Shown in pieces: positions 1 to 64,000 of a stretch of 64,000 nt of DNA; position 1 is the first letter of the stretch, and each line of letters begins with the position of its first letter. The DNA is taken from positions 15,093 to 79,092 of the forward strand of contig JBDHDE010000003.1 of the NCBI GenBank assembly GCA_039591655.1, given 5' to 3'. A program made the translations under genes and the position numbers. Origin of the DNA: Gemmatimonadota bacterium (lineage in GTDB: Bacteria > Gemmatimonadota > Gemmatimonadetes > Gemmatimonadales > GWC2-71-9). The notes under the pieces were generated by a model that ran no database searches, was not told where the DNA came from, and saw only the letters and a list, made by a program, of their open reading frames with translations.

Positions 1-1595
1 CACCCGACCTCGGGGTACACGCGGAACGGCTCGAGTTTATCGGCCTTGATGATCTGGGCGTAGTGGGGCTCCCCGATGCCGATGGGCATGTCGTAGATCA
101 GCTGCATCTCATCGCCATCGATGTCGACGAGCTGGAAGTTCTGGGGCAGCAGCGGCCCGACGTCGTTGAACCGGTCCAGGGACCATTTGTTCATTGCCAC
201 CAGGTACTTGCCATCCGGCGACTTGGTGTCGCCCTCGGCCGCCGCCACGTGACCCACGTTGTAGTGCACACTCAGGTCGTCCACGACCTCGAGCGGGTCG
301 AGGCACCACTTGGTGACCTTGGTGTCGAGGAAGATCGAGGTGTAGGCGCAGCCCTCGTCGTCGAACTGCGTGTGCAATGGGCCCAGGCCGACCTCGAGCT
401 GCCCGTCTATGACCGAGGCGAAGTCGAGGATCGGCACTCCGTACGGATCGTTGCCCGCGAACGAGCCGGCGTCGATCGCCTGCTTCATCTTCTCCCACGA
501 GTAGAGCGTCACGTGCGGATCCAGCTTGCCCGACACGACGATGGTCCCGCCGTCGGGGGTGACGTCGGCCCCGTGGGGGCTCTTGGGCTCGGGCACGAGG
601 TAGAGAAGCCCCTGCTCGATCGCGACGTCGATCGGGATGATCCTGCGCCCGTTGCGGGTGCGGGTCATGCCGCGCGTAGCGGCGACCTCAGCCGCCTTCT
701 CCCAGTTGAGGACGTGGAGGTAGTCCATGTCGTTCTGGGACGCGCCGCTCTCGAATGGAGGATTGCCGTCCTCCACGCCGCCGGTGGCCATCTCGCTGTT
801 GAACGAGTTGAGGAACGCCCAGCCGAACGACGGGCCCTTGCCCGCGTCGGACAGGTCATGCCAGTAGGGCGGCAGCTCGATGGAGAAGCTGGCCGACTCG
901 TCGATGCGCCCGCTCTCCCGGTCGAACTTCCATAGGGTCACGAGACCGCGGTAGTCCTCTTCGTAACGGTCTGTGTCGGCGTAGTCCGTCCACAGGGGGA
1001 TCGAGTACTGCGCCGCCTCGATGACGTACTCTGTGTTGGGAGTGACGAAGGCCCCGCCGTGGTTGGTGCCCATGTTCTCGTTCGTCACGATCTGCTTGGT
1101 CTCGAAGTCACGTAGGTCGATGACGGCGATGCGCGGGTTGGCCTTGTCGTTGATGAACAGGAACTCGCCATCGTAGTCGCCGTCCGTTTCGGACAGCGCA
1201 GGGTGGTGGCTGTCACCCCAGGAGATGTCGTGGCCCGCCATGCCGGCGTTCGCGAGCATCTCCCTGTGCTCCTCGGAGCCGTACCCGAACCCCTGCCACG
1301 GCTCCGGCGTGAAGGCTGCGATGACCTTGAGCAGCCGCATCGACGGGACCCCGATCACCAGGACCTGCCCGGAGTGGCCGCCCGAGCCGAACATGATGTA
1401 CTCGTCGAACTGCCCCGTCGGCTGGTACGTCTTGACGGCGGCGACGACGTCGGCCTCGGTGAGACCACGCTCGCGGGCGATCGCGCCCACGTCGGCGGTC
1501 CCACCCGGGCCGGCGCAGGATCCGAGTCCTGCCACGACGATCACCGCGGCAGCGGCGATGAGGCCGAGCGCCCACTTGAGACCCTTCATGCGCAT
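1..1595 (-). CDS. nosZ: Nitrous-oxide reductase, clade II (Sec-type), 3' end outside window
   Basis: Not in ORF track (no stop in window). Manual translation from ATG 1595: MRMKGLKWALGLIAAAAVIVVAGLGSC...DEYIMFGSGGHSGQVLVIGVPSMRLLK...WGDSHHPALSETDGDYDGEFLFINDKANPRIAVIDL...NHGG...PKSPHG...LGPLHTQFD...YNVGH...GEPHYAQ. CuZ histidine motifs present, no twin-arginine signal. CuA domain would lie beyond position 1. Confidence 0.95.
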   Translation of the reverse strand, partial: MRMKGLKWALGLIAAAAVIVVAGLGSCAGPGGTADVGAIARERGLTEADVVAAVKTYQPTGQFDEYIMFGSGGHSGQVLVIGVPSMRLLKVIAAFTPEPWQGFGYGSEEHREMLANAGMAGHDISWGDSHHPALSETDGDYDGEFLFINDKANPRIAVIDLRDFETKQIVTNENMGTNHGGAFVTPNTEYVIEAAQYSIPLWTDYADTDRYEEDYRGLVTLWKFDRESGRIDESASFSIELPPYWHDLSDAGKGPSFGWAFLNSFNSEMATGGVEDGNPPFESGASQNDMDYLHVLNWEKAAEVAATRGMTRTRNGRRIIPIDVAIEQGLLYLVPEPKSPHGADVTPDGGTIVVSGKLDPHVTLYSWEKMKQAIDAGSFAGNDPYGVPILDFASVIDGQLEVGLGPLHTQFDDEGCAYTSIFLDTKVTKWCLDPLEVVDDLSVHYNVGHVAAAEGDTKSPDGKYLVAMNKWSLDRFNDVGPLLPQNFQLVDIDGDEMQLIYDMPIGIGEPHYAQIIKADKLEPFRVYPEVG

Positions 1596-1712
1596 ACGGT
1601 TACCCCCGGGAACGTAAGTGAATATGGCAGATACGATTAGGTCAGAGCAGCTCAGGCGGGTAGGAGGGCCCGCTCTGCGCTGGCGTCCGAGTTCTTGCCT
1701 GCTTGCCTCAAA

Positions 1713-1729
1713 GATAATGCGATATTATC
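1713..1729. promoter_or_regulatory. Inverted repeat GATAAT-N5-ATTATC, candidate Rrf2 operator
   Basis: AT-rich 6-5-6 palindrome in the divergent nosZ/rrf2 intergenic region of an otherwise GC-rich sequence. Confidence 0.6.
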
Positions 1730-1795
1730 ATGAAGTTGTCGTGAATTTAGCTGTAGGTCCCACGCCCGCAAGCCCCCAGACCTGGAGCCGCACTG

Positions 1796-2239
1796 GTGCT
1801 GTCGGGAACGGCTGAGTACGCCCTCCGGGCGGTGGTGTGCCTTGCGCGGCGGCCGGGGGGCGGCCCGGTGCGGGCCAGCGACCTTGCGGGTGCGGTGGAC
1901 GTGCCGCGGAACTACCTGGGGAAGATCCTCCATGACCTGGTGCGGGCCGGCATCCTCAAGTCGACCAGGGGCAAGCACGGCGGCTTCCAGCTGGCGGTGC
2001 CGGCTCATCAACTGCCGCTGATCAGGGTGGTCGGGCTGTTCGACGAGATCGGTAGGGAGCAGCGGCGCTGTCTGCTCGGGCGGCCCGAGTGCTCTGACGG
2101 GGATCCCTGTCCGGTGCACAGCCGGTGGAAGGAATGCGCCGACCAGGTGCAGCGCTTCTTCGGTGAGACTACGGTGGGTGATGTACTGGACGGGGGTCGT
2201 CTGGGCAGCGGCGACCCGGCCCCGGGGCCCTGTGACTAG
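1796..2239 (+). CDS. Rrf2-family (IscR/NsrR-like) transcriptional regulator, probable Fe-S binding
   Basis: AEYALRA, YLGKIL..L...GIL.S.RG..GGF winged helix; C-terminal CX6CX5CXXH (CLLGRPECSDGDPCPVH). Confidence 0.92.
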   Translation: MLSGTAEYALRAVVCLARRPGGGPVRASDLAGAVDVPRNYLGKILHDLVRAGILKSTRGKHGGFQLAVPAHQLPLIRVVGLFDEIGREQRRCLLGRPECSDGDPCPVHSRWKECADQVQRFFGETTVGDVLDGGRLGSGDPAPGPCD

Positions 2240-2311
2240 CACTGCGCTGGTGGCGGCGGGCTCCTCCCGCCGGGGCCGGAGCGCCGGTTTCTCAGCAGCA
2301 CCAAACAGATG

Positions 2312-2358
2312 GGGCCCGACCCTGGCGCCGTGACAACGGCCAGCGCCGGGGCGGGCCC
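2312..2358. terminator. Long GC-rich hairpin between convergent genes
   Basis: GGGCCCG-A-CCCTGGCGC...GCGCCGGGG-CGGGCCC imperfect inverted repeat; no strong U tract. Confidence 0.35.
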
Positions 2359-2381
2359 TTCATCCTGCCAACGCTGCCGCG

Positions 2382-2819
2382 CTACTGCCGCAAGTACTCG
2401 TACATGGCCCGGGCTTCCTGGCTCGTGACGCCCATGTTCACCATCGGGGTCATGTACTCCGCTAGGAGCTCCTTGGCCGCATCGTCGTTCTGGAGCATCG
2501 AGTCCGGCCGGACGATCATGGCGATGACCCAGTCGAACTGGCGGCGCTCGGTCACCCCCTGGAGGTCGGGACCCGTAAGGCGACCCTCTCCGATGGTATG
2601 GCAGCCCACGCAGCCCTTGGACTGGAAGTAGCCCTCTCCCTCGCTCGCGAGGGCGGCGTCCACCGGCCCGGTGGGAGCCTCCATCGACATCGGCTCGGCA
2701 GCCTCCTCCATCGCCGGCTGCTCGCCCGCCATCGCGGCCTCGTCGGCCGGGGCACCCTCTCCGCCGCAACCGGCGGCCAACACCAACAGCAGCAGAAACG
2801 CGCTATGTCTGACCTTCAT
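2382..2819 (-). CDS. Monoheme cytochrome c, lipoprotein
   Basis: Lipobox LAAGC, CVGCH, GPDLQGV motif, distal Met in MTPMVNM; AGGAG RBS. Confidence 0.92.
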   Translation of the reverse strand: MKVRHSAFLLLLVLAAGCGGEGAPADEAAMAGEQPAMEEAAEPMSMEAPTGPVDAALASEGEGYFQSKGCVGCHTIGEGRLTGPDLQGVTERRQFDWVIAMIVRPDSMLQNDDAAKELLAEYMTPMVNMGVTSQEARAMYEYLRQ

Positions 2820-3031
2820 GGTTGCTTTTCACTCCTAGATGGTTGTGTTGGACTCTCACGATGGTATCGCACGTCCGCGGTGCGCCGACCCTGCGCCACG
2901 CCGGGAGTGCAACACAGGGAAGAAACTATCTGACGGTACCGGAGGAAGGGAGGGGGGCAGGGATGGCCCCGGCCCCCTTGGAGAATCGGCGTATCAGGCA
3001 GTGCCGCAGGCTGCGGCGCAGGCGCTGGCCG

Positions 3032-3418
3032 CTACTCCCGGCGCAGGCTCCAGACGTACGCAGCCACTGCCTCGAGTTGGCTGTCCGACAGCCCGCTGCC
3101 CCCCCTGGGCGGCATGACGGACCCGGTCGACGACTTGTCCGCTGTCACTCCCTTCGTGATGCTGTGCAGGATGCCCTTGAGGGAGCCGTCGCTGTGCTGC
3201 CACTCGTCGTCGGTCAGATCGGCCCCCAGGTTGGGCATGCCCTCGGCGTTCTGTGCGTGGCATACGGCGCAGACCCCCGCGCCTTTGAACAGGGACTCCC
3301 CTTCGGCGATCATCTCCTGGGTGACCCCCTCCGGGAGCTCCTCCTGAGCGAGGACCGCCGGCGCGGCGACGAGCAGCGCTGCCCATGCCAGGGCCAGTCC
3401 ACAGAACCGGTGCCGCAT
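3032..3418 (-). CDS. Periplasmic monoheme cytochrome c
   Basis: Signal peptide ending VLA-QE, CAVCH, distal Met in VMPPRGG; start set at ATG 3418, 6 nt after GGAGGA. Confidence 0.9.
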   Translation of the reverse strand: MRHRFCGLALAWAALLVAAPAVLAQEELPEGVTQEMIAEGESLFKGAGVCAVCHAQNAEGMPNLGADLTDDEWQHSDGSLKGILHSITKGVTADKSSTGSVMPPRGGSGLSDSQLEAVAAYVWSLRRE

Positions 3419-3435
3419 GTGCATTCCTCCAGGTA

Positions 3436-4650
3436 CTAGAAGGCGGTGACGAGACCTACCGTCCACCGTGTCCGGTCCCGCTCGATGTCGTACATGCCTT
3501 CGAAGGCCAGCCGGAAGTTACGCTTGGCAAGCCAGCCGGCGCCAGCGGTAACGGTCTGATACCGCTCGATGTCGGCGAGCTCCCCCAGGCGCACGGTGAG
3601 GATCGGGCGGCTGCAGTCCACGATGTTGTACAGCGCCACGCCGTACCAGCGACTCCCCGGTTTGTGCAGTATGAGTTCAGCCAGGCCGCCGTTGGTGTAG
3701 GCCGTTTCCTCGTTCGGCTCGAACAGTGGGTTGGTGTCCTGCCGGTGGATGTACTGGAGGTTGAGCTCCACGGCCCCCGCCGAGATCGTGGCGTCGGCCC
3801 CTCCCATCCACAACGTATTCGTCACTGTCGGCGCGGTCTCGTCTGGGGCCCCGTCCTGCCGCCCGTAGTACCCCATCGCCCCCAACCGGACGTTCGGTGT
3901 GAGGTCCCGCGTCAGGTGCCCGAAGAGGTTCTTCATCGGATCGTTGTCCAACCGGCGGTTGGGCTCGGCTTCGCCGCGGCCATTGCCGTTGATCACCTCT
4001 GCCGTGAGGGTGAAGCCGGCGGCGTCACCGATGGCCATGATGCCACGGTCGTAGGTCAGGTCCGCCGGCTGGAGCCCAACCCGGGCACGGTAGACCGCGT
4101 AGTCCTGGAACTCGAGCCTGAGCTCCCGCTTGAACATCGGGTCGGAGACCTGGAACTGGCCCACAACGCCGTCGAGGGTCGCACCCCCGATGTCGTTCCA
4201 GTAGATGAAGGCGTCCTCGATGCCCCCGATCTCGCCGCGCTCGAACAGAAAGAAGTAGAAGTAGTACGAGAGGCTGTTCGAGATCGTCCCGCCGGAGAGG
4301 AGCTTGAGGTTGTAGGGACCCTGGAGGTCGGTGGCGACGTTGCCCCCGGTGTACCCCTGGAGGTACGCATCGAGCCGCACGGCCAATGGGACGTCCTTGA
4401 GGAGATGCAGTAGCCGGTCTCCCGTATCGAGCGTGTCGCGCGGTATCTCCTGGGACGCCATGCGGAACCCGTTTCCCGCGAACTCCTCTCCGAATGCCGA
4501 GAGCTTGGGAGCTACCGTGTGGCACAGGCTGCAGCTCACTTTGTATTTGCGCGCGAAGGTGGGGATCGGCTCGCCGCTGGCCACCGCTGCCGCCGGATGC
4601 AGCATCAGGATGAGAGATACGCATGCACCGATACAGAGAATCCGCGTCAT
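3436..4650 (-). CDS. Cyc2-like fused cytochrome c / outer-membrane beta-barrel
   Basis: Signal peptide, then IPTFARKYKVSCSLCHTVAPKLSAFGEEFAGNGF (PxFAR[KQ][YT]-CxxCH-PxL signature); alternating beta-strand pattern; C-terminal Phe (VGLVTAF); AAGGAGG RBS. Confidence 0.8.
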   Translation of the reverse strand: MTRILCIGACVSLILMLHPAAAVASGEPIPTFARKYKVSCSLCHTVAPKLSAFGEEFAGNGFRMASQEIPRDTLDTGDRLLHLLKDVPLAVRLDAYLQGYTGGNVATDLQGPYNLKLLSGGTISNSLSYYFYFFLFERGEIGGIEDAFIYWNDIGGATLDGVVGQFQVSDPMFKRELRLEFQDYAVYRARVGLQPADLTYDRGIMAIGDAAGFTLTAEVINGNGRGEAEPNRRLDNDPMKNLFGHLTRDLTPNVRLGAMGYYGRQDGAPDETAPTVTNTLWMGGADATISAGAVELNLQYIHRQDTNPLFEPNEETAYTNGGLAELILHKPGSRWYGVALYNIVDCSRPILTVRLGELADIERYQTVTAGAGWLAKRNFRLAFEGMYDIERDRTRWTVGLVTAF

Positions 4651-4760
4651 GGGGCCCTCCTTGGAAGTGACCTATCGGGCGGGTATTCAGCGAAGCAGGC
4701 CATCACCCCGTTGGGGGGATGGGTCTTGCCATCAATGTTGGCCGTGTTGTGAGCGCGCGG

Positions 4761-4982
4761 CTAGTGGTGTTGCGGATGCGTCCGGTGGGAGCGGGTGTTG
4801 AGCCGGAACAGCTCGTACAGCGGGCAGTGGTGCGTCAGGGCCGTGGCCGCCAACACGAGGGCCAGCAACGCCGCCGCCAGAGACAGGATCACCTGCTCGA
4901 TGAGGACCACGGCAACGACGAGGGACACCACCGCCAGGCATCCCCGAATACACCCATCCACCATTCCGACGTTGGCTTGCAT
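4761..4982 (-). CDS. DUF2892/YgaP-like small membrane protein
   Basis: NVGMVD..IR start, two hydrophobic helices, CPLY.LF..NT motif. Confidence 0.8.
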   Translation of the reverse strand: MQANVGMVDGCIRGCLAVVSLVVAVVLIEQVILSLAAALLALVLAATALTHHCPLYELFRLNTRSHRTHPQHH

Positions 4983-5101
4983 CGGCCCTCGCCCGCTGCC
5001 TCCACCCGGGGCAAGATCGGCCGCCCTCTATTAAGGCAGCCGTAACCCCGCGTGAAGGACCGATGGGCTGTTTGTGAAGGTGCCTTTGGGGGGGGGCGGT
5101 G

Positions 5102-6502
5102 CTAGGCGGTCGGGGGGGTGCGGGGCAGCTCGAGGGCAACGGCAAGCCCCCCTTGGATGCTCCGTCCTGCCTCGATCCGGCCGCCGTGCGCCTCCACGAT
5201 GGCGGCTGCAAGCGTGAGTCCCAGACCTGCGGCCGCGCCGGCGCGGGTGCGTGCGTGGTCACTCCGATAGAACCGCTCGAAAAGGCGCGGCAGCACTTCA
5301 TTGGGCAGCCCCGGCCCATCGTCCTCCACCGTTATCCTCACATTTGCGGAATCGGCGGTCACACCGGCACACACCCGCGTGCCCTCGGGTGTGTGCTTAA
5401 TGCCGTTGTCGAGCAGTTGATCGATCACCAGAGTCAGCATCTTCGCGTCAACGGAGGCCGTGGCGTCGCCGGCTCCCTGTGCTGCCGTGAGAGCGATCTT
5501 TCTGCCCTCGGCGCGTGCCTGGGCCTTGCGCACTGCTCGGGCGACCAGGTCCCTCACGTCACGAGTGATCCGCTCGGGCTTGAGCGTGGCGGAGTCGAGG
5601 CGCGCCAACATGACCAGGGACTCGCTGAGAGACGCCAGGTGGTCGACCTCCTCCAATACACTGGAGAGTACGGCACGGTACTCGTCGGGGCGCCGCTCGC
5701 CCCGTAGGGTGACCTCCAGCTCGCCGCGCATCGCGGTGAGTGGTGTGCGGAGATCGTGGCCTGCGTCGGCGATCATGCGGCGCTGAGTCTCGAACGCCTG
5801 GTCGAGGCGCTCCAGCATGCCGTTGAGCACCTTGACCAGTCCCGCGAACTCCTGCACATCGGCGTGCTCGGTGATGCGCTGGCCCACCGCGCCGGGCCTG
5901 ATTCCCTCTGCCTGTTGGGTGATCTCCTCCACCGGTGTCACGCTGGAGCCGGCGAGCCAACCCGCTCCCAGGGCGCTTGCCGCGGTCCCCAGGAGGACGG
6001 TCCCCAGCAAGAGGAGCAGCACCCGGCGATTGGCCAAGTGCAGCGGGCGCAGTGATGCCGCTACCTGGACCACTACCTGGTCCGCGCCACCCCTCAGAGG
6101 TACCGCCCCGTAGTACGAGCGAACGGCTTCGGGCTCCCACTCCTGGGTCGTCCACACCTGATCGCCGTCCCTCGCCCGCTCGAAGCTGTCCGTGTCCAGG
6201 GGAAGGCCGCTGGCCAGCGGCGTGTTGGTCGCCAGGACGGTGTGGTCCTCGGCTCGCACCACCACGAAACGGTTCACCGCGTCGACGAACCCTTCGAGAT
6301 CCGACGGCTCCGCGTGCACCGCGATGGGAAAGCCGGCACCGATAACGGCGAACTCGAGCTGCGCCACGGCAGCGAGCCCGTGGTCCAGCTCCTCACGTAG
6401 GATTCGCTGGGCGCCGAGGTATGCCCACAGCGCGATAAACAGGAGCGCAATGAAGATGGTGAGGGAGAACCGCACGGCGAGCGTGCGGCGCAGGGAGTAC
6501 AT
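5102..6502 (-). CDS. Membrane sensor histidine kinase (2 TM, HAMP, HisKA, HATPase), heavy-metal-sensor-like
   Basis: ADAGHDLRTPL H-box, LLDNGIKHT N-box, EDDGPG, FERFYR, GLGL; 1-nt overlap with upstream regulator. Confidence 0.93.
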   Translation of the reverse strand: MYSLRRTLAVRFSLTIFIALLFIALWAYLGAQRILREELDHGLAAVAQLEFAVIGAGFPIAVHAEPSDLEGFVDAVNRFVVVRAEDHTVLATNTPLASGLPLDTDSFERARDGDQVWTTQEWEPEAVRSYYGAVPLRGGADQVVVQVAASLRPLHLANRRVLLLLLGTVLLGTAASALGAGWLAGSSVTPVEEITQQAEGIRPGAVGQRITEHADVQEFAGLVKVLNGMLERLDQAFETQRRMIADAGHDLRTPLTAMRGELEVTLRGERRPDEYRAVLSSVLEEVDHLASLSESLVMLARLDSATLKPERITRDVRDLVARAVRKAQARAEGRKIALTAAQGAGDATASVDAKMLTLVIDQLLDNGIKHTPEGTRVCAGVTADSANVRITVEDDGPGLPNEVLPRLFERFYRSDHARTRAGAAAGLGLTLAAAIVEAHGGRIEAGRSIQGGLAVALELPRTPPTA

Positions 6503-7185
6503 CAGTCTGTGTGGCCGTTCTTCTTGAGGCAGAATCCGACGCCACGAACCGTCTGGATCAGTCCGTCGAATCCCGCCTCACGCAGCTTGCGCCGCAGGTT
6601 TCCAACGTGGACATCGACGACGTTGCTCTCCGGATCGAAGTGCATGTCCCACACCTTCTCGAGCAACTCCGTGCGGCGCACCACGTCTTCGGGGTGCAAC
6701 ATGAAGTGCTCGAGGAGCTGGAACTCCCGCGGCGTGAGATCGAGGAGCTCCTCGCCGGCCCAGGCTTTGTGCTTCAGCCGGTCCAGCTCCAGCGGTCCGT
6801 AGGACAGCCGATCGAGCCGTGCTGCACCGCCCCGGCGCACCAGCGCGCGCAGCCGCGCCAACAGTTCGTCGAACTTGAACGGCTTGGTGAGATAGTCGTC
6901 GGCGCCGGCATCCAGGCCGCGCACCACGTCCTCGGTCGCGTCCCGAGCAGTGAGCATGAGAATGGGCGTGTTCCGCCCCTCGCGGCGCAACTCAGAGGCC
7001 ACCTGTAGGCCGTTCTTCTTGGGGAGCATCAGGTCGAGCAGGATTGCGTCGTAGTCGTTGATGTGGGCGAACACGGTGGCCTCTTCGCCATCCTTGGCGA
7101 CGTCCACTGCGTAGCCCTCCTCCCGAAGGCCCATCTCGATGAAACCAGCGACCTTGCGGTCGTCTTCGACTACGAGGATCCGCAT
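6502..7185 (-). CDS. OmpR/CusR-like response regulator
   Basis: MRILVVEDD, LLDLMLP, LTARD, GADDYLTKPF, SNVVDVHV..LRRKL, IQTVRGVG. Confidence 0.95.
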   Translation of the reverse strand: MRILVVEDDRKVAGFIEMGLREEGYAVDVAKDGEEATVFAHINDYDAILLDLMLPKKNGLQVASELRREGRNTPILMLTARDATEDVVRGLDAGADDYLTKPFKFDELLARLRALVRRGGAARLDRLSYGPLELDRLKHKAWAGEELLDLTPREFQLLEHFMLHPEDVVRRTELLEKVWDMHFDPESNVVDVHVGNLRRKLREAGFDGLIQTVRGVGFCLKKNGHTD

Positions 7186-7222
7186 TGTGGACAACCCTAG
7201 CCGTGACGGGCTATATGGTTGT

Positions 7223-7237
7223 TTAATCGAAGGTTAA
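7223..7237 (-). promoter_or_regulatory. TTAA-N7-TTAA direct repeat, candidate OmpR-family binding site
   Basis: 11-bp-period repeat just upstream of the response regulator; similar TTAC-N7-TTAA at 5031-5045. Confidence 0.45.
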
Positions 7238-7244
7238 CGCCTCT

Positions 7245-8486
7245 TTATGATGCCGCGACCTGGCGCGGAACCCGCAGGATGAAGCGCGCTCCCTTGCCGA
7301 CCTGGCTCTCCACGTTGAGCTCGCCGCCCAGAAGCCGCGCCAGCTTGCGCGAGAGCGCCAGACCCAAGCCCGTCCCCCGCTCGGTCTGGTGTCCGGCCCG
7401 CTCGAACGCCTCGAAGATCACCGCCTGCTGCTCGGAGGCGATGCCCTCACCCCGATCCACCACGTCGAACCGGAGGGTACCGTCCGTGACGCGTAGCTCG
7501 ACGTCGATCGCCTCGTCCGGTGGGCTGTGGCGCACCGCGTTGGTGAGCAGGTTGATGAGAATCTGGCGCACGCGCTGCGGGTCGGTGCGGCAGGTGACGG
7601 CCTCGTCGGGTCCGGTGAGCGTGATCTTGACACCGCGACGGTCGGCGGCGGGCTCCACGGTGGACACCGACTCTCTTACGATGCTCCACGCGTCGGAGTC
7701 CTTGATCATCGGCTCGAGTTTGTCGGCCTCTAGTCGGGAGAGATCCAACAGGTCCTCGAGCAGCGTGAGCGCACGCTCGGCTGATTCCTGCACCTCCAGT
7801 GCGGAGCGCGGAGTATCGGGCGCGGTCTTGCGGATCCACAGCTCGGTCCAGCCGTGGACGGCGGTGAGCGCGTTGCGCAGCTCGTGGTTAGTCATGGCGA
7901 AGAAGCGCTCCCGCGAGTGGTGCAGCTGCCGCAGCTGCTTCAGCAGGCCCTCCCGCTCGGAGAAGAATCGCGCGTTCTCCACCGCGACCGAGGCGTGGCT
8001 GGCCAGCATGACCGCGAAGGCTTCGTCCTCCGGCGTGAACTCCGAGCCGCCTTCCTTTTCCGCGAGGTAGAGGTTCCCGATCGTTTCGTCCCGACCGATG
8101 ATGGGGACGCCGAGGAAGGACCGCATGTGGGGATGGTGCTCGGGGAAGCCGTACGCGCGCGGGTCGCGGGTCACGTCCCTCACCCGCAGGGGCTTGGGCT
8201 CCCGGATCAGCGCGCCGAGCACGCCCCTGCCCCGGGGCAGTTCGCCGATCTTGCCGTGGGCCTCCTGGGGGAGCCCGCTGGTCACGAAGGTCTCCAGCGC
8301 CGTGCCGCTCTCGTCGAGGATGCCGAGGGCCGCATACTGCGCGCCGATCACGAAACGGGCCGACTCCACCACCTCCTGGAGCACGCGGTCCAGTTCGTGT
8401 TCGGCGGTGATGCGGATGGTGGCCTGGGAGAGGCGCTCGACCCGCTGCCAGATCTCGTGGTTGTCCGCCCGGGAGGTTGGCGACAT
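7245..8486 (-). CDS. Cytoplasmic GAF-domain sensor histidine kinase (DosS/DevS-like GAF)
   Basis: GAF with P.GRGVLG.LI...GFPEHHPHMRSFLGVPI; NHELRNAL H-box, LLTNAVRH, DRGEGI, GTGLGL; no TM segment; start at ATG 8486 inferred. Confidence 0.9.
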   Translation of the reverse strand: MSPTSRADNHEIWQRVERLSQATIRITAEHELDRVLQEVVESARFVIGAQYAALGILDESGTALETFVTSGLPQEAHGKIGELPRGRGVLGALIREPKPLRVRDVTRDPRAYGFPEHHPHMRSFLGVPIIGRDETIGNLYLAEKEGGSEFTPEDEAFAVMLASHASVAVENARFFSEREGLLKQLRQLHHSRERFFAMTNHELRNALTAVHGWTELWIRKTAPDTPRSALEVQESAERALTLLEDLLDLSRLEADKLEPMIKDSDAWSIVRESVSTVEPAADRRGVKITLTGPDEAVTCRTDPQRVRQILINLLTNAVRHSPPDEAIDVELRVTDGTLRFDVVDRGEGIASEQQAVIFEAFERAGHQTERGTGLGLALSRKLARLLGGELNVESQVGKGARFILRVPRQVAAS

Positions 8487-8626
8487 ACGGGTGGAAGCTA
8501 TGTAAGGCCGGGCCGGGGTGGAAGGGTGGCCGGCGGCCCCGTCCCGTGCGGCAGCCCTCCCGCCGGGGGTGTCGCACCGGCGCCAGGGACGATAATCTCC
8601 CCGTAACCCCAACCGCGCGATCGGCC

Positions 8627-9358
8627 GTGGATCCCACGCTGACCGTCTTGCTGTACTCGTCCCTGGCCGCGGCAGCGGCCGGGCTCGGGATTGCACCGCT
8701 GATGGTTAGCAAGCGCCTCGCCCTGGCCCGGATTGGCTGGGCCAACGCCTTGGCGGCGGGGCTCATGCTGGGCGCCGCCTACGCCCTGATGGTGGTGGGG
8801 ATCCAGCCGCTCCCCGTGACTGCGGCCGCAGGCTCTCTCCTGGGCATCGGCTTCGTGTACTGGACTCACGCGGTGTCGGGCACGGCGGACATGGACCTCA
8901 ACCGCCTGGAAGAGACCAGCGTCGATTACGGCTACAAGGTCCTGTTGGTCACCGGGCACCACGCCGCCGCCGAGGGGATCGCCATCGGCGCGGCGTTCGT
9001 GGTGAGCGTTCCGTTCGGCATCTTCATGGCCCTGGCCATCGCTGTGCACAACGTTCCCGAGGCCACGGTGCTGTGCTCCATCCTCACGGGCCGCGGCGTG
9101 CGGCTGAGGGATGCCGCCGGGCTCGCGGTGGCGACCAATGTGAGCCAGATCCTCCTTGCAATCGTCACGTTCGCGATCGTGACGGCCGCGCCCGGAGTGC
9201 TTCCCTGGGCGGTGGGCTTTGCCGTGGGAGCGCTGGTCTACCTGGTGATGGCCGAGCTGCTGCCGGAGTGCTACCGGCAGGCGGGACCCACGAGCATTGC
9301 CCTCGTGACGATCGTTGCGATGGGGATCGTGGTTCTGTTGAGCAACCGGGGACTTTGA
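8627..9358 (+). CDS. ZIP (ZupT/GufA) family metal transporter 1
   Basis: ALAAGLML, HAAAEG, AIAVHNVPEA, AELLPE; GTG start inferred. Confidence 0.85.
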   Translation: MDPTLTVLLYSSLAAAAAGLGIAPLMVSKRLALARIGWANALAAGLMLGAAYALMVVGIQPLPVTAAAGSLLGIGFVYWTHAVSGTADMDLNRLEETSVDYGYKVLLVTGHHAAAEGIAIGAAFVVSVPFGIFMALAIAVHNVPEATVLCSILTGRGVRLRDAAGLAVATNVSQILLAIVTFAIVTAAPGVLPWAVGFAVGALVYLVMAELLPECYRQAGPTSIALVTIVAMGIVVLLSNRGL

Positions 9359-9360
9359 CG

Positions 9361-10098
9361 GTGCCGGTCCTGGACCCGGTGCTCCTCGTCTTTCTCTATG
9401 GGCTCTTCACGGCCCTCGCCACGGGACTCGGGGCGCTCCCCTTTGCCTTCGTCCGCTCGGTCTCGGCACGGGCCGTGGCGTACGCCAATGCCATCGCCGC
9501 GGGACTGATGCTGGGGGCGAGCTTCGGGCTCGTCGCCGAGGGCACGCAATACGGAGCGTGGCAGACACTCATCGGCGCCGTGCTCGGCGTGCTGTTCATC
9601 CTGGGGACGCAGCAGTACCTCAAGACGCGCCAGATCGAGTTCGGGAGGGTACGGGGCGGCGGAGCGCGTCGCATGCTCCTCATCATGGTGGTGATGACGG
9701 TGCACTCCTTTGCGGAGGGCGTGGCGGTCGGGGTGGCTTTCGGCGGGAGCATGACCCTCGCCGTCGCCATCGTGTTGGCTATCGCCGTGCACAACATTCC
9801 GGAGGGGTTGGCGATCAGCGCGGTGTTCCGCCCGCGCGGCGTCTCGGTGGCTGGGTGCGCCGGGTGGAGCATCGTCTCATCGCTGCCGCAGCCGTTGATG
9901 GCGGTGCCGGCCTACCTGTTGGTCGAGACGTTCACGTCCGTGCTTCCTTACGGCATCGGGTTCGCCGCGGGCGCCATGGTGTTCATGGTGTTCGTGGAGC
10001 TACTACCGGAGGCGTTCGAGGTGGGCCGCAAGCCCCACGTTGCGCTCCTGACCTCCGCCACCCTCGTGGCGATGGTCGTGTTCCAGCAGTACCTGTAG
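9361..10098 (+). CDS. ZIP (ZupT/GufA) family metal transporter 2
   Basis: ATGLGALP, HSFAEGVAVG, AIAVHNIPEG, SSLPQP, FAAGAM, ELLPEA; GTG start inferred. Confidence 0.9.
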   Translation: MPVLDPVLLVFLYGLFTALATGLGALPFAFVRSVSARAVAYANAIAAGLMLGASFGLVAEGTQYGAWQTLIGAVLGVLFILGTQQYLKTRQIEFGRVRGGGARRMLLIMVVMTVHSFAEGVAVGVAFGGSMTLAVAIVLAIAVHNIPEGLAISAVFRPRGVSVAGCAGWSIVSSLPQPLMAVPAYLLVETFTSVLPYGIGFAAGAMVFMVFVELLPEAFEVGRKPHVALLTSATLVAMVVFQQYL

Positions 10099-10191
10099 CG
10101 CCCGGCCGCCATCCACCCTTCCGGGGAATGGGGCCCTTCACGCCCTTGTCTCAGGTGGAGGCCGGAAGGCCGAAGCCCGCGGGACAACGAA

Positions 10192-10218
10192 AGGGAGCGC
10201 CGAGCCACGGCGCTCCCT
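10192..10218. terminator. Probable bidirectional intrinsic terminator
   Basis: Perfect 11-bp stem AGGGAGCGCCG-agcca-CGGCGCTCCCT between convergent ZIP and oxidase genes. Confidence 0.7.
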
Positions 10219-10253
10219 CTCTTCGCTATCGACCGGAAAGCTCTTGTTGGCCG

Positions 10254-11876
10254 TTAGAACGGCTTGTACCCCGGCGAGCCGAAGGTCTCCATTGCCAGGT
10301 GATCGGCCAGCGGGTACGCGTAGGCGATCGCCACCAGGATCACGGCGACCACGACCCAAGCCCAGATGCGATCGAACACCACCAGCTTGGTGGGCTCTCC
10401 TTCCAACGGCTCCGCAAACTCGAGCGTCGGCTGCTCGGCCTTCGGACCGGCCAACACCGTGCCTAGCATGCTGAGCAGGAAGAACGACGCGGAGACGAAC
10501 AGCAGCACGCCTCCTGCGGCGGATATGAGCGTGAGTCCCTCCCACTGTGTGGCGGCAAGACTGCCGCCGTAGCTCGTCTCGTAGACACGCCGTGGCATGC
10601 CCATTATGCCCGTGATGTGGTTCGAAATGGAGAACAGCAGCATCCCGACGAACCATAGGTACGGCTGCCACTTGGCAAGCAGACCGAGCTCCAGATCCCG
10701 ACCTACCAGCTTCGGTACCAGCCAGTACGCAACACCCATGAAGGTGAGCGCCACTGCGGAGCCCACGGTGAGATGGAAATGTCCCTGGATCCAGGCCGTG
10801 TTGTGCACCACCGCATTCATGCCGTACGCCGCGTTGATGGCGCCGCCGAAGCCGCCAACGGCGAACAAGATCATGCTGAGGAGCACCGCCGCCACCATGG
10901 GGTTGTTCCACGGCAGTTTGGCGATCCAGTCGAACAGTCCCCTGGCGCCGCGCATGCGGCCCGCGACCTCCAAGGACGCGGTCACGGTGAACGCCGTGAC
11001 GAAGCTGGGGAAGAGGATCGCGAACGTGGTGACGGTGTGTGCCAGCTTCCATCCGGCGGAGATCCCGGGGTCCATGAACTGGTGATGGAATCCCACAGGC
11101 GTGGACAGGATGATGAACAGGGCGAACACCATCCGCGCCAGCGGATCGCTGAACAGCTTCCCGCCGGCCTCCCGCGGCACCACGGAGTACCACACGACGT
11201 AGGCGGGAATGAGCCAGAAGTAGACCAGCGGGTGGCCGAAGAACCAGAACAGCATGCGGGCCAGGAGCGGGTCTACCGTCTCCTTGAGCCCCAGCGACCA
11301 CGGGATGAGCTGGAACAGCATCTCCGAGGCCACACCCACCGTCGCGAGGTACCACACGATGATCGTGGTCAGGATACCGTGCACCGCCAGCGGAACCGGC
11401 GTGCCGGGGTTGTCCTTCTTCCACGCGAAGTAGCTGGCGATGATCACCGCGCCCCACACCCAGGAGCCGACGACCAGTAGCGTGGCGCCGATGTAGAACG
11501 CCGAGTGTGCCTGGAGCGGTGGGTAGAAGGTGTAAAGGACAGTGGCTTTGCCCCACAGGATCGCCCACGCAACCATGGCCGTTCCGACGGCGGCGATCCA
11601 GAACCCGGCCCATGCCACGCGTGGCCATTTGAGCGGCCGCTCGAGAGCGCGGGTCGTGAACGCGATCCCGAGACCCATGATGAAGAACGTGGTGAACACG
11701 ATCGCCATCAGGACGCCGTGGCCGGTCACCGAGAGGTAGTACATCTTGGCCGAGCGCCAGGGGAGGTCGAGGCTGGCGCGCGACAGGGCCTGCATCAGAG
11801 CCATGAACGTCGCGATGCCGAACGCGACCACCGCGACGCCGATGTTTGCCGTGGCGAGACGTCGATTGTGGATCAT
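10254..11876 (-). CDS. cbaA: ba3-type (family B) heme-copper oxidase subunit I
   Basis: VTGHGVLM, LYTFYPPL, WFFGHPLVYFW (cross-link Tyr retained), GFHHQF, VHNTAWIQGHFHLT, GMPRR. Confidence 0.93.
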   Translation of the reverse strand: MIHNRRLATANIGVAVVAFGIATFMALMQALSRASLDLPWRSAKMYYLSVTGHGVLMAIVFTTFFIMGLGIAFTTRALERPLKWPRVAWAGFWIAAVGTAMVAWAILWGKATVLYTFYPPLQAHSAFYIGATLLVVGSWVWGAVIIASYFAWKKDNPGTPVPLAVHGILTTIIVWYLATVGVASEMLFQLIPWSLGLKETVDPLLARMLFWFFGHPLVYFWLIPAYVVWYSVVPREAGGKLFSDPLARMVFALFIILSTPVGFHHQFMDPGISAGWKLAHTVTTFAILFPSFVTAFTVTASLEVAGRMRGARGLFDWIAKLPWNNPMVAAVLLSMILFAVGGFGGAINAAYGMNAVVHNTAWIQGHFHLTVGSAVALTFMGVAYWLVPKLVGRDLELGLLAKWQPYLWFVGMLLFSISNHITGIMGMPRRVYETSYGGSLAATQWEGLTLISAAGGVLLFVSASFFLLSMLGTVLAGPKAEQPTLEFAEPLEGEPTKLVVFDRIWAWVVVAVILVAIAYAYPLADHLAMETFGSPGYKPF

Positions 11877-12349
11877 ACGCCCCCCTCCACGATCAACGTT
11901 GCGCCCATGTTGTGATGACCGAGGCCGCAGTACTCGTTACACGTGATCAGGTACTCGCCCGGTTCGTCGAACGTCATGGTGAACTGGCTGACGTAGCCCG
12001 GGATCACCATCGTGTTGCCGTTCGTCCCTACGATCTGAAAGCCGTGGACGACGTCGGCGCTCGCGATCCGGAACGTGACCGGTGTGTTGGCGGGCACCCT
12101 GATCTCGTTCGGCTGGAATGCGAACATCATGGCGAGCATCGTCACTTCGACGCTGCCGTCTGGATTGGTCGTCACCCCGCGCTGGGCGAAGCGTGCGTCG
12201 GACCAGACGTTGCGGGGGTCGACGGTCTCTACGTGGCTGGGCGGCAGCCGGCCCTGGGACACGGTGGCGAATGCGATCGCGCCGAGGAACACCACGATGA
12301 TCGCGCCTGCGCCCCACATCCAGATCCGCTCGTATAGATGCACATGCAT
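11873..12349 (-). CDS. cbaB: ba3-type oxidase subunit II (CuA)
   Basis: Single N-terminal TM, DVVHGF and CNEYCGLGHHNM CuA ligands; 4-nt overlap with subunit I. Confidence 0.93.
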   Translation of the reverse strand: MHVHLYERIWMWGAGAIIVVFLGAIAFATVSQGRLPPSHVETVDPRNVWSDARFAQRGVTTNPDGSVEVTMLAMMFAFQPNEIRVPANTPVTFRIASADVVHGFQIVGTNGNTMVIPGYVSQFTMTFDEPGEYLITCNEYCGLGHHNMGATLIVEGGV

Positions 12350-12355
12350 GGGCCG

Positions 12356-12496
12356 TTACCTCATCACCGCGCCGCGCGGGAGGTAGATGAACAGGAAGAA
12401 GGCAAACCACCCGATGACGAACAGCGCGCCGTACAGCCCGACGAGGGCCAACGTGCCACGCGGGTGCTTGCCGACCTCGGAGTGCTGATCGCTCAT
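12356..12496 (-). CDS. cbaD: ba3-type oxidase subunit IIa (46 aa)
   Basis: Tail of a longer track ORF: MSDQHSEVGKHPRGTLALVGLYGALFVIGWFAFFLFIYLPRG; P.GTL..V...W...F...RG pattern; AAGGAG RBS; position upstream of subunit II. Confidence 0.8.
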   Translation of the reverse strand: MSDQHSEVGKHPRGTLALVGLYGALFVIGWFAFFLFIYLPRGAVMR

Positions 12497-12537
12497 GAGC
12501 TTCTCCTTACTGGGAACGGACGTGAACGGACCGTGAA

Positions 12538-12927
12538 CTAAAGCCTGCCGGTTGCGAGCGCGCGCACGATGTCGCTCTGGGCGATCACGCCGACTAGCTC
12601 GCCGTCTTGCTCCACGAACAGGCGGTGCACGTCCAGGGAGAGCATCTCCTGAGCCGCCTGCTTGACGTCCTGGTCGGGGCTGATGGTCTGCGGTGGCGAC
12701 GTCATGATGTCGCGCACGAGGATCTCGCCGAAGCGCCGCTCGCCCTCCCCCTCGGCCGCGCTCTGCAGGATATCGCTGGAGGAGAGCACCCCCACGAGAC
12801 CCCCGCGTCGATTCACGACCGGCACGCCGTGTACGTGAGCATCGGCCAAGGAGACGATGGCCTCCGCCACCGACACGTCCTGGTTCACGATGGCGAGTTC
12901 CGTCTGCATCAGCTCCGCCACTCTCAT
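12538..12927 (-). CDS. Tandem CBS-domain protein
   Basis: MRVAELM...PVV...LVGVLS..DI; VRDIMT.PP.TI...LVGVIAQSDIV. Confidence 0.9.
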   Translation of the reverse strand: MRVAELMQTELAIVNQDVSVAEAIVSLADAHVHGVPVVNRRGGLVGVLSSSDILQSAAEGEGERRFGEILVRDIMTSPPQTISPDQDVKQAAQEMLSLDVHRLFVEQDGELVGVIAQSDIVRALATGRL

Positions 12928-13020
12928 TGCGACCTCTGGCGCTGGAAACGCCGGTACGAAGTCTGGAGCGGTACCGGTCCGGCGCTAGGCGCCGCCGCAT
13001 CCGCTGTTCAGAAGGAGGAT

Positions 13021-13074
13021 AGTCTAACGCGTCGGTACGGCTTCGTCACGCTCGTCTTGGTTGACGGGGTCAAC
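13021..13074 (-). promoter_or_regulatory. Candidate sigma70 promoter of CBS-cba operon with upstream palindrome
   Basis: GTGACG-17-TAGACT (13049-13021) and GTTGAC-N3-GTCAAC at 13060-13074. Confidence 0.5.
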
Positions 13075-13089
13075 GATCACGCAGTGGGA

Positions 13090-13956
13090 TTAGCGGCGCG
13101 GGCCGACAGGGACCACCAGGACCGATGCTGGGAGCCGGTTGAGAAGGCGCTCGGTCGTGCTTCCGAGCAGCACGCGATCCACCCACCCCTTACCGTGGGA
13201 TCCCACCACAACCATGTCGGCACCCCAGGCCTGGGCCTCGTCGCAAATGACGCGGCTCGGCGTGCCGCACTGCACTTCCTGCGCCACGGACATTCCGTCC
13301 AGGGCGCGCGCGACAATGCGACTGAACTCTCGCTCCGCAGTCTGCAGGTGCTCCTGTTCGTCCAGCTGGACCGCGACGTCGGGAATGGGTGGAAACGGCT
13401 CGACGGCGTGGAGTGCCCGTAGCTCGGCTGCGAACAGCGCCGCGAGATGCGCGGCCATCTCGAGCGTCGGGTCGGCAGCGTCGGAGAGGTCCGCCGCGAC
13501 CAGCACCCGACCGACGTCGGGTCGCGTCGAGGCCGTCACGAGGACCGGCACGTCGATGGTGCGCACGGCATGGTGCACCGTGCTCCCCCCGAACCATCGG
13601 GCGGGCGCGGAGTGGCGTTTCCCGCCGAGCACCAGGAGCCCGGCCCCGTAGCCGCTGACGGCCGCCGCTAGCTCCCAAGCGACATTGCCGCGCCGCACCT
13701 CGAGGTGATCCGGGGTCTCCGGCGGCGCGTTCTCCTGCAGCGCGGCCACCACCTGCTCCCGGGCGACGGAGGCAGCCTTGGCGGCGACCACGCTCTCGTC
13801 CACCGCGGCGGGCACGCTGGGCAGGTGCCGCGTCACGTGCACCAGGTGGCAGGGGACCCCCGCCGCCTCGGCCGTGCGCCAAGCCATCGCTGCCGCCAGG
13901 GCGCCCTCGGGCGAGGCGTCCACTCCTGCGACCACCGCTTTCCACTGCATCGTCAT
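13090..13956 (-). CDS. Tandem-domain universal stress protein
   Basis: VVAGVDAS...LLVLG...FGGST; VLVAADLS...VVVGSHG.G...LLGSTTERLL; start at MTMQW inferred. Confidence 0.9.
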   Translation of the reverse strand: MTMQWKAVVAGVDASPEGALAAAMAWRTAEAAGVPCHLVHVTRHLPSVPAAVDESVVAAKAASVAREQVVAALQENAPPETPDHLEVRRGNVAWELAAAVSGYGAGLLVLGGKRHSAPARWFGGSTVHHAVRTIDVPVLVTASTRPDVGRVLVAADLSDAADPTLEMAAHLAALFAAELRALHAVEPFPPIPDVAVQLDEQEHLQTAEREFSRIVARALDGMSVAQEVQCGTPSRVICDEAQAWGADMVVVGSHGKGWVDRVLLGSTTERLLNRLPASVLVVPVGPRR

Positions 13957-13991
13957 CAGCCGTGCTCCATGATGGGCCCCCGTGGCCGACG

Positions 13992-14021
13992 AGTCTACCA
14001 CCTCGCCGGACGGCCCGTCAA
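13992..14021 (-). promoter_or_regulatory. Candidate sigma70 promoter of USP gene
   Basis: TTGACG-18-TAGACT. Confidence 0.55.
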
Positions 14022-14100
14022 GAACCCGAAAGCCACGCCGTGAAGTCCCATTCAGGCCGAATTCACCGCTCCTTCATGACGCCCTGTCTAGTCTCCGTGC

Positions 14101-14346
14101 GGTGGCCCGTCAGGGTCACCACTGCGGGAATGCCCTAGGAGGGAAGGGCCGGCGTTCGCGACGCCGCTGAGGTTTCGAGGGGCTCCGCATCGGCCGCAGG
14201 CAAGGCGAACGGGATCGTCAGGCATGTAACCCGATGCACGATTCGAGGAGACCCTGCGCTACGATCGAATGGTAGCGCTGGAACCGAGACCTCGGAGGGG
14301 AATCCCCCACCCCCGGTGCACGGGAGGGCACCGGGGGTTTTGTTTT
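14101..14346 (+). ncRNA. Candidate structured small RNA (unrecognised family)
   Basis: TAGTCT -10-like hexamer at 14089-14094, six successive hairpins, then a + strand terminator; no credible + strand CDS. Confidence 0.45.
14309..14346 (+). terminator. Intrinsic terminator
   Basis: ACCCCCGGTGC-acgggagg-GCACCGGGGGT followed by TTTGTTTT on + strand. Confidence 0.8.
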
Positions 14347-14350
14347 GGCC

Positions 14351-15745
14351 CTAGCCGTTTAGCGGCACCGTCTCGCCGTCTCTCGCAGGCCGGACGTTCC
14401 AGCCCAGTTCTCCACGGATCGCCGCCGACAGCGCCAGTGAGCCGGTGGGCTCACCGTGCACCAGGTAGGTGGCGCTGGGTGGACGGCGGAATCCCGCCAG
14501 CCAGCGCAGCAATTCCGACTGATCCGCGTGGGCCGAGAGTCCGTGGAGCGTCCTCACGGTGGCCCGCACCGGCCACTCCTGGCCGTGGATGCGGATGAGC
14601 TTGGCCCCGTCCTGGAGACGGCGGCCGCGCGTGCCGGCTGCCTGGAAGCCCACCAGGAGGACCGTGGTGCGGCGGTCGGGCAGCCGCAGCTTGAGGTGGT
14701 GCAGGATTCGCCCACCCGTGGCCATCCCGCTGGCCGAGATGATGATCACCGGCCCCCGGACATCGTTGAGGGCAATGGACTCCTCCCGGGAGCGGGCGAG
14801 CTGGAAGTGGTGCGGCCGCAGAGGGTCTTGCCCCGCGTCGGTGAGGGCCTGCATGTCGAGGTCATGCTCCTCGGTGTGGCGCAAGTAGAGATCCGTGACG
14901 TCGATGGCCATGGGGCTGTCCATGTACACGGGGATGGCGGGAATCCGTCCGTGGTCCTCGAGCTGCCGCAGCCGCCACAGCAGCTCCTGGGTGCGCCCTA
15001 CCGCAAAAGCGGGAATGACGATGGCGTGACCGTGCTCCGCCCCCTCCCGCACGATGGCGGCCAGGTCCCCGTCCGGGTCGTGTTCGTGGGACCGTCCACC
15101 GTAGGTGGACTCGCTCACCAGGAAGTCCGTTTCCGAGATGAGCTCTGGGTCGTGCAGGATGGGGCGGTCCCAGCGCCCGAGGTCGCCCGAGAAGACCAGC
15201 CGGGTCCCCCGCCCGGCATCCAGCAGGCACTGCACCGTCGCGGAGCCCAAAATGTGGCCGGCGGGTCGGAACTGGGTGGCCATGCCGGGCACCACCTCGA
15301 AGGCCTCGCCGTAGAAGCGCGGATCTACCAGGTCCAGCGCGGCCTGGGCGTCCTCGCGCGTGAACAGGGGAAGGGCGGGTCGGTGCTTGGAGTACCCTTT
15401 GCGGTTGGCGTGCTCGGCCTGCTCCTCCTGCAGGTAGGCCGCGTCGGGCAGCAAGACACCCAGTAGCGAGGCTGTAGCAGCTGTGCAGTGGATTGGGCCG
15501 CGGAACCCCCGGCGGGCCAGGACCGGGAGGTACCCGGAGTGGTCCAGATGTGCGTGACTCAGGACCACCGCCGCGACGTCCTCCGGGTCATAGCGGGGGT
15601 CGTTCCAGTTGCGCAGCCGCAGGTCCTTGAGCCCCTGGAAGAGGCCGCAGTCCAATAGCGTGCCCCGCCCGCCGACGGTGACCAGGTGCTTGGACCCGGT
15701 CACCGTCTCGGCGGCGCCTAGAAACCGCAGTGTCGCTCCGCTCAT
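14351..15745 (-). CDS. Metallo-beta-lactamase / beta-CASP ribonuclease-like protein
   Basis: FLGAAETVTGS, DCGLFQG, SHAHLDHSG, AGHILGS, FSGDLG, ESTYG, PAFAVGRTQE, LSAHAD. Confidence 0.93.
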   Translation of the reverse strand: MSGATLRFLGAAETVTGSKHLVTVGGRGTLLDCGLFQGLKDLRLRNWNDPRYDPEDVAAVVLSHAHLDHSGYLPVLARRGFRGPIHCTAATASLLGVLLPDAAYLQEEQAEHANRKGYSKHRPALPLFTREDAQAALDLVDPRFYGEAFEVVPGMATQFRPAGHILGSATVQCLLDAGRGTRLVFSGDLGRWDRPILHDPELISETDFLVSESTYGGRSHEHDPDGDLAAIVREGAEHGHAIVIPAFAVGRTQELLWRLRQLEDHGRIPAIPVYMDSPMAIDVTDLYLRHTEEHDLDMQALTDAGQDPLRPHHFQLARSREESIALNDVRGPVIIISASGMATGGRILHHLKLRLPDRRTTVLLVGFQAAGTRGRRLQDGAKLIRIHGQEWPVRATVRTLHGLSAHADQSELLRWLAGFRRPPSATYLVHGEPTGSLALSAAIRGELGWNVRPARDGETVPLNG

Positions 15746-15787
15746 CACTTGCGCTGCCCTCCCGTCCCCTCAGTCCCTGCCCCGGGT

Positions 15788-17947
<2,160 letters not shown>

Positions 17948-18231
17948 CGTGACTCCTTTGAGGATGGGGCAGGGCGTCGATGGGATGGGACGGCGTCGCC
18001 GGGATTGCCGGCGATCCTGGCACCCGAGGGGCGTCGCTCCGCCTCCCGATCCCGTCTATCCCCTTACCCGGGTTCTCGGCGTAGTTTTGAGACCTGGCAC
18101 CGCCGCGTCAATGGACGCGGGTCTGCCGGCCGCGCGCTCGTGCGCCCGCGCGCTCAGGCCGGTCGTGCGGCGCGTGATGCACCTGCGACATCGTGGTCGT
18201 GCGCGCCGCTCGCCGACATGGGAGGGAATCG

Positions 18232-20964
<2,733 letters not shown>

Positions 20965-21112
20965 CGCCACCACTTCTCGGCCCGAAGACGGCCGGCACCC
21001 CGGGAACCCTGGTAAGCTGGGTGTCGTTCTGTGGGTCGTATGGAACCCGGCAACAGCGGCTCATGGCCGTTCCCGGATCCCGTTCGCTACCCAATCGGTT
21101 CGAGGAGGAAGC

Positions 21113-21502
21113 ATGGTAAGACGCATGATCGCCGGGCTCGGCGTCGCCCTACTCATGGCGCTGGCGCTGCCGGCGGTGGCCGAGGCCCAGATGGGTCACG
21201 CCCCCGAGGGCGAGGAGGCCACGATCACGGGCACGGTCATCGACCTGTCGTGCAAGTTCCGCCACGGCCTCTCGGGCGAGCAGCACCGCATGTGCGCCCA
21301 GGTCTGCGCGGACAAAGGCGTGCCGTTGGCCATTCTCACCGACGACGGCAGGCTCTTCGTGCCGGTGAGCGCTGGCATGCCCGGCGCCAGCGAGAACGAG
21401 CAGCTCAAGGAGTTCGCAGAGCAGCACGTCACCGTGAACGGCACGGTCTTCGAGGCGGGCGGAGCAAAGGCGATCCAGATCGCCGAGATCAGTCGGTCGT
21501 GA
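21113..21502 (+). CDS. Small secreted Cys/His-motif protein, function unknown
   Basis: GAGGAGG RBS, signal peptide AEA-Q, G.VIDLSC...H..CAQVC...G.P motif. Confidence 0.8.
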   Translation: MVRRMIAGLGVALLMALALPAVAEAQMGHAPEGEEATITGTVIDLSCKFRHGLSGEQHRMCAQVCADKGVPLAILTDDGRLFVPVSAGMPGASENEQLKEFAEQHVTVNGTVFEAGGAKAIQIAEISRS

Positions 21503-23067
21503 CCATCGTTGGTAGGCGCGCGGGCCGGGGGCTTTCCCGGCCCGCGCTGGCTCTCGCCGCCCTGAGCGCCGTCGCGGGCCTGGCCGTAGCAGCTGTGCGC
21601 GGCGGCGGCGGCGGGGCCGCCCGGGGCCCCGTTGCCGAGCCCAATCCTGCGGCTGCGGCCCCAGTGGAGACGCGGGTGGCTTCCGTCAGACACATCACGC
21701 AGGGGGAAGCGCCGGAGCAGCTGCTGCCGGACACGGTCTTCCCCAGCAAGGCCGCGCGGCTGCTGTGGTTCGAGGGACGCGCCGCGTCGCCCGTCGGTGA
21801 TCGCAGCGCCGTAGCACTGGACGGCGCCGGTGGAGTGGTGCGGTTCGATAGCCGTCTGATCGCCCACCGAGTGCGATTGGATCTGGAGGGGCGAGTTCCC
21901 ACGAGCGTCGCCGCCGCGTCGGACGGAGGCGTCTGGGTGACCGATGGCGAGGGAGAGTTACTCCGCACCGACGCCGGGGGCCGCATCCGCCACACGGGGC
22001 CAGCGCCGTTCGACTATGCGGCGGTGACTTCGGATCCGGCAGGTGGTGTCTGGCTGGCTCGCTCGACGGAGCTCTTCTCGTACCGGCTGGTCACCGGTGC
22101 CGAGCCGGTGCTGGTCCGCGTGGATACCGACGGCGGCTCCGCCGGGGTGGGTTCGATCCTGGTCCCCGAGCACGTACTGCTGGCAGAGCTGGCCAACGCC
22201 GGGCATGTCGCCGTGACGCAGGAAGCGATCTACTTCGCGCCGTTCATCCGAGACGAAGTGGTGGCGTTCTCTCGGGACGGCGACACGCTGTGGATCGCGC
22301 ACCGCGAGCTTCCCCAGTCGACCCCCGAGCCGCGCTTCGAGCTCGGGCCGGACGGAGCGATGATCGACTACGCCCCAGTCAACCTGGGGATCGCCATGGG
22401 AGCCGACGGACGCCTCTATGTTCTGAGTGTTCCCGGGTTCACGACGTCCGAGAGCAGGATCGACGCCTACGATCCCGTGACGGGATTGCTGCTGCGGACG
22501 GCGCGGATCCCCCACCCACTTCCCACGGTGGCGGTGGACGAGCAAGGGCGGCTCTATCTGCTCGACGCCTTCCGCCTACTGACGGGGATAGCCCCGAGCG
22601 AGCGGGAGGCCTTCGCGCCGTTCGATCTCGAGCGCCTGGGAAGCGAGCACCGGATGACCCTGGCCGACCTCGAGGGCAAAGTGGTTCTCATGAACGTCTG
22701 GGCCAGCTGGTGCGCGCCGTGCCGAGTGGAGATGCCGGCGCTGGACGACTTGCAGCGCTCCATCGAGCACCCCGACTTCAGGTTCATCACGATGAACGAG
22801 GACGTGATGGTCGGGGACGCCCAGGCCTTTCTCGAGGAACACGGCTTCGGGTTCCCGGTGCTCCTGGGCCGGGGCAGGCTCCAGCGGCAATTCCACTACA
22901 TGGGACTGCCGTTCACGGTGCTCCTGGATAGGGAGGGCCGGGTGGTGCAGCGGTGGACCGGTTTCGCCGGCGAGGAGCAGATCGCCGGGATCCGGGCAGT
23001 GGTGCAGGCGGAGCTGTCACGCGAGGGGAGACCCGGCGAGCACGGCGGTGGGCACGACGACGCTTAA
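21499..23067 (+). CDS. Beta-propeller-like domain fused to TlpA/ResA-family thiol-disulfide oxidoreductase
   Basis: GTGA overlap with upstream gene; N-terminal anchor; repeats like VAAASDGGVWVTD; GKVVLMNVWASWCAPCRVEMP and GLPFTVLLDREG. Confidence 0.85.
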   Translation: MTIVGRRAGRGLSRPALALAALSAVAGLAVAAVRGGGGGAARGPVAEPNPAAAAPVETRVASVRHITQGEAPEQLLPDTVFPSKAARLLWFEGRAASPVGDRSAVALDGAGGVVRFDSRLIAHRVRLDLEGRVPTSVAAASDGGVWVTDGEGELLRTDAGGRIRHTGPAPFDYAAVTSDPAGGVWLARSTELFSYRLVTGAEPVLVRVDTDGGSAGVGSILVPEHVLLAELANAGHVAVTQEAIYFAPFIRDEVVAFSRDGDTLWIAHRELPQSTPEPRFELGPDGAMIDYAPVNLGIAMGADGRLYVLSVPGFTTSESRIDAYDPVTGLLLRTARIPHPLPTVAVDEQGRLYLLDAFRLLTGIAPSEREAFAPFDLERLGSEHRMTLADLEGKVVLMNVWASWCAPCRVEMPALDDLQRSIEHPDFRFITMNEDVMVGDAQAFLEEHGFGFPVLLGRGRLQRQFHYMGLPFTVLLDREGRVVQRWTGFAGEEQIAGIRAVVQAELSREGRPGEHGGGHDDA

Positions 23068-24179
23068 CGCACGATCCTCGTCTCCGGCTTGAACACCGCC
23101 CACGCGAACCAGAAGTGATTGCCGTGGGTGATGGGCTCGAGCTGGGTACCGTTGAGCTCGCCCCGGATCGCCCGGCCCAGGATGTTCCACGTCGACCCAG
23201 TTTCCCTGTCCCGGAACAGCCCGTCTCCCACGGGCTCGAAGGTTAGCGTCCGTGAGGCGACTCTGCGGCTGAATACGCCACTCGCCCCGACGTCACGGCC
23301 GTCGGCGATCTCACGACTGTCCACCGAGCTCGCCATCCCGGGCGACCACAATACCACCAGCTCCACGCCTTCCACGTGGTCGTTCACCGCTCGCTTCTCC
23401 GACAGAGACGAGAACGGATACGCGACGGTGGCGTCATCCACGCTGAGCGCGACGATCCGCTCCATGGCGGGGAGCCGCTCGTCGGGGTCCGGGCCGAAGA
23501 AGCGCCGCCACGGCGAGCCGCCCTCCCGATCGTAGCGCTGATAGGGGTTCTCCCCGTAGGGCCGGCGATGACCGGTGTCCCGGGAGAGGACTCGGCCCTC
23601 GGGATGGGCCTCCTTGAAAGTCGCCCAGCTCACGAGCGGCGCCGCGATGAATGTGAGTTGCTCGCCGGCGTACTCACCCACGATCCCCTCGCCCGTGGCC
23701 TGCTGCCACCAGGTCTCGGTCTGACGGTCGTACATCACCAGATCGGAATGCCTGAGCCGGCCAGTGGTACCGAAGTCCAGCACGCGGCCGTCGAACCGGC
23801 GGTCGAAGGCCAGCGCCGTGTTGCAGAGCGGGCAGTACGTCACGGACACCGGCACGCCCCCGACCACGTCATTGGCGATCTCGTGCCATATGAGGATCTG
23901 CAGGGGATAAGCCTTGGCCTCTCCACCGATGGCGACCACCACCACCGGCTCCCGGTCATCGAGCCATCTGCCGGCTTCCCTGATGGAGACGAAGTCGGGG
24001 TCGTCGATGGAGGGGATGCCGTCCTTGGGCGGACCGCCGGAGACGATCTCGTCGAGGGGCACGGTGTGCTTCGAGAAGTCTGTTTCCCACGAGCCGCTGA
24101 ACTGCGCGTGGGCCGGGAGCGTAATGATGAGCACCGCCGGGAGAAGCATCGTGGCGGATCGGAGATATGGAACACGCAT
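23064..24179 (-). CDS. DUF3179-family secreted CxxC protein
   Basis: GGPPKDGIPSIDDP, AYP..IL.WHEIAND, TYCPLCNT, LVMYDRQTETWWQQ, FWFAW. Confidence 0.88.
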   Translation of the reverse strand: MRVPYLRSATMLLPAVLIITLPAHAQFSGSWETDFSKHTVPLDEIVSGGPPKDGIPSIDDPDFVSIREAGRWLDDREPVVVVAIGGEAKAYPLQILIWHEIANDVVGGVPVSVTYCPLCNTALAFDRRFDGRVLDFGTTGRLRHSDLVMYDRQTETWWQQATGEGIVGEYAGEQLTFIAAPLVSWATFKEAHPEGRVLSRDTGHRRPYGENPYQRYDREGGSPWRRFFGPDPDERLPAMERIVALSVDDATVAYPFSSLSEKRAVNDHVEGVELVVLWSPGMASSVDSREIADGRDVGASGVFSRRVASRTLTFEPVGDGLFRDRETGSTWNILGRAIRGELNGTQLEPITHGNHFWFAWAVFKPETRIVR

Positions 24180-24278
24180 GGCGCACGAGTCCCCGTACGG
24201 GGTAGGAGTATCGGTCCTGACTCCTTGGGTAACGAGGGCTGGAGCCGGGATGTTCCGCCGGCTTCCGACTCGCGCAGG

Positions 24279-26075
24279 CTACTCCTGCGGATCAACTAGG
24301 CTGATCAGCGTCTGACCCGACTTGGGGGTGGGGGGACTCACGGCGGTGAGCACCTGCACCCGGCCCGACTCACCGATGGCGAACATCGGTATCGCCGACT
24401 CACCGTACAGCGCGAGGAACCCGTCGAAGTCGAACTCCTCGGTGAGCTTGTTCGTCTTGATCACGGCGCCCGACGCGAAGCGGGAGCTGAGATGTTCGTG
24501 GGTGGCCTCGGGCCGAAACAGGAACCGGCCGCGCAGGTGCTGGGGGATACCCGGATCTTCGCGGCCCTCGCGCTTCTTCGGGACGACCTGGTAGGTCTGC
24601 GACCGCTCGAAGATGTCGCCGAAATGGATCGCGGTGAGCGCATTCACTTCGTCGTTCGGCGTGAGGGCCAGGAGGCGGCCGATGCCGTCCAGTTCGAGCT
24701 CGAGGCGCTCGAGGGCCTGCTCGGTGAGCACGTTGGCATAGTGCGCCTTGAGCCCTGCGCGCCGGGCCGCGGCCACGTTGCCCCAGTTCGAATCCGCCAG
24801 CATCACCCGCACGCCCTGCTGATCTAGGGCCTTGGACATGTCACGGACCCAGGAAGCTGCGCCAACGATGAGCATGCCCTGTGGGTTGGGGGTGGCGACG
24901 CCGAGCCAGCGGGCGAGCAGCGGGGTCACGATGCCGTAGAACGCTACCGTACCGACGATCACCAGAAACGTGAGCGGCACCAGCCGGGCCGCCGAAGTGT
25001 CACCCAGGCGGACGAGCTCGTAGGCGAACACCGATGCCACGGCCGCGGCCACGATGCCCCGGGGCGCGATGAACCCCAGGAAGATGCGCTCCCGCCAGTT
25101 GAACTTTGACCGCCACGTGGAGATGGCTATCGCCGCTGGGCGCACCACAAGGATGAGACCTGCCAGGAACGCGAGGCTCCCGGCGCTCATGTAGTCCGGA
25201 TCCCGTAGCGGCAGGCGCGCCGCCAGGATGATGAACAGCACCGAGATCAAGAGCACCCGGAGGTTCTCCTTGAACTCGACGATGTGCCGTACCGTGACGA
25301 ACTGCTGACTCGCCAGGGCGATGCCCATCAGCGTCACGGCCAGCAGGCCCGATTCGGCCTGGATCTGGTTGGAAGCGGCGAAGATCAGAATAACCACCGT
25401 CAGCGCCACCGGGCTCTGCAGATAGTCGGGAATCCAGTAGCGGCGCAACAGGAGAACGACGACGCCCGCTCCGGCTAGTCCGAAGGCGCCGCCGGTCAGT
25501 GCCGCCTTCAGCACCCCGAGTCCGGCGACGGCAAGACCCTGCTCGAATCCGCCGGCCACGACCGCCTCGAAGACCAGCACGGCCAGGATCGCCCCGATGG
25601 GGTCGTTCACGATCCCCTCCCACTTCACGGCCGTGCCCACTCGGACGTCGGGCCTGATGTGGCGGAGCAGCGGGATGATCACGGTCGGCCCCGTTACGAC
25701 GAGGATCGCGCCGAACAGGATTGCGAGCTCCAAGTCGAGCCCCGGGAGGAGGTACGCTAGGACGGTGGCGAGGAGCCAGGTGACCGGCACGCCGATAATG
25801 ATCAGGTTGCGGACGATGCGCCCGACCTGCTTGAGCTCGGCGATGTCCAGGCTCAGGCCGCCCTCGAACAGGATGACCGCTACCGACAGCGAGACGATGG
25901 GCAGCAGGAGATCGCCGAGCAGCGCATCGGGCCGGATGAATCCGGCGACCGGGCCGGCGACGAACCCGGCTACCAGGAGGATCAGTATCGCAGGCAGCCG
26001 CAGCCGCCACGCCAGCCATTGGGAGCCGACGCCGAGAACGACGATGCTCGCGAGTCCCACCAGGAGGTGCTCCAC
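24279..26075 (-). CDS. CPA1 (NhaP-like) cation:proton antiporter with RCK-like C-terminus
   Basis: ILFEGGL, VTGPTVI, WEGIVNDPIG, PRGIVAA; many TM segments. Confidence 0.92.
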   Translation of the reverse strand: MEHLLVGLASIVVLGVGSQWLAWRLRLPAILILLVAGFVAGPVAGFIRPDALLGDLLLPIVSLSVAVILFEGGLSLDIAELKQVGRIVRNLIIIGVPVTWLLATVLAYLLPGLDLELAILFGAILVVTGPTVIIPLLRHIRPDVRVGTAVKWEGIVNDPIGAILAVLVFEAVVAGGFEQGLAVAGLGVLKAALTGGAFGLAGAGVVVLLLRRYWIPDYLQSPVALTVVILIFAASNQIQAESGLLAVTLMGIALASQQFVTVRHIVEFKENLRVLLISVLFIILAARLPLRDPDYMSAGSLAFLAGLILVVRPAAIAISTWRSKFNWRERIFLGFIAPRGIVAAAVASVFAYELVRLGDTSAARLVPLTFLVIVGTVAFYGIVTPLLARWLGVATPNPQGMLIVGAASWVRDMSKALDQQGVRVMLADSNWGNVAAARRAGLKAHYANVLTEQALERLELELDGIGRLLALTPNDEVNALTAIHFGDIFERSQTYQVVPKKREGREDPGIPQHLRGRFLFRPEATHEHLSSRFASGAVIKTNKLTEEFDFDGFLALYGESAIPMFAIGESGRVQVLTAVSPPTPKSGQTLISLVDPQE

Positions 26076-26109
26076 CGGCTACTCCGCGAAAGCGTCGAGT
26101 GGGGGCATC

Positions 26110-26577
26110 TCAGAATGCCGGCGGCGCCGGCATGTCGCCACCCCGGACCGTGACCAGCCCGTCACACCGGGCGCACACCCTGCCGTGCTGGTCCTTGAGT
26201 TCGGCGGCGGAAAAAATGAGGGTCTTCCCCGGCCGCACCACCCGACCCACCGCTTCGAAGCGATCTCCCCGGACGGGGTGTTGGTACTGCATGGAGAGCT
26301 GGACCACGCCGACGCGACCGCCCCCCGTATGAACGTACGCCGAGAATCCGATGGCGAGGTCGAAGACGCCGGCGATCACGGCACCGTTCACCGCGTCGGT
26401 TCCCATCCCTCCCCGGTGGAAGTCCTGGATGGGATCCACTGTGGCTCGCACGATGCCTGGGGTGGAGAAGTCGAACTGCACCCCCATGTGGCGCATGCCG
26501 GGGTGGGCGTTCCACTCGGCCTGGAACTTGGCGAGCTCGCCCTCGGTGAGCTTGGGAAGCTGGGGAGTGTTGCTCAT
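26110..26577 (-). CDS. PaaI-family hotdog thioesterase
   Basis: VNGAVIAGVFDLAIG, LSMQY..PV, GRVVRPGKTL. Confidence 0.85.
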   Translation of the reverse strand: MSNTPQLPKLTEGELAKFQAEWNAHPGMRHMGVQFDFSTPGIVRATVDPIQDFHRGGMGTDAVNGAVIAGVFDLAIGFSAYVHTGGGRVGVVQLSMQYQHPVRGDRFEAVGRVVRPGKTLIFSAAELKDQHGRVCARCDGLVTVRGGDMPAPPAF

Positions 26578-26597
26578 GCGCTGCTCGCTGCTCGAGT

Positions 26598-27383
26598 CTA
26601 GGTCTTAGCGAGGGAGCTACCGCCGTCCACGACGATGACGGCGCCGGTGATCCAAGCGCCGCCGGGACTGGCCAGGTACAGCACGACGTTGGCGATGTCC
26701 TCCGCAGTTCCCCAGCGCCCCAGGGGAATCTGCCGGCGCATCTGCTCATCGATGGCTGCCGTCCCGTCGTCGCCGACGGCAAAGGCCTTCGTCGCGCCCT
26801 CCGTGGGGATCGGCCCCGGCGCCACGGCGTTCACGGTGATGTTGTCCGGCGCCCACTCGAGGGCGAGGGTTTTGGTGAGCGCGTCCACACCGGCCTTCGC
26901 CGCGGTTGCGTGGGCCATCTGCGGCCAACCCCTGTAATGCAGGGTCATGGAGATGGATATGATGCGTCCGCCGCTCTGCTGCGCCATCGCAGGGTAGACC
27001 GCCTGCGAGCAGAAGAACGAGCCGTAGAGGTCGGTCTCAACCACCGCCCGCCAGCCGTTGGGCGACAGCTCGGCCGACGGCGCGTAGAAGTTGCCGGCCG
27101 CGTTGTTCACTAGCAGGTCCACGCGGCCGAAGGCGTCGAGTGCGCGGTCGACCATGGCCCGAGTCGACTCGGGTTGGCGGACGTTTGTCTGCACGGCCAG
27201 CACCCGGCCGCCGTGCTTCCCGAGCTGCTGTGCCGCGGCGTCCAACCTCTCCTGCTTGCGGCTGGCGATCACGACGTCGGCCCCGTGCCGAGCCAGCGCG
27301 GTGGCGATGCCCAATCCGATGCCCGTGCCGCCGCCCGTGACGAGGCCGACCTGGCCTTCGAGTAAGCCCTCTCGAAAGATCAC
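26598..27383 (-). CDS. SDR oxidoreductase, 2,4-dienoyl-CoA reductase-like
   Basis: VTGGGTGIG, LVNNAAGNF, LSPNGW, AAKAGV, VNAVAPGPI; GTG start inferred. Confidence 0.9.
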   Translation of the reverse strand: MIFREGLLEGQVGLVTGGGTGIGLGIATALARHGADVVIASRKQERLDAAAQQLGKHGGRVLAVQTNVRQPESTRAMVDRALDAFGRVDLLVNNAAGNFYAPSAELSPNGWRAVVETDLYGSFFCSQAVYPAMAQQSGGRIISISMTLHYRGWPQMAHATAAKAGVDALTKTLALEWAPDNITVNAVAPGPIPTEGATKAFAVGDDGTAAIDEQMRRQIPLGRWGTAEDIANVVLYLASPGGAWITGAVIVVDGGSSLAKT

Positions 27384-27555
27384 CGTGTCTCCGCGGTTTG
27401 AAGTGGGGGTGCCTCGGCCCCGAAGATAACCACCGGCCGTCGCATGTCCCACTAGCGCCGGCGACGCTGTGGCTCCGGGTATATTGCACCGCGGGGTCCA
27501 AGGGGGCCTGCGAAGGGACGTGCCGCCCACGGCACGCGGGAGCGAGGAGGTGAGA

Positions 27556-28923
27556 ATGGCCATCGAGTCCATCAACCCCACCAGCGGCGAGCGGATCGCC
27601 ACCTATCGCGAGGTCTCACGTGAGGAGGTGACCGCCATTCTCGCTGCTGCCGACCGGGCTTTCCACCGGTGGCGGCGGGTGGACTTCGCCGAACGGTCGG
27701 AGTTGATGCGGCGGGCGGCGGCCGTGCTGCGTGAGCGTGCCAAGGAGTACGCCATCCTCATGGCGCAGGAGATGGGGAAGCCGCTCGCCCAGGGGCGAGC
27801 GGAGGTCGATAAGTGCGCCTGGGTGTGCGACTACTACGCCGACAACGCCGCGGCCTTCCTCGCCCCGGAGCAGATCGAAACGGACGCGTCGAAGAGCTTC
27901 GTCACGCATCAGCCCCTGGGCGTGGTCCTCGCCGTGATGCCGTGGAACTTCCCGCTGTGGCAGGTATTCCGGTTTGCTGCGCCTGGCTTGATGGCGGGCA
28001 ACGCCGGGGTCTTGAAGCACTCCTCCAACGTGATGGGGTGCGCCACGGCGATCGAGTCGGTGTTCCACGACGCGGGATTCCCGCACGACCTCTTCCGCAC
28101 GCTGGTGCTCGGCTCCTCCCGCGTGATGGACGTGATCAACGCCCCCGAGGTGCGCGCCGTCACCCTGACCGGCAGCGGGCCCGCCGGCAGGGCGGTGGCC
28201 GCCGCGGCCGGCGCTGCGCTCAAGAAGACCGTGCTGGAGCTGGGCGGAAGCGACCCGTACGTGGTGCTGGAGGACGCCGATCTGGAGGAGGCGGCCGACA
28301 CCTGCGTCAACTCCCGTCTCATCAACAGCGGCCAGAGCTGCATCGCCGCCAAGCGGTTCATCGTGGTCGAGCCGGTGCTGGAGGTGTTCGAGGCGCTCTA
28401 CGTCGAGAAGATGCGGGTCAAGACGATGGGGGATCCCCTCGTAGAGGGCGTGGACGTGGGCCCCCAGGCGCGGGCGGACCTGCGGGACGACCTGCACCGC
28501 CAGGTCGCGGCGTCGGTGCAGGCCGGCGCCCGGGTGCTGCTCGGCGGGGAGATCCCCGAGGGTCCCGGCGCGTTCTACCCGCCCACCGTGTTGAGCGGGG
28601 TCTGCCCGGGGATGCCGGCCTACGACGAAGAGATGTTCGGGCCGGTGGCGGCGATCATCGCCGCGGAAGACGAGGCCGACGCGATCCGGATTGCCAACGA
28701 CAGCCCCTTCGGCCTGGGCGCCGCCGTGTTCACCGGGAATGCGGCCCGGGGGGAGCGCATCGCGTCGGAGGAGCTGGAGGCCGGCTCGTGTTTCGTCAAC
28801 GCGCTCGTGAAGTCGGATCCCCGACTGCCGTTCGGCGGGATCAAGGAGTCGGGCTACGGCCGCGAGCTGGCCGTGTTCGGGATCCGGGAGTTCGTGAACG
28901 TGAAAACGGTGTGGGTGAAGTAG
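27556..28923 (+). CDS. NAD(P)-dependent succinate-semialdehyde dehydrogenase-like aldehyde dehydrogenase
   Basis: GAGGAGG RBS; MPWNFPLWQ, LTGS, LELGGSDP, GQSCIAAKR, EEMFGP, PFGGIKESGYGREL. Confidence 0.93.
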   Translation: MAIESINPTSGERIATYREVSREEVTAILAAADRAFHRWRRVDFAERSELMRRAAAVLRERAKEYAILMAQEMGKPLAQGRAEVDKCAWVCDYYADNAAAFLAPEQIETDASKSFVTHQPLGVVLAVMPWNFPLWQVFRFAAPGLMAGNAGVLKHSSNVMGCATAIESVFHDAGFPHDLFRTLVLGSSRVMDVINAPEVRAVTLTGSGPAGRAVAAAAGAALKKTVLELGGSDPYVVLEDADLEEAADTCVNSRLINSGQSCIAAKRFIVVEPVLEVFEALYVEKMRVKTMGDPLVEGVDVGPQARADLRDDLHRQVAASVQAGARVLLGGEIPEGPGAFYPPTVLSGVCPGMPAYDEEMFGPVAAIIAAEDEADAIRIANDSPFGLGAAVFTGNAARGERIASEELEAGSCFVNALVKSDPRLPFGGIKESGYGRELAVFGIREFVNVKTVWVK

Positions 28924-28964
28924 GCGGGAAGCTGGGGAAGGGGCCGAAGTGAGGCCTACCCTCG

Positions 28965-29678
28965 CTACGGATTCGTGGGCCTGATATCCAGCTCCGAGAC
29001 CAGCGCCCGGTCGGGCAGCTCGAGGGCGGCCAGGACTGTCGCCGCCACGTCTTCCGCCTGCAGCTTCCGCTCCGGACTTGCCAGCTCCGATCCCGACTTG
29101 TCGAAGAAGGGCGTCACCACTGATCCGGGGCAGATCGCCACGACCCGGATGCCTTCTTTGCGAACCTCCCCGAACAGCGACTTGGAGAACCCCAGCACCG
29201 CATGCTTCGAGGCGGCATAGGCTGCGCCGCCCGGCACCGGATTGCGGCCGGCCAGGCTGGCGATGTTGACGATATGGCCGCTGCCGCGGCGCCTCATTTC
29301 CGGGAGAACCGCCCGGGTCATCAGGAAGACGCCGCGCACGTTCACCGCCATGGTCTCGTCGAACTGCGCGACTGTCATATCCGCGACGGGCGCGAAGTGT
29401 GCCAGGCCGGCGTTGTTGACCAGGACGTCGGCGGGGCCGAGACCCTCACGAGCCAATTCGGCAAAGGCCGCGACGCTGGCCTCATCAGCCACGTCGCACG
29501 CCTGCCCCACTGCCATTACCCCGCGCTCCTCGAGTTCGTCCAGTATGGCATCCACGCGGTCGGCGGTTCGGGCGCATACGGCGAGGCGGGCGCCCCGGTC
29601 GCCGAGGGCGAGGGCTATGGCCCGGCCGATCCCCTCAGTGGCGCCGGTGACGATGCAGTTGGCGTTTCGGAGATCCAT
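28965..29678 (-). CDS. SDR oxidoreductase
   Basis: VTGATEGIG, LVNNAG, NIASLAG, YAASK. Confidence 0.92.
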   Translation of the reverse strand: MDLRNANCIVTGATEGIGRAIALALGDRGARLAVCARTADRVDAILDELEERGVMAVGQACDVADEASVAAFAELAREGLGPADVLVNNAGLAHFAPVADMTVAQFDETMAVNVRGVFLMTRAVLPEMRRRGSGHIVNIASLAGRNPVPGGAAYAASKHAVLGFSKSLFGEVRKEGIRVVAICPGSVVTPFFDKSGSELASPERKLQAEDVAATVLAALELPDRALVSELDIRPTNP

Positions 29679-29790
29679 GTCGAGTAAGGTACTGCCGAAG
29701 TGACGTCTGCCTAAGGGGCGTGGATGGCGGGCTTGCGAGTGGCAGGGAGCCGGGCCATGTTCCGAATCCCCCGAATCAGGAGGTGAAGAC

Positions 29791-31887
29791 GTGCGTGTCT
29801 ATACGGGAGAGGCGATCCGGAATGTCGCGGTCGTCGGCCACGGCGCGAGCGGCAAGACGAGCCTCGTTGATGCCCTCGCGTTCGTGGCCGGAAGCAGTAC
29901 ACGACATGGCCGGGTCGAAGACGGAACCGCGCTCACCGACTACACCCCCGACGAAATCGATCGGCAGTACTCCATCAACCTCGCCCTCGCCCACGCCGAG
30001 TGGAACAAGGTCAAGATCAATCTGATCGATACCCCGGGTTACCTGGACTTCATGGGTGACGCCATGGCCGGTGTGTATGCGGCCGACGCCGCGCTGGTGG
30101 TGGTCGGCGCCACGTCAGGGGTGGAGGTCGGCACCGAGAAGGTCTGGGAATTCGCCGAGGAGCGCGGCATCCCGCGGCTCTTCTTCATGTCGCTACTGGA
30201 CAAGGAGCATGCCGATTTCGAGAAGGTCTACCAGGACATCAAGCAGCACCTCACCCCTAAGGTCGTCCCGATCGAGATCCCGGTTGGCGAGGGACCCGAG
30301 TTCAAGGGAATCGTCAACCTGTTTTCGAAGAAGTGCCACATGTACAAGAAGGGGACCAAGACCGGGGAGTACGACGAGGTTGACGTCCCCGAGGAGTACC
30401 AGGAGCGGGTCGAGAAGTACTCACAAGAGCTGATGGAGACCATCGCCACGACCAGTGACGATCTCCTGGAGCGGTACCTGGGAGGTGACGAGATCTCACG
30501 GGACGAAGCGATCGCGGCCATGAAACAGGGTGCGGCCGACGGTGAGATCTGCCCGCTCCTGTGCGGGTCGGGCCATCTGACGTATGGCGTCCGTGCACTT
30601 CTGACGAAGCTCGTGGAGGTTGTGCCCGCGCCCACGGACCGGCCGCCTGCGCAGGCAGAGAAGTGGGGCAGCGCTGAGAAGATCGAGCTCAAGCCGAGCG
30701 ACGAAGCGCCGTTCGTCGCGCAGGTCTTCAAGACGGTCTCGGAGCCCCACGTGGGCGACGTGTCGTTCTTCCGGGTCTATTCGGGGAGCGTGTCGAACGG
30801 CATGGATGTCTACAATGCGCCGCGCAGCTCCACCGAGAAGCTCAATCATCTCTCTGTGGCGCAGGGGAAGGAGCGGAGCGAGGCTCCAATGCTGCACGTG
30901 GGTGACATCGGCGTGGTGGCCAAACTCAAGGACACGCACACCAACGACACACTGTCAACGCAGAGCAACCAGGTGGTGCTGCCCAAGATCCCCTTCCCCG
31001 GGCCACTCACGGTGCTCTCTGTGAAGGTCAAGCAGCGGGGCGAAGAGGACAAGCTCTCCACCGGGCTGCAGAAGCTGCACGAGGAAGACCCGACTTTCCA
31101 CAGCCGGTTCGAGGCGGAGCTGTCGCAGACGCTGATCAGCGGACGGGGAGAGCGGCACCTGGAGATCATCGTCGGCCGCCTGGAGCGGAAGTTCGGCGTG
31201 CACGCTGAGCTGGGGAAGCCGCGCGTGGCGTACCGCGAGACGTTCAAGGGGAAGGGCGACGGACAGGGCCGCCACAAGAAGCAGACCGGCGGCCGCGGCC
31301 AGTTCGGCGACTGCTGGATCCGCATCGCGCCGCTGCCGCGGGGGACGGGCTACGAGTTCGACAATAAGATCAAGGGCGGTGTGATTCCCAACAAGTACAT
31401 CCCCGCGGTGAACAAGGGGATCCAGGAGGCTGCACATCGGGGTGTGCTGGCGCACTTCCCCGTTGTGGATTTCAAGGTCGAGTGCTACGACGGATCGTAT
31501 CACGATGTGGACTCGAGCGAGCAATCGTTCAAGATGGCGGGCATCTTGGCGTTCCGGAACGTGGCGCCGAAGGCGAAGCCGGTACTGCTCGAGCCGATTC
31601 TCCAGGTCGAGGTGTGGACGCCCGAGGAGAACCTCGGGGAGGTGATGGGGGATCTGTCCTCCCGGCGGGGCCAGATTCTGGGGAGCGAGCCCGACAAGCG
31701 CCTGACGAGGGTGAAGGCCTACGTGCCGGAAGCGGAGATGTATCGGTACGCCACACAGCTCCACTCGATGACCCACGGGCGTGGTACGTTCCATTGGGAC
31801 TTCTCGACGTACCAGGAGGTGCCGCCCGACGTCGCCGAGAAGGTCAAGGCGGAGCGAGAGCGCGAGCTGGAGGAGGAGAAGAAATAG
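29791..31887 (+). CDS. Elongation factor G paralog (EF-G2-like)
   Basis: GHGASGKT, DTPGYLDF, EEDPT, GERHLEI, KKQTGGRGQFG, DGSYHDVDSS; not in an rpsL-rpsG-tuf context; AGGAGG RBS. Confidence 0.92.
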   Translation: MRVYTGEAIRNVAVVGHGASGKTSLVDALAFVAGSSTRHGRVEDGTALTDYTPDEIDRQYSINLALAHAEWNKVKINLIDTPGYLDFMGDAMAGVYAADAALVVVGATSGVEVGTEKVWEFAEERGIPRLFFMSLLDKEHADFEKVYQDIKQHLTPKVVPIEIPVGEGPEFKGIVNLFSKKCHMYKKGTKTGEYDEVDVPEEYQERVEKYSQELMETIATTSDDLLERYLGGDEISRDEAIAAMKQGAADGEICPLLCGSGHLTYGVRALLTKLVEVVPAPTDRPPAQAEKWGSAEKIELKPSDEAPFVAQVFKTVSEPHVGDVSFFRVYSGSVSNGMDVYNAPRSSTEKLNHLSVAQGKERSEAPMLHVGDIGVVAKLKDTHTNDTLSTQSNQVVLPKIPFPGPLTVLSVKVKQRGEEDKLSTGLQKLHEEDPTFHSRFEAELSQTLISGRGERHLEIIVGRLERKFGVHAELGKPRVAYRETFKGKGDGQGRHKKQTGGRGQFGDCWIRIAPLPRGTGYEFDNKIKGGVIPNKYIPAVNKGIQEAAHRGVLAHFPVVDFKVECYDGSYHDVDSSEQSFKMAGILAFRNVAPKAKPVLLEPILQVEVWTPEENLGEVMGDLSSRRGQILGSEPDKRLTRVKAYVPEAEMYRYATQLHSMTHGRGTFHWDFSTYQEVPPDVAEKVKAERERELEEEKK

Positions 31888-31929
31888 GCCGGCGTGCGGT
31901 CGGCCGATGCGAAGCGGGTCCGGGGTGTC

Positions 31930-33129
31930 CTAGGCCCGCTTCTTCTTGGTGGCCCGCCGTCCGCCGTTGCGGGAGCGCTTGCGCTGCGCCGGCTTGGCAC
32001 GCCGCTGCCGGGCCTGCTCGAGCGACGTCAATCCGTACTCCGGGTCGTGAATGCCGACCGACACCAGGGTTCCCTCTCTCGGCTGCTTCCAGACGTAGCG
32101 CTCGCCCCGGTAGTTACGCAGCACGACCTCGTCCTCGTTGATCGCTTCCACGTACTCGGGGAGCAGCGGAACCTTGCCGCCCCCGCCGGGTGCGTCGATG
32201 GCAAAATGCGGGACGGCCAGACCACTGGTCCAGCCGCGCAGGCCCTCGACGATCTCTAGTCCCTTCTCGACGTTTGTCTTGAAGTGCTCCACGCCGGCCA
32301 CGTTGTCGCACATGTAGAGGTAGTACGGGCGCACCCGCGCTGCTACGAGCCTCTGCATCAGCTCCTTCATGACCTCGACGTCGTCGTTGACGCCCTCGAG
32401 CAGGACCGTCTGGCACCCCAACGGCACTCCGGCGTCGGCGAGCCGGCCGAGCCCCTTCACCGCGGCGGGCGTGAGCTCGATAGGATGATTGAAGTGCGTG
32501 TTGATGTATAGCGGGTGGTACTTCTTCAGCACCTTGCACAACTGGGGCGTGATCCGCTCCGGGAGGTGGCACGGTACCCTGCTCCCGATGCGGATGACCT
32601 CCAAATGGTCGATGCTGCGCAGCCGGCCCAGTATGAGATCGAGGCGGCGGTCGGACAGCATGAGGGGGTCGCCGCCCGACAGGATCACGTCGCGGATCTC
32701 TTGGTGCTCCTCCAGATAGCGGAAGGCGCTCTCCAACCGCGCCATGGAGATCTTCTCGGGATCGCCGACCTTGCGGCGCCGTGTGCAGAAGCGGCAGTAC
32801 GCGGCGCACACGGGGCTGACCAGGAACAGCGCACGGTCGGGGTAGCGATGCGTGATGTTGGGTACCGGGCTGTCCTCGTCCTCGTTGAGGCTGTCGAGCA
32901 CGCCGTCGACGACCTCCAACTCCAGCAGGTCGGGAACGTACTGGCGCCAGATGGCATCGCCGGGTTCCTGGATCAGATCCACCATCGCCGGGGAGATCCG
33001 AAACTCGAAGTTGTCCACGGCTTCCTGGAGCCGGTGCAAGTCCGGGAAGTGCTCGGCCCCGAACCTGTCGACGAGCTGTCGCAGGGAGCGGAGGCTCCGC
33101 TCGTGGAGGAGCTTCTGCCAATCAGCCAT
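31930..33129 (-). CDS. KamA-family radical SAM protein, lysine 2,3-aminomutase-like
   Basis: THRYPDR, CAAYCRFC, LSGGDPL, THFNHP, PYYLYMCD, IDAPGGGGKVP (PLP Lys). Confidence 0.93.
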   Translation of the reverse strand: MADWQKLLHERSLRSLRQLVDRFGAEHFPDLHRLQEAVDNFEFRISPAMVDLIQEPGDAIWRQYVPDLLELEVVDGVLDSLNEDEDSPVPNITHRYPDRALFLVSPVCAAYCRFCTRRRKVGDPEKISMARLESAFRYLEEHQEIRDVILSGGDPLMLSDRRLDLILGRLRSIDHLEVIRIGSRVPCHLPERITPQLCKVLKKYHPLYINTHFNHPIELTPAAVKGLGRLADAGVPLGCQTVLLEGVNDDVEVMKELMQRLVAARVRPYYLYMCDNVAGVEHFKTNVEKGLEIVEGLRGWTSGLAVPHFAIDAPGGGGKVPLLPEYVEAINEDEVVLRNYRGERYVWKQPREGTLVSVGIHDPEYGLTSLEQARQRRAKPAQRKRSRNGGRRATKKKRA

Positions 33130-33643
33130 GGTGCGCCGTCTCCGCTGGGGGAGGATCCAGGTGCCTGGTATAGACGACCAGGTCGTCCTCCGGAGCGTAG
33201 TACTCCGGGATGTGGGCGGCGCGCCTGTAGTCTAGAGACTCGTAGAACGCGCGGGTCGGGCCGTAATCGCTGCGGGAGGACGTCTCGACCACCACCAGCC
33301 GCCCGCCGTTGGCCCGAATGGCCTCCTCGGTGGCGGCCATCAGCTGTCGGCCGACACCGAGGCGTTGCGCGGCCGAATCCACGACGATCCAGTAGAGATC
33401 CCACGTCGCGACCGTGCACGGCGTCGGGCCCCACAGGGTGAACCCCACGAGTCGTTCCTCGTCGAACGCTCCCAGGGCGAAATAGTCAGCACCGGGCTCG
33501 GCGACGGCCTCCTCGAATACCTCGAGTGCCACGTTGATCTCGTCCGGCCGGAACACACCGGTGGCCGCGACCATCTCCGCGATGCGCCGACGGTCGGCCG
33601 CATGGGGCACCCGCAGGGTGATGGTGGGGGCGCGCACTGTCAT
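33122..33643 (-). CDS. GNAT-family N-acetyltransferase
   Basis: WDLYWIVV, QRLGVG acetyl-CoA motif, VETSS, RAFYE, IPEYY; ATGA overlap with upstream gene. Confidence 0.9.
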   Translation of the reverse strand: MTVRAPTITLRVPHAADRRRIAEMVAATGVFRPDEINVALEVFEEAVAEPGADYFALGAFDEERLVGFTLWGPTPCTVATWDLYWIVVDSAAQRLGVGRQLMAATEEAIRANGGRLVVVETSSRSDYGPTRAFYESLDYRRAAHIPEYYAPEDDLVVYTRHLDPPPAETAHHG

Positions 33644-34650
33644 GCGACCCGATCCCCCGCCGTCGGTGCCAGCACGCGGGCCGCCGCCGGCCGCTGCGCC
33701 ACCTCGAGGGCCGCGCGGACTATCCGCGATACCAGGTCGTCGTACGACCACCCCTGGGCCCGTGCCATGTTCACCAAGCCTGCGTCGCTCGAGATGTCCG
33801 GACTGGGGTTGACCTCGAGAATCCACGGCTGCCCGCCGGCGTCTACCCGCATGTCGACCCGCCCGTAGCCCCGGCCCTCGACGGCGTGCCACGCCGCCCG
33901 GGCCACGCGGACGATGCGCTCGGCGAGCGCCGGCTCGACGTGCGCCGGGCAAACGGGCTGGGTGCCGGAGTACTCGGGGCTCTCCGGAGTCCATTTGGCG
34001 TCGAATGACACGATGGGCCAGGCCCCGTGGGGCATGCCGTCGAAGTCGATCTCCGAGAGCGGCAGAGTGTGCTCGCCTACGAACGCGGTGGCGATCTCGC
34101 GACCGTGGATGTACTGCTGGACGATCACGCTCCCGTAGTGCTCCGTGTGCGCGGCCACCCGCTCGTCGAGCTGCTCCCGCGTCGCCACGATCGAGGCCTG
34201 GTCGATGCCTACGCTGGCGTCCTCCGCGGCCGGCTTCACGATCGCGGGGAGCGGGAAGTCCCCGGGGACCGGCTCGCCGTCGGGAGCGTGCCAGCGGGGG
34301 ATTGGGAGGTTGGCCGCCTGGAGCACGGCGTTGAGCAGGGGCTTCCGGTGGCACACCGTCATCATCCACGCCGACCCACCGGTGTACGGGAGGCCGGCGA
34401 GCTCGATGGCGGACGCGACCTTGTACTCCCACTGGCTGACCCCGCCGATGCCCTCACAGAGGTTGAACACCAGGTCCGCCTCGCGGACCCGGTGGAACCA
34501 CGCGAGATCGGCCTCCACGGGGACCTTCCAAACCTCGTGCCCAGCGGCCGCGAGAGAGCCGGAGACCTCGTTCACGGGCTCCAGTACGGACTGGACGTCC
34601 TCCGGACTCCAGTCGTCCGCGCCGCCATCGTAGATCACGGCGACGCGCAT
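33640..34650 (-). CDS. ATP-grasp ligase, D-Ala-D-Ala ligase-like (B)
   Basis: VFNLCEG, PYTG, IVKPAAEDASVGI, YIHGREI, SFDAKW, YGRVDMR, LEVNPSPD. Confidence 0.88.
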   Translation of the reverse strand: MRVAVIYDGGADDWSPEDVQSVLEPVNEVSGSLAAAGHEVWKVPVEADLAWFHRVREADLVFNLCEGIGGVSQWEYKVASAIELAGLPYTGGSAWMMTVCHRKPLLNAVLQAANLPIPRWHAPDGEPVPGDFPLPAIVKPAAEDASVGIDQASIVATREQLDERVAAHTEHYGSVIVQQYIHGREIATAFVGEHTLPLSEIDFDGMPHGAWPIVSFDAKWTPESPEYSGTQPVCPAHVEPALAERIVRVARAAWHAVEGRGYGRVDMRVDAGGQPWILEVNPSPDISSDAGLVNMARAQGWSYDDLVSRIVRAALEVAQRPAAARVLAPTAGDRVA

Positions 34651-35714
34651 GAAACCTTGAGTTCGTGTCCGGTGAGGCGACGCCAGGCGATGCGCGTGAC
34701 TTCCTGGATCAGCTCGTCGTAGCCCATGCCTTCGGCCTGCGCGGCTGTCGGAAAGCAGCTGTGAGCCGATGGATCCGGCATGATGCCCGGCAGCGGGTTT
34801 ACCTCTAGCACATGAGGTGTCCCAGCGGCATCGAGCCGGAGATCGACCCGTGCCCAGTCCCGGCAGCCCAGCACGTGGTACGCGGCCAGCGCGGCCTCCG
34901 TGATAGCCGTCGCCATCCCATCGCGTACCCGCGCCGGACACTCCAGAATGTCGATGTCCGAGTCGGGTTGGTCCCACAGCCACTTCGCCTCGTAGCCCAT
35001 GATGGGCAGGGCGCCGTCGGGGAGGGCATGGAACTTGTAGCGGATGAGTGGAAGCGCGCGCGCCTCGAGGCCGTTCCCGAGAACGGCCACGGTGAACTCG
35101 TCGCCCGGAAGGTAGGCCTCGGCGAGTACGGGTTGCCCGTAGGCGGCGAACAAATGCTTGGCGCGCTCCAGTGCGGCGGCCGGCGTGGGTGCGTGGCTCG
35201 CTTCGGCTATTCCTTTAGAGGAGCCCTCCCACACGGGCTTCAGGAACAGCGGGTACCCGTCCACCCTCCGCAGCGCCGGCAGGTCCGCCTCCGACTGGAG
35301 CACGACGGACGCCGGCGTCGGCACGCCGTGGTGCGTGAAGATCTGCTTCGCGCGTTCCTTGTGAAGCGCCAGCCCCAGGGTGAGGGGATCGCTGCCCAGG
35401 TAGGGAATTCCGAGGAACTCGGCGATGGCCGGCACATGGGACTCGCGGTTGGGACCGCGCACCCCCTCGGCCATGTTGAACAGGAGGTCGAGGCCGGCGT
35501 CGTGCAAGCGGCCGGCGAAGCCATCGACGGCCTCGAGGAGGACGACATCGCCGAAGACCCTCAGTGCGTTACCGACTGCCTCGATCGTCTCCGGGTCGTC
35601 CCACTCGACGTACTCGTCGACGGGCGAAGACGGCTCGGGGGAGGGTCGACCAGTGCCGCCGCTTCTCCAGGTGGCGTCGTCCGGTCGCTGATTGAACGCG
35701 AGCCCTATGCGCAT
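34635..35714 (-). CDS. ATP-grasp ligase, D-Ala-D-Ala ligase-like (A)
   Basis: FNMAEG, RESHVPA, PYLGSD, LKPVWEGSSKGI, YLPGDEFTV, GYEAKW, WARVDLR, LEVNPLPG. Confidence 0.9.
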   Translation of the reverse strand: MRIGLAFNQRPDDATWRSGGTGRPSPEPSSPVDEYVEWDDPETIEAVGNALRVFGDVVLLEAVDGFAGRLHDAGLDLLFNMAEGVRGPNRESHVPAIAEFLGIPYLGSDPLTLGLALHKERAKQIFTHHGVPTPASVVLQSEADLPALRRVDGYPLFLKPVWEGSSKGIAEASHAPTPAAALERAKHLFAAYGQPVLAEAYLPGDEFTVAVLGNGLEARALPLIRYKFHALPDGALPIMGYEAKWLWDQPDSDIDILECPARVRDGMATAITEAALAAYHVLGCRDWARVDLRLDAAGTPHVLEVNPLPGIMPDPSAHSCFPTAAQAEGMGYDELIQEVTRIAWRRLTGHELKVSCASP

Positions 35715-35733
35715 CGAACTCCAAACGGAGCTT

Positions 35734-35774
35734 GTGTTGCGCAACACGATAAAGAATGCCGTTCAGTAATGCAA
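35734..35774 (-). promoter_or_regulatory. Sigma70 promoter with overlapping 14-bp palindrome
   Basis: TTGCAT-17-TATCGT (35774-35746); perfect palindrome GTGTTGCGCAACAC at 35734-35747. Confidence 0.65.
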
Positions 35775-35897
35775 TAGGTTTTTCGCATGAGTTGGAAGCT
35801 CGGAACGCACGTGCCGTGTCGATGCGACGTGCGTCACACTCGCGCGCAGCGTCTCGATCGACTCGTGATGGGATGCGAACGGGGAAGGACCGGCCTG

Positions 35898-36395
35898 CTA
35901 CCCCTCGGGCCGACAGCGGTGGTACACGCGGAAGCTGTACGGATGCGCGTGCTGGCCGTCGGCGGCGTGCCGGATGTCCTCCTCGAGTCGCCAATCGTCG
36001 AGGTCGAGCTCGGGGAAGAGCGTGTCACCCTCAACGGCCGCGTGTACCACCGTGAGGTAGATGCGTTCGGCACGCGGCAGAGCGAGGCGGTAGATGTCGG
36101 CGCCGCCCGCCACGAACACCTGGTCGTCGCCAGCCGCCAGCGCCAATGCCTCGTCGAGGCCGTGTGCCACCTCGGCTCCAGCGAACCGGCGGGCTCGGTC
36201 GCGGGTGACGACGATGTTGCGGCGGTTTGGCAGCGGCTCGCCGAGAGAGTCGTAGGTCCGCCGGCCCATGATGACGGTGTGCCCGGTTGTGAGCGACTTG
36301 AAGTGCCGCATGTCGGCGGGCAGCCGCCAGGGCAGAGCGTTGTCGCGGCCAATCACCCGGTTTTCCGCGACAGCGGCGATGAGGGATACGATCAG
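35898..36395 (-). CDS. folA: Dihydrofolate reductase
   Basis: (CTG)[58 protein letters not shown]; start extended 39 nt beyond track ORF. Confidence 0.93.
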
Positions 36396-37186
36396 ACGGC
36401 CACCTTGGCGGCGATACGGGGGTGGGGGTCGTAGCCTTCGAGGGTGAAGTCCCCGTAGTCGAAATCCAACAGGGACCGGACCTCGGGGTTGAGCCGCATC
36501 GAGGGAAGCGCCCGGGGCTGGCGACCCAGCTGGAGCTTCGTCTGCTCCAGGTGGTTGTTGTACAGGTGGACGTCGCCGAATGTGTGGACGAACTCACCCG
36601 GCTGGAGCCCGCCAACTTGCGCGATCATCATGGTGAGCAGGGAATACGACGCGATATTGAACGGCACGCCCAGGAACGTGTCGGCGCTCCGCTGGTAGAG
36701 CTGGCAGGAAAGCCGTCCATCGACCACGTAGAACTGGAACAGCACGTGGCACGGCGGCAGCGCCATCTTGGGCAGCTCACCCACGTTCCACGCACATACC
36801 ATCATGCGGCGCGAGTCGGGGTCCTCGCGAATCAGCTCGAGCACCCGCGAGATCTGATCGACCTGCCGGCCGTCGGGTGTGGGCCAGGAGCGCCACTGCG
36901 CTCCGTAGATCGGTCCGAGGTTCCCGCTCTCGTCCGCCCACTCGTCCCAGATGGTGACCCCGTGGTCGTTGAGGTAACGGACGTTGGTGTCACCATTCAG
37001 GAACCAGAGAAGCTCGTAGATGATCGACTTGAGGTGCAGCTTCTTGGTCGTCAGCAGCGGAAAACCGGCGTTCAGATCGAACCGCATCTGATAGCCGAAC
37101 ACGCTGAGCGTCCCGGTGCCCGTGCGATCGCGCTTGGGCCGCCCGTGGTCCAGGATGTGCTGCAGGAGATCCAGGTACTGTCGCAT
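36392..37186 (-). CDS. thyA: Thymidylate synthase
   Basis: [38 protein letters not shown]; 264 aa. Confidence 0.97.
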
Positions 37187-37254
37187 GAGCCTCGGGTCGA
37201 TGGGAGGTGGCGCCGGAGGCCGGCGAGGCGCCCGACGCCAGGTGCCTATCCTAT

Positions 37255-38940
37255 TTATCTAGGCTGCAGGCCCGATAGCAACTCCGTCTTGGAGAGGCCC
37301 CATCCCCCGGTGCGCTCGAGCTCACGGAGGCCCTCGGCGATCTCGTCCGGTATGTCACGGGCCCGAGGGCCGACCTTCAAGTGGTCGAGGGGAGCCGCAT
37401 TCGGCTCGGGGAGGATGACGCCGGGGTTCATGATGCCATCCGGATCGAACGCCTGCTTGACGGCGGCGAACAGCTCCACGACCTCGGGTCCGTAGATTCG
37501 CTCGACGAGCCCGGCCCGCAGCCGGCCGTCGCCGTGTTCCCCGCTGGGGCTGCCGCGAAGCTCGACCAGCAAGTCGGAAACTCGGAGGAGCAGCTCCTCG
37601 AGCCGCCCCTCGAAATCCGGGTCCGTGACGTCCACCAGAGCGTTGATGTGGAGGTGTCCGTCACCCGCGTGTCCGAACGCGACGATCTCGATCCCCAGCC
37701 GCGCTGCCGCCTCGCGCACTCCAAGGAGGTACGCGCCGAGCTGATGGACCGGCACGCACCCGTCCTCGATGACCTGGAGCGAGCGTCGTGTGTCCGGCAG
37801 GGTGGCCAGCACCGGGCTGGCGGCGTGGCGCAGCTTCCAGAGGCGCTCGCGCTCCGTGGGTGTCAGCGCAGGCTCGGCGAACGTACAGAGGTCGGCGGTC
37901 TGCTCGACCGCCCCCTCGACGACGGCGCGCGCGGCCTCGCCGTCCTCGGCCTCGAAGTCCACTAGCAGCACGGCCGCCGCTCCGCCCTGAGACACGGGCT
38001 CCCGCTCCCCCGCCAGCGCGAGGTACGTTCGGTCGAGGAGCTCGACGGCGGCAGGGGCGAACCCGTTGAGGCGCGTGACCACCTCCCCCAAGGACTCGAG
38101 GCCGTCCAGCCCGAGCAGCAACCCGGCGACGCCGCCGGGCAGCGGGTCGAGCTGGAGCTCCGCCCGGGTGATCACCCCAAGCGTTCCCTCGGAGCCGATC
38201 ACCAGGTCGAGGAGATCTCCTGACGCCAGGTAGGAGTCCAGCGCATAGCCACAGGTGTTCTTGCGGATGGCCGGGAACCGCTCTCGGACCGCGGCCTCCG
38301 CACGGCCGATGTGCTCAGCGGCGTCTCGCTCGAATCGCTGGTGGAACCGTGGTGTGGAGGGGTGGGGCTGGCCTGCGGGCGGTCCACACGTCACCGGGCT
38401 GTCGGGAGCGCCGCGGGCGAGCCATGCGCATTCGCCGTCGGCCGTCACCAGCTCCAGGCCACGCACCCACTGGCGCATGGGCCCGTAGCGTACCGAGCGC
38501 GCTCCTGCGGCGTTGGTGGCGATCATGCCGCCGATGGTGCAGAACTCGCCGCTCGAGGGGTCGGGCGGCAACCGCAGTCCTTCGGGGGCGGCGGCGTCGC
38601 TCAGGGCGCGCCAGGTGACCGCCGCTCCGGCGGCTGCGGTTCCCCGAGTCGAGATGGAGAACGGCTGGCGGAGTCGCTGGAGATCGAGGATCACGCCGCG
38701 CCCGACGTTTCCTCCGGGCATCCCGCTGCCGGCTCCTCTAGGAATCAGGGCCAGTCCTTCCTGAGCCACCCAGCGCACCACTCCTACGACGTCATCCCGA
38801 TCCGCCGGAATGGCCACCGCCGCGGGAACCAGCCGGTACGGTCCCGCCCCTTCACTGTAGGCGCAGCGCACCTCGAACTGCGTGAGCCAGCGCCCGCGAA
38901 ACCCCGGCGGTGATGGGAGGTCGGCGGAGTTCTTCGCCAT
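37255..38940 (-). CDS. FAD-linked oxidase (GlcD/Dld-like)
   Basis: PRGAGSG, PPDPSS...[47 protein letters not shown]. Confidence 0.9.
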
Positions 38941-40032
38941 CTACGCCGCTGTCCCGGGGTCCGCCGGACCGTTCTCGGAAGGGGGGCGCGTCCATGCGTC
39001 CCCGGCGAGGTGGTGGAAGTACGCCCGCACCAGTCCGTTGCTCGGGGCGATGATCCGGGTCGTCGCGATCGTGCGGTACACTTCGGCCCGGGAGATCTTG
39101 ACCTTGTGGTCCGGATCCAGTAGTCGACGGTCGTCTTCGGCGAGGTGGAGGGTGCGGACCGCGAAGTACAGGGACGTGAGACAGAAGAGCCGGACGCCGT
39201 ACTGCCGCCGGGGGAGCGTGGTGGAGTACTCCAGTGCGTCCGTGAGATGGCCCTTCGCCTTCGCGATCAGGCTCAGCATGACACGTCGGCCGGCGTCACG
39301 GAACCGCGGATCCTGAAGATCCTCCGGGTGAATCCCTGCGATATCGCACAGCTGCCGCGGCACGAAACTCCAGCCGCGCCGGCGGTCGTCCGCCACGTCC
39401 TTGACGATGTTGGTGAGCTGGAGCCCTAGTCCGAAACTCGTGGCCAGGGAGCGCAGTCGCTCCCACCGCGCGGCGTCCGCCGGTCCGTCATGCAGCCGGA
39501 ACAGCTCGGTGAGGAGATGGCCCACGGTGCCGGCGACGTAGTAGCAGTAGCGGTCCAGCTCGCCCACCGTGGCGAGCGCCTCGAGGTGAGCGCCCGGTCC
39601 GCCTTCCGCGCGGTGGGCGAACTCGGCCATGCCCGCGGTCATCTCCTGGACCCAGGGCCGGACGGCCGTCTGCTGCGCCTCCGGCAGCCGGCGGAACCCC
39701 CGCAGCACGGCGTCGGCTTCCCGCGCCAACAGCTCTTCATCGGATCGCGGCTCCGCAAAGGCCTCCCGCAGTTGATCGGCGTCCGAGACGGACGATTCGA
39801 GGCAGTCTCTGAAGTGCGCGAACAGACGCTCCTTCTCGCTCGCCGACAGCGTGGGGGAATCCTCGATGGTGTCGGCGATGCGACACAGCAGGTAGGCCAC
39901 GAGCACCGGCTGCTCGAGGTCACCAGGCAGCAGCCGTATGCAGATCGCGAAGGTGCGCGACACCTTGGGGAGCATGGCGTCGCCGAACGCGCGATCGTGG
40001 GCCGGCGTCGCTGAGGGGGCGGTGGCGGTCAT
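38941..40032 (-). CDS. Squalene/phytoene synthase family (squalene-synthase-like)
   Basis: VSRTF, YLLCRIADTIED, YCYYVAGTVG, GLGLQLTNIVKDVADD; ATGA overlap. Confidence 0.9.
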   Translation of the reverse strand: MTATAPSATPAHDRAFGDAMLPKVSRTFAICIRLLPGDLEQPVLVAYLLCRIADTIEDSPTLSASEKERLFAHFRDCLESSVSDADQLREAFAEPRSDEELLAREADAVLRGFRRLPEAQQTAVRPWVQEMTAGMAEFAHRAEGGPGAHLEALATVGELDRYCYYVAGTVGHLLTELFRLHDGPADAARWERLRSLATSFGLGLQLTNIVKDVADDRRRGWSFVPRQLCDIAGIHPEDLQDPRFRDAGRRVMLSLIAKAKGHLTDALEYSTTLPRRQYGVRLFCLTSLYFAVRTLHLAEDDRRLLDPDHKVKISRAEVYRTIATTRIIAPSNGLVRAYFHHLAGDAWTRPPSENGPADPGTAA

Positions 40033-41267
40033 CGTCTGGACCTCGCCGACCGTGCCCTCCACGGCATCCAATGCGGCAGGAGCAAGCGCCAGGAGAACAG
40101 GGTGCGTGGGTCCACCGTCTCGTCGAGCACGCCGGCGGCCACGCGGCGCAGTGCCGGGTTGCTACGTACTCGTCGCGCGACGAAGTCGGTCACCCAAGGC
40201 CGGGAGATCCAGTCCTCGGCCACGCGGTAGCCGGCGTACTTGGGGGCGAGTCGGGCCCGCAGCAGCTCGGGGAAGCGCGCCAGGTGCGCGGGCTCGCGGT
40301 CGACGAGTGCGCGGTGCACCTGTCCCGCGGCCACCTCACCCGTCTCCATGGCCTTCCCGACTCCCTCACCCGTGAAGGGGAACGTGGCCCCGACCGTCTC
40401 GCCGATGGCTAGGATGCGCCGCCCCGGGAGCGCCACCTCGCGGTCGAGCCCGCAGCGAAGGCGCGCTCCCTGGAGCGGAGTGACTTCCGCCGCCGCCGCC
40501 ATCAGATCACGGGCAAGCTGGAAGTGTGTCGTGAAGGCCTGGAAGGTGGCGCGCAGGTTCGTCCGCTTCTCATCTCGGTGGTAGAACATGCCGCATCCCA
40601 CGTTGTACTCGCCGCCGCCCAGCGGGAAGATCCAGCCGTACCCAGGCAGGACGGAGCGGTGGAACACGATCACGAGCTCCCGCAGGGAGAGGGATGAGCG
40701 CACGTAGCACCGCAGGGCAATGGCGCTGGGGGTCCGCCGATGCGTTGTTCCGAGCCGGTCGAGCAAAGCGACGTCCGCTCCCGTAGCCACGATGCCGGCG
40801 CGGGCACGGAACGGAGTTGGGCTGCCGGCAACGGCCGCGGTCACCGTGCCGTCGTCGTGCTCGGTGATACGCTGCACCGGGGCGACGTGAAACACCGCAC
40901 CGCTGGCCAGGGCGGCCTGCTGCAACATGAGATCGAGTCGTCGTCGCCGCAGGGTGACGAACTCGCCCTGCAAGTCGACCCGGACACTCGAGGGACTGAA
41001 GGCCGACAGAGTCTCGGTGCGATAGCCGGCGGCCAGCACCTGCTCGAAGAGCCCGGCCCGACGCAGAGCGTTCAACGCATCGGGGATGAGGCCGTCCCCG
41101 CAGACCTTCTCCCGGGGGAAGGGCGAGCGGTCGAGGAGCAGGACCTCGTGTCCCAGCGCGGCGAGCTCCCGCGCAGCGGTCGACCCGGCGGGCCCCGCGC
41201 CTACGACGATCACGTCCCAGCGCCGAGCGGTGAGGTCGCGGTCCGGCGGGCGCGCTCGTTCGATCAC
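40029..41267 (-). CDS. Geranylgeranyl-reductase-family FAD oxidoreductase
   Basis: VVGAGPAGS, FPREKVCGDG, GYGWIFP, NVGCG, PFTGEGVG.AM; GTGA overlap start. Confidence 0.88.
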   Translation of the reverse strand: MIERARPPDRDLTARRWDVIVVGAGPAGSTAARELAALGHEVLLLDRSPFPREKVCGDGLIPDALNALRRAGLFEQVLAAGYRTETLSAFSPSSVRVDLQGEFVTLRRRRLDLMLQQAALASGAVFHVAPVQRITEHDDGTVTAAVAGSPTPFRARAGIVATGADVALLDRLGTTHRRTPSAIALRCYVRSSLSLRELVIVFHRSVLPGYGWIFPLGGGEYNVGCGMFYHRDEKRTNLRATFQAFTTHFQLARDLMAAAAEVTPLQGARLRCGLDREVALPGRRILAIGETVGATFPFTGEGVGKAMETGEVAAGQVHRALVDREPAHLARFPELLRARLAPKYAGYRVAEDWISRPWVTDFVARRVRSNPALRRVAAGVLDETVDPRTLFSWRLLLPHWMPWRARSARSRR

Positions 41268-41830
41268 GGTGAGGCGCCCGGAAAGCGCACCCTCACGGCG
41301 TCCAGGACACGGCGGAGGATCTGGTCGCCGCCATGACCGGGGGGTACCATGACCTCCAGCTCCCTCGGCGGAAGCGACGGATCCACCATGTGTCGCAGTA
41401 CGGCCTCGGACACCAGCTCGGTCTCGCCCTGCCGTACGGGGTCGGCGAAGAACCGGAGTCGCACGACGCGCTCGGGATCCAGGGTGTTCTCGCTCCCTGA
41501 GCGCCGCGCCACGACATCGTACCACTCCGTCTCGAGGTAGCCCTCGATCGGGCTGTTCCAGCGGATCGCCAGGCCTTCGACCGTAACGAGCCCCGCGATC
41601 TCGGTGATCACGTCCTCCGGTGAGGCCCGGAGCGTGTCACGGAGCGCGTCGGGCAGCGGTCGCAGGTACGGGCGGACGGCGCCCGCCGTGCACCCAGCCG
41701 AGATCGCGATGAGGGTGAGCGCCGCCAGCAGCAGCGACGTTCCCCCGGCACCCCCGCGCCGGCCGCCGCGTCTACTCGTGCTCGTGTGGCGGGGTGCCGG
41801 GCGGGTCGACGTGGTCTGCCGTGTCCGCAT
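41264..41830 (-). CDS. Hypothetical lipoprotein (start uncertain)
   Basis: Hydrophobic stretch with ISAGC lipobox-like motif, GYLETEWYD; fits operon gap. Confidence 0.65.
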   Translation of the reverse strand: MRTRQTTSTRPAPRHTSTSRRGGRRGGAGGTSLLLAALTLIAISAGCTAGAVRPYLRPLPDALRDTLRASPEDVITEIAGLVTVEGLAIRWNSPIEGYLETEWYDVVARRSGSENTLDPERVVRLRFFADPVRQGETELVSEAVLRHMVDPSLPPRELEVMVPPGHGGDQILRRVLDAVRVRFPGASP

Positions 41831-42344
41831 CGGCCTCTCCTTCCTGTGCCTCATCCGGTCCGTGGGTGTGGCCCGTCGTGCGCTCAGCGAGGGCGCCCTC
41901 CAGCACTTGGGTGGGAATGCCACCCCCATATCCGTACACGATCGTGCCGCCGACGTGTGCCGTCCAGAGGATCCCCAGCGCTCCGATAGCGGCGATGGTG
42001 AGATAGGCCCGCCGCTCCCTGCGACGCAGCGCCCCGCCGCGCCAGATGCGCCATGCCGCGAGGATCACGAACACCACCGTGAGCGTTATGGCGAGGGTCT
42101 CGTGCCGCTCCATGACCAAGTGCACGCCGCCGCCATGCTCTATCGTCTCTTCGGCCAGCAGGCCGGAGATCACGCTGAGGACCGCGCCCGCGGCGCCGAC
42201 TACCAGCATCCAGAATCCCGTTGCCCGCAGGGAATCGCGCCCGGTTGCGTCGCCCGCCAGCTCGAAAGCCACCGCGAGAATGAACAGAACCGACGGGATG
42301 TCGTTCAGCGCCGCGTGCCACTGTGCGGCCGTTTCAGGAAGCAT
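41772..42344 (-). CDS. DUF2231-like membrane protein with His-rich tail
   Basis: Four TM segments, SGLLA, HE, TAHVGG.IVY.YG.G; tail GHTHG...HEHE. Confidence 0.75.
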   Translation of the reverse strand: MLPETAAQWHAALNDIPSVLFILAVAFELAGDATGRDSLRATGFWMLVVGAAGAVLSVISGLLAEETIEHGGGVHLVMERHETLAITLTVVFVILAAWRIWRGGALRRRERRAYLTIAAIGALGILWTAHVGGTIVYGYGGGIPTQVLEGALAERTTGHTHGPDEAQEGEADADTADHVDPPGTPPHEHE

Positions 42345-42407
42345 GCTCGGGGCCCCAGTATGTGATAGTGGGTAGGATGATTGCTGGCAGTATGATGGCG
42401 CCGCCCC

Positions 42408-43235
42408 TCACGACCGGAACGTCTTCTTGATCTCGTCGGCGATGCGGAGGAAGGCGCTCTGGCGCGGCCCGCCGAGCTCGGGCGTGGTCTCGATCTCGCC
42501 GTGCTCCAGGCGGTCGATGACCTGCTCGAGTCCCACATGAACGCGCTCGAGCTGCGCCCGTCGGCGCCGCGCCGTCACGAATCCCAGCAGCGCGCCCAGG
42601 GCCACCGGAATGAGGGCGACCGGCAGAACCACGTTGAGCGTCACGCCTACGACGGTTGCCACGGCCCCCAGGCCGGCGAGGGTCGCGGCACCGGCGAGGT
42701 GGCCGGCACGCGTGTTGGAGAGGTCTGCCAGGAGTTGCACATGGCAGCGCCCCTCCTCCAGGGGTACGACCTGCCCCACGACTTCCTTGGCTCTGGAGAG
42801 CTCGTACGAGCGACCGCCCATCTGCAGCCCGCGCTTGAGCGAGGAGAACATGTCCTGACGGGCCTCCCACGACGTCTGCTCGGGGTAGCGCCGCCTCACC
42901 GCCAGCAGCTCGCCCTCGGTCATCCACTTGTTGAGCGCCTCCCGCACTTGCCGGGCCTCCCCGGGGATGGTGCGTTGCGCCGCGAGACGGGCCGGGCCAG
43001 CCAGCCATGCCTTCACTCCGGGCTCAGCACCGGCAACGGCCCTCGTGCGCTCCTCGAGGAGGGCCCGCTGCAGATAGCTCGAGGGGATGCCGACGTCCAG
43101 CCCGAGCTGCAGCAACTCCTGCTCGGTGAGCCCCTCGCCGATGTCTCGTTCGCCTGCCTGTAGCTCCGCCGCGCGCCGAATGATCCGCTCCAGCGCCGCT
43201 CGGTCGATTCGCGAATGGGGAACGAGATCGTGCAT
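42408..43235 (-). CDS. Hypothetical membrane protein
   Basis: ERIIRRAAELQ...EL...G.DVGIP N-terminus, two C-terminal TM helices; follows thiolase by 4 nt. Confidence 0.75.
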   Translation of the reverse strand: MHDLVPHSRIDRAALERIIRRAAELQAGERDIGEGLTEQELLQLGLDVGIPSSYLQRALLEERTRAVAGAEPGVKAWLAGPARLAAQRTIPGEARQVREALNKWMTEGELLAVRRRYPEQTSWEARQDMFSSLKRGLQMGGRSYELSRAKEVVGQVVPLEEGRCHVQLLADLSNTRAGHLAGAATLAGLGAVATVVGVTLNVVLPVALIPVALGALLGFVTARRRRAQLERVHVGLEQVIDRLEHGEIETTPELGGPRQSAFLRIADEIKKTFRS

Positions 43236-43239
43236 CGTT

Positions 43240-44445
43240 TCAGTACGCCTCGACGATCACCGCCGCGCCCTGGCCGCCGCCGATACAGGCCGACCCGAGT
43301 CCGTAGCGCTTGCGGGCCTGCCGCAGGGCATGCAACAGGTGAATGGTGATGCGGGTGCCGCTCGCCGCAAGGGGGTGGCCGATGGCGATGGCGCCGCCGT
43401 GCACGTTGGTGCGCTCCCGATCGAGCCCCAGCTCTCTCTCGACGGCGACGTACTGCGGCGCGAAGGCCTCGTTGACCTCGATGAGATCCATGTCCTCGAG
43501 CTTCATCCCCGCCGCGGCCAGCGCCTTCCTGGCCGCCGGGACCGGGCCGATTCCCATGTACTTGGGCTCGACGCCGGCGACGCCCCAGGCCACCAGCCGG
43601 CCCAACGGCTGGAGCCCGAGATCTCGGGCCGTGCTCTCGCCGCCAACGACCGCAGCCGCCGCGCCGTCGCAGATGCCCGACGCATTACCGGCCGTCACCA
43701 ATCCGTCCGCCTTGAAATATGGCGGCAGGGCACCCAATCCCTCGAGTGTCGAGTCCGGGCGCATGTGCTCGTCCGCCCTCCAGTCGACCACCTGCTTGGT
43801 CTTGCGGTCCGGGATGGGGACCGGGATCACCTCGGGGTCGAAGACGCCATCGTCCCAGGCCCGCTTGGCGCGCTCCTGGCTGAGGAGAGCGTAAGCGTCC
43901 ACGTCCTCACGCTTGAGGGCGTGCTTCTCGGCGAGGTTCTCTGCCGTCTCCGCCATCGAGAGGCCGCACTGCGGGTCGCGTAGAGCTTCCCACAGTGAGT
44001 CCTCCAGGGGCGGCACCGGCCCCAGGCGAAGGCCCCAGCGCGCGCCGCGCAACACGTGCGGCGCCTGGCTCATCGACTCGGTGCCACCGGTCAGCACCAC
44101 ACGGGACTCGTCCAGCAGGATCTGCTGCGCGGCCAGGATGATGGACTCGAAGCCCGAGCCGCAGAGGCGATTCACCGTCACCGCGGGTACCTCGACGGGC
44201 AGGCCGGCCTGAAGGCCGACGTGGCGTGCCAGGTAGATGGCATCGGCCGACGTCTGCTGTGCGTTGCCGAATACGACGTGGTCCACCTGATCTGGCTCTA
44301 CCCCTGCCCGCTCGAGGGCGTGCCGGGCGGCGACGGCGCCGAGCCGGGTTGCGGAGTGGTCCCTGAGAGTGCCGCCGAACTTGCCGAAACCCGTGCGCAC
44401 GCCGGAGAGAAAGACGATGTCCTGGTGCTTGCCCTGAGTCTTCAT
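43240..44445 (-). CDS. Acetyl-CoA C-acyltransferase (thiolase)
   Basis: NRLCGSG, GGTESMS, TAGNASGI.DGA, EVNEAFA, GHPLAASG, SACIGGGQG. Confidence 0.95.
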   Translation of the reverse strand: MKTQGKHQDIVFLSGVRTGFGKFGGTLRDHSATRLGAVAARHALERAGVEPDQVDHVVFGNAQQTSADAIYLARHVGLQAGLPVEVPAVTVNRLCGSGFESIILAAQQILLDESRVVLTGGTESMSQAPHVLRGARWGLRLGPVPPLEDSLWEALRDPQCGLSMAETAENLAEKHALKREDVDAYALLSQERAKRAWDDGVFDPEVIPVPIPDRKTKQVVDWRADEHMRPDSTLEGLGALPPYFKADGLVTAGNASGICDGAAAAVVGGESTARDLGLQPLGRLVAWGVAGVEPKYMGIGPVPAARKALAAAGMKLEDMDLIEVNEAFAPQYVAVERELGLDRERTNVHGGAIAIGHPLAASGTRITIHLLHALRQARKRYGLGSACIGGGQGAAVIVEAY

Positions 44446-44538
44446 GCGGGAGGTCCTCGATCGCTGCTGCGGGATCAATCGGGAAGGAGCAAATATAACC
44501 CTGGTACCCGAGGGCCCCAGGTCCGTTCGCGGCTGCGA

Positions 44539-45600
44539 TCAGGTGACGTACTCGGTGATCCAGCGTCCCACGTCTGCGGTGGATAGCGCGCCACCGAGAT
44601 CGGCCGTGGTGACGCCCTCGTGCAACGCGGCGCGCACGGCCTCCTCAAGCCGGCGGGCGCCGTGCGGAGCGCCGAGCTGCTCCAGCATGAGGGCGCCGGT
44701 CAACACTGCGGCCAGCGGGTTAGCGACGCCCTTGCCGGCGAGCGGGGGCGCCGAGCCGTGCACCGGCTCGAACAAGCCGGGCCGGCCGGGGTGGAGGTTC
44801 GCGCTCGCCGCGAGGCCCAATCCCCCGACGAGTCCGGCGGCCAGATCCGACAGGATGTCGCCGAACAGATTGTTCGTCACGATGACCTGGAAGCGCTCGG
44901 GGACGCGTACCAGCTCCATGGCCAGAACATCTACGTAGCGGTGCTCCCGCTCGATCTGCGGGTACCTGCCGCCCACCTCCTCGAACAGCCGTTGCCACAG
45001 CTGGTGCATCGGCACGGCGTTCGACTTGTCGCTCATGGTGACGCGCCCTCTCCCCTGCTCCGTGGCCCAGGTGAACGCCGCCTCCAGGATCCGTTTGACG
45101 CGGCGTCCAGTGTGCACCTCCTCGGCGATCTGCTCTTCGTTCTCGGTACCCACATCTGTGCTGCGGCCGCGGCCCAGGTAGAAGCCCTCGGTGTTCTCCC
45201 GGAAGATGACCAGGTCTATGCGGCGCTCGCCCTCGGCACCGGGTTTGAGGGGACACAGCGCGGGGTGCAGCAGCCGGCAGGGGCGGAAGTTGACGTACAG
45301 GTCCAGCTTGATCCGGAGCCCCAAGAGGATGTCCCGCGCGTGCAGGCTGTCGGGGATCCGCGGATCGCCCAGGGCGCCCAGGAAGATGGCGTCCACGTCG
45401 TCCCGCAGATGGCGGAACGCGCTCTCGGGCAGCGTCTCGCCGGTGGCGAGGTAGTGGTCGGCCCCGTACGGCAGGCGCTCCCACTCGAGCGTCACGCCGT
45501 CGAGCGTCGCGGCGCGCTCGAGGGCGGGGATGGCTGCGTCGATGACCTCCGGACCGATACCGTCGCCGGGGATGACCGCGACGCTTGCGCTACGCGCCAA
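44539..45600 (-). CDS. Isocitrate/isopropylmalate dehydrogenase family (LeuB-like)
   Basis: IPGDGIGPEV, RENTEG, DKSN, NLFGDILSD, FEPVHGSAP; TTG start inferred. Confidence 0.9.
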   Translation of the reverse strand: MARSASVAVIPGDGIGPEVIDAAIPALERAATLDGVTLEWERLPYGADHYLATGETLPESAFRHLRDDVDAIFLGALGDPRIPDSLHARDILLGLRIKLDLYVNFRPCRLLHPALCPLKPGAEGERRIDLVIFRENTEGFYLGRGRSTDVGTENEEQIAEEVHTGRRVKRILEAAFTWATEQGRGRVTMSDKSNAVPMHQLWQRLFEEVGGRYPQIEREHRYVDVLAMELVRVPERFQVIVTNNLFGDILSDLAAGLVGGLGLAASANLHPGRPGLFEPVHGSAPPLAGKGVANPLAAVLTGALMLEQLGAPHGARRLEEAVRAALHEGVTTADLGGALSTADVGRWITEYVT

Positions 45601-45604
45601 GGTG

Positions 45605-46255
45605 CTACTCCGACACGGTCTGCCCGCAGGTCCCGCAGAACTGCCAACCGGGCTCCAGGGGATCGCCGCACCGGGCGCACCGGGACTCCTCCAGCTGCTG
45701 CCCACAGAAGGGGCAGAAGATCACGCGCCTCCCCCCGGGGAGCTCCTCCTGGCAGTGCGGGCAGGTGACCTCGACGGCCTCGAACACCAGCCCGCCCCCG
45801 CTGCCGGCGGGCTCCGGCTCCGGCGGGCTCGACGGCTCGGGCTCCGTCACCTCGGGAGGGGCGTACTCCGAATCCTCGGTGGCGGGCTCCGGCGGCGCGT
45901 ACGCCGCCTTCTCGTCCAGCACCGAGCGCACTGCCCCGTGGCTCAACCGTACGGTGGCCGCGGCGAAGTCGCGAAAAGCACCGGGGTTGGGATTGACCGA
46001 CTCCGACTCCAGCACGAAGGTCTCCTGTACGTTTACCGGCTCGACAGCGGCGTAGCCCCGCTCGCCCGACAGGAGCCGCAGCAATGCCATCTCGTAGTCC
46101 TCGATGGAGTCGAGCTTGAGGGAGCGTCGGTGGCCCCGATAGGGGATGATGTTCTGGTACAGCTCGGCGATCTCGAACGGCGAGCGCAGGCGCTCCGGGG
46201 CCTCCGTCGCCAAGTGGTTGACGAGGTGGCGGAACAGGCGGTCGAGATCGTCCAT
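45605..46255 (-). CDS. Protein with C-terminal double zinc ribbon
   Basis: CPHC, FCPFCG, CARCG, FCGTCG; start could be GTG 46276. Confidence 0.82.
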   Translation of the reverse strand: MDDLDRLFRHLVNHLATEAPERLRSPFEIAELYQNIIPYRGHRRSLKLDSIEDYEMALLRLLSGERGYAAVEPVNVQETFVLESESVNPNPGAFRDFAAATVRLSHGAVRSVLDEKAAYAPPEPATEDSEYAPPEVTEPEPSSPPEPEPAGSGGGLVFEAVEVTCPHCQEELPGGRRVIFCPFCGQQLEESRCARCGDPLEPGWQFCGTCGQTVSE

Positions 46256-46266
46256 AGGCCGCGTGC

Positions 46267-46767
46267 TCAGCGCCACTCGCCGGCCCAGCGATCGTAATGC
46301 ACTGGGGCGACGCCCGCCGTGGCCAGGAGCTCGACGCCGCTGGGGTCGCGGTACCTCCGGCGGAAGAAGACGTGCGTGACTCCGGAGTTGATCATGGCCT
46401 TGGCGCAGGCCACGCAGGGACTATCGGTCAGGAACACGACCTTGTCGCGTATGCCGCCGGGCGCCTTCACCATGGCGTTGATCTCGGAGTGAATGCAGCC
46501 GCAACTCCCCGGCACCGCGGAGTCACACCGGTTGGGGAACCCCTTGGCGTTCCCGTTGTACCCGATGGCTACCACGTTCTCGAGCTGCGCATCCGTGATC
46601 ACCGTCCCGACCTGGAGCCGGGCGCAGGTGGACCGCTTCGCGAGCTCCTCCGCCATGCGCATGTACACCTCGTACAGCGGGATCCGGTCGCGCTGCGGCT
46701 CGCTGCCGTCCGGGAGGAGGTTGAGCGGGTGCGTGTTGTCCGGCACCCCGTCCTTGTAGACCGTCAT
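46267..46767 (-). CDS. dCMP deaminase / ComEB-like zinc deaminase
   Basis: RSTC.RLQVG, IGYNG, HSEINA, SPCVACAK. Confidence 0.9.
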   Translation of the reverse strand: MTVYKDGVPDNTHPLNLLPDGSEPQRDRIPLYEVYMRMAEELAKRSTCARLQVGTVITDAQLENVVAIGYNGNAKGFPNRCDSAVPGSCGCIHSEINAMVKAPGGIRDKVVFLTDSPCVACAKAMINSGVTHVFFRRRYRDPSGVELLATAGVAPVHYDRWAGEWR

Positions 46768-47366
46768 ACGCGGCTCATCGATTCGAGTTCGACGAACGTC
46801 CCGTCGGGGTCGTAGTCGGTGAACTTACCCTTGGCGCGCCCCTCAGCCAGCCACTCCCCGAACCGGGAGGGCACGGCACCCTGCGAGTGCACCTGCTCCC
46901 GGGCGGCCCACATCGCGAGGTCGTTGACGTACTCGTTCTTGGGATGTCCGGCGTGGCCCCTGACCCACTCCCACACCGGCTCGTGACCTTCGGTGGCCTG
47001 CACCAGCTTCTGCCACAGCTCGAGGTTCTCGATCTTGCCGCCCTTGCGACGCCACCCCCGCTCCTGCCAGCCTCGCACCCACTCCCGCATACCCTTCACG
47101 AGGTACTCCGAATCGGATACGTAGACCACCCGGAAGCGGTTGCCCTTCTGACTGAGGAGGGCAAGCGTGGCGACGGCGCCGGCTAGCGCCATGCGGTTGT
47201 TGGTGGTGTCGGGCGACGAGATGTAGACGTCGCGGCGGGCGATCGTCCCGCGCGAGCGCACCTCAATGAGCGCCCCGGCCCCTCCGGGATTGGGGCCTTC
47301 GAGGCCGTTGCGCAGACAGCTCTCGTCGGCATGGACCACTGCGGTGAACAGCTTCTTCCTAGGCAT
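46764..47366 (-). CDS. rnhA: Ribonuclease HI
   Basis: HADESC..N....PGG, TTNNRMAL, SDSEYL..GM..W...W...GW, N.ELW, WVRGHAGHPKNEYVNDLA. Confidence 0.88.
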   Translation of the reverse strand: MPRKKLFTAVVHADESCLRNGLEGPNPGGAGALIEVRSRGTIARRDVYISSPDTTNNRMALAGAVATLALLSQKGNRFRVVYVSDSEYLVKGMREWVRGWQERGWRRKGGKIENLELWQKLVQATEGHEPVWEWVRGHAGHPKNEYVNDLAMWAAREQVHSQGAVPSRFGEWLAEGRAKGKFTDYDPDGTFVELESMSRV

Positions 47367-48441
47367 CGCCCTCGACCACCTCGATGACGGGCTCGGCACC
47401 CGCGGTAATCTCACCGATGACTGCGGCGACCGGCGTGTCGTGGGCGTGCAGCGCAGTGAGGAGTTGCTCCGTCCGGTCCGCGGCCACTGCGATGAGCAGG
47501 CCGCCGGATGTCTGCGCGTCGCACAGCAACGTGCGCGTGGCCTGGTCGACGCCCGGTGCCCAGGCGACGTAGTCCGCGGCCGCCTCGAGGTTCCGCTTCG
47601 TCCCTCCGGGAATGGCACCGTCGCGAATCAGCTCCTCGGTGCGGTCGAACAGCGGCACGGCAGCCGCTGCGATGCGCGCGCCTCGACCGCTGGCGCTCAG
47701 CATCGTGTGTAGGTGCCCCATCAGCCCGAACCCCGTCACGTCCGTGGCAGCGTGCCCGGACTGCCCAGCCTCTTGCATTGCCCGCATGCCGCCGGCGTTC
47801 AGCGTCGCCATCGAGCGGATCGCCTGCGCCATGTCCACTTCGGTGATCATTGCGTGCTTGAGAGCGGTGCTCAGGATCCCCGTTCCCAGCGGCTTGGTGA
47901 GGACCAGCCGGTCCCCCTGCCGGGCACCGGCGTTGGTGATCACGCGGTCCGGGTGCACGTCGCCCACGGCGACCATGCCGAACTTGGGCTCCTTGTCGTC
48001 GATGGAGTGCCCGCCCAGCACGAAGGCGCCCGCCTCCCGCACCTTGTCCCCCCCGCCCCGCATCGTCTCCCCCAAGAGCTCCAGCATGGCCTCGTCCCGC
48101 GGCCAGGCCACCAGGTTGAGGACGAACAGCGGGGTGGCACCCATGGCGTAGAGATCACTCAGGGCGTTCGCCGCCGCGATCGCACCGAACGCGTACGGGT
48201 CGTCCACGATGGGTGCGAAAAAGTCCACCGTCGCCACGATGGCGCGGTCGTCCGAGGTCCTGAAGACCGCCGCATCGTCGCGCGTGAGCGCGGCCACGAG
48301 GATACGTGAGTCCTCGGCCGCGGGCAAGTGACGCAGGACCTGCGTCAGCTCAGCCGAGCTGAGCTTGCAGGCTCAACCCGCGCCGTGCGACAGCGTAGTG
48401 AGCCGGATCCGCGGTCGCTGGTCGCGTGGCGTCTCGGTCAT
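47359..48441 (-). CDS. selD: Selenophosphate synthetase, selenocysteine-containing
   Basis: ATG 48441 gives MTETPRDQRPRIRLTTLSHGAG-TGA-ACKLSS in frame with DDAAV, TVDFFAPIVDDPY.FG.IAAANALSD, GGHSIDD, TDVTGFGL, DAQTSGGLL. Confidence 0.95.
48339..48371 (-). promoter_or_regulatory. Bacterial SECIS hairpin
   Basis: Immediately 3' of the UGA: CCUGC-AA-GCUCAGC-UCG-GCUGAGC-UGAC-GCAGG. Confidence 0.8.
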
Positions 48442-48475
48442 TCGCTCTCCGAACTCCTCCGTTATAATACGCGCC

Positions 48476-49168
48476 ATGGGGATCGCCCTGGCCACCGCCT
48501 TTGCCCTGGGCGTGGCGCACGCCCTCGAGGTCGACCATATGGTCGCAGTCAGCGCCTTCATCGGCAACCGGCCCCACGTGCGCACCGCCGTGTCCTTCGG
48601 TGTGCGGTGGGGGCTGGGCCACTCCCTGGTGGTGCTGATCGTAGGTGGCGGCCTCATATGGTCCGGCGTGGCCATTCCCGCGGGCGTCAGCGGCTGGGCC
48701 GAGCTCGGCGTGGGCGCCATGCTCGTGGTCCTCGGCCTCTGGGCGCTGCGTGCCTCCCGACGTATCCATGTGCACGCGCCCCACGATCATGAGGGGCACG
48801 CACACCTACATGCCCACTCCCCGGCGCAGCATCCCCACAGCCATGCCCACCATGATCCCGCCCGGCGGCACCGGCACCTGTCCACCCTCGTGGGCGCCGT
48901 ACACGGCCTCGCCGGCACCGCTCCGGTCGTCGCCCTGATCCCCGTAACGTTGATCCCCAACACCTGGGCCGCGTTGGCGTACCTCGCGGCCTTCGGCCTG
49001 GGGACGGTGCTCGCCATGGGCCTCTACTCGGTGTTGGCTGCCGTGGCGGCGGGCAGGGCCGCCTCGACCGTCACCCTGGCCCGCGTCGTGGCCCTGGTGA
49101 CAGCGGCTGCGAGCCTGGGAGTGGGGACCTGGTGGGTCCTGCGGGCCATGGGACATCTCACCGGGTAG
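48476..49168 (+). CDS. NiCoT/UreH-like nickel-cobalt transporter-family membrane protein
   Basis: HALEVDH, WGLGH, His-rich loop (HVHAPHDHEGHAHLHAH), GAVHGLAG. Confidence 0.87.
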   Translation: MGIALATAFALGVAHALEVDHMVAVSAFIGNRPHVRTAVSFGVRWGLGHSLVVLIVGGGLIWSGVAIPAGVSGWAELGVGAMLVVLGLWALRASRRIHVHAPHDHEGHAHLHAHSPAQHPHSHAHHDPARRHRHLSTLVGAVHGLAGTAPVVALIPVTLIPNTWAALAYLAAFGLGTVLAMGLYSVLAAVAAGRAASTVTLARVVALVTAAASLGVGTWWVLRAMGHLTG

Positions 49169-49194
49169 CTGCGCACCGAGCGCGAGGGAAGGAC

Positions 49195-50871
49195 TCACTC
49201 CCCGACCCAGCCCGGACCTCGCAGCCCCCTCCCGGGCCGCTCCCTCGTGATCTCCCCGCCGTCCAGGACCAGCTTCCCGTTCACGAACACGTACTCGACG
49301 CCCTCGGAGTACTGGTGGGGATCGGCGAATGTCGCCCGGTCGATGATCGTCTCCGGATCGAACACGGCGATGTCCGCGGCCATGCCCGGGCGGAGGATTC
49401 CCCGGTCGAGCAGTCCCACCCTTTGCGCCGGCAGCGAGGTCATTTTGCGGATTGCCTGCTCCAATGAGAGCACGCCGTGCTGGCGCACGTAGCGGCCCAG
49501 GATGCGCGGGAAGCTGCCGTAGACGCGGGGGTGCACCATGTCCTCCGAGAGAACGCCGTCCACGGCCACCGCGCCGAAGTCGGTGCAGAAGCTGGTCCAC
49601 CAGTGCCCGATGGCAGAGCGCACGTCCCACTCGTTCATGCTGAAGTAGATGGCGTCGGTGTGTCCGTTGTCCCTGATGATCAGCTCGAAGACGGCCTCCA
49701 GCTCGTCCACGCCCCACTCCGACGCGACCTCGGCAACGCTCTTGCCCTGGAGATAGCGCAGCGAGTCGTGGAGGACACCGGCCACCAACACCCCGGCGCC
49801 GCCGCCGGCGCCACGGAAGAAGCTCTCCACGCCCCCGGGGGGGTTGAGGATGTCGGCCCGGATACGGAGACGCTCCGCCGGATCCCGCAGCCGCGCGATC
49901 ATCGCTGAGTCGCCCCCCTCGTGGGCCCACTGAGGAATACTGGCGTCGAGGGACGTTGCCGATGCGACGTAGGGGTAAAGGTCGGCGGTGATGTCCCTCC
50001 CGGCCCCCCGGGCGGAGTCGAGCTTGGTCAGGATGCGGGGCATTGTCCCGTGGCTGTCCTGGCCGGCCCGCTTCAGGTGCCAGATCTCGACGGGGATATC
50101 GGCGGCCTGCCCTATCTGGAGGGCCTCGTCGATGGCCTCGTCGATGCGGCGGCCCTCGTCGCGCAGGTGGGTGGCGTAGATGCCGCCGTGGCGGCTCGCT
50201 GCCTGGGCCAGGGCGATGAGCTCCTCGGTGGAGGCGTAGAACGCCGGCGCGTACACCAGGGACGTGGAGATGCCCAGGGCGCCCTGCATCATCGCGGTGT
50301 CCACCAGGGCCACCATGCGCTCGAGCTCCGCCGGTGTCGGTGCGCGGTCCTCGCTGCCGAGGACAGCCATGCGGATCTGGGTGGCGCCCACGAGGGATGC
50401 GATGTTGATCGTCGAGCCGGACTCCTCGAGCCGTCGGAAGTAGCCGTCCAGGTCGTACCAGTCCACCGTGATGCCGAGAGACTCGTGGTACTCGGCGTCG
50501 TCGGCTATGGTGGCCGCGGTCTGGGGCGCAACAGACGAGCCCTCTCCCGTCACCTCCGTGGTGATGCCCTGGGTGATCTTGCTGGCCGCGCGGCCGTCGG
50601 CCAGCACCTTGAGCTCGGACCAGCCCAGCATGTCGATGAACCCGGGGGACACGACCAGATCGGTGGCGACGATCGTGCGGCGGGCCCGCGCGTTGCCCAG
50701 CTGTCCCACCGCGACGATGCGGTCGCCCTCGATGGCGATGTCGCCCCGGTAGCGGGGGTTGCCCGTGCCATCCACGATCCAGCCGCCCCGCACGACGACG
50801 TCGTAGCGCTTGCCGCCCGGGACGCAGGCAGCGACGCAGAGTGCCGCGACCAGTGCAGTGCGTCTCATCAT
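49195..50871 (-). CDS. N-acyl-D-amino-acid deacylase family amidohydrolase, lipoprotein
   Basis: VAAC lipobox, IVDGTG, PGFID, QGITT, HLRDEG, HPRVYGSFPR, G..ADIAVFD. Confidence 0.9.
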   Translation of the reverse strand: MMRRTALVAALCVAACVPGGKRYDVVVRGGWIVDGTGNPRYRGDIAIEGDRIVAVGQLGNARARRTIVATDLVVSPGFIDMLGWSELKVLADGRAASKITQGITTEVTGEGSSVAPQTAATIADDAEYHESLGITVDWYDLDGYFRRLEESGSTINIASLVGATQIRMAVLGSEDRAPTPAELERMVALVDTAMMQGALGISTSLVYAPAFYASTEELIALAQAASRHGGIYATHLRDEGRRIDEAIDEALQIGQAADIPVEIWHLKRAGQDSHGTMPRILTKLDSARGAGRDITADLYPYVASATSLDASIPQWAHEGGDSAMIARLRDPAERLRIRADILNPPGGVESFFRGAGGGAGVLVAGVLHDSLRYLQGKSVAEVASEWGVDELEAVFELIIRDNGHTDAIYFSMNEWDVRSAIGHWWTSFCTDFGAVAVDGVLSEDMVHPRVYGSFPRILGRYVRQHGVLSLEQAIRKMTSLPAQRVGLLDRGILRPGMAADIAVFDPETIIDRATFADPHQYSEGVEYVFVNGKLVLDGGEITRERPGRGLRGPGWVGE

Positions 50872-50874
50872 CGG

Positions 50875-52242
50875 CTACCACCCTTCCTTGAGATCGTCGG
50901 CCCAGTAGGCCGCGCCGCGAAACACTACGCGCTCGACCTCCCGCGTGTTCTCGATGTTCTCCATCGGGTTCCCGCTCAGGATCACGAAGTCGGCCACGGC
51001 TCCGGGTTGCAGCACCCCGATCGAGTCGGCGCCCAACAGCCGCGCGCCATCCCGCGTGGCGGCCAGCAGCGCGTCCCGGGGCAGGAGCCCGGCCCGTACC
51101 AGCAGTGCCAGCTCGTCGTGCAGGCTGGCGCCGGGCGGAAGGAGCTGGTTGGGCGCGTCGCTCCCCGCGGCTATCAGGCCGCCGGCCCGCTGGTACAGAC
51201 GGACGAAGCGGTCCTGCGCCGTGCGGGAGCGGCGGAACGCCCTGAAGTCGTCGGACTGGAGCCGGGCGCGGCGAATGAGACCCGGGACGTTCCACGCTGT
51301 CTGCACCGACTCCGGTACGCCGGCGAGGTCGAGCTGGTCGATGTAGTTGCGGTCGTTGAGCCGGCTCCACGCCTGGTGGAGCGCCAGGGTGGGAACGATC
51401 CGCACGCCGAGTTCCACGAGCCGGCGCGCCGTCCGCTCGAGCGAGGCCGAATCGAGCCGCACCCACGCCCGCTCCACCATATTCCACCCACGGAAGAAGT
51501 CGTTGTGCGCCCCGTAGAACCGGTTTGGGTCTCTGACGGTGGCCTCGACGACACCCGTCATGTGCTCCAGGGTCATGACCCCCATACGGGCCGCTGTCAC
51601 CGCGTCCACCTTGCCCAGGTGGCCTGTGACGGGCAGATGGAGATCGTTTGCCTCGTCCATGAGGGCGCGGAGCAGGCGGCGGTCGATCTTGGTGTAGATC
51701 TTCGCCTGCGTCACATCGAGGAGCGTCAGTTGGTCCACGGCACGGCGCGCCTGCGTCGGCGTCGTCACCTCCGTAGCCGTCTCCCGTGTGGCGGGAGCGC
51801 CGTCGACCACGGCGCCGGAGACGTACATGCGCGGCCCGAGAACGCCGCCGAGTGCGATCTGGTCCCGCAGCTCCATCACCTCGCCCTGGGCCCCTCCCAC
51901 GTCGCGGACGGTCGTCACACCGTAGGCCAGGAAGCGGGTGAGGGTCCAGGGTTCCGTGTGGGTGTGGGAATCGATCAGCCCGGGGATCACCCAGCGTCCG
52001 TCCAGCCGGACCTCCTCGGTTCCCCGGGGGATGCTCACCAGATCGGGTGGGCCGATGGCCTCGATATGCCCGCCCGAGACGATGATGACCGCGTCCAGGA
52101 TGAGGGGAGATCCGCTGCCGTCGAACACCTCGGCGCCGACGTAGGCCGTCTTCCCGGCGCCGGGATTACAGGCAGCGGCGAGCACGAGGGCGCCGCAGGC
52201 CAACGCCCTCCTCCCCGTCTCAATCACTCGACGTGTGATCAT
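50875..52242 (-). CDS. Amidohydrolase family protein, probable lipoprotein
   Basis: LAAAC, PGLIDSHTH, GVTTVRD, LEH, AGSDA, G..ADFVIL; start inferred. Confidence 0.88.
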   Translation of the reverse strand: MITRRVIETGRRALACGALVLAAACNPGAGKTAYVGAEVFDGSGSPLILDAVIIVSGGHIEAIGPPDLVSIPRGTEEVRLDGRWVIPGLIDSHTHTEPWTLTRFLAYGVTTVRDVGGAQGEVMELRDQIALGGVLGPRMYVSGAVVDGAPATRETATEVTTPTQARRAVDQLTLLDVTQAKIYTKIDRRLLRALMDEANDLHLPVTGHLGKVDAVTAARMGVMTLEHMTGVVEATVRDPNRFYGAHNDFFRGWNMVERAWVRLDSASLERTARRLVELGVRIVPTLALHQAWSRLNDRNYIDQLDLAGVPESVQTAWNVPGLIRRARLQSDDFRAFRRSRTAQDRFVRLYQRAGGLIAAGSDAPNQLLPPGASLHDELALLVRAGLLPRDALLAATRDGARLLGADSIGVLQPGAVADFVILSGNPMENIENTREVERVVFRGAAYWADDLKEGW

Positions 52243-52657
52243 GAACGATCTTCCATGCGCCGTCGATACGCTGCAACACCAGGGTGAACGGGCCGCTACC
52301 GGTGATCGAGTCCCCCCGAAACAGTACGAAGCGTGCCGTGGCCAGGATGTAGTCGCTCCCCAACCCCCGGCCCGCCACGTTCTCGAACCGCAGGGAGTCC
52401 CGGTCGTTCCCCAGCTCCCACCACCGGGTGTAGTTGTCGTGGATCCACTCCCAACCATACTGTACCTGACCCCCGGCCATGAACGTCGTCGTCGAGTCAT
52501 GGGCGTAGTCCGAGACGAACGCCTCCAGATCGCCCCGATTCCATGCGTCCGCGGAGGCGCTGAGCAGGTCGGTGGCGCTCTGGCTGGGATTGTGGGGAGG
52601 GGTCTGGGGCGCAGCGCAGGCCGCGAGAATCAGTACTGGTGCAATCCAGAGCCTCAT
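52220..52657 (-). CDS. NTF2/SnoaL-like (DUF4440-type) lipoprotein
   Basis: LAAC lipobox, AWNRGDLEAF, FTLVL...DG.WKIVHDHTS. Confidence 0.85.
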   Translation of the reverse strand: MRLWIAPVLILAACAAPQTPPHNPSQSATDLLSASADAWNRGDLEAFVSDYAHDSTTTFMAGGQVQYGWEWIHDNYTRWWELGNDRDSLRFENVAGRGLGSDYILATARFVLFRGDSITGSGPFTLVLQRIDGAWKIVHDHTSSD

Positions 52658-52749
52658 ATTATTGGGCGCTCCCTGCTGGAGTGAGTCGAACGTAGCGGGC
52701 ACCCCTTGGAATGCAAGGGCGCGGGCACGCGTCTCGTGGGGGAATCCGG

Positions 52750-54564
52750 ATGGCCTATTTGAATATCGCGGACTACGGCGTGATCGGCGATCTGCGCACG
52801 GTTGCCCTGGTGGGCGTCGACGGCTCCATCGATTGGTGCTGCTTCCCGCGGTTCGACGGCCCCAGCCTGTTCGGCGCGCTGCTGGACTGTGAAAGGGGCG
52901 GGCGCTTCCGTGTCGGGGTGCCGGGAGCGGAACGGGGAAGGCAGCGCTACGTGCCCCGCACCGGAGTGCTCCAGACCGAGTTCACGCCCCCCGGGGGCGC
53001 AGCCGTAGTCACAGACTTCATGCCCATCGCCGCCGCGGGCCCGACTGCCCTCCAGGCCTCGGAGATCCACCGCCACGTGGTCTGCACCGATGGCTCGGTG
53101 GAAGTGGTGGTGACCCTCCAGCCGGGCTTCGACTACGCCGCCTCCTCGACGGTCATCTACAAGCGCCGCCATGGGCTCCTCGCCACCGACGGGATCGACG
53201 AGGCGGTGGCGCTGGCCACCTCGGAGGGCCTCGACTGGCGCTTCGCCGACGGGGTCGCGCAGGCCCACCATCGGCTCAGCGCCGGTGACTCGCTGGCCCT
53301 GGTCCTGCGCTACGACGAGGACGATGTGCGGCCCGTCGAGCACTACCTCACCGAGGATGCGCTGGCGGGCACCGTGAGCTACTGGCGGAGTTGGGCGGCG
53401 CGGCTGCGGTACCGCGGCGCGCACTCAGAGGTCGTGGAGCGCTCGGCGATCACCCTCAAGCTGCTGTGCTACGCTCGCTCCGGCGCGACCGTGGCCGCGG
53501 CGACGACATCACTCCCGGAGGTGATGGGTGGCGAGCGCAACTGGGACTACCGGTTCACATGGCTGCGGGACACGTGCTTCACACTCTACGCCTTCCACGT
53601 GTTGGGGCACCACGAGGAAGCGGATCACTTCATGCGGTTCGTCAAGCGCGTGTGCCGTCACAAGGGACGCCCACACCTCCAGATCATGTACGGCATCGAC
53701 GGCCGCCGCGAGCTCCCGGAATCGGAACTCGGCCACCTAGACGGCTATCGCGGGTCCCGCCCGGTGCGGGTGGGCAACGCCGCGGCCGACCAGCTCCAGC
53801 TCGACGTGTACGGGGAGGTGCTGGAGACGGCTTACCTGTGGGCGCGGTCCTTTGAGGTCACCGAGGGAACGTGGCAGGCGCTCCGCGAGCTGGTGGACTG
53901 GGTCGCCGAGCACTGGCGGCGCGAGGACTCGGGTATCTGGGAGCACCGCCACGACCTGCGCCACCACGTCTACTCCAAGGTCATGTGCTGGGTTGCGCTG
54001 GACCGCGGCGTGAAGCTGGCGACGGCGCACGGATTGGAGGGGGACGTGGCCCGGTGGCGCATCGAGGCCGATGCCTGCCGGGCCGAGGTATTGGCGCAGG
54101 GCTACTCGGAGGAGCTCGGCACCTTCGTCAGCGCGTACGGCGCCAGCGACCTGGACGCCGCGGCGCTGGTGATTCCCATGGTGGGTTTCCTGCACCGCAG
54201 CGACCCCAGGGTACGCAGCACCGTGCGGGCCGTCGCGCAGGACCTCACCACGCCCGACGGGTTGCTGGTGTATCGCTACCGCTCACCCGACGGACTGCGC
54301 GGTGAGGAAGGCGCGTTCTCCATCTGCACCTTCTGGCTCGCGCAGGCCCTCGCGATGGTCGGGGATTACGACAGCGGACTGCGAATCTTCGAGGAGATGC
54401 TCAGCCGCGCCAACCACGTGGGGCTGTACTCCGAGGAGATCGACCCCGCCACAGGCGAGTTCCTGGGGAACTTCCCGCAGGGTCTCACTCACATCGCGCT
54501 GATCAACTGCGCCCACGTGCTGGCGCGGCTGGACCCCTCGCGCGAGGACTCTGCAGAGCCCTAG
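52750..54564 (+). CDS. Glycoside hydrolase family 15 (trehalase-like)
   Basis: IADYGVIGD, DGSIDW.C.PRFD, TTSLPE..GGERNWDYR..WLRD, QLDVYGE, GIWE, LYSEE, GNFPQ..TH. Confidence 0.93.
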   Translation: MAYLNIADYGVIGDLRTVALVGVDGSIDWCCFPRFDGPSLFGALLDCERGGRFRVGVPGAERGRQRYVPRTGVLQTEFTPPGGAAVVTDFMPIAAAGPTALQASEIHRHVVCTDGSVEVVVTLQPGFDYAASSTVIYKRRHGLLATDGIDEAVALATSEGLDWRFADGVAQAHHRLSAGDSLALVLRYDEDDVRPVEHYLTEDALAGTVSYWRSWAARLRYRGAHSEVVERSAITLKLLCYARSGATVAAATTSLPEVMGGERNWDYRFTWLRDTCFTLYAFHVLGHHEEADHFMRFVKRVCRHKGRPHLQIMYGIDGRRELPESELGHLDGYRGSRPVRVGNAAADQLQLDVYGEVLETAYLWARSFEVTEGTWQALRELVDWVAEHWRREDSGIWEHRHDLRHHVYSKVMCWVALDRGVKLATAHGLEGDVARWRIEADACRAEVLAQGYSEELGTFVSAYGASDLDAAALVIPMVGFLHRSDPRVRSTVRAVAQDLTTPDGLLVYRYRSPDGLRGEEGAFSICTFWLAQALAMVGDYDSGLRIFEEMLSRANHVGLYSEEIDPATGEFLGNFPQGLTHIALINCAHVLARLDPSREDSAEP

Positions 54565-54962
54565 CGCTTCTTTGCTCGCCCGGCCTTCTTCTTAGGCCGC
54601 TTCTTGGCCTTCTTCTTGGGCCGCTTCTTGGCCTTCTTCTTGGCGGGCTTCTTGGCCTTCTTCTTCACCCGCCGCTTCACTGCCTTCTTCTTCTTGGCCT
54701 TCTTCTTGGCGGGCTTCTTGGCCTTCTTCTTCGCCTTCACCGGCTTTTTCTTCGCCGGCTTCTTCGGGGCGGCCTTCTTGGGTGGCGCCTTCTCGGCGGC
54801 TCCAGCAGCGGGCTCCGCCGGGGGCGTCACCGGCTCCGGCCGCGACCAGATGAGCTCGCCTGGCTCGGGTTCCGAAGGCGGCTGGGGCGGGGGGGTCAGC
54901 GGCATGGGATCCCACATCCCCGGTCCGCCGGGACCACCGCCGTAGGGGTCGGATGTCGTCAT
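54561..54962 (-). CDS. Pro-rich/Lys-Ala-rich histone-H1-like protein
   Basis: GGAGGGAG RBS; C-terminal half of KKPAKKKAKK repeats encoded almost wholly by AAG/GCC. Confidence 0.72.
   Translation of the reverse strand: MTTSDPYGGGPGGPGMWDPMPLTPPPQPPSEPEPGELIWSRPEPVTPPAEPAAGAAEKAPPKKAAPKKPAKKKPVKAKKKAKKPAKKKAKKKKAVKRRVKKKAKKPAKKKAKKRPKKKAKKRPKKKAGRAKKR
54624..54732. repeat. 43-bp exact direct repeat (54624-54666, 54690-54732) within Lys-rich CDS
   Basis: CTTCTTGGCCTTCTTCTTGGCGGGCTTCTTGGCCTTCTTCTTC twice, 66 nt apart. Confidence 0.85.
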
Positions 54963-55084
54963 TGGCGCTCCCTCCGGTGAGTAGCTATATGCCGCATTAT
55001 AGTTTTTCCGGATGTCCCCGATGCGCAAGAGCCCGCACCAAGGTCGGCGGATCCGAGGTCACGGCAGAAACGCGATAGCTCGGC

Positions 55085-55114
55085 TTGACACCACTCGGCG
55101 GCGCGGCTTACGTT
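55085..55114 (+). promoter_or_regulatory. Candidate sigma70 promoter
   Basis: TTGACA-18-TACGTT upstream of ATG 55172. Confidence 0.55.
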
Positions 55115-55171
55115 GGCCCCATATCTTCTACTCTGAACACGACTTACGGGCATTCAAGGGGTACTGAGCCC

Positions 55172-57388
55172 ATGCTGCAGAGAACACGGGTTGCCGCGGC
55201 GGCCCTGGCCGGTGTGCTGACGGCCGCGCCGACGGAATTGGCGGCGCAGGCCGTGGCATCGCTGGACGTGCTTCCACCCGCCGTTACCCTGGCGGTGGGC
55301 CAGCGGGAGGAAGTCCTGGCCACGGCGTACGACCGCGACGGCGACGTCGCCAACACCCGGTTCCAGTGGACCAGCAGGGCGCCGGGCGTGGTGCGGATCG
55401 AGGAGGACCCGGGGCTGCCGGGGGCGGCATTCCTCATTGGCGTGGGCGCCGGAACAGGCCTTGTGGAGGTCCGGGCGGGGGAGCTCACCAAGACGGTCTC
55501 GGTCACGGTCACCAGCGGCGCCCTGGTGGGGCCGACGGGTACGGGCGTGGCCACGGTGCTCCAGATCGAGCCCACCCGTGTGTACCTCTTCCCCGCGGAG
55601 GACCGGCAACTCAGGCTGCTGTTCCTCAAGGACGACCGCACGCCGGCGACCGCGACCCCCGTCACCTGGCGCTCGTTCCGACCGGAGGTCGCCACGGTGG
55701 ACGGCACCGGCAGGGTCGTGGGGATCGCGCCGGGAACGGGTCTCATCGAAGCCTCTACCGCCGCGGGGCTGCTACGCCGTGTGCAGGTGGAGGTGGCCGT
55801 GGCCGATTGGGCCTTCGGGGATCCCGTGGTAGCCCTGTCCCCCGCCATGTCCGATTCGGTCCGGGTGGTGGTGCCTACCCAGAGCAACCGGCCCGTGGAT
55901 CCCGGTGCGCTCACCTGGTCCACCTCCAACCCCAACATCGTCACCGTCTCGCGACGCGGGGTGGCCACGGCCATCTCCGGCGGGCGGGCCGAGATCGGGG
56001 CCAGCGGCTTCGGGCAGGAGCGACGGGTCCCGGTTATGGTGCACCGGGAGGTGTTCGGGGTGAACGTTCAGAAGCCGCGGGGGGACACCGTCGTCGTGCC
56101 CCTCGGCGGCGGCATCACGTTCAAGGCCACGGCCGTGGACGCCAATGATGCAGCGGTGCCGGAGGCGCCCATCATCTGGGTGGTGGGAGACACCTCCGTG
56201 ATCACTTACAGCACCGCCGACACCGCAGTGGTCGGAAGGGGCATCGGCACGACGTCGTTCGGTGTGCGGGCCCCCGGCGGAGTGGAGCGGTTCTGGACCG
56301 TCCGGGTGGTGGCGGCCGGTCTCGTACTGGTGTCAGACCGGCTGGGGCTCGGGCTGCATGATCGTGTCACCCTGCAGGCTCGCTTCGCCGACGAGCTGGG
56401 TGCTGCCCTTGCCCCCGCCACCGATGTGAGGTGGAGCTCCTCCGACGCTGCCGTCGTGCAGGTGGACGAGAATGGCACTTTGACGCCGGTCGCGGTGGGG
56501 CGGGCCAGGGTGGCGGCCCGTACGCCGTGGGGCAACGCGGATACTGCCACGGTGTTCGTGCAGGGGGAGATCCTGGTTGCATCCAACCGGTCCGGTTCGG
56601 CGGACATCTACGCGTTGGAGCGCGACGCCCCGGACCAGCTCCAACGGCTGACGCAGACCGAATACGGCGAGTACTCGCCCGCCTATTCCCCCGATGGCTC
56701 CAGGATCGCGTTCGTGGGCAACCGGGAGGGCAACTTCGACATCTTCGTGATGGACGCCGACGGCTCGAACGAGCAGCAGCTCACCAACACGGAGGCCAGC
56801 GAGCAGGATCCCGCGTGGACGCCCGACGGGAGCCGGATCGTCTACTACTCCGATGCCGGCGGCACACCGCAGATCTGGATCATGAACGCCGACGGCACCG
56901 AGCCGCGACAGCTCACCACAGGCGAGGCCATCAACCTACAGCCGGCCGTCTCCCCTGACGGAGGGACCATCGCCTTCACGTCGGCGCGGGACGGCAACTA
57001 CGAGATTTACCTCATGGGGCTGGACGGCTCGAACCAGCGCAACGTCACCAACTCGGCCGCCCCCATCAACGAGAACGTCCCCGAGTGGGTGAACGACAGC
57101 GTGGTGGCCTTCGTGCGGGAGGATCGCCGCGGGCGCAGCACGACGCGGATCGTAGTGGGTATGCATCTAGGGGGCGAGATGGTGGCACTGACGCAGGCGC
57201 AGTTCATGGTCACCAACTTCGCCGTATCGAAGACCGGCGACATGCTCGCCGCGGTCGTGGCCACGCCTGGGTCCGGCGGACGCAGCGCCCAGCGGATCAT
57301 CCTGCTGCCCGTAGGCGAGGGCGCCCCCATCGAGGTGCCGCTGGTCGGCGAACGGGAGCAGATGGCCACACCGGCCTTCCGCCGATGA
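55172..57388 (+). CDS. Secreted protein with Ig-like (Big_2) repeats and TolB-like PD40 propeller
   Basis: Signal peptide; repeated W.S..P.V.TV...G motifs; repeats PAYSPDGSRIAF, PAWTPDGSRIVY, PAVSPDGGTIAF. Confidence 0.88.
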   Translation: MLQRTRVAAAALAGVLTAAPTELAAQAVASLDVLPPAVTLAVGQREEVLATAYDRDGDVANTRFQWTSRAPGVVRIEEDPGLPGAAFLIGVGAGTGLVEVRAGELTKTVSVTVTSGALVGPTGTGVATVLQIEPTRVYLFPAEDRQLRLLFLKDDRTPATATPVTWRSFRPEVATVDGTGRVVGIAPGTGLIEASTAAGLLRRVQVEVAVADWAFGDPVVALSPAMSDSVRVVVPTQSNRPVDPGALTWSTSNPNIVTVSRRGVATAISGGRAEIGASGFGQERRVPVMVHREVFGVNVQKPRGDTVVVPLGGGITFKATAVDANDAAVPEAPIIWVVGDTSVITYSTADTAVVGRGIGTTSFGVRAPGGVERFWTVRVVAAGLVLVSDRLGLGLHDRVTLQARFADELGAALAPATDVRWSSSDAAVVQVDENGTLTPVAVGRARVAARTPWGNADTATVFVQGEILVASNRSGSADIYALERDAPDQLQRLTQTEYGEYSPAYSPDGSRIAFVGNREGNFDIFVMDADGSNEQQLTNTEASEQDPAWTPDGSRIVYYSDAGGTPQIWIMNADGTEPRQLTTGEAINLQPAVSPDGGTIAFTSARDGNYEIYLMGLDGSNQRNVTNSAAPINENVPEWVNDSVVAFVREDRRGRSTTRIVVGMHLGGEMVALTQAQFMVTNFAVSKTGDMLAAVVATPGSGGRSAQRIILLPVGEGAPIEVPLVGEREQMATPAFRR

Positions 57389-57446
57389 TGGGCGCGGGCG
57401 GCCCCCCGGCCGCCCGCGACGCCATCCACGATCCGGTGAGACCATC

Positions 57447-58496
57447 ATGAGAGCACTCGTCATACACGGGCACGGCGACCTGTCGCGCGTCGCGGTCGCC
57501 GAAGTGCCCGCCCCCCAGGTAACGTACGGCGGCGACGTCCTGGTGCGGCTCCGGGCGGGTGCCCTCAACCACCTCGATCTTTGGACCCTGCGGGGGCTGC
57601 CCGGGCTCTCCCTCTCGTTTCCCCATATTCTGGGCGGAGACGGTGCGGGTGTGGTGGAGGAGGTGGGGGCGGACGTCACCCATGTTCGGTCCGGTGACCG
57701 GGTGATGTTCAACCCCGGTATCTCCTGCTACCACTGTGACTACTGCCTGGGAGGGGAGCACTCCCTCTGTCCCAAGTACCGGCTGCTGGGGGAGCACCTG
57801 CCGGGCACCCTGGCCGAGTTCATCGTGGTGCCGCATCAGAACGTGGTGCCGGTTCCCACGCCACCACCGCCACATGCGGAGCTCTCCTGGCCCGAGGCGG
57901 CGGCATTCTCTTTGGTCACCCTCACGGCGTGGCGCATGCTGGTTACACGGGCGCAGGTCCGACCCGGGGAGACCGTGCTCGTCTGGGGGATCGGCGGCGG
58001 GCTGGCTGGGACCGCCGTCAAAGTCGCCAAGCTCGCCGGCGCCCGGGTCATTGCCACCTCCTCCAGCGACGAGAAGCTCGAGGCCGCGCGGCGGCTCGGG
58101 GCGGACCACACCATCAATCACGCCACCCAGGACGTGGTGCACGAGGTGCGGGCCCTCACGGGAGGGGGCGGGGTGGAGGTGGTAGTGGAGAACGTGGGAG
58201 AAGCCACCTGGGACCAGTCCCTGCAGGTACTGGGCCGGGGCGGCCGCCTCGTGACGTGCGGGGCCACGACGGGGGCGCGGGTTAATCTCGACATCCGCCG
58301 GCTGTTCTGGCACCACTGGACCATCATGGGCTCCACCATGGGGAGCCACCGGGATTACGAGGAGGTGGTGCGGCTCCTGGGCCAGGGGCAGCTGCGACCC
58401 ACCGTCGACTCGACGTACCCCCTGAGCGACGGCGTCGAGGCCCTGCGCCGCATGCAGGATGGTGGTCAGATGGGGAAGATCGTGGTGGAGATCTGA
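57447..58496 (+). CDS. Zinc-binding (MDR) dehydrogenase
   Basis: LNHLD, PHILGGDGAG, CYHCDYC.......C structural Zn site, TCGATTG, GSTMG. Confidence 0.92.
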   Translation: MRALVIHGHGDLSRVAVAEVPAPQVTYGGDVLVRLRAGALNHLDLWTLRGLPGLSLSFPHILGGDGAGVVEEVGADVTHVRSGDRVMFNPGISCYHCDYCLGGEHSLCPKYRLLGEHLPGTLAEFIVVPHQNVVPVPTPPPPHAELSWPEAAAFSLVTLTAWRMLVTRAQVRPGETVLVWGIGGGLAGTAVKVAKLAGARVIATSSSDEKLEAARRLGADHTINHATQDVVHEVRALTGGGGVEVVVENVGEATWDQSLQVLGRGGRLVTCGATTGARVNLDIRRLFWHHWTIMGSTMGSHRDYEEVVRLLGQGQLRPTVDSTYPLSDGVEALRRMQDGGQMGKIVVEI

Positions 58497-58530
58497 GAAG
58501 CAGTGGCTGATCCTGCGGGTGTCCGGCGGG

Positions 58531-58764
58531 CTACCCCTCTCTGCTGAGCAGGACGGTCTCGGCACCGGGGCCGAAGGCCGGTCCAGCGCTGATTGAGGCC
58601 ACGACTCCCACGTAGCGGCCCCGCTCATCGAACAGCACGACGCCCGTCTCGGTGCGCACGGTCCTCGCACCCGAGGCCCGGCACGGCAGGCGCCGGCTCC
58701 AGGGGATCAGCGCAGGACGCGCTCCGGTAATCGATCGGGTTGCAGTGCTGGCGGCTCGAACCAT
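58531..58764 (-). CDS. Small hypothetical protein (77 aa)
   Basis: GGGAGG upstream of ATG; VLFDERGRYVGVV beta-hairpin-like segment; fills intergenic gap. Confidence 0.4.
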   Translation of the reverse strand: MVRAASTATRSITGARPALIPWSRRLPCRASGARTVRTETGVVLFDERGRYVGVVASISAGPAFGPGAETVLLSREG

Positions 58765-58959
58765 CGGCTAGGTGCCTCCCTCTCACTCACTACGGATGTG
58801 GTACCCCCCAGGTTCGGATGCCTTCCCACGGCCTCCAATGATTGGATGCACCGAGCGTGACAACGGTTGCGGCGGCGGCCGCTCCAGAACGGAACTTCCG
58901 TGGTCTTTAAGAATCCCGCAAAGCATTGTCGAAGAAGGGGTTACGGGGCTAGCGACCCG

Positions 58960-58988
58960 TTGATTTCACCCTTGGGACCGGGTATATT
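58960..58988 (+). promoter_or_regulatory. Candidate gyrA sigma70 promoter
   Basis: TTGATT-17-TATATT. Confidence 0.65.
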
Positions 58989-59042
58989 GGAAGGACCTCG
59001 GACGGGGTCGCACGCGGCCCCGTCTTTCGTATCTCAGACGGA

Positions 59043-61547
59043 ATGGAAATGACGGCACCGAACCAGCGCGAGCGCATCCTTCCCCGGCTCATCGAAGACG
59101 AGATGAAGGAGTCCTTCATCGACTACTCGATGAGCGTCATCGTCCAGCGCGCCCTGCCGGACGTCCGTGACGGCCTCAAGCCCGTGCACCGGCGTATCCT
59201 CCACGCCATGAACGAGGCGGGTCTCCAGCCGGGACGACCGTACAAGAAGAGCGCGACCGTGGTGGGAGACGTGCTCGGCAAGTACCACCCGCACGGTGAC
59301 ATGGCGGTGTACGACTCGCTCGTGCGGATGGTACAGGATTTCTCGCTGCGGTACCCGCTGGTGGACGGCCAGGGGAACTTCGGCTCCATCGACGGCGACA
59401 GCGCGGCGGCCTATCGGTACACCGAGGCACGGCTGTCACAGCTGGCGGTGGCGATGTTGGATGACATCGATAGGAACACAGTCGAGTTCATCCCCAACTT
59501 CGACGACCGGCTGGAAGAGCCGACGGTGCTCCCGTCCAGGCTGCCCAACCTCCTGGTCAACGGGTCGTCGGGCATCGCGGTGGGCATGGCCACCAACGTC
59601 CCGCCGCACAATCTGGCCGAGGTCGCCGGGGCGGTGAAGCACCTCATCGACGATCCCCAGTGCGAGGTCGCCGATCTGCGCCAGCACATCCAGGGGCCGG
59701 ACTTCCCCACCGGCGGGTTCATTTACGGACAGGACGGTATCGCCGAGTGCTACAACACCGGCCGCGGCCGCATCGTCATGCGCGCCCGGGCGCTCGTCGA
59801 GGCAAAGCAGTCGGGCAGGGAGCAGATCGTAATCACCGAGATCCCGTTCCAGGTCAACAAGACCCGCCTCATCGAGCAGATCGCAGACCTGGTGCGCCAC
59901 AAGAGGGTCACGGACGTCTCCGATCTGCGGGACGAGTCGGACCGGGACGGCATGCGGGTCGTGGTGGAGCTGAAGCGGGACGCCAACCCCAAGGTGGTCC
60001 TGAACCAGCTCTACAAGCATACGCAGATGCAGACCACCTTCGGCGCGATCATGCTGGCGCTGGTGGACGGGCAACCGCGGGTGCTCGATCTGAAGCAGTT
60101 GCTGCAGCACTTCGTGGACCACCGCCACGAGGTGATCACCCGCAGGACGGAGTTCGAGCTCGGCCAGGCCGAGGCCCGGGAGCACATCCTCGAGGGCCTC
60201 AAGATCGCCGTCGACAGCATCGACGAGGTCGTGAAGATCATCCGCAAGGCGAAGGATGTGCCCTCGGCGGACAAGGCGTTGCGCACGCGGTTCGAGCTCT
60301 CGGAGAAGCAGAGCGAGGCGATCCTCAACATGCGGCTCGCCCGGCTCACCGCGTTGGAGATCGGCAAGCTCGATGAGGAGCTCGAGCAGCTCGGCAAGCT
60401 GATCAAGGACCTCAAGAGCATGTTGGCGTCGAAGAAGAAGCGGATGACGCTGCTCAAGAAGGAACTCGACCAGCTGGTCCAAAAGCACGGCGACGACCGG
60501 CGGACGGAGATCGTGGCGGAACAGGGCGATTTCTCGGTGGAGGATCTCATCGCCGAGGAGGACATGGTCGTGACCATCTCGCACTCCGGCTACATCAAGC
60601 GCATTCCGGTGACGACGTACCGTCGTCAACGGCGCGGCGGCCGGGGCCTCAACGGGATGGGGACGAAGGACGATGACTGGGTGGAGCACCTGTTCATCGC
60701 GTCGACGCACGACTACGTGCTGTTCTTCACGGACAGCGGCCAGCTGTACTGGCTCAAGGTGTACGACATTCCCCAAGGCGGGCGTGCGGCCCGCGGCAAG
60801 CCCATCGTTAACCTGATCAAGATCCAGTCCACCGAGCGGATCACCGCGTTCGTGTCGGTCCGGGAGTTCACGGAAGAGCGCAACCTGATGTTCGCCACGG
60901 CCAACGGGATGGTGAAGAAGACGAGCCTGGCGGCCTACGGGAACCCGCGGAGCAACGGGATCAACGCCATCAACATCGAGAAGGGTGACGAGCTCATCGA
61001 GGTGATGCTCACCGACGGCACGAACGACGTCGTCCTGGCGACCAGCCACGGGATGAGCATCCGCTTCTCCGAGAAGGACGCCCGCGAGATGGGCCGAGCC
61101 ACCAGCGGCGTCCGCGGGATCCAGCTCGAAAAGGGGGACCGGGTGATCGGGATGGTGGTCATCCGGCGCGACGCCACGCTGTTGGTGGTGTCGGAGAACG
61201 GGCTCGGCAAGCGCTCTCTTCTCGGGGACTATCGCGTGCAGAGGCGGGGCGGAAAGGGCATCATCACGCTGAAGCGCAGCGAGAAGACCGGTGACGTGGT
61301 GGCCCTGAAAGAGGTGCTCCCCGACGATGAGCTGATGATGGTGACGCGCCACGGCGTGATCATCCGGGTCTCCGTCGAGGGCATCCGCGTCATCGGCCGC
61401 AACACGCAGGGTGTCAAGGTGATGAACCTGGACGAGGGTGACACGTTGATGGACGTGGCGCGTGTCGTGCGGGAGGACGCGGACGTCGAGGAGCCGGCCG
61501 CCGAGGTCGTAGCTCAGGGCCGCGATCAGCGGGAGATGGAGCTGTAA
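59043..61547 (+). CDS. gyrA: DNA gyrase subunit A
   Basis: [31 protein letters not shown] catalytic Tyr, GyrA-box QRRGGRG, C-terminal pinwheel repeats, acidic tail. Confidence 0.97.
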
Positions 61548-61564
61548 CGATCGACGAGCCCCCT

Positions 61565-62512
61565 TTGGTGTCGCTGGAGGACATCCGCGAAGCCGCCCGT
61601 GGGCTCGTGGGGGTAGCGGTGCGGACGCGGCTGATGCCGGCACCGGCCCTCTCCGAGCGCGCAGGCGTTCCCATCTACCTAAAGCTCGAGAACGAGCAGC
61701 CCACCGGTGCGTTCAAGCTCCGGGGGGCGTGGACGTTCGCGCGGAGGCTTCCGGACGAGGCCCGCGACCGCGGCGTGATCACGTACTCCAGCGGCAATCA
61801 CGGCCAGGCGGTGGCGTTCGTGGCCCAGCGTCTTGGTATCCGCGCCGTGATCGTGATGCCGGAAACGGTGCCTGCGGTGAAGGTGGACGGCGTGAAGCGC
61901 TGGGGTGGCGAGGTGGAGTTCGCCGGGACGACCTCTGAGGACCGTTACGCGTTGGCCATGGTGCTGTCCGAGCGGGAAGGACTGGCGGTCATCCCACCGT
62001 TCGACCACCCAAACATCATCGCCGGACAGGGCACGGTGGGGCTGGAGATCCTCGAGGAGCTTCCCGATGTGGCACACGTCACGGTCCCGGTCGGTGGAGG
62101 AGGGCTGATTGCAGGCATCACTACTGCCGTGAAAGCCCTGAAGCCGGAGGCGCATATCACCGGTGTCGAGCCTGAGGGTGGGGCGACGTTGACTGCCGCC
62201 CTCGCGGCCGGACGCCCGGTCCGGTTGGAGCGCACCGACAGCATTGCTGACGGTCTGCTGCCTCTCTCCGTGGGCGCCGTCACCTTCCGGCACTTGAGGG
62301 GGTGTGTGGACACCGTCACGGTCTCGGAGAGCGCCATCGCCGAGGCCACCGTCTGGCTGCACCGGGAGCAGGGCGTGCCGGCGGAGCCGTCGGGCGCGGC
62401 CACCACCGCCGCTCTGCGCGACGGCGCCTTCACCCCACAGGGCCCCAGCGTGCTCGTCGTGAGCGGGGGGAACATAGACCCCTCGCGCATCGAAGCACTG
62501 GCGCAGAGCTAG
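61565..62512 (+). CDS. PLP-dependent serine/threonine dehydratase family
   Basis: KLENEQPTGAFKLRGA, SSGNHGQ, GQGTVGLE, VGGGGLI, EPSGA, VSGGN; no ACT domain. Confidence 0.92.
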   Translation: MVSLEDIREAARGLVGVAVRTRLMPAPALSERAGVPIYLKLENEQPTGAFKLRGAWTFARRLPDEARDRGVITYSSGNHGQAVAFVAQRLGIRAVIVMPETVPAVKVDGVKRWGGEVEFAGTTSEDRYALAMVLSEREGLAVIPPFDHPNIIAGQGTVGLEILEELPDVAHVTVPVGGGGLIAGITTAVKALKPEAHITGVEPEGGATLTAALAAGRPVRLERTDSIADGLLPLSVGAVTFRHLRGCVDTVTVSESAIAEATVWLHREQGVPAEPSGAATTAALRDGAFTPQGPSVLVVSGGNIDPSRIEALAQS

Positions 62513-62524
62513 CGACGCACCATC

Positions 62525-63973
62525 ATGACGTCCGCGAAGATCCTCGTCGCCGACGACGACCAGACGCTCCTCGAGGCCCTCACCATGATCCTCCGGGACA
62601 AGGGATACGAGGTCGTCCCGGTCTCAGATGGTCAGGAGATCCCGCAACTCCTCGAGGAGGAGTGTCCGGACCTCCTGATGCTCGACATCATGATGCCCAA
62701 GGTGGACGGTCTCCAGCTCCTGCAGCAGGTCAAGGCGGACGAGCGCTGGCAGGATCTCCCCGTGCTGATGATCTCGTCCATGGCCCCCGAAGAGGCCACG
62801 GTGAAGTCCTTGGGCCTGGGGGCTTCGGACTTCATCGCTAAGCCGTTTCGGGTCAAGGAGCTCACGGCTCGGGTGGAGGCTCAGTTGCGGCAGGGCAAGG
62901 TGCTGCAGGACGCTCGGGACGAAGCCCAGCAGCGGGCCGACGAGGCGGCCATCCGGGCGGAGATGGTGGACATCCTGCACGAGGTCACCGACGCGCTGGC
63001 GCCCGAGGAGATCTATCACGTTCTGACGCGCCGCGTCGCCAACGTGCTCAACGTCTCCCGGTGCTCCCTGGTGCTTGCCAAGCTCGGCGACAGAGTGGGC
63101 CGGGTGGTGGTCGCCGCCGAGACCCCTATGGTGCGGAACTTGGAAATCGTGCTGGCGCGGTATCCGGAGGTGCGCAAAGCTCTCAAGACCAATCGGCCCG
63201 TCCTGGTGACGGACATACATACCGATCCGCTGTATGAAGAAGTGCGCCAGGAGTGGGCGCGAGAGGGCCTGAAGGTGGCCACCCGCAGCGTCATCGCAGT
63301 GCCCTTCGGACTGCGCGAGGAGCAGTCGGGAGTGTTCTTCCTGCGGAACATGGGCGACGCGCCGGCCCTGACGCGGCAGGACGTGGAGTTCGCCGAGAGC
63401 GTGGTGCGCACCGCGGTGGGCGCCATCGAGAAGGCCTACGCACTGCAGACCGCGCAGTCGGACAAGGAGCGCTACCAGCGGCTCGCCATCACGGACCCGC
63501 TCACGGGCTGCCTCAACCGCCGGGCTCTGATGGAGAAGCTCGATGAGGAGCTCGACCGCATGCGCCGCTACGACTTGGCGCTCAGTGTCCTGATGATAGA
63601 TTTAGACCGCTTCAAGCAGGTCAACGACACACGCGGCCACATCGTGGGCGATCGGGTGCTGCAACAGGTGGGAAAGATGCTGCGCCTCGAGGTGCGCTCT
63701 GTGGACGTGGTGGCCCGGTACGGCGGGGAGGAGTTCGTGATCGTCTTGCCGGAGACGGCGCTCGAGGGCGCGACGACCTTCGCAGAGCGGATTCGTGAGC
63801 GGATTGCCGACCACAACTTCGCCGACGCCAGCGAGCCGCTGATGACAACCGTCTCCATCGGCGTGGCCAGTATTTCACCGGACAATCTGGTTGGTCCAGA
63901 CTCCGTCATCGCCATGGCTGACGAGGCCCTCTACCGCGCGAAGCACGACGGACGCAACTTAGTGCGTGCATGA
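62525..63973 (+). CDS. Diguanylate cyclase (REC-GAF-GGDEF)
   Basis: Receiver ADDD/LDIMMP/KPF, central GAF-like region, TDPLTG..NRR, DLDRFKQVND, RSVD I-site, RYGGEEF. Confidence 0.95.
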   Translation: MTSAKILVADDDQTLLEALTMILRDKGYEVVPVSDGQEIPQLLEEECPDLLMLDIMMPKVDGLQLLQQVKADERWQDLPVLMISSMAPEEATVKSLGLGASDFIAKPFRVKELTARVEAQLRQGKVLQDARDEAQQRADEAAIRAEMVDILHEVTDALAPEEIYHVLTRRVANVLNVSRCSLVLAKLGDRVGRVVVAAETPMVRNLEIVLARYPEVRKALKTNRPVLVTDIHTDPLYEEVRQEWAREGLKVATRSVIAVPFGLREEQSGVFFLRNMGDAPALTRQDVEFAESVVRTAVGAIEKAYALQTAQSDKERYQRLAITDPLTGCLNRRALMEKLDEELDRMRRYDLALSVLMIDLDRFKQVNDTRGHIVGDRVLQQVGKMLRLEVRSVDVVARYGGEEFVIVLPETALEGATTFAERIRERIADHNFADASEPLMTTVSIGVASISPDNLVGPDSVIAMADEALYRAKHDGRNLVRA

Positions 63974-64000
63974 GCCGACGCTGCCCGAAGTGTAAGACCG

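Follow-up and report, generated by a model that had tools for sequence, protein, structure and literature searches.

The gene at 3436-4650 in the 64,000-nt stretch of Gemmatimonadota DNA analysed here (the window) encodes a member of the Cyc2 family of fused cytochrome-porins, as supported by motif and predicted fold, and likely belongs as a dispensable accessory, lost several times, to a gene cassette that probably responds to low oxygen. The reading that we favour, with a confidence slightly above even, is that this porin acts as an optional electron inlet under low oxygen, feeding a cytochrome pool that is used by a ba3-type oxidase first and by NosZ incidentally. The sequence-only reading had proposed a chain from an extracellular donor through two cytochromes to NosZ. 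A wire dedicated to carrying electrons from iron to nitrous oxide in this way, though possible, is unlikely, because nosZ comes and goes independently in relatives.

Features of the window considered in the text, with strand and basis of assignment.
Feature	Position	Strand	Basis
nosZ, clade II (Sec-dependent) nitrous-oxide reductase, 5' part	1-1595	-	TIGR04246, PF18764
AT-rich 6-5-6 palindrome between nosZ and rrf2	1713-1729	.	genome-wide motif scan
Rrf2-family regulator, divergent from nosZ	1796-2239	+	PF02082, TIGR00738
Lipoprotein monoheme cytochrome c, PDB 3cp5 type	2382-2819	-	PF00034, LAAGC lipobox
Soluble periplasmic monoheme cytochrome c, CcoP/cytochrome c6-like domain	3032-3418	-	PF13442, PF00034
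Cyc2-family fused monoheme cytochrome/16-stranded porin	3436-4650	-	motifs, AlphaFold2 model, fold match
YgaP-like small membrane protein, regular cassette member	4761-4982	-	PF11127; cassette maps
Membrane sensor histidine kinase (2CSK_N-HAMP-HisKA-HATPase)	5102-6502	-	domain search
OmpR-type response regulator	6502-7185	-	PF00072 + PF00486
Cytoplasmic GAF histidine kinase, DosT/DosS-like heme GAF domain	7245-8486	-	PDB matches
Two ZIP-family metal transporter genes	8627-10098	+	PF02535
B-family (ba3-type) heme-copper oxygen reductase, subunits I + II	10254-12349	-	PF00115, PF00116
CBS-pair protein + tandem universal stress protein	12538-13956	-	PF00571, PF00582

The porin is a protein of 404 residues that holds the signature first noticed by the sequence-only reading, namely PTFARKY (residues 30-36), CSLCH (40-44), PKL (48-50) and a Phe at the C-terminus, behind an N-terminus that is signal-like by eye (a basic start, a hydrophobic core and small residues ahead of PxFAR). 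By the published criteria of Keffer et al., it exceeds the required length of at least 365 residues, carries the motif PxFAR[Q/K][T/Y] (10.1101/228056), a close form of which is found in 72 of 98 aligned homologues, and has a single N-terminal CxxCH, present in 94 of the 98, a set that includes N-terminal fragments. The terminal Phe, which together with the signal-like N-terminus would fit an outer-membrane location, is shared by 86 of these homologues, and residues P30, R34, C40, C43, H44 and P48 are conserved in at least 90% of them; besides the His of CxxCH, no Met or His is conserved above about 57%. No Pfam or NCBIfam family matched the protein. Its AlphaFold2 model (mean pLDDT 90.4) predicts 16 barrel strands from residue 90 onward, and OprP (2o4v) is the first fold match in both structure searches (E 5.6e-14; Z 25.2, rmsd 3.1, 301 aligned), in agreement with the 16-stranded barrel closest to OprO/OprP that characterizes Cyc2. 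The barrel and the family membership anticipated from the letters are therefore supported. Cyc2 has already been reported in Gemmatimonadota, and an assignment of this porin to Cluster 3 is a guess drawn from DeMMO taxa (PMC8478452), whose proteins are not individually assigned there. Outside Cluster 1, the function of Cyc2 is called uncertain in the literature.

Downstream of the porin stop, the soluble cytochrome starts after the 17 nt that had been noted, at 3418, preceded by a GGAGG site. This protein, confirmed as a periplasmic monoheme cytochrome c, matches CcoP domains weakly and is likely the first electron acceptor of the porin; its gene immediately follows that of the porin in 33 of the 60 Gemmatimonadota loci whose flank is at least 1 kb long. 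The next gene encodes a lipoprotein cytochrome c, as proposed, which aligns over residues 36-145 with PDB 3cp5 (E 4e-17), the cytochrome c of Rhodothermus marinus. It is the usual nos-adjacent cytochrome of this order: 18 of the 22 genomes with both place it no more than 1 kb from nosZ (hand count). It also stays in the porin cassette away from nos (loci L051-L053 and L158). Being common to both contexts, it may link them.

On the other side of the porin, the cassette is headed by the GAF kinase, whose best PDB matches are 2vzw (E 3e-40) and the GAF domain of DevS/DosS (E 2e-36). It keeps the residues aligned with His149 and Tyr171 of DosS, the proximal His and distal Tyr according to PMC4082495, which makes it a likely candidate sensor of O2, NO or CO. 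The tandem GAF domains and DosR-type partner of that system are absent from this locus, where one GAF domain is followed by HisKA and the neighbouring regulator holds a Trans_reg_C domain. This OmpR-type regulator is 75-89% identical across cassette loci. Its presence, together with that of an adjacent second, membrane-bound kinase, speaks against an oxygen-driven cassette, and the signal may therefore be other than oxygen; the nearby ZIP and feoB genes would fit metals. The oxidase expected in the vicinity is also present, with the HPxVY cross-link Tyr and HH ligands, and by its motifs is presumably of the B-family (ba3-type).

In the favoured reading, the porin and the two cytochrome genes would form the tail of this cassette, which is likely switched on under low oxygen. 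The porin, to which heme is presumably attached (a CcmF-like gene is present in the genome), would accept electrons from an outside reductant, with dissolved Fe(II) as the probable candidate donor, and electron flow would be inward. Electrons would then pass to the soluble cytochrome and into a shared periplasmic pool, likely serving the neighbouring oxidase first and NosZ only incidentally. NosZ itself would normally be fed from quinol via alternative complex III and the lipoprotein cytochrome, and would not need the porin. Elsewhere, the genome carries the genes of alternative complex III, in a cluster, and an oxidase of the A-type; the only RuBisCO hit in it was a weak RuBisCO-like protein (75 bits). 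The host is probably a heterotroph, for which the porin may be an optional source of supplementary energy.

The nos module is likely a separate unit. As claimed, nosZ is of clade II: its best match is the Sec-dependent family TIGR04246 (667 bits against a cut-off of 625, over 531 in-window residues of a 653-aa gene that starts at 1595 and runs off the window). It is followed beyond the window by genes for a membrane protein, NosD (PF05048), an ABC ATPase, an ABC permease and a hemerythrin; no nosL was seen in this operon. The porin, both cytochromes and nosZ do share the minus strand, as the sequence-only reading had stated, but their run is interrupted, because the intervening rrf2 is read from the plus strand, its 5' end adjoining that of nosZ and its 3' end that of the lipoprotein cytochrome gene. 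The palindrome separating rrf2 from nosZ, the sole match in the genome allowing up to one mismatch, is a likely operator of the divergent nos/rrf2 promoters; inspection by eye showed a similar AT-rich core ahead of rrf2 in 5 of 10 further rrf2 loci, and no such palindrome precedes the porin gene. Since rrf2 is opposite in strand and divergent from nosZ across this unique palindrome, nos is likely under its own control. The regulator belongs with the nos module: in 9 of 17 hand-chosen nosZ loci, plus one further locus, it lies upstream of nos and is transcribed away from it. The nos operon would then sit at this locus because low-oxygen respiratory modules cluster around the GAF sensor; nosZ is near the GAF kinase in 12 of 32 genomes with both, and in 10 of these 12 no Cyc2-like match lies near nosZ.

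A conduit from Fe(II) or another donor through Cyc2 and both cytochromes to NosZ, whose genes are kept together for that purpose, is improbable. The order porin, soluble cytochrome, lipoprotein cytochrome and nosZ does occur in three loci (this one, L034 and L054), each at a different position in the porin tree; G056, with contigs broken at this point, probably has it too. No rrf2 intervenes in L034 and L054, whose lipoprotein cytochrome and nosZ genes come after the porin on one strand, although an opposite-strand ORF sits between the two cytochromes. The lipoprotein cytochrome shared by nos and the porin cassette also suits a conduit, as does the lack of narG and nirK above cut-off in the genome, which fits an N2O scavenger. 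However, the linkage is largely not conserved, an outcome that the sequence-only reading had itself named as refuting the conduit: nosZ and the porin are neighbours in 3 of the 65 Gemmatimonadota loci, in none of the 32 from other lineages and in none of the 73 from metagenomes (28 of them long enough to tell), and of 12 genomes with both, 2 have them within 10 kb of each other. On the porin tree, the nos label is unclustered (3 changes, against a shuffled mean of 2.9). Genomes with a close porin orthologue hold nosZ in 12 of 20 cases versus 50 of 131 without one, but p is 0.087 and the kin are not independent, and nosZ is unmatched in the remaining 8, some of which are incomplete. The closest orthologues with long flanks hold the cassette and lack nos at the locus; nosZ was not found in the genomes behind L051, L053 and L055, and in that of L052 it lies elsewhere on the chromosome. 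A version restricted to one Gemmatimonadota lineage, in which a heme O2 sensor would induce Cyc2 and the two cytochromes once oxygen is exhausted, so that Fe(II) or reduced humics supply electrons directly to NosZ, with the ba3 oxidase as microoxic branch, is likewise doubtful.

Independence is also seen in the losses of the porin. In four relatives the cassette is retained but the porin is reduced to a C-terminal scar just upstream of the soluble cytochrome (G125, E 6e-12; G107, E 4.5e-5; G121, E 9e-4; and G087, where the scar is weak, E 1.1, yet the 17-nt spacing is identical). G087, which is of the same genus and 97% complete, retains the cassette, rrf2 and nos, and shows no porin match genome-wide. 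Porin and nos have thus been gained or lost independently among relatives.

The cassette itself is one context among several, since no low-oxygen or stress marker lies near the porin in 37 of 65 Gemmatimonadota loci and the soluble cytochrome is missing downstream in 27 of 60. Any of kinase, USP, CBS, Hsp20, MgtC-DUF4010 or oxidase is found near the porin in 28 of the 65, the GAF kinase in 16 and the oxidase in 7. Where genomes hold both genes, no more than 10 kb separates the porin from the GAF kinase in 7 of 14 and from the oxidase in 3 of 11, the latter barely above the figure for nosZ. These porins without a cytochrome neighbour, the repeated loss of the porin while both cytochromes are kept, and the lack of a conserved distal ligand among the 98 homologues would suit a heme-gated or redox-sensing porin, or a protective or metal-handling Fe(II) oxidation, in a metal/stress cassette without bulk electron transfer. 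The ZIP transporters point the same way, as do the feoB/DtxR-FeoA genes, found here past the nos operon and in L051 and L052 directly after the cytochromes. We nevertheless consider this reading unlikely, as CxxCH and PxFAR are nearly invariant and, in both subfamilies, the most frequent neighbour is a periplasmic cytochrome belonging to one or the other of two unrelated types, as electron transfer would select.

The second of these types is a pentaheme cytochrome, which replaces the soluble cytochrome as partner outside Gemmatimonadota and is encoded upstream of the porin in 29 of 32 loci of other lineages and 51 of 73 metagenome loci. The nearest porin relatives outside the phylum (41-48% identical) are found in Ignavibacteria, Zixibacteria and Aminicenantes. 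The pairing of this sister subfamily with the pentaheme cytochrome, in loci of these groups and Calditrichota, raises the option of outward flow, in which the porin exports periplasmic electrons at low oxygen to Fe(III) chelates or humics, an emergency sink beside the high-affinity oxidase and NosZ. The rest of the cassette does hold electron sinks. Furthermore, FeGenie classes Cluster 3 Cyc2 under probable iron oxidation with possible iron reduction, and detects it in Geobacter, an iron reducer (PMC7005843). A midpoint of -130 mV is given for one Cyc2 of Cluster 1 (PMC13692758), so potentials vary within the family. Outward flow has nonetheless a low probability: every Cyc2 tested biochemically oxidises iron, and separate multiheme/beta-barrel loci in the genome could perform export. 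Moreover, both partner cytochromes are, by sequence, class I monoheme proteins with a Met in the distal-ligand region, and cytochromes of this type are usually high-potential, and therefore better placed to accept electrons than to donate them.

If a chain driven by Fe(II) did reach NosZ, it would represent a biological N2O sink on an inorganic donor in iron-rich, low-oxygen sediments and soils, that is, enzymatic consumption of N2O in a non-denitrifier, opposite to the known abiotic production of N2O by Fe(II), and the four-protein chain could be rebuilt. The favoured reading is of less consequence but still matters: cyc2 commonly serves to mark iron oxidation, and here it would be an optional, repeatedly lost accessory in probable heterotrophs. 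The deletion scars provide natural pairs of close relatives with and without this Cyc2 branch.

Compared with known systems, the GAF kinase works like mycobacterial DosS/DosT, keeping the proximal His and distal Tyr, and is not a member of that system. It has one GAF domain and a HisKA-type kinase instead of two GAF domains, is accompanied by a second, membrane kinase, and neighbours an OmpR-type regulator in place of DosR, a NarL-type regulator. Among the cassette neighbours are USP, CBS, Hsp20 and nitroreductase-like genes, typical of the Dos regulon. The lipoprotein cytochrome differs from 3cp5 in its additional lipobox and flexible Ala/Glu/Pro-rich linker; the soluble cytochrome c of R. 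marinus is described as reduced by alternative complex III (PMC5928083), a complex encoded here too. With clade II nos clusters of the Bacteroidota/Gemmatimonadota type, this locus shares the Sec-dependent NosZ, the membrane protein after nosZ, nosD, the ABC transporter genes, and an upstream c-type cytochrome and Rrf2 regulator, the last two already reported for such clusters (PMC6264515). Unlike them, it has rrf2 between cytochrome and nosZ (as in G087), shows no nosL in the operon and has a Cyc2 gene nearby. Finally, the porin shares with the reference proteins Cyc2PV-1 of Mariprofundus and Cyc2TAG1 of Ghiorsea (Cluster 1), Cyc2 of Acidithiobacillus ferrooxidans (Cluster 2) and Cyt572 of Leptospirillum (Cluster 3) PxFAR[Q/K][T/Y], a single CxxCH, a length above 365 residues, a predicted 16-stranded barrel nearest OprO/OprP, a periplasmic cytochrome c and an oxygen reductase as neighbours, and, to judge from its signal-like N-terminus, probably a signal peptide. 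In contrast to these, its host is a probably heterotrophic member of the Gemmatimonadota and not a known iron oxidiser, and its gene is accompanied by stress genes, a B-family oxidase and a DosT-like sensor.

The four open reading frames that the sequence-only reading assigned to a Cyc2-like porin, two cytochromes c and nosZ are confirmed in the sequence. Its description of the cytochrome genes and nosZ with rrf2 between them holds, but leaves out that rrf2 lies on the opposite (plus) strand. Beyond the window, 3' of nosZ, follow genes for a membrane protein, NosD, ABC transporter components and a hemerythrin; this hemerythrin-domain gene, which forms the end of the nos operon (locus L001, 10268-10819, past the window's left end), adjoins nos in locus L133 too. 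The genome itself has 67% G+C and is 95% complete, and close porin homologues with an assigned name come from Gemmatimonadota. A scan of positions 1500-9000 returned one promoter-like site versus 0.6 expected and two terminator-like sites versus 2.5 expected, numbers that carry no information on transcription units; GC-rich hairpins in the intergenic gaps had no shuffle control.

Positions of the features discussed, in window coordinates
Feature	Position	Strand	Remarks
Porin ORF	3436-4650	-	404 aa; PTFARKY, CSLCH, PKL, terminal Phe
Soluble monoheme cytochrome c	start 3418	-	17 nt 3' of porin
Lipoprotein monoheme cytochrome c	2382-2819	-	
nosZ	start 1595	-	score above cut-off of Sec-dependent (clade II) model
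rrf2	1796-2239	+	divergent from nosZ, convergent with lipoprotein cytochrome
6-5-6 palindrome	1713-1729		between nosZ and rrf2
GAF kinase	7245-8486		
ba3 oxidase	10254-12349	-	B-family heme-copper oxygen reductase
46-aa ORF	12356-12496	-	single helix; just upstream of ba3 subunit II

By the published criteria, Cyc2 proteins carry the motif PxFAR[Q/K][T/Y] and one CxxCH, are 365 aa or longer, and are predicted to form a 16-stranded barrel nearest to OprO/OprP (Keffer et al., 10.1101/228056). The porin is a Cyc2-family protein to which every one of these applies, the barrel being taken from a predicted structure, and in an alignment of 98 homologues the conservation of its motif residues is 90% or more. 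The Cyc2-like fold, on which the sequence-only reading had made its proposal depend, appears in the AlphaFold2 model (pLDDT 90.4, pTM 0.86) as 16 barrel strands preceded by a small helical heme domain. OprP (2o4v) is the top match of this model in both Foldseek (E 5.6e-14) and VIA-align (Z 25.2, rmsd 3.1, 301 aligned), with further 16-stranded porins ranking just after it. Sequence and profile searches of solved structures (PDB) gave nothing matching the porin, nor does it have a family match in Pfam or NCBIfam, where the 98 members were likewise searched. The ESM Atlas yielded clusters without names, plus one with Porin_O_P in 20% of its members. A plasmid search found three weak N-terminal matches from Ralstonia, one of them a 446-aa PxFAR/CxxCH protein whose profile match is limited to the heme domain.

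Conserved linkage to nosZ, expected from the earlier proposal, was not borne out: porin-nosZ linkage is rare. Twenty-two marker proteins were mapped by tblastn on 100 loci (the window's own, 19 taken from 151 sampled genomes of the order, and the best 80 of 337 in a species collection), and the removal of three duplicates left 65 Gemmatimonadota and 32 other loci. In this set, with its best 80 of 337, nosZ is near the porin in 3/65 Gemmatimonadota loci (3/44 where the downstream flank is 6 kb or longer) and in none of the 32 others, 18 of which have a downstream flank of that length. It is also missing from 73 metagenome loci, mostly of a distant pentaheme subfamily, of which 28 likewise extend 6 kb or more downstream. 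Across the order sample, a close porin orthologue is found in 20/151 genomes and nosZ in 62/151; twelve genomes hold both, within 10 kb in two, and none of the 21 genomes with nosZ and a more distant Cyc2-like match has the two within that distance. Assembly fragmentation conceals some links, probably including one in genome G056. In a quick IQ-TREE phylogeny with SH-aLRT support only, covering 96 of the 97 unique loci (L050, with no full ORF, was omitted), the three nosZ-linked loci of the best-80-of-337 set occupy three separate places and cluster no more than in shuffles. Their NosZ proteins belong to one group, 76-85% identical to the NosZ of the window.

The porin and nos vary independently of each other. 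The closest orthologues with long flanks (loci L051-L053, 62-67% identical, and L158) carry the cassette through to the lipoprotein cytochrome without nos; in L051-L053 it is immediately followed by feoB or tryptophanase-like genes, which on the window's contig lie beyond the nos operon. Two of the five searched genomes with such orthologues encode NosZ, one next to the cassette and the other on a separate contig with its own rrf2. Conversely, the congeneric genome G087 (97% complete) holds the entire island, rrf2 and nos, and a genome-wide profile search found no porin in it. Remnants of the porin C-terminus lie in the gap that separates the YgaP-like gene from the soluble cytochrome in G125 (E 6e-12), G107 (E 4.5e-5) and G121 (E 9e-4), as scored in a set of 3,507 segments drawn from seven loci, and G087 retains the last porin residues and the identical 17-nt spacing (a weak match, E 1.1). 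In the four relatives lacking an intact gene, the remnant sites are at L132 ~8570-8700 and at segments ending at L226 12763, L138 10756 and L131 10250. Remnants at this site indicate that the porin was formerly part of the cassette and then lost, probably more than once; these relatives represent natural deletion variants of the cassette. The loss left the cytochromes in place and, in G087, nos as well.

The nos module has associations of its own. The lipoprotein cytochrome is at most 1 kb from nosZ in 18 of the 22 genomes with both (hand count), and its nearest structure is 3cp5. The soluble cytochrome c of R. marinus receives electrons from alternative complex III (PMC5928083), for which the window's genome has a six-gene cluster. 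Cytochromes c and Rrf2 genes are known from clade II clusters (PMC6264515), and rrf2 is divergent from nos in 9/17 hand-chosen nosZ loci. The palindrome between both genes, which occurs nowhere else in the genome even when one mismatch is allowed, has a comparable AT-rich core upstream of rrf2 in relatives and no counterpart upstream of the porin; it is a candidate Rrf2 operator for the clade II nos clusters of the order. Heterotrophic N2O reduction is known from G. aurantiaca (PMC9530729).

Tree neighbours of the window porin share a fixed order of GAF kinase, response regulator, membrane kinase, YgaP-like gene, porin and soluble cytochrome, often with the lipoprotein cytochrome and with USP, CBS, ZIP and ba3 oxidase genes upstream. 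In the best-80-of-337 set, the soluble cytochrome is directly 3' of the porin in 33/60 Gemmatimonadota loci, the GAF kinase is present in 16/65, and 28/65 show at least one marker of low oxygen or stress versus none in 37/65; outside the phylum, a pentaheme cytochrome directly precedes the porin in 29/32. The same arrangement, with a pentaheme-type cytochrome before this Cyc2 subfamily, recurs in 51/73 metagenome loci (L095-L130 and L165-L225 for both groups). Some cassettes have a heme-less Porin_O_P-like gene 3' of the soluble cytochrome (L034 11619-12656; L076 11635-12741), in one case with a second soluble cytochrome copy, and two small membrane proteins with no Pfam match are found repeatedly in the porin's vicinity (L046 10603-11474; L057 14606-15494).

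The GAF domain of the kinase has the heme GAF domains of DosT/DosS as nearest structures (E 3e-40) and keeps residues aligned with DosS His149, the proximal ligand, and Tyr171, the ligand-discriminating residue (PMC4082495). The kinase occurs in 60/151 genomes of the order with a very conserved OmpR-type regulator, in what looks like a common regulatory island for low oxygen that seems to have escaped description and whose variable neighbours include USP, CBS, Hsp20, MgtC-DUF4010, RtcB, ba3 or cbb3 oxidase and nos. It lies less than 10 kb from nosZ in 12/32 genomes with both, and from the ba3 oxidase in 13/27. Low-oxygen respiratory modules thus collect around the sensor, which explains the porin-nos neighbourhood without a dedicated chain. 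That the putative heme oxygen sensor turns on Cyc2 and cytochromes carrying electrons from Fe(II) or humics straight to NosZ, with ba3 as a microoxic branch, seems unlikely. The small ORF beside the oxidase is, from its size and position, probably subunit IIa. We considered whether the oxidase might be one of the B-derived NO reductases and rejected this because it keeps the cross-link Tyr, which we take to separate the two.

We infer the direction, donor, partners and regulation of electron flow through the porin, and lean towards its being an optional inlet. The heme at the barrel's periplasmic mouth would be reduced by an external donor, probably Fe(II), the soluble cytochrome would accept the electron, and the periplasmic pool would pass it to the ba3 oxidase at low oxygen. 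Complex prediction for the porin and the soluble cytochrome scored 0.01 and has no weight for or against their pairing. NosZ would probably draw on the same pool via the lipoprotein cytochrome. A share of the electrons from Fe(II) may therefore reach N2O; however, the gene history gives no sign that such flow is the purpose, and a dedicated conduit from the porin to NosZ, as first proposed, is quite improbable. Outward flow through the porin and a sensing or metal-handling role appear similarly improbable. FeGenie treats Cluster 3 Cyc2 as probable oxidation and possible reduction (PMC7005843), and a study that reports Cyc2 homologues in Gemmatimonadota MAGs left the direction undecided (PMC11316326). 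Cyc2 function is least certain outside Cluster 1 (10.1101/228056).

Searches of the window's genome for narG and nirK found neither above cut-off, and a CcmF-like gene is present. A RuBisCO-like protein (L233 6191-7309) probably does not serve carbon fixation, for which the RuBisCO route alone was considered, since its PF00016 match is weak (75 bits over 373 aa). The same genome encodes a secreted protein of 506 aa, possibly a beta-barrel, with 12-heme and 4-heme cytochromes next to it (L232 920-4039; G000 C19) and a large multiheme/NrfD/molybdopterin/Rieske locus (L231; G000 C10), both possibly separate extracellular electron-transfer systems.

Compared with known systems, the porin adds one protein to a family already described, and the nos operon next to it is of the usual clade II kind. 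The literature compared, mostly at the level of titles and abstracts and with subscription papers and supplements outside it, contains no cyc2-nosZ gene linkage and no cyc2 in a Dos-like cassette; the figshare Cyc2 alignments and the MAG annotation tables of PMC11316326 are among those supplements and might already include these proteins. Iron oxidation coupled to NosZ has been suggested in that MAG study, but for sulfocyanin (PMC11316326). New here are the deletion scars, the separate putative nos operator and the DosT-like identity of the sensor, which would work similarly to DosT, yet is no member of a DosRST system, given its OmpR-type partner regulator.
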